20,604 nucleotides of DNA, taken from contig JBDHAB010000047.1 in assembly GCA_039588295.1 (NCBI GenBank), positions 1 through 20,604 of the forward strand, in the 5' to 3' direction. Below the pieces are notes generated by a model. That model worked only from the letters and a program-made list of their open reading frames with translations, was not told the DNA's origin and made no database searches. The DNA is from Gemmatimonadota bacterium (GTDB lineage Bacteria; Gemmatimonadota; Gemmatimonadetes; Gemmatimonadales; GWC2-71-9). Both the position numbers and the translations under genes were made by a program. Of this stretch, positions 1-20,604 are shown in pieces (within the stretch, counting starts at the first letter, position 1; each line of letters begins with the position of its first letter).

Positions 1-414
1 GCCGACCGGGCCGCGGGGCGCACCGGACGCTCCGGTTCCGAGGAGCGCGTCAACCGCGACACCACCCTGGGGCCACGTGCCACCCGGCTCGAGGAGCACC
101 ACGCCCTCCGCCAGAGCGAGGGCGCGATTCGCTTCGCAGTCAGGCGAGCGCTCCTGGCCCGTCTCCGCCACGAAGACCGGCACGCCACCCGCCTGAAGTG
201 CGCGGGCCACGACCCATCCGTCACCGCCGTTGTTCCCGTGGCCGGCCACGACGAGGACTCCGTTGCCGAGCGCCTGCGGGAATTCGCGTGCGAGCACGGT
301 CGCCACGGCGCGGCCCGCGGCTTCCATGAGGACGCGGCTCGGGATGCCGTGCTCCAGACGGGCACGCTCGTCCCAATCGGCGGACTGCTGGGCGTTCAGA
401 ACCGGTATCGACAT
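1..414 (-). CDS. nnr: NAD(P)H-hydrate epimerase (YjeF_N/NnrE domain), possibly the N-terminus of bifunctional Nnr; runs off the left edge
   Basis: Not in the ORF track. Hand translation from ATG at 414 gives MSIPVLNAQQSADWDERARLEHGIPSRVLMEAAGRAVA...VLVVAGHGNNGGDGWVVARAL...VAVDALLGTG, containing the LME-x-AG, G-x-GNNGGDG and VDALLGTG motifs of YjeF_N. Frame is open to position 1. Confidence 0.92.
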   Translation of the reverse strand, partial: MSIPVLNAQQSADWDERARLEHGIPSRVLMEAAGRAVATVLAREFPQALGNGVLVVAGHGNNGGDGWVVARALQAGGVPVFVAETGQERSPDCEANRALALAEGVVLLEPGGTWPQGGVAVDALLGTGASGAPRGPVG

Positions 415-538
415 GGCGCTAAACAGTCAGCCCTCGTCTAACGGGCCCGCGGCGTCGCGACGGCGCTGGGGCGGTCGCGCTCGCGCACGGGAACCGATTT
501 CGGCGGAGGGCTCGAGGCGGAAACGTGGATCCGTGGTA

Positions 539-733
539 CTACTTGAAGCTCTGTCCGATGGCGCGGCCGAACGAAATCTCTCCGTTGTCGATGCGGATAT
601 TGAACCCGCAATCCGGATTACTGCACGCCCACGCCTTGAACTGAATCGGTGCCCCGTCGCGTCCGTAATCCGACAACGGAATCAGCACCCCCTTCTCACA
701 CTTCAAACACGCAGGCCAGCGCATTTCCTCCAT
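539..733 (-). CDS. Small (64 aa) hypothetical protein with a C-x2-C...C-x4-C zinc-ribbon-like motif
   Basis: CLKC...WACSNPDCGF pattern; strong SD (GGGAGGAG) just upstream of the ATG; fills the gap between co-oriented genes. Confidence 0.85.
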   Translation of the reverse strand: MEEMRWPACLKCEKGVLIPLSDYGRDGAPIQFKAWACSNPDCGFNIRIDNGEISFGRAIGQSFK

Positions 734-766
734 ACGGCTCCTCCCTTCCCCAGCGTCTCGGCGCGA

Positions 767-1162
767 TTAGCTCTGATCCGCGCGTCCCACACCGGCCCAC
801 GGGTACTCCCCCTCAAAGGCCTGCGCGAAATCAAACACCGACTCGAAGTCTTCCACGCGATCGTTCGGGTGACGGATGAGCAACCCGACCTCGATCAGCA
901 CGAAGACGATCCGACCCAGATCGCCGGTCGTCTCGATCCCCCAGTGCGAGAGCACGGTTCGCGCCGTCAGCCCGAACTGCTCAATGGCGAAGTCCCGGCA
1001 CGCGTGTGCGAGTTCGTCCCCCCCGATGTGTCCGCGCACCTTGCGCTTGCGCTGGCTGTACTCAAGCGCAGCAAGCACAAAGAGATACGCGCGTTCGTGG
1101 TAACGACCGTCGCGCTCCCGAATGCGCGCGATTATCTCGTCGGCAAGCTGCAACTGATACAT
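767..1162 (-). CDS. Minf_1886-family hypothetical protein
   Basis: D-x-RY-x3-AY-x-FV-x2-AL, HI-x-G-x-EL, FG-x2-A-x2-VL-x2-WGI-x-TT-x-D-x-G-x-IVF and D-x2-EDF-x2-VFDF pattern recognised as this family. Confidence 0.85.
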   Translation of the reverse strand: MYQLQLADEIIARIRERDGRYHERAYLFVLAALEYSQRKRKVRGHIGGDELAHACRDFAIEQFGLTARTVLSHWGIETTGDLGRIVFVLIEVGLLIRHPNDRVEDFESVFDFAQAFEGEYPWAGVGRADQS

Positions 1163-1168
1163 GGTACT

Positions 1169-1197
1169 AAGGTGAGCGACTGGCGGCTGGCGAGCAA
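1169..1197 (-). promoter_or_regulatory. Possible sigma70-type promoter giving a leaderless transcript for the Minf_1886 gene
   Basis: TTGCTC (1197-1192), 17-nt spacer, CACCTT (1174-1169), then 6 nt to the ATG at 1162; no SD upstream. Confidence 0.35.
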
Positions 1198-1209
1198 GGG
1201 TCCAAAGGG

Positions 1210-2490
1210 TTAGCCCGCCGCGACCCGGGCGCCGTACAGCGGGAACGCCTGCGCCAGCTCGCGGACTTGGGCGCCCACCCGCCCGACGGTCGGATCATCG
1301 GGGGATCGGAGAACCTCGTCGATGAACCCGGCGATGCGACGCATCTCCGGCTCGGTCATCCCGCGCGTCGTCAGCGACGAGCTGCCCAACCGCATGCCAC
1401 TCGTCACGAACGGCGACCGTGGGTCCCCCGGCACGGTATTCTTGTTCACATGCATGCCGGCCCGGCCCAGCGCCTCTTCGGCGTCTTTGCCCGTGTAGTC
1501 ACGATCCCGGAGATCCACCAGCAAGAGATGCGTGTCGGTCCCACCCGACACGATCGCGTAGCCTCGTTCCAGGAGTGCCGTGCCCAGGGCGGTGGCGTTC
1601 TTGACGACTTGGCCGGCGTACGCCTTGAACGCAGGCGTCAGCGCCTCCGCGAACGCGACTGCCTTGGCGGCGATCACGTGCTCCAGCGGTCCCCCCTGGG
1701 TCCCGGGAAACACCTGCTTGTCCACGGGCTTCGCGAGCTCGGCACGGCACAGGATGAAGCCGCCGCGAGGACCGCGCAGCGTCTTGTGCGTGGTGCTGGT
1801 GACGATGTCCGCGTGCGGAACCGGCGACGGCACCACTCCGGCTGCCACGAGACCCGCGAAGTGCGCCATGTCCACCAAGAGCGTCGCCTCCACCTCCCGT
1901 GCGATGGCCGCGAACCCCGCGAAGTCGATGTTACGCGCGTAGGCACTGCCGCCTGCAATGATCAGCCTCGGACGCTCGGCCAACGCAATGTCACGTACCG
2001 TGTCGAGATCGATGAGACCCGTCTCCTCGTCGAGCCCGTACTGCACCGCCCGAAACAGCCGCCCGCTCGCATTCACCTTGGCGCCGTGTGTGAGGTGGCC
2101 GCCGTGCGGGAGCTTGAGTCCCATCAAGGTCTCGCCGGGCTCCAACACCGCGAGGTACGCCGCCATGTTGGCCTGCGCACCACTGTGGGGCTGCACGTTG
2201 GCGTGGTCCGCGCCGAACAACTGCTTCGCCCGGTCGATGGCCAGCTGCTCGATCTCGTCGACGACCTCGCAGCCACCGTAATACCGCCGCCGCGGATAGC
2301 CTTCGGCATACTTGTTGGTCAGCACCGAGCCCATGGCCTCGAGCACCGCGCGCGAGACGAAGTTCTCGCTGGCGATGAGCTCGAGACCGTTTTCCTGCCG
2401 CGCGATCTCTTGGTGGATCAGCTCGGAGATCGTGGGATCTGCGGACTCGAGTGAACGCATGCGATCGTTGAACTCGTCCATGCCACCCAT
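1210..2490 (-). CDS. glyA: Serine hydroxymethyltransferase
   Basis: [16 protein letters not shown]-x2-RYYGGC, GGHLTHG, PLP-lysine motif [21 protein letters not shown]. Confidence 0.98.
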
Positions 2491-2501
2491 ATCGCGCTTC
2501 C

Positions 2502-3560
2502 TTACCTCTTTCCTTTGCCGGCCCGACCCTCGATCATCCGCTGCTCGGCCAACTTGTCTGCTGCCCGGTAGGTCGGAATCCCCTGATCACCGGCGAGCTG
2601 CAGAATCCGTAAGATCGTGTCGTAGATCTCGGATGCCTTCTGATGCGATCGTTCTAAGCTCCATCCCTCGATTTCGGCATTGACGTTGATCAATCCGCCG
2701 GCGTTGATCGCGTAGTCCGGCGCATAGATGATCCCCATGTCATGCAATTGATCTCCGTGCCGTTCTTTATCCAACTGGTTGTTCGCTGCTCCGGCGATGA
2801 TCTGGACCTCGAGCAACGGTATCGTATCGTCGTTGATGACCGCACCCAGCGCACACGGCGCAAAGATGTCGGCCCGGGCCCCGTAGATGTCTTTCGGGGC
2901 AACCGCCACGGCATCGAACTCGTCGACCACCCGTTGGATCTTGGCGTTGTCGATGTCCGACACGACGAGCTTCGCACCCTCCTCATGCAGGTGCTTGCAG
3001 AGATAGTACCCCACGTGCCCACACCCCTGCACGGTCACGGTCTTGCCACTCAGGGAATCACTGCCGTAGGCCTGCTGCGCACACGCCTTCATCCCTCGAT
3101 ACACGCCGAGGGCGGTCACCGGTGAGGGGTCTCCCGAGCGGCCCGCCAGCCCAACGACGTGCTCGGTCTCTTCACGAATGTACTCCATGTCACCGGGGCT
3201 CGTTCCCACATCCTCCGCCGTGATGTAGCGGCCGCCGAGCGAGTCCACGTGTCGCCCGTGCGCCTGAAAGATCGGCTTACGATTCTTCGCCTTCGGGTCG
3301 TTGACGATCACGCTCTTGCCACCACCCAGGTTGAGACCGGCGACAGCCGCCTTGTAGGTCATGCCGCGTGACAGCCGCAAAACGTCAATGAGCGCCTCGA
3401 GGTCGTTCTCGTAGCGCCACATGCGCGTTCCACCGAGCGCGGGGCCGAGTGCGGTGTTGTGGATCGCAATGACGCCACTGTATCCGGCGTCGCCGTCATG
3501 CCACACACTCACTTGCTCGTGGTCGTGCTCCCCAATGAGCTCAAAGAGTCCGTCGTCCAA
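2502..3560 (-). CDS. Glu/Leu/Phe/Val dehydrogenase (leucine dehydrogenase-like)
   Basis: [39 protein letters not shown]-like [31 protein letters not shown]. Start placed at TTG 3560 (GGAG upstream) to avoid a 59-nt overlap with the acyl-CoA dehydrogenase; the ORF track start is 3638. Confidence 0.93.
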
Positions 3561-3579
3561 GGATTTCGTTATCTCCGCC

Positions 3580-4749
3580 CTACTTGGAGTAGAGCCCCCG
3601 TGCAATGACGATTCGCTGGATCTCACTTGTCCCTTCATAGATCTCCGTCACCTTTGCATCGCGAAACAGCCGTTCGACTGGGTAATCGCGCATATAGCCA
3701 TAGCCACCGAAGATCTGCACGGCCTGATTCGCCACCCACATCGCCGTCTCGGAGGCGAAGAGCTTGGCCATACTTGCACGCTCCGTTACCGACTCACCGG
3801 CATCCGCCGCGCGCGCCGCCTCGAACACCAAGGCGCGCGCTGCCGTGATTCGGGTCAGCATATCCGCCAACTTGAACTGAATCGCCTGGAAGTCCTTTAG
3901 TGGTTGCTCAAACTGCTGCCGTTCCGCCGCATACCGAATCGAGTGTTCCAGGGCCGCCCGCGCAATCCCGATGGCTTGAGCGCCAACGCCCATGCGCCCG
4001 TTTTCGAGCGCGCGCAGCGCATACGATAACCCCTCTCCCTCCTTGCCAAGCAAGTGTTCGTCGCTCAGTCGCACGTCGCGCAGCATCACCGTCGTGGTGC
4101 GCGATGCTCTGAGACCCATCTTGTCCTCGGCCTTCCCCGGTTCCACACCCGGCGCGTCCGTGGGGACGAGAAAGGCGGAGATGCCTCGCCGGCCGCGTCG
4201 GGCGTCGGGCGTGTCGGTACGAAGCATCACGACCAACATATCGGCCGTGTCCCCGTTGGTGACCCAGGCCTTCTCACCCGTGAGGACCCACGCGTCACCG
4301 TCGTGCACGGCCTGCGCCCGAATGCTCGCGGCGTCCGACCCGGAATCCGCCTCCGACAGCGAGAACGCGGTCAGGACCTCCCCCCGTGCCATGGGCCGGA
4401 GCCACCGCTGCCGCTGCTCCTCACTGCCGTGCGACAAGAGCATCGTGACCGGAAGCGAGTTGTGCACCGACAAGGTGATCGAGATCGACGCATCGGCCAC
4501 CGCGAGCTCTTCCAAGACCATCAAGTAGGTGAGCGTATCGAGCCCGAGCCCGTCGTACTCTTCGGGAACGCGCAGCCCGAAGAACCCCATCTCGCCTAGT
4601 TGCTTGACGGCTTCCACCGGGTAGCGCTGCTCGGCGTCCCACTCGGCCGCGTGCGGCGCGATCTCCTTGCGCGCCACTTCCCGAGCGAGCGCCACGATTT
4701 CACGGCGCTGTTCGTCGACTTCGATCAGCAACGGCTCAGCGATAGTCAT
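3580..4749 (-). CDS. Acyl-CoA dehydrogenase (short/branched-chain type)
   Basis: [67 protein letters not shown]. Start placed at ATG 4749 (MTIAEPL), overlapping the end of the upstream gene. Confidence 0.96.
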
Positions 4750-5581
4750 AGAATCCTTGGCCGGTCTTCCGACCCAATCGTCCCGCCGCCACCATCTTTC
4801 GCAGGAGGGGACACGCCCGATACTTGGGGTCCCCCAGACCGTCGTAGAGTACCTCCAGAATCGACAGGCACACGTCGAGGCCGATGAGATCGGCCAGCGC
4901 AAGCGGCCCCATCGGGTGATTCATGCCCAGCTTCATCACGGTGTCCACCGCCTCGGGGGTCGCAACACCTTCCATCACGCAGAAGACCGCTTCATTGATC
5001 ATGGGCAGGAGCACCCGGTTCGATACGAATCCGGGGTAATCGCTCACCTCTACCGGTGTCTTGTCGAGCGCCTGCGCCGTGTCCATGATCGTACGGGTCG
5101 TCTCGTCCGATGTGCCCAGGCCACGGATGATCTCGACCAGCTGCATGACCGGAACCGGATTCATGAAGTGCATCCCGATCACTTTGTCTGGCCGCTCCGT
5201 GCGCGCGGCGATCTCCGTAATCGAGATCGACGAGGTGTTCGAGGCCAGCAGCGTGCCCTCAGGGGTAAGTCGGTCCAGCTCCCCGAAGATCCCGAACTTC
5301 ACTTCCGCCGCCTCGCTCGCGGCTTCGACCACCAACTCCGCGCTCGCTGCCGCATCCAGCACGGTTTCGGTCCTGATCCGCCCGAGCGCCGCGTCTCGGT
5401 CGCTCTCGGACAGGGACCCCTTCTTCACCTGCCGATCCATGTTCTTGCGAATGGTCGCCAGCGCCTTTTCGAGCTGCGCCTGGACCACGTCGATCACCAC
5501 CACGTCCCACGCGTGTTGCGCAAACACGTGCGCGATCCCGTTCCCCATGGTGCCTGCACCAACTACCGCCACGTTCTTCAT
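4736..5581 (-). CDS. hbd: 3-hydroxybutyryl-CoA dehydrogenase
   Basis: Rossmann [23 protein letters not shown], catalytic [51 protein letters not shown]. Confidence 0.95.
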
Positions 5582-6420
5582 ATTGGCTCTCCCTCCCCGG
5601 CCCGCGCTGCCCGTCGGCTGAGCCAGATCAGCGCCACCGCCATTGTGGCCGAGGCCGCGATCCCACCCTCAGGACCGAAGGCACCCCCGGTCACCCACGT
5701 CGTCCGCCCTGCAAAGAACTCGAGTACGGGTACGTCGAACGTCAGACCGCTCACCGGCGCATCGGCCCCCAAGGCCAGACCGCCATTCCAGCCGGCATGC
5801 ACTCCCCAGGCCATTGGCAACCCGCCGCGCGTGAAGAACGCCGCACTGAGCACGAGCGACGCGATCCCAATGTTTGCCAGGCCCAGCGACGAGACCTCAG
5901 GGTTCGCCACGTGCGCGACCGCGAACACGACGGCGAACACCACACTCGCCCCTACCTTCCCCAACGGCTGCGCGAGCCGAGCCAGCGGCTACCCGCGGAA
6001 CAGCAGCTCCTCGGCCAAAGCCGCGACCACCAGACCGAACCCCACCTGCAGCGCGACGGCAACATACGCCGACGCAGGTTCGGCCGTGATCGCGATGCGG
6101 GCACCGCCCACCGCCACCGTGATCGCGAGGGCACTCGCGGCCATCACGACCCCCACCGCCACACCGGCACCCAGTGCGGTCGGGTCGGCCGGCCCACCAC
6201 GCCACCCCAGCTGCCTCCACGTCGACCAGCCCCGCAACACGAGGATCACAGACACCGCGAATCCGGCGACCACCACCGGAAGCGTACCCACCGCGAGCCC
6301 CAACGACCCCACCAACCACGCCTGCGGGACCAGTAAAGCAATCCCCAAGGCGACGACCACGACGGCGCCGTAGAAGGCAACCAGCGCCACCAGCGCCGCA
6401 AAAACAGCGCGCGCCCTCAA
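5578..6420 (-). pseudogene. CPBP (Abi/CAAX type II) intramembrane metalloprotease interrupted by one in-frame TAG at 5989-5991
   Basis: ORFs 5989..6420 and 5578..5964 share a frame and read ...AALAEELLFRG*PLARLAQPLGKV...FAVAH...HAGWN...GGAFGPEG. Motifs EExxxR, FxxxH and HxxxN are intact, and the start and stop overlap bioY and hbd by 4 nt. Confidence 0.85.
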
Positions 6421-6989
6421 AGGAGCGCGCGCGTCGTCTTACCGAATCGCTGGATGATCGCGCCAGCGACCACCAGCTTCAAAAGATCCAACAGGAGAAA
6501 CGGAGCCGACCCTAACGCCAGCGCGGTGGAAACATCGCCGCTGAGGATCGCCAGCTGCGCCACACCACCCAGGTGAACCACCGCCAACCCCGCCACCACA
6601 CCGACGGCGACTCTGCTCCAGGACCGACCGTGCTCCGTGGCCACTCCCACCACGGCCGCGCCCAGCGGTAGTGCCAGAAGATATCCACCCGTCGGTCCAA
6701 AGAGTCGGGCGAATCCCGGCGCACCGATCGGGGCAAACACCGGAACGCCGGCCGCTCCAAACGCGAGGTAGACCGCCATGCTGGCCGCGCCCAGTCGCGG
6801 ACCCAACAGGCCACCCACGACGAGCACCGCCGGCACCTGGAGCGTCACCGGCACCGGTGTACCCGGAAGCGGGATTGCCACTTGCGCACCGATCGCCACC
6901 AGAAAGGCGCCGGCCAGCACGGCCAGCGACCGCCGCACAACGGTCGTCGGCGTCATGCCCAATAATCGCGCGGTTTGCACTTGACTCAT
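6417..6989 (-). CDS. bioY: Biotin transporter BioY (ECF S-component)
   Basis: AQVAIPLPGTPVPVTLQ, LLGPRLG, G-x-PVFA, LFGPTGGYL, PFL-x2-DLLK. ATG at 6989 overlaps the thiolase TGA (TGATG); alternative ATG at 6956. Confidence 0.93.
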   Translation of the reverse strand: MSQVQTARLLGMTPTTVVRRSLAVLAGAFLVAIGAQVAIPLPGTPVPVTLQVPAVLVVGGLLGPRLGAASMAVYLAFGAAGVPVFAPIGAPGFARLFGPTGGYLLALPLGAAVVGVATEHGRSWSRVAVGVVAGLAVVHLGGVAQLAILSGDVSTALALGSAPFLLLDLLKLVVAGAIIQRFGKTTRALL

Positions 6990-8179
6990 CAGTTTCGCTC
7001 CACACTGAGGGCCACGGCGTTCCCACCACCGAGACAGAGCGTCGCGAGGCCCGTGGTGGCACCCCGATCCTGCATGGCATAGAGCAGCGTCGTGAGAATG
7101 CGTGTGCCGCTCGCACCGATCGGATGCCCCAGCGCAACCGCGCCACCGTTGACATTCACACGATCCCACTCCCAGCCAAGCGCCCGGCCGTCGGCCAGCG
7201 CCTGCACCGCAAAAGCCTCGTTCGCCTCGATCAGATCGTAATCCCCGATCGTGGATTCGGTTCTCTCCATCAAGTTCCGCACCGCGTGAATCGGGGCAAA
7301 GAACAGTTCCTTCGGCGGCCCGCCACCCATCGCGTATCCGGTAACCCGGGCCAGCGGCTTGAGCCCGTGCGCGTCAGCGAACGCCTGTGACGTGACGACC
7401 ACGGCACTTGCCCCGTCATTGAGCCCCGGCGCATTGCCGGCCGTAACTGTGCCCACCTTCTGGAATGCGGGCCGCAGCTTGGCCAGCGCCTCGAGCGACG
7501 TGTCCTTGCGTGGCCCCTCGTCGGCGGAAACGACGGTAACCGCTCCCTTGCGGCCCGGCACTTCGACCGGAACGATCTCCTGGTCGAACTTCCCGGTTTC
7601 CATCGCCGCCACGGCCTTCTGATGGCTCTCGAGCGCGTACTGATCTTGATCCTCGCGGGTCACGTTGGCCTTCTCGGCCGTGTGCTCCGCGTAGGCGCCC
7701 ATCACGTTGTCACCGAAGGAGCACCACAATCCGTCGAACTGCACGCCGTCAATGAGCTGCTGATTGCCGTACTTCACCCCGCCCCGCATACCGAACACGT
7801 AGTGCGGCGCGTTCGACATCGACTCCATGCCACCGGCGACTAAGCACTGTGCGTCACCGGCCTTGATCGCCTGCGCGGCCAACATCACGGACTTGAGCCC
7901 CGAGCCGCAGACCTTGTTCACCGTCATCGCGGGCACCTCGTCGGGCACGCCGCCATGGATCGCGGCTTGGCGGGCGGGGGCCTGACCGGCACCACCCTGC
8001 ACCACCATTCCCATGATGACTTCCTCCACGGCCTTCGACTCGATGCCGGCGCGCTGGACCGCTTCGCGGATGGCGATCGCCCCGAGCTTGGTGGCCGGCA
8101 GCGGACTCAGCCCTCCCAGAAACCTCCCGACGGGGGTCCTGGTAGCGCTGACGATGACAGGGGTTGTGTCCTTACGCAC
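6989..8179 (-). CDS. Acetyl-CoA C-acetyltransferase (thiolase)
   Basis: RTPVGRF, NKVCGSG (catalytic Cys), [41 protein letters not shown] start with strong SD GGAGGAGG. Confidence 0.97.
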
Positions 8180-8243
8180 GGTTGGCCTCCTCCCCTCGTT
8201 CCCATCACTCCCGGATGATGGCTACGACCTGCAGCCTTAGCTG

Positions 8244-8272
8244 AACTTAACGGCGGGTTCAGGGGGTCTCAA
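8244..8272 (-). promoter_or_regulatory. Sigma70-type promoter for the thiolase operon, overlapped by an inverted repeat
   Basis: TTGAGA (8272-8267), 17-nt spacer, TAAGTT (8249-8244); CTGAAC-N10-GTTCAG at 8241-8262. Confidence 0.55.
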
Positions 8273-8283
8273 CTGCATGCGAT

Positions 8284-10233
8284 TCACCCTTCCAACCCCA
8301 GAGATCTGGCCTCGATCAGCCGCTGCACCCGCTCGAGAAACTGGTCGATCGGCATCACTTCCTGTTTCTTTGTGGCACCCCGGGCCCGGACGGCGACCGT
8401 CCCCTGCTCGACCTCCCGCTTCCCCACCACCGCCAGCAACGGCACCTTCATGACCTCGCCGTCCCGAACTCGGTAGTTCAAGGTATCGTTGCGATCGTCG
8501 AGGTTCGCACGAATCCCGGCCGCCCGGAATCGATCCCGGAGCCCACGCGCGGCCTCCGCCTGCTCCTCGGTGATCGGCACGAACCGCACCTGTTCGGGCG
8601 ACAGCCACAGGGGAAACGCCCCCGCGAAGTGCTCGATGAGACACCCCACGAATCGCTCGATCGTGCCGAAGATGGCGCGGTGGATCATGACGGGTTGGTG
8701 CGGCTTGTTGTCGGTCCCCGTGTACGCCAACCCGAATCGCTCCGGCATCTGGTAGTCGAGCTGAATCGTGGTGCCCTGCCACTCGCGACCGATGGCGTCG
8801 CGAAGCTTGATGTCGATCTTGGGACCGTAGAACGCCCCACCGCCCGCATCAATGCCATAGGTGAACTTGCGGCGCTCCAGCGCGCCCCGCAGGGCCGCCT
8901 CCGCAATGTCCCAGGCGGCATCGGCGCCGATCTTCTTCCGCGGCCTCGTCGCGAGGTCCATCCGATACTCGAAGCCGAAGGTCTTGTTCAACACGAGGTC
9001 CGTGAGATCCAACATGTCGAAGATCTCGTCCTCGATCTGGTCTTCTCGGCAAAACACGTGTGCGTCGTCCATCGTCAGCCCGCGCACGCGAAGCAGTCCG
9101 TGCAGCGCCCCGGAAAGCTCGTTGCGATACACGTTGGCGACTTCGGCGAGCCGCACCGGCAAATCTCGGTACGAGCGCTGTCGCGCAGCGTAGATCAACG
9201 TGTGCATCGGACAGTTCATCGGCTTGACACGATAGCGCACGTGCTCCGCCTCACCGATCGCGGGTGCCATAGGCGGAAACTGCTGCTCCTCGTACAGCGG
9301 CAGGTGGCCGGACCGCACAAAGAGATCTTCCCGCGTGATGTGCGGGGTGTACACAAACTCGTAGCGGCGCCGCAGCAGCTCGTCCTCGATGAACCGTCGC
9401 AGCTCGAACTGCACCGTTGCCCCACGCGGGTGCCACAGGATCATGCCGGGTCCGACATCATCCTGGATGCTGTAGAGATCGAGTTGCTTCGCGAGCACGC
9501 GGTGATCACGCCGCTCTGCCTCTTCCAGCCGATGCAGGTATTCCTCGAGGCCGTTCTTCTTGAACCACGCGGTTCCGTAAATCCGCTGCAGCATTTGGCG
9601 GGTCGAGTCGCCTCGCCAGTAGGCGCCCGCCGCGTGCAGCAGCTTGAAGTGTTTGAGGCGGCCGGTACTGGGAACGTGCGGCCCCCGACACAGATCGACG
9701 AAGGGTCCGTCGGTGTACACGGAGATCACCTCATCCTCCCCCAACTCCTCGAGCCGCTCGAGCTTGAGGGGGTCGTCGCGAAACCGCTGCCCGGCATCCG
9801 TGCGGTCGACCTCCTCGCGGACGAACGGGTAGTCGGCCTGGGTCACCTCCTGCATCCGGCGTTCGATGGTCTCCAGGTCCTCAGGCGTGAAGGGCCGCGG
9901 CACCTCGAAGTCGTAGTAAAACCCGTCTCGGATGGGCGGGCCAAAGCCGATGTTGGCCTCCGGGAACAGCTCGCGAACGGCCGTTGCCAGTACGTGGGCC
10001 GCAGAATGGCGCAGCACGTCCAGCGCCTCCGGGTCGTCCTCGGTGAGGATCTCCAGCGCGCTGTCCGCCGTCAGCGGACGGTCGAGGTCCCACACGGCCC
10101 CATCCACGCGGGCCGCAACCGCGGCACGCGCGAGCCGGGGCCCGATCGACTCCGCGATCGCTCGGGCGGGGGTCCCGACCGGCTCGGTACGGGTCGAGCC
10201 GTCCGGAAGCGTGAGGGTAATGGTATCAGCCAT
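8284..10233 (-). CDS. thrS: Threonine--tRNA ligase
   Basis: TGS N-terminus (ITLTLPDGS), editing motifs LRHSAAH and DLCRGPH, AGAYWRGD, RDHR, KPMNCP, DDAH, GAFYGPKID, MIHRA, anticodon-binding domain. Confidence 0.99.
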   Translation of the reverse strand: MADTITLTLPDGSTRTEPVGTPARAIAESIGPRLARAAVAARVDGAVWDLDRPLTADSALEILTEDDPEALDVLRHSAAHVLATAVRELFPEANIGFGPPIRDGFYYDFEVPRPFTPEDLETIERRMQEVTQADYPFVREEVDRTDAGQRFRDDPLKLERLEELGEDEVISVYTDGPFVDLCRGPHVPSTGRLKHFKLLHAAGAYWRGDSTRQMLQRIYGTAWFKKNGLEEYLHRLEEAERRDHRVLAKQLDLYSIQDDVGPGMILWHPRGATVQFELRRFIEDELLRRRYEFVYTPHITREDLFVRSGHLPLYEEQQFPPMAPAIGEAEHVRYRVKPMNCPMHTLIYAARQRSYRDLPVRLAEVANVYRNELSGALHGLLRVRGLTMDDAHVFCREDQIEDEIFDMLDLTDLVLNKTFGFEYRMDLATRPRKKIGADAAWDIAEAALRGALERRKFTYGIDAGGGAFYGPKIDIKLRDAIGREWQGTTIQLDYQMPERFGLAYTGTDNKPHQPVMIHRAIFGTIERFVGCLIEHFAGAFPLWLSPEQVRFVPITEEQAEAARGLRDRFRAAGIRANLDDRNDTLNYRVRDGEVMKVPLLAVVGKREVEQGTVAVRARGATKKQEVMPIDQFLERVQRLIEARSLGLEG

Positions 10234-10279
10234 CAAAATCCGTGGTCGTCAATCACGAGGGTCCTCGCCTCAGCAGGTC

Positions 10280-10321
10280 AGTATACCGAACTGTTCCATT
10301 CAAACTTATAATTGTATGCAA
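10280..10321. promoter_or_regulatory. AT-rich divergent promoter region between thrS and the BON/valS run
   Basis: TATAAT on + at 10307-10312; TACAAT (10316-10311) and TATACT (10285-10280) on -; near-palindrome TTGTATGCAA at 10312-10321. Confidence 0.6.
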
Positions 10322-10792
10322 CACGGTCTTGCGGTGCTACGGGGAGGTAGTCTGATTCGCATCTGGAGAAGAGAAGAGAGCGATTGGCTCGGTGTCGCCG
10401 TCTCGACCGCCGTCGGGCTCGGCCTGGGTGTGCTGGCGGGCATGGCGGTCAACGAGTTGGTTGGGGGCCTGAATCCGGCTCGGCTCAAGCGCGTGGTGCA
10501 TCGTGCGCGCCCGGGCAAGGAGGAGGAGCGGTCGCTCGACGCCGCGGCCCTGGAGCACGCCGTGCGCGGCGCGCTGTCCGAGCACCCGACCACGAGGAGC
10601 ATGCGAATCGACGTGCGTGCCCTCGGTGACGGCATCGTCGAACTGACCGGGACGGCCGCGGACGCGGAGGGTCGCGGTCTGGCAGCCGCGGTCGCCCGTG
10701 GGGTTTCGGGAACCCACGTCATCGTGAACCGCCTCCTCGTCGAGGACAGCGACGGCGCCAACGATCGCCGCGCTTCCGCGACCCGGGACTGA
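10316..10792 (+). CDS. BON-domain protein with an N-terminal membrane anchor (start uncertain: ATG 10316 or ATT 10355)
   Basis: Hydrophobic Gly-rich helix WLGVAVSTAVGLGLGVLAGMAV, then BON pattern DAAALEHAVRGAL...IDVRALGDGIVELTGTA...AAAVARGVSGTHVIVNRLLV. Confidence 0.85.
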   Translation: MQHGLAVLRGGSLIRIWRREESDWLGVAVSTAVGLGLGVLAGMAVNELVGGLNPARLKRVVHRARPGKEEERSLDAAALEHAVRGALSEHPTTRSMRIDVRALGDGIVELTGTAADAEGRGLAAAVARGVSGTHVIVNRLLVEDSDGANDRRASATRD

Positions 10793-10856
10793 GGCGCGCC
10801 CTCGCGCGGCGCACCCCTAGCTCTCCCGACCCCAATTCGGCATCCTTTCATCGACA

Positions 10857-13535
10857 ATGCCTGAGACGCAACTCGCGACGACATACGACCCGTCGGTGAT
10901 CGAGACGGCGGTGTATCGTCGGTGGAGCGAGACGGGCGGATTCGCGGCCGCCACCGACTCCGACCGCGACCCGTACGTCATCGTGATCCCGCCGCCGAAC
11001 GTCACATCCGTGCTGCACATGGGGCACGGCCTGAACAACACGATTCAGGACGTGCTGATCCGGTTCGAGCGAATGCGCGGTCGAGAGGCGCTGTGGCTCC
11101 CGGGAACCGACCACGCGGGCATTGCGACACAGAACGTGGTCGAGCGCGCCATCGCCCAGGACGGCCTGCGTCGCCAAGACCTCGGGCGCGAGGCCTTCGT
11201 CGAACGGGTGTGGCAGCACGTCCGGCAGACGGGCGGCACGATTATCGATCAACTCAAGGCGATCGGCTGCTCCTGTGACTGGACGCGAACCCGCTTCACG
11301 CTGGACGAGGCGTATTCGGCGGCCGTGCGGCGCGTCTTCGTTCAGCTCTTTCGCGACGGGCTCTTGTATCGCGGCCATCGCGTCATCCATTGGTGCCCGC
11401 GCTGCCTGACATCGCTCTCGGACGAGGAGGCAGAGTTCCGGGACCGTGACGACTACCTCTACTACATCCGCTACCGGGTGGCCGACCGCGATGAGCCACG
11501 ATGGGTCGTAGTGGCGACGACGCGTCCCGAGACGATGTTCGGCGACGTGTGTCTGGTTCATCACCCCGAAGACGAACGTTTTGCCGGACTCCGGGGCGCG
11601 ACCGTCGAGATTCCGCTGTCCGGCGTCCGCATCCCCATTGACGTGAGCACCGCCGTCGAGCGCGACTTCGGAACTGGGATGCTCAAGGTGACCCCGGCGC
11701 ACGACGCAAACGACTTCGACATCGCGGCGGCGCTGGGCGGCTACGAGGCGCCGGTCACCATGACCGCGGAAGGTCGGATGGCCGACGATCCCCGCGTCCC
11801 AGCCGAGTTGCGCGGCATGGATCGGGACGACACACGGCAACGCATTCTCGAGCTCCTGCGCGAGGAGGAACTCCTCGAGCGTGTCGAGCCCTACCAGCAT
11901 GCGGTGCGTCACTGCTACCGGTGCCACACGATTGTCGAGCCGCGGCTCTCGGATCAGTGGTTTGTGCGGATGCGCCCGCTCGCGCAACCCGCGCTCGAGG
12001 CCTATCGCGCCGGTCGCCTGACGTTCGTGCCCGAACGCTGGGGCAAGGTGTACGAGACCTGGCTCATCGAGATCCGTGACTGGAACATCTCGCGGCAGCT
12101 CTGGTGGGGGCACCGCATCCCCGCGTGGTACTGCGAGGCGGATGGATGCGAGCACATTACGGTGGCCGAGGAGGCGCCGGAGCGTTGTGAGGCGTGCGGC
12201 GGCACGGTGCGGCAAGACGAGGACGTGCTCGACACCTGGTTCTCGTCCTGGCTGTGGCCCTTTGCGACCATGGGCTGGCCCGATAGCGCGCCCGATCTCA
12301 CGCGGTTCTACCCCGGACACACCCTCGTCACGGCACCCGACATCATCTTTTTCTGGGTCGCCCGCATGGTGATGGCCGGCTACCACTTCATGGGCGAGCG
12401 GCCGTTCGAAACCGTGTACATGAACGGGGTCGTGCGCGACCCGCAGCACCGCGCGTTCTCGAAGTCTCTCGGCAACGGCATCGATCCCGTCGACGTCGTC
12501 GACCTATATGGCGCGGATGCACTCCGGTTCACGCTCGTCTCGGGCGCGGCGGCAGGGACCGACGTCATCATGGATCGCAACGACGTGGCAGCGACGTTCG
12601 CCGCGGGACGGAACTTCGCCAACAAACTGTGGAATGCGGGTCGCCTGATCCTGTCCACCGTCACCGAACCGCCGGCGGAAGTCGACCAGCTCGATCCCGC
12701 ACAGTTCGAGTTGGCGGATCGGTGGATGCTCTCCCGCACCCAACGCGCGGTGGCCGAGACGACTGCAGCGTTGGAGCGGTTCCGGCTCAACGACGCCGCG
12801 AGCCTGTTGTATCACTTCCTCTGGGACGAGATCGCGGACTGGTACCTCGAGCAGGTCAAGCCCCGGCTCTACGGATCGACCTCCGGTGGCGACGTGGCGC
12901 GCGGGATCCTCGCCCACGTCTTCGAGACCGCGCTCCGGCTGTTGCACCCGGTCATGCCATTCATCACTGAGGAGCTGTGGAGCCACCTCCCCCGAGGGCA
13001 GGGGCAACTCCTGGCGAGCACGGCGTGGCCGCAGCCACGCCCGTCCTTCGTGGATGGGGATGCGGAGGAACAGTTTGCCCTCGTTCAGGCCTTGGCGGGC
13101 GCGGTGCGCGGCATCAGGGCCGAGTATCGAGTACCACCGTCCACGTCCCTGCGAGCGGTCGTGGCACCGGCGACGGCGGCCGGGCTCCAAGCCTTCAACG
13201 CGGAGCAACGCACGATCGAGCGTCTTGCCAAACTGACCCAGTTGGCGATCGATGACTCCACCGAGGGTGTCGGCGGACACGCCGTGCTTCCCGATGGTTC
13301 CGCGGTGTTCGTTCCGCTCGGCGATGCGATCGACGTGCAGCGCGAATGCGAGCGGCTCGGGGGCGAACTCGAACGCCTCGACGGACAGCTCGCGCGGGTC
13401 ACGGCCAAGTTGGCCAACGAGCAGTTCGTGACGCGTGCCCCAGCCAACATCGTACAGCGCGAACGTGAGAAGGAGCGTTCATGGCGCGAGCAGTGCGAGA
13501 CCCTTTCCGCCAAGCTGCGCGCCTTGGGCTGCTGA
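10857..13535 (+). CDS. valS: Valine--tRNA ligase
   Basis: PPPNVTSVLHMGH (HIGH), GTDHAGIATQ, editing TTRPETMFGD and GTGMLKVTPAHD, DWNISRQLWWGHRIP, DVLDTWFSS, KMSKS-equivalent AFSKSLGN, NFANKLWNA, C-terminal coiled coil. Confidence 0.99.
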   Translation: MPETQLATTYDPSVIETAVYRRWSETGGFAAATDSDRDPYVIVIPPPNVTSVLHMGHGLNNTIQDVLIRFERMRGREALWLPGTDHAGIATQNVVERAIAQDGLRRQDLGREAFVERVWQHVRQTGGTIIDQLKAIGCSCDWTRTRFTLDEAYSAAVRRVFVQLFRDGLLYRGHRVIHWCPRCLTSLSDEEAEFRDRDDYLYYIRYRVADRDEPRWVVVATTRPETMFGDVCLVHHPEDERFAGLRGATVEIPLSGVRIPIDVSTAVERDFGTGMLKVTPAHDANDFDIAAALGGYEAPVTMTAEGRMADDPRVPAELRGMDRDDTRQRILELLREEELLERVEPYQHAVRHCYRCHTIVEPRLSDQWFVRMRPLAQPALEAYRAGRLTFVPERWGKVYETWLIEIRDWNISRQLWWGHRIPAWYCEADGCEHITVAEEAPERCEACGGTVRQDEDVLDTWFSSWLWPFATMGWPDSAPDLTRFYPGHTLVTAPDIIFFWVARMVMAGYHFMGERPFETVYMNGVVRDPQHRAFSKSLGNGIDPVDVVDLYGADALRFTLVSGAAAGTDVIMDRNDVAATFAAGRNFANKLWNAGRLILSTVTEPPAEVDQLDPAQFELADRWMLSRTQRAVAETTAALERFRLNDAASLLYHFLWDEIADWYLEQVKPRLYGSTSGGDVARGILAHVFETALRLLHPVMPFITEELWSHLPRGQGQLLASTAWPQPRPSFVDGDAEEQFALVQALAGAVRGIRAEYRVPPSTSLRAVVAPATAAGLQAFNAEQRTIERLAKLTQLAIDDSTEGVGGHAVLPDGSAVFVPLGDAIDVQRECERLGGELERLDGQLARVTAKLANEQFVTRAPANIVQREREKERSWREQCETLSAKLRALGC

Positions 13536-14686
13536 CGGCGGCGGCCGGGTGCGCCGTCGTCGAGCAGCCCCCCGGTGGCCCGCCAGACTTCGACGCGCCC
13601 ACCATCGTCAGTGTCACGCCCGACTCGGGCGCGATCGTCCCCGAGCTGGACAAGCCGCTCAGGATCCAATTCGACGAGGTGATCGCCGAGCAGGCCGGTG
13701 GTCGACTGGCGCAGCTCATTGAATTCTCACCGCGCGTCGAAGAGCTCGACGTCTCGTGGAAGCGCGACGCGCTCGAGGTTGAACCGAAGGGTGGGTGGAC
13801 CGCCGGCGTCGTTTACCGCGTGGTGCTCCTGCCGGGGATCGCGGACCTGCGCGACAACCGCCTCACCGAAGGACGCACCGTGGTGTTCTCGACGGGAGGT
13901 CCCATCCCCGAAACGAGCCTCACCGGCACGGTCGTGGATTGGCAAGACGGTCGCATTGGCCGCAACGCGCTCGTCGAGGCGGTGCTGTTGCCAGACTCGC
14001 TCGTGTACCTGGCTCAGAGCGATTCCGTCGGCCGGTTCGACCTGACGTCCGTCCCTCGAGGGGAGTATTGGGTCACGGCGACCGTCGACGGCAACAATAA
14101 CCGGCGACGTGAGCCGCGCGAGCCGTTCGATTCGGTGACCGTCGCCCTCGATTCCGCGGCGTCCCACGTGTTCTGGGCCTTCACCCGAGACACGCTGGGA
14201 CCGCAGTTACGTCAGCTGACCCAGGCCGACAGCGTCACGATCCGACTGGAGTTCACGCAGCGGCTCGAGCCTGGCGACCCTGATGCCGCCGGGGTGAGCG
14301 TCTGGGTGCTCCCCGACACCGTCGCCGTGCCGGTCCGAGCGGTCATCACTCAGGCGGTGTTTGATACGCTTCGCGCAGCCCGCCAAGCCGCGGCGCCCGA
14401 TACCAGCGGGGCTGAGACCCCTGACTCGGCGGTCGCGGCCGCGGTAGGTCGGGTTCCCACCGGTGTCGAGGCGCGCGCAGACTCCGCGGCCGCTCAGGAG
14501 ACCTCGGCCGTCGCCGCGCTCCTCGCACAGCGCCCCACCCTCGCATCCGCGTGGTTTGTCGAGCTTGCCGCACCGATGACGCCCGGTCTGCGCTACCTCG
14601 TCGGCGCCCGAGCGCGTAACCTGTCCGGTGCGACCGCCGAATCTCGATCGGTGCTCGTCGTGCCGGCTGCTCGCGACTCCACATGA
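13481..14686 (+). CDS. Lipoprotein with Ig-like (Big_5/SbsA-type) and further beta-sandwich domains
   Basis: Signal-II-like RQAARLGLLTAAAG/C (Cys24), then C-A-x4-PPGGPPD, I-x-FDE, Y-x-V-x-L-x-PGIADLRDN, G-x-F-x-L-x2-VP-x-G-x-Y and a D-x-N-x-N loop; ATGA overlap with selA. Confidence 0.8.
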   Translation: MARAVRDPFRQAARLGLLTAAAGCAVVEQPPGGPPDFDAPTIVSVTPDSGAIVPELDKPLRIQFDEVIAEQAGGRLAQLIEFSPRVEELDVSWKRDALEVEPKGGWTAGVVYRVVLLPGIADLRDNRLTEGRTVVFSTGGPIPETSLTGTVVDWQDGRIGRNALVEAVLLPDSLVYLAQSDSVGRFDLTSVPRGEYWVTATVDGNNNRRREPREPFDSVTVALDSAASHVFWAFTRDTLGPQLRQLTQADSVTIRLEFTQRLEPGDPDAAGVSVWVLPDTVAVPVRAVITQAVFDTLRAARQAAAPDTSGAETPDSAVAAAVGRVPTGVEARADSAAAQETSAVAALLAQRPTLASAWFVELAAPMTPGLRYLVGARARNLSGATAESRSVLVVPAARDST

Positions 14687-16029
14687 ACGACCGCCGCCGC
14701 GCGTTGCCATCGGTGAGCGCCCTGCTCGAAGAGGTCCGGACTGCGGGGGTCGTGCCGGACGCGTCGCGCGCGGACCTCGTCGATGCCATTCGGGCCGCGG
14801 TGGCCGACGCGCGGCAACGGGGGGGCGAGCCTCCGGCAGAAGGATGGCTCGCGGCCGTCACCAGCCGCATCCAGCACGCCACCCGGCCCTCGTTGACACG
14901 GGTCATCAACGCGACCGGGGTCGTGCTCCATACCAATCTGGGACGGGCGCCGCTCGCCACGCGGGCGAGTGCGGCGGTGGCGAACGCACTCTCCTACAGC
15001 ACGCTGGAGTTTCGCCTCGCCGAGGGAACTCGAGGATCCCGCCAGGATCACAGTCGTCGCCTGCTGCAGGACCTCACGGGTGCGGAGGCGGCGCTAGTGG
15101 TCAACAACGCGGCGTCCGCGCTACTCCTCGTGCTCAACGCCCTGGCCGAAGGTGGCGAGACGGTGGTCTCGCGTGGTGAGCTTGTCGAGATCGGGGGCGC
15201 GTTTCGGATCCCGGAGATCCTCACGAAGAGCGGCAGCGCTCTCATCGAGGTCGGCACCACCAACCGAACGCGGATCCGGGACTACGCGCTGGCCATCAGC
15301 CCGCGAACCCGACTGATCCTCAAAGTCCATCGGTCCAACTTTCAGCTCTCCGGCTTTGTCTCCGAGGCGGCGGTGGAGGAGCTGGTCGAACTCGGGCGCG
15401 AGCGTGCGATACCGGTTGTGCACGACGTGGGCAGCGGTCTGCTGCTCTCACTCGAGCACTACGGCCTTCGGGGGGAACCGTTGGTCCGTGACAGCGTCGC
15501 CGCGGGAGCCACCGTCGTGTTTTCGGGTGACAAGCTGTTGGGCGGACCGCAGGCGGGGATCGTGCTGGGACCGGAGTCCGTGCTGCAGCGGGTGACACCG
15601 AGCCCCCTCGCGCGCGCGTTACGTCCCGACAAGGTCACGCTCGCCGCCCTGGAGGCTACACTGGCCCTGTACCGTGACCCCGGACGGGCGCTCGCGGAAA
15701 TCCCCACGCTCGCGATGCTCACGGCGCCGCCCGACGCGCTGAGGCGTCGTGCACGGCGACTGGCGCGCCGCATCCAAGGAGCCACGACCCAACACGGATC
15801 GTCCGCGGTGGGGGGCGGAGCCTTCGCGGAGTGCCCGCTCCCCACCACGCTGGTCGCGCTGGATGTCGGCGACTGCGATGGCTTCCTCGCGGTGCTCCGA
15901 CGGCACGATCCACCCGTGATCGCGCGAACGGCCGAGGGACGCGTGCTGCTCGACGTCCGCACCATTCGAGACGACGAGTTCGGGCTGGTTGTGGACGCCG
16001 TACGAGCGGCCGGGTGGGACGGGACTTGA
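14683..16029 (+). CDS. selA: L-seryl-tRNA(Sec) selenium transferase
   Basis: RALPSV, RVINATGVVLHTNLGRAPL, VVNNAA, VSRGELVEIGGAFRIP, EVGTTNRT, KVHRSNF, PLP-lysine FSGDKLLGGPQAG, LDVRT. Confidence 0.97.
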   Translation: MNDRRRALPSVSALLEEVRTAGVVPDASRADLVDAIRAAVADARQRGGEPPAEGWLAAVTSRIQHATRPSLTRVINATGVVLHTNLGRAPLATRASAAVANALSYSTLEFRLAEGTRGSRQDHSRRLLQDLTGAEAALVVNNAASALLLVLNALAEGGETVVSRGELVEIGGAFRIPEILTKSGSALIEVGTTNRTRIRDYALAISPRTRLILKVHRSNFQLSGFVSEAAVEELVELGRERAIPVVHDVGSGLLLSLEHYGLRGEPLVRDSVAAGATVVFSGDKLLGGPQAGIVLGPESVLQRVTPSPLARALRPDKVTLAALEATLALYRDPGRALAEIPTLAMLTAPPDALRRRARRLARRIQGATTQHGSSAVGGGAFAECPLPTTLVALDVGDCDGFLAVLRRHDPPVIARTAEGRVLLDVRTIRDDEFGLVVDAVRAAGWDGT

Positions 16030-16063
16030 CGCCCGTTGCTTCCACCCGTCCGGCACGCGTCGG

Positions 16064-16072
16064 TGGTATACT
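16064..16072 (+). promoter_or_regulatory. Extended -10 promoter (TG-n-TATACT) upstream of purN-purH
   Basis: TGGTATACT in the selA-purN spacer. Confidence 0.55.
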
Positions 16073-16079
16073 CCTGTCA

Positions 16080-16163
16080 ATGGTCTCAGCGTGCCGAGTG
16101 GACGTGACCCTTCTGGAACGCCTCGTGGCACCTCTGTCGCCGTCGCACGAGCACCAGCGATGA
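16080..16163 (+). CDS. Putative leaderless 27-aa uORF (MVSACRVDVTLLERLVAPLSPSHEHQR)
   Basis: ATG lies 7 nt after the extended -10; TGA overlaps the purN start (ATGATG). Confidence 0.3.
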   Translation: MVSACRVDVTLLERLVAPLSPSHEHQR

Positions 16164-16807
16164 TGCGGGTTGGGGTCCTCGCCTCAGGAGGTGGCACCAA
16201 TCTCCAGGCGTTGTTGGACACCTGTCGGGACCCTGCCCCCGCGCGCATCGCGCTCGTCATCAGCAACAACCCGAGGGCAAAGGCGCTGGAGCGCGCGCAC
16301 CGCGCCGGAGTCGAGACCGCGGTGCTCAACGATCCGAGCGACGCGCGGGAGCTGGTGGAGCTCTTACGGTCCCACGAGACGGACCTGGTGGTTCTCGCCG
16401 GGTACCTGAAGCTCGTCCCCCCGGTGGTGGTGGAGGCGTATCGCGACCGGATGATCAATATTCATCCCGCGCTGCTGCCGTCGTTCGGCGGCAAGGGCAT
16501 GTACGGCCGGCGCGTGCACGAGGCGGTGCTGGCCTCGGGCGCCACGATTTCCGGCGCAACCGTGCATCTTGTCACGGCGGAATACGATCGCGGGCCAATC
16601 GTGGCCCAGTGGCCGGTGCCGATCGCACCGGAAGACTCGCCGGAATCCCTGGCGACTCGTGTGCTCGAGGTGGAGCATCAGCTCCTCCCGGCCGTCGTGC
16701 TTGCGGCGGCACGGGCCGGCCACGTGGTCCGCCTCGTGCCCGGCGCGCACGGATTCGAGGCCGACGCGGACCCGGCACCCGTCGCGCCACAGCTCTCGTC
16801 AGCGTGA
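16160..16807 (+). CDS. purN: Phosphoribosylglycinamide formyltransferase
   Basis: MMRVGVLASGGGTNLQALL, VISNN, LVVLAGYL, INIHPALLPSFGG, SGATVHLV-x3-YDRGPI. Start placed at ATG 16160 (or 16163), not 15989. Confidence 0.97.
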   Translation: MMRVGVLASGGGTNLQALLDTCRDPAPARIALVISNNPRAKALERAHRAGVETAVLNDPSDARELVELLRSHETDLVVLAGYLKLVPPVVVEAYRDRMINIHPALLPSFGGKGMYGRRVHEAVLASGATISGATVHLVTAEYDRGPIVAQWPVPIAPEDSPESLATRVLEVEHQLLPAVVLAAARAGHVVRLVPGAHGFEADADPAPVAPQLSSA

Positions 16808-16847
16808 ACCGCACCATGGATTGGTAACGGGAGGTAACAGAGGAAGA

Positions 16848-18377
16848 ATGCCCAGGGCGCTCATCTCGGTGTCGGACAAGCGTGGCGTTGCGCAGTTTGC
16901 CAGGGGGTTGGCGGACCTCGGATGGGAGATCGTCTCGACCGGAGGTACCGCGCATGTCATCACGCAGGCCGGAATTCCCGTCACCTCGATCGAGGAGGTA
17001 ACCGGCTTTCCGGAGATCATGGATGGGCGGGTGAAGACGCTGCACCCTGCCGTCCATTCGGCTCTGCTCGCTCGCCGCGATCAGGACGATCACATGCGCG
17101 AGCTCCGGTTACGCAACTTCACCCCCATCGATCTGGTGGCGGTCAACCTGTATCCGTTTCGCGAGACCATCGGCCGACCGAACGTCAAGTTCGACGACGC
17201 AATCGAGCAGATCGACATCGGTGGTCCCTCCATGCTCCGCTCGGCCGCCAAGAACCACATTGCGGTCGTTCCCGTCGTGGACCCGAACGACTATGAGAGC
17301 GTTCTGACCGCCCTCGCGGCCGGTGCCGTGCCAGCCAAGTTCCGGGCCGAGCTCGCAGCAAAGGTGTTCGCGCACACAGCCGCCTACGACGCCGCTATCG
17401 CCCAGTTCCTCGGGCGAGATGACGACACCCTCCCGGCGATGATGGGACTCGCACTGGAACGACTCCAAACGCTCCGCTACGGGGAGAACCCGTACCAGCG
17501 CGCCGCTCTCTACACGACCGGCGAGGGCCGCGGCTTCGACGAATTGGGCCAACTTCATGGCAAGGAGTTGTCGTTCAACAATCTCCTGGACGTCGAGGCC
17601 GCGACGGCCGCGGTCGTGCCCTGGCCGGACCGTCCGGTCTGCGCGGTCATCAAGCACACGACACCCTGCGGGATCGCCCTCGGCTCGAGCCCGGAGGAGG
17701 CGTACCGGCGCGCGCTCGCGACCGACCCCAAGTCGGCGTTCGGCTCGGTCGTAGCATTCAACACGGTCGTCGACGCCCCGACGGCAGAAGCGATGCACGA
17801 CCTGTTTGTCGAGGTGGTTGTCGCACCGCGGTTCCACGACGGCGCACTCGACGTCTTCCGCAAGAAGAAGAACCTCCGGGTCGTGGAGCTTCCGCTCACC
17901 GACAGTCGGCCGGCCCTGGATTTCAAGCGCGTGCGCGGCGGGTTTCTCGTGCAGGACCGCTTCAAGGTCTTGTCAGACGAGGGAGAGTGGGCGGTGGCCT
18001 CGAGCCGAGGGCCCACGCAGACGGAATGGCGCGATCTCCGGTTCGCGTGGTCGGCCGTTGCGTCGGTCAAGTCGAATGCGATCCTTCTCGCCCGCGATGA
18101 GGCGGCAATCGGAATCGGCGCGGGGCAAATGAGCCGCGTCGACGCCACGTTCCTTGCCGCGCACAAGGCACGGGACGCCGGACATGAGACGACCGGCGCC
18201 GTGCTGGCGTCCGACGCGTTCTTCCCGTTCGCCGACGGCATCGAACAGGCCGCGGCCGCAGGCATCACCGCCGTCATCCAGCCCGGCGGATCGATCCGGG
18301 ATGACGAGGTCACGGCGGCCGCCGACGCACACGACATCGCGATGGTGGTCACGGGAAAGCGCCAGTTCCGCCACTAG
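16848..18377 (+). CDS. purH: Bifunctional AICAR transformylase/IMP cyclohydrolase
   Basis: RALISVSDK, STGGTA, TGFPEIMDGRVKTLHP, VNLYPF, IDIGG, LRYGENP-x-Q, KHTTPCG, AGQMSRVD, ASDAFFPF, IQPGGSIRD, RQFRH. Start placed at ATG 16848 with an SD-like sequence upstream. Confidence 0.98.
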   Translation: MPRALISVSDKRGVAQFARGLADLGWEIVSTGGTAHVITQAGIPVTSIEEVTGFPEIMDGRVKTLHPAVHSALLARRDQDDHMRELRLRNFTPIDLVAVNLYPFRETIGRPNVKFDDAIEQIDIGGPSMLRSAAKNHIAVVPVVDPNDYESVLTALAAGAVPAKFRAELAAKVFAHTAAYDAAIAQFLGRDDDTLPAMMGLALERLQTLRYGENPYQRAALYTTGEGRGFDELGQLHGKELSFNNLLDVEAATAAVVPWPDRPVCAVIKHTTPCGIALGSSPEEAYRRALATDPKSAFGSVVAFNTVVDAPTAEAMHDLFVEVVVAPRFHDGALDVFRKKKNLRVVELPLTDSRPALDFKRVRGGFLVQDRFKVLSDEGEWAVASSRGPTQTEWRDLRFAWSAVASVKSNAILLARDEAAIGIGAGQMSRVDATFLAAHKARDAGHETTGAVLASDAFFPFADGIEQAAAAGITAVIQPGGSIRDDEVTAAADAHDIAMVVTGKRQFRH

Positions 18378-18432
18378 CGAGGTCCGCCACTGAACTGACC
18401 CGGGGACAGTCTTGGCCAGAGAAGGAGTACGG

Positions 18433-20604
18433 GTGACCGAATCGACCCACAGGGAACTCGCCGCGATGCCCCGACCGCCGTACGGGATGGCGGTGCTCGT
18501 CTTCTTCGCCGTGCTGGTGATCTACTTGTTGACCATCGCCCCGACGACCCAGTTCTGGGATACGTCGGAGTACATCGCGGCCGCGAAGGTCTTGGGAATC
18601 CCGCATCCACCGGGCAATCCCCTCTTCGTCCTGGTGGCGCACGTGTGGGGCTTGCTTCCGATCGTCGAACACTACGCCCTTCGCATCAACCTGTTTTCGG
18701 CCATCTCGAGCGCGTTGGCGTCCGGATTCCTGTTCCTCGTCGCCGAGCGCTTCCTGCGGGAACTCGTCCCGGAGCCGCGCTGGGCGCGAATCGGGGCGGC
18801 GGTCGGCGGCATCCTGGTGGGGGCGACCTCGTTCACGGTGTGGCATCAGTCGGTGGTGAACGAGAAGGTGTACACGCTGAGCCTACTCTCGATCGCGCTG
18901 GTCTTGTGGCTCGCGGTTCACTGGGGAGACGAGCCGGCCGGGCAGCGCCGCGATCACTGGCTGGTGCTCATTCTCTATCTCATCGCACTCAGCGCCACCA
19001 ATCACCTCATGGCACTGCTCGCGATCCCCGCCGTGGTCGTGTACGTCGAAGCGGCGGAAGCGGAGAAGCGGTTCTGGTTCCAATTGTTCGTCGCCGGCAC
19101 GCTGCTGGCGGCGGCCGGGGGAGCTGCGCTGCTCCTCTTCGAATGGATGGATGACCCGGGATCCTATTCCTACCTGTTTCTCGCCGTCGTGCTGCTCGGG
19201 GGAGCCGTGTGGTACGGCTTCACCTATCAGACCAGCACCGCGACCAGGATGTCGCTCGCGCTCGGTGTGGCTGGCTTGGTGATGGTGATAGCGGAACGAG
19301 CCTGGTCCGGTCAGACCGGGTGGCTCTACGGCGTCGCGATCGCGGCGGCCGCCGGATTCCTCACCCTGGCGTGGCGCGGCGGGCACCAACGCCTCGTGGC
19401 GGTCTCAATCGGTGTCGTCGCGGTCGGGGTCAGCGTATGGGTGGTCCTTCGGCTGCGCGCTCCCCTCTACCCACCGATCAACGAAGGTGAGCCCACGAAT
19501 TGGGAAGCGTTGAAGGCCGTCCTCAACCGGGAGCAGTATCAAAAGGGCCCCCTGCTGCCGCGCCAGGCGGATCTCGCGTGGCAGTACGCCAACTACCTGC
19601 AGTACTTCACGTGGCAGTTCGGACGGGACCTGGAACCTGCGGTGCGCAACTTCTTGGCGCTCGTGTTCGGCGGCCTCGGACTCGTCGGGGCGGTACGACA
19701 GTGGCAGCGCGATCGTCGTGGGGCGGTCGCCATGACCGCACTCATGGTCACCGTCATCGTACTGCTCGTATTCTACCTGGACTTCAAGTACGGGTTCTCG
19801 ATTCGACGCGGCGAGAACCTGCTCAGGGAAGTGCGTGAACGAGACTACTTCTTCATCGCCTCGTTCCAGCTGTGGGGAATCTGGGTGGCCCTGGGATTCG
19901 GCGCCCTCCTCGAGGGAGTCGGCGCGGCGTTCCGGGCTCGGTTCGACGATCACAGCCGGTGGCTGGTCGGGGCGCCGCTCCTGCTGCTGGCCCTCGTGCC
20001 GCTCTGGGGTAACAGCCGCTCCGCTTCGCGCGCCGGCGAGACGCTCCCCCGAGATTTCGCGTGGGACCTCCTGCAGTCGGTCGAGCCCTATGCGATTCTC
20101 GTGACTGCGGGGGACAACGATACGTTCCCGCTGTGGTACATGCAGGAGGTCGAGGGTATTCGCCGAGATGTCTTGCTGGCGAACACGTCGCTGATGAACA
20201 CCGACTGGCATTCGCGGCAGCTCAAACGGCGGGAAGTCATGCCGTTCGACACCGCGAACGCCATTCCATTGTACCAAGGGAGATCCTGGACACCGCCCAC
20301 CGGCTCGGCGGTGCGGTTCTCCTATGACGAGATCGATGCCCTCCCACCCGTCCAGGCCGTGCGTGAACGGAGTGTCTTTCGAGCCGGGACTCTGCGAGCC
20401 GTGCTCGAACCGCAAGTGCTGGAACGCGCCGACCTCATGACCCTGCACTTGATCCAGGAAAACATTGGGAAGCGGCCGATCTACTTCTCCCGCACCACCG
20501 GGGCGTACCCCGACGCCCTTGGCCTCACACCGTACCTCGTCGGGCACGGTCTGGCGCGCAAGCTTCTGACGGAGCCGGTTCAGCCGGACGACAGCATTGT
20601 TCCC
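18433..20604 (+). CDS. DUF2723 / TMEM260-like polytopic membrane glycosyltransferase (GT-C type); runs off the right edge
   Basis: Not in the ORF track. SD AAGGAG then GTG at 18433. Hand translation gives YLLTIAPTTQFWDTSEYIAAAKVLGIPHPPGNPLF, VWHQSVVNEKVY, SATNHL, PPINEGEP, LNREQY, EVRERDYFF, GDNDTFPLWYMQEVEGIRRDV and RPIYFS, all in one frame with many hydrophobic helices. Confidence 0.9.
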   Translation, partial: MTESTHRELAAMPRPPYGMAVLVFFAVLVIYLLTIAPTTQFWDTSEYIAAAKVLGIPHPPGNPLFVLVAHVWGLLPIVEHYALRINLFSAISSALASGFLFLVAERFLRELVPEPRWARIGAAVGGILVGATSFTVWHQSVVNEKVYTLSLLSIALVLWLAVHWGDEPAGQRRDHWLVLILYLIALSATNHLMALLAIPAVVVYVEAAEAEKRFWFQLFVAGTLLAAAGGAALLLFEWMDDPGSYSYLFLAVVLLGGAVWYGFTYQTSTATRMSLALGVAGLVMVIAERAWSGQTGWLYGVAIAAAAGFLTLAWRGGHQRLVAVSIGVVAVGVSVWVVLRLRAPLYPPINEGEPTNWEALKAVLNREQYQKGPLLPRQADLAWQYANYLQYFTWQFGRDLEPAVRNFLALVFGGLGLVGAVRQWQRDRRGAVAMTALMVTVIVLLVFYLDFKYGFSIRRGENLLREVRERDYFFIASFQLWGIWVALGFGALLEGVGAAFRARFDDHSRWLVGAPLLLLALVPLWGNSRSASRAGETLPRDFAWDLLQSVEPYAILVTAGDNDTFPLWYMQEVEGIRRDVLLANTSLMNTDWHSRQLKRREVMPFDTANAIPLYQGRSWTPPTGSAVRFSYDEIDALPPVQAVRERSVFRAGTLRAVLEPQVLERADLMTLHLIQENIGKRPIYFSRTTGAYPDALGLTPYLVGHGLARKLLTEPVQPDDSIVP

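Follow-up and report, generated by a model that had tools for sequence, protein, structure and literature searches.

Gene order and the lipoprotein

The window, meaning the whole stretch of 20,604 nucleotides analysed here, comes from a Gemmatimonadales genome and contains a run of genes that all lie on the plus strand. valS (10857-13535) is followed by a lipoprotein gene (13481..14686), by the housekeeping genes selA (14683..16029; PF03841, E 1e-126), purN (16160..16807; PF00551) and purH (16848..18377; PF01808 and PF02142), and by a DUF2723 (PF11028) gene for a TMEM260-like GT-C protein of 819 aa. The last gene occupies 18433..20604 in the window and continues to contig position 20901, crossing a 2-base NN gap beyond the window end; its gap-free protein is P0001 (819 aa). 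Successive genes are separated by -55, -4, 130, 40 and 55 bp.

The lipoprotein is of the FCB type (Cys24). A Big_5 Ig-like domain (residues 38-138; 13592..13894, plus strand) and a CarboxypepD_reg domain (residues 146-210) were assigned by Pfam, and a third region follows. The sequence-only reading had described the protein as rich in sequons and encoded on the same strand as the DUF2723 gene, and this was borne out. Its D-[ST]-[AILVMT] sequons number 11, where shuffled sequences give 1.73 and 0 of 20000 shuffles reach as many, and it ranks seventh in sequons among the 3549 proteins of the genome. All 11 fall in residues 172-401 (13994..14683, plus strand) and none in the Big_5 domain. The same division was seen over 27 orthologs, every one of which has 8-16 sequons: 7 observed and 8.5 expected in Big_5, and 89/11 and 206/22 (observed/expected) in the two regions after it. 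A match to the lipoprotein was found in 119 of 121 genomes of the phylum, and its atlas neighbours belong to Chlorobiota, Fibrobacterota, Rhodothermota, Cloacimonadota and Bacteroidota. The lipoprotein is likely an O-glycoprotein substrate, one among many in this genome.

A local enzyme-substrate locus had also been suggested, with the caveat that a linkage interrupted by selA, purN and purH might be incidental. Lipoprotein and DUF2723 genes are linked within about 8 kb in 28 Gemmatimonadales genomes and in 0 of 10 genomes outside the order, and the 50 most sequon-rich proteins are spread over 27 contigs. The proximity is conserved housekeeping gene order only, the gene order itself being ordinary, and a dedicated local operon was rejected since the synteny through the intervening genes is limited to the order.

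The PF11028 protein and its active site

The DUF2723 protein matches PF11028 with E 7e-47 (159.9 bits, cut-off 24.2) and the TMEM260 structure 9rql with E 2e-17 in HMMER. A profile of FCB PF11028 proteins, which ends in TPRs, matches TMEM260 with E 1e-35. Four residues align with TMEM260 active-site residues known from a structure preprint (10.64898/2026.03.17.711096): D43, H58, R470 and D561 correspond to D52, H67, R355 (donor binding) and D441 (catalytic base). D43 and H58 lie in the FWDTSEY and HPPG motifs (18559..18606, plus strand), both present as the sequence-only reading had noted; R470 belongs to R468-E-R470 (19834..19842, plus strand) and D561 to G-D561-N-D-T-F-P-L-W (20110..20136, plus strand), so that a counterpart of the catalytic Asp was found by sequence alignment. 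R366-x-x-Y369 (19528..19539, plus strand), a putative donor-loading loop in a stretch left unaligned by HMMER, is also invariant and resembles TMEM260 R264/Y267 in spacing and position. The active-site residues are invariant in 74/74 homologs that were selected by phmmer and not by motif. This set is the fair test; the invariance of D561 in a 79-sequence set was set aside as circular, the set having been picked by motif. The TMEM260-like GT-C protein thus has an intact active site.

The structural model (pLDDT 87) matched AglB, PglB, STT3, ArnT, Pmt and ALG12 in Foldseek (E 4e-6), and a second fold search with the same model gave Z 21.8 and rmsd 4.6 over 402 aligned residues; 9rql was not among the matches listed in either search. 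The protein has a GT-C fold in the TMEM260-type layout of GT-C, Rossmann-like and helical/TPR parts. No function is given for bacterial TMEM260 homologs in the literature searched.

Two sequons pointed out earlier in the soluble C-terminal region are real, DTA at residue 606 (20248..20256, plus strand; kept in 46/74 homologs) and DSI at residue 720 (20590..20598, plus strand; kept in 36/74). With a DST past the window the soluble tail has 3 sequons against 0.6 expected. These would mark the protein as a substrate and not as the enzyme of the pathway, and they were rejected as evidence for its role since PGN_1968, a protein labelled YfhO/PMT, is glycosylated too.

Sequon statistics and the distribution of two GT-C families

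DSL and DSV are the top two of 2539 tripeptides by enrichment in the exported proteins of the genome. D-S-[ILVA] reaches an observed/expected ratio of 1.86 in exported proteins (444/238), compared to 0.86 in Proteobacteria, and occurs at 339/335 in cytoplasmic proteins; D-T-[ILVA] is hardly enriched in this genome (G000; 262/253, 1.03). In membrane kinases the counts are 10/10.0 before the helix and 82/18.6 after it. The enrichment is thus real and export-specific: the excess of D-(S/T)-(A/I/L/V/M/T), carried by D-S, is confined to extracytoplasmic proteins, as in the Bacteroidota-type system. As the signal is both genome-wide and export-specific, Bacteroidota-type O-glycosylation likely extends to Gemmatimonadota and Fibrobacterota.

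PF11028 is near-universal and vertically inherited in the FCB phyla sampled, to which the GTDB profiling was directed, with 300/301, 71/71, 59/61, 60/61 and 41/41 genomes positive. It is single-copy even in Marinisomatota genomes of 0.9-1.1 Mb, and its tree (FastTree) follows the FCB lineages, needing 10 changes where 9 is the minimum. Of 14 control genomes, 13 had no PF11028, nor did the E. coli chromosome carry it, and sampled exported proteins of E. coli had no sequon excess. An apparent negative, G424, was rejected because an assembly break leaves the C-terminal part at a contig end, and G116, G473 and the YfhO-negative G429 were left out, their completeness not being established. A locus titled Sphaerochaetaceae (L089) was rejected as a way of reaching a phylum outside FCB, since its proteins look Prevotella-like and the long PF11028 is carried by 71/71 genomes of its phylum, which we infer to be Bacteroidota.

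A second family, YfhO-like, was present in 61/61, 71/71 and 60/61 genomes of FCB phyla sampled. The two families are unrelated (hhalign probability 1.9%) and co-distributed. YfhO-like proteins are predicted to be GT-C enzymes from weak PF09586 and PF13231 matches, the G000 protein scoring below the PF09586 cut-off, and from an HHpred statement in a preprint (10.64898/2026.07.27.740950) that predicts Bacteroidota YfhO to be an OTase. The same preprint describes P. gingivalis as being without YfhO, which conflicts with the label of PGN_1968, whose identity is by label; a search of paper main texts for P. gingivalis locus tags returned unrelated papers only. A genome search for a polyprenol-phosphate mannose synthase, suggested by the earlier reading, found a dolichol-phosphate-mannose-synthase-like gene, which forms an operon with flippase-like and YfhO-like genes on contig C18. 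In 21 of the 23 Gemmatimonadales loci that were fetched, YfhO-like is the gene immediately before the synthase, in most of them preceded by the flippase-like gene. In G383, PF11028 is directly before a YfhO-like gene, and coordinates place the two in this way in several further Fibrobacterota.

One genome separates the two families. In G421, an apparently complete Fibrobacterota chromosome, PF11028 was not found by family search or profile search, nor by hmmsearch --max over the chromosome except 1 kb. D-[ST]-[ILVA] nevertheless occurs 203 times against 90.5 expected, with the E control at 95 against 93.8. The 2.1-2.2-fold excess survives paralog removal (171 against 80.8). G421 retains the YfhO-like protein (E 5e-46) and the donor synthase (51% identity). 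PF11028 is therefore not present in every genome that keeps the excess, G421 being the one exception. The refuting outcome named in the earlier reading, a lack of correlation between DUF2723 and sequon enrichment, is thereby partly realised, G421 having the excess without the gene. Because a genome lacking PF11028 keeps the sequon motif, it is more likely that YfhO-like, rather than PF11028, attaches the first sugar; the initiating role first proposed for DUF2723 is not supported, and YfhO-like fits the distribution at least as well.

Proposed pathway and comparison with known systems

In Bacteroidota the transferase that links the glycan to Ser/Thr has gone unidentified in print for more than 15 years. 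The enzyme of the window likely takes part in such glycosylation of exported proteins. We tentatively favour, at somewhat less than an even chance, a pathway in which PF11028 acts on exported glycoproteins in the periplasm after YfhO-like has added the first sugar. A polyprenol-phosphate-hexose would be made by the DPM-synthase-like enzyme and flipped by the LPG_synthase_TM protein, YfhO-like would place the linking hexose onto Ser/Thr of D-S/T-(L/V/I/A), and PF11028 would then add a branching deoxyhexose or ligate the outer glycan. The two-step model of PMC8729774, in which a core disaccharide comes first and the outer glycan is ligated later, calls for at least two transfers in the periplasm. 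G421, with sequons, YfhO-like and synthase, speaks for this order, and so do the position of YfhO-like beside the synthase in Gemmatimonadales and that of PF11028 before YfhO-like in Fibrobacterota. Essentiality points the same way: the protein labelled YfhO/PMT (PGN_1968) came out as essential in two P. gingivalis libraries and is essential in B. thetaiotaomicron too (BT2796), whereas the DUF2723 protein PGN_0192 is essential in one library only; in the other, its insertions were tolerated in vitro and depleted in infection (log2 -4.9, -3.7). Against the later step, TMEM260, the nearest characterised relative, mannosylates peptide directly, and the retained base and peptide-binding layout fit initiation; G421 is one genome in which the loss could be recent and the sequons a relic. 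PF11028 is also directly before a GT2/synthase pair in one Fibrobacterales locus (L050) and three genes from a synthase in L100, though a close synthase match was found in only 3 of 80 PF11028 motif loci, and the one screen in which PGN_0192 was essential likewise counts against a later step.

It is possible, though we consider it doubtful, that PF11028 is itself the initiating O-mannosyltransferase at D-S/T-x, alone or overlapping with YfhO-like, whose part would then be the outer glycan or a sugar added later. The homology in sequence and architecture to a proven protein O-mannosyltransferase and the retention of all five essential residues that could be aligned or inferred argue for this, as do the single copy in very small genomes, the lineage-following tree, the absence from controls and mannose at the reducing end in E. 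meningoseptica. In T. forsythia, however, the reducing sugar is Gal. The sequon excess of G421 and the tolerated PGN_0192 insertions also weigh against initiation, in Gemmatimonadales the genes for the donor synthase and the flippase-like protein are found beside YfhO-like and not beside PF11028, and the contrast of FCB with Proteobacteria is one phylogenetic split that fits YfhO-like equally.

An improbable alternative is a client-specific O-mannosyltransferase that, like TMEM260, serves a few Ig/IPT-like proteins apart from the general D-S/T-x pathway. The P-x6-P-x2-G start of Big_5 does resemble the plexin IPT A strand (P40 in 26/27 orthologs, P47 in 27/27, G50 in 22/27), and G421 has no blastp match to the lipoprotein either. 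But the plexin acceptor Thr position is Gln or Arg in 21/27 orthologs, the IPT client sequon P-x6-P-x2-G-P-x-x-G-G-x-x-T/S had 0 matches among called proteins, the TMEM260 acceptor contact E466 aligns with Ser, and the lipoprotein linkage is lost outside Gemmatimonadales. With Big_5 also free of sequon excess, the Ig domain was rejected as a TMEM260-like client, and the Ig-fold substrate of the sequence-only reading falls with it. It is likewise improbable that PF11028, as an ArnT/ALG-type enzyme with no part in protein glycosylation, acts on lipids or polysaccharides such as lipid A, the LPS core or a glycolipid: ALG12 and ArnT tie with oligosaccharyltransferases by fold (Z 21.8 and 21.1) and the G421 excess needs no PF11028, but in the PDB only TMEM260 is related at the sequence level, and the periplasmic Rossmann-like and TPR lobe, polypeptide-binding in TMEM260, is retained.

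Taken more broadly, we judge it slightly better than an even chance that O-glycosylation at D-S/T-hydrophobic sites is ancestral to the whole FCB superphylum and carried out in the periplasm by two unrelated core GT-C enzymes, and that the PF11028 clade is one of the long-missing transferases, acting on hundreds of exported proteins. PF11028 would then correspond, in bacteria, to a human enzyme of congenital disease. The missing transferase now has two FCB-core GT-C candidates, ranked by the natural gene loss in G421, D561 is the residue to mutate, and the sequence signature of the pathway is extended to Gemmatimonadota and Fibrobacterota.

Human TMEM260 (CAZy GT117, PF11028; PDB 9rql, 9rqm and 9rqn) shares the GT-C, Rossmann-like and TPR layout. 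It is client-specific and moves mannose directly onto peptide Thr, extension of the glycan not being known. The bacterial protein, known from sequence and model, by comparison lies in the inner membrane, has some four additional helices (residues 214-315) and ends in a short helical C-terminus; the base is followed by an invariant N-D-T-F-P, where TMEM260 has L-P-G-N-S, and IPT-sequon clients were not detected. Bacteroidota's general O-glycosylation system uses D-(S/T)-(A/I/L/M/T/V) in extracytoplasmic proteins and prefers D-S-(L/I/V), which the top tripeptides here match, and the DUF2723 orthologs of P. gingivalis and P. intermedia are themselves glycosylated. The present genome is of another phylum, its system is read from sequence statistics, and its D-T sites differ in being hardly enriched. 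YfhO-type enzymes, whose role here is a prediction, have no detectable profile similarity to the PF11028 enzyme of the window. They are known from CsbB-GtcA-YfhO for LTA and from PgfS/PgfM1 of S. mutans, and the operon on contig C18 is comparable to these.

The locus and its sequon-rich lipoprotein

The gene order lipoprotein-selA-purN-purH-DUF2723 (with valS before the lipoprotein gene), the FWDTSEY and HPPG motifs of the DUF2723 (PF11028) protein and its DTA and DSI sites, all described in the sequence-only reading, were confirmed in the sequence. The DUF2723 gene (18433 onward, + strand) extends beyond the window over a 2-base gap, and its gap-free product, P0001, has 819 aa. This gap (contig C47:20605-20606) is an NN scaffold gap with a 7-base duplication at its flanks; the reading frame is maintained, with three extra residues absent from P0001. 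The window makes up the opening 20,604 of the contig's 34,872 bases, the genome has 4.5 Mb and 64% GC, and the named homologs of the protein are from Gemmatimonadota/Gemmatimonadales. As called, the lipoprotein gene (13481-14686, + strand) shares its first 55 bases (13481-13535) with the end of valS and its last 4 with the start of selA.

Eleven sequons (D-[ST]-[AILVMT]) were found in the lipoprotein against 1.73 expected, a count reached by 0 of 20,000 shuffles and ranked 7 among 3549 proteins. The sequon richness of the proposed Ig-fold substrate was upheld; all 11 sites lie beyond its Ig domain, Big_5. The 27 orthologs carry 8 to 16 sequons apiece, and over this set the Big_5 part held 7 (8.5 expected) and the regions after it 89 (11 expected) and 206 (22 expected).

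According to the listed coordinates, the lipoprotein and PF11028 genes are co-oriented and about 8 kb or less apart in at least 28 Gemmatimonadales genomes. In 10/10 genomes belonging to different orders or classes, including four single-contig ones, the two genes were unlinked. At 80 catalytic-motif loci across the FCB phyla, tblastn detected no homolog of the lipoprotein, and purH was present at one, a Gemmatimonadaceae locus. The linkage is incidental, as an earlier caveat had allowed. The lipoprotein is one among many sequon-rich proteins: the top 50 are spread over 27 contigs, and the 32 exported proteins with five or more sequons over 19 (348 of the 562 exported proteins carry one or more). 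A local enzyme-substrate system was dropped, the linkage being limited to Gemmatimonadales and the sequon signal genome-wide.

Sequons in exported proteins and the distribution of PF11028

Genes were called by a custom hexamer model (3958 genes), and protein classes were assigned by hydropathy rules, without a trained predictor. The 3549 proteins with a length of 100 aa or more comprised 562 exported, 1041 cytoplasmic, 436 multi-pass and 1510 unassigned proteins, the last two classes being excluded from the contrast that follows. D-S-[ILVA] was observed 444 times in exported proteins against 238 expected (1.86) and 339 times in cytoplasmic proteins against 335 (1.01), an export-specific excess seen genome-wide. 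The ratio was 1.93 when each family counted one protein, and the E-S-[ILVA] control gave 0.91. DSL and DSV ranked first and second in export enrichment among 2539 tripeptides. D-T-[ILVA] was not enriched in exported proteins (262/253, observed/expected). The most enriched class observed, at 4.4-fold, was the extracytoplasmic halves of the membrane Ser/Thr kinases (30 genes, with non-independent paralogs): 82/18.6 sequons after the helix and 10/10.0 before it. The 17 kinases without a helix had 4/7.1. These ectodomains are a good target for glycoproteomics.

The same method gave 50/28 and 28/14 for Bacteroidia loci and 34/9 (G423) and 33/20 (G419) for Fibrobacterota genomes. No excess was seen in E. 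coli (26/26), the Cupriavidus chromid (6/9) or pSymB (5/8), pooled 37/43; these controls are all Proteobacteria, and for two the PF11028 search covered the replicon alone, not the chromosome. The contrast is less clean in that the 'cytoplasmic' class was likewise above expectation in low-GC Bacteroidia (69/39) and G423 (39/16), which may be due to mis-called starts.

Profiling of PF11028 covered the longer type in FCB phyla. It was present in 300/301 genomes of this phylum (299/300 without the unpublished G153), 71/71 of a phylum that appears to be Bacteroidota, 59/61 Fibrobacterota, 60/61 Marinisomatota and 41/41 Cloacimonadota, and in one of 14 control genomes, B. thetaiotaomicron. A catalytic-motif scan returned at least 121 stretches, and 76 of the 80 listed bear FCB titles; one other (L089), on a contig titled Sphaerochaetaceae with Prevotella-like proteins, is probably mislabelled. 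A tree of 44 motif-scan proteins tracks lineages. The suggested correlation between DUF2723 and sequons failed in one Fibrobacterota genome, G421.

G421 is a single contig of 1,596,744 bases (32% GC). GC skew divides it into two replichores of nearly equal length, and its tRNAs cover all 20 amino acids; both indicate a complete chromosome. PF11028 was not found by family search, with an FCB profile allowing E values as high as 1, or by hmmsearch --max of six-frame translations covering all but 1 kb; it is present in 25/25 relatives. Counted from sequence in this one genome, where the loss may be of any date, D-[ST]-[ILVA] occurred 203 times in 136 exported proteins against 90.5 expected (171 against 80.8 after paralog removal), with controls of 1.01 (E), 0.85 (N) and 0.81 (reversed). 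The excess was 1.49 in the 33 proteins with homologs in the Gemmatimonadota genome and 2.59 in the remaining 103. This reduced, AT-rich 1.6 Mb chromosome has expanded Big_2 Ig-repeat lipoproteins, whose genes occupy the PF11028 sites of relatives, after nusB and before a GT2/synthase pair.

Two GT-C families and a proposed order of transfers

The search for a polyprenol-phosphate mannose synthase, suggested earlier, gave a candidate. An operon on contig C18:47665-52870 encodes a GT4, a flippase-like protein, a YfhO-like GT-C (795 aa) and a putative synthase, matched best in the PDB by dolichol monophosphate mannose synthase (E 9.5e-30); the operon adjoins a kds/lpt/rpoN block. The YfhO-like gene immediately precedes the synthase in 21/23 fetched loci and is found in 61/61, 71/71 and 60/61 genomes of the three phyla tested. 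G421 retains the synthase (51% identical to that of the Gemmatimonadota genome) together with the adjacent GT2, an LPG_synthase_TM protein and a single YfhO-like protein. YfhO was the lone GT-C family match among 36 scanned of 58 multi-pass candidates in G421, where one GT2 fusion has an N-terminal part without a Pfam match that could be another GT-C.

In the model given in the available text of PMC8729774 a core disaccharide is attached first and the outer glycan ligated later, so more than one periplasmic transfer would be required. Two unrelated, co-inherited GT-Cs, PF11028 and YfhO-like, adjacent in some Fibrobacterota, could supply these transfers. The enzyme of the first step would be expected in every genome that maintains sequons. 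G421 keeps its sequons without PF11028, and the YfhO-like protein stays with the donor synthase; on these grounds PF11028 is tentatively placed at a later glycoprotein step, the favoured assignment, and the YfhO-like protein is its chief competitor as candidate enzyme of the first transfer. That PF11028 is itself the initiating transferase, as the sequence-only reading proposed, is the main rival to this assignment on account of the TMEM260 homology, and seems less likely given the sequons maintained in G421. With the local-system claim removed, the long-open transferase question is sharpened into two direct tests.

YfhO has been predicted as the Bacteroidota transferase in a preprint whose authors regard the enzyme as still unidentified and whose available text mentions neither DUF2723 nor TMEM260 (10.64898/2026.07.27.740950). 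The accessible part of a review notes a role for YfhO in LTA glycosylation and the Pgf system (PMC11983588). P. gingivalis DUF2723 (PGN_0192) and YfhO/PMT (PGN_1968) have one glycosylated site each in the portion of PMC8729774 available, and the published supplement rows place a glycosylated DTL site in the DUF2723 protein of P. intermedia. Both P. gingivalis genes stand on one essential-gene list, essentiality of PGN_1968 being common to B. thetaiotaomicron (PMC3547785, excerpted). In a second library PGN_1968 was inherently essential; PGN_0192 was not, and showed depletion both in epithelial cells and in abscess (PMC5581868, excerpted).

The TMEM260-like enzyme and known systems

Human TMEM260 was the sole PDB sequence relative of the DUF2723 protein (E 2e-17; profile match E 1e-35, with C-terminal TPRs). 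Fold-search matches of its AlphaFold model (pLDDT 87.3) were GT-C enzymes, TMEM260 not being among those listed. Homology to TMEM260, conserved residues and the GT-C fold make it likely that the protein is an active lipid-phosphate-sugar-dependent transferase.

PF11028 occurs at least twice in most genomes of the class. The paralog here (842 aa, same motifs; contig C19:73591-76119) arose by duplication inside Gemmatimonadota according to the tree, and lies between what we take to be a cdaA-like gene on one side and yggS/divIVA/ileS-like genes on the other. At many Bacteroidota loci among L034-L113 the gene after PF11028 encodes about 185-215 aa and is presumably polysaccharide-deacetylase-like. 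A 1718-aa exported protein with 21 sequon sites (contig C54:17221-22377, - strand) has a stand-alone copy of the catalytic 'palm' motif of PF11028 (profile positions 525-576, E 6e-20). The motif follows a TPR-like stretch, and the protein lacks a transmembrane GT-C part. Several Cloacimonadota likewise have palm-only ORFs, of about 420-460 aa, and such copies are possibly a reused glycopeptide-binding module.

No function for bacterial DUF2723 was found in the openly accessible literature, whose available text names DUF2723 solely in the TMEM260 discovery. Nothing there linked TMEM260 with Bacteroidota, subscription papers being mostly outside this scope. Among the matches listed there, no title or abstract dealt with GT117 in bacteria or extended the Bacteroidota-type motif to Gemmatimonadota.

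In TMEM260, D441 is the base and D52, H67, R264, Y267 and R355 contact the donor (10.64898/2026.03.17.711096, available text). D43, H58, R470 and D561 of P0001 align with four of these residues, and R366-x-x-Y369 would correspond to R264/Y267; all six P0001 residues were invariant in 74/74 aligned homologs (74 among 120 matches listed). The sequon preference of this genome, in turn, matches the D-S-(L/I/V) preference of P. intermedia given in the accessible part of PMC10897501.
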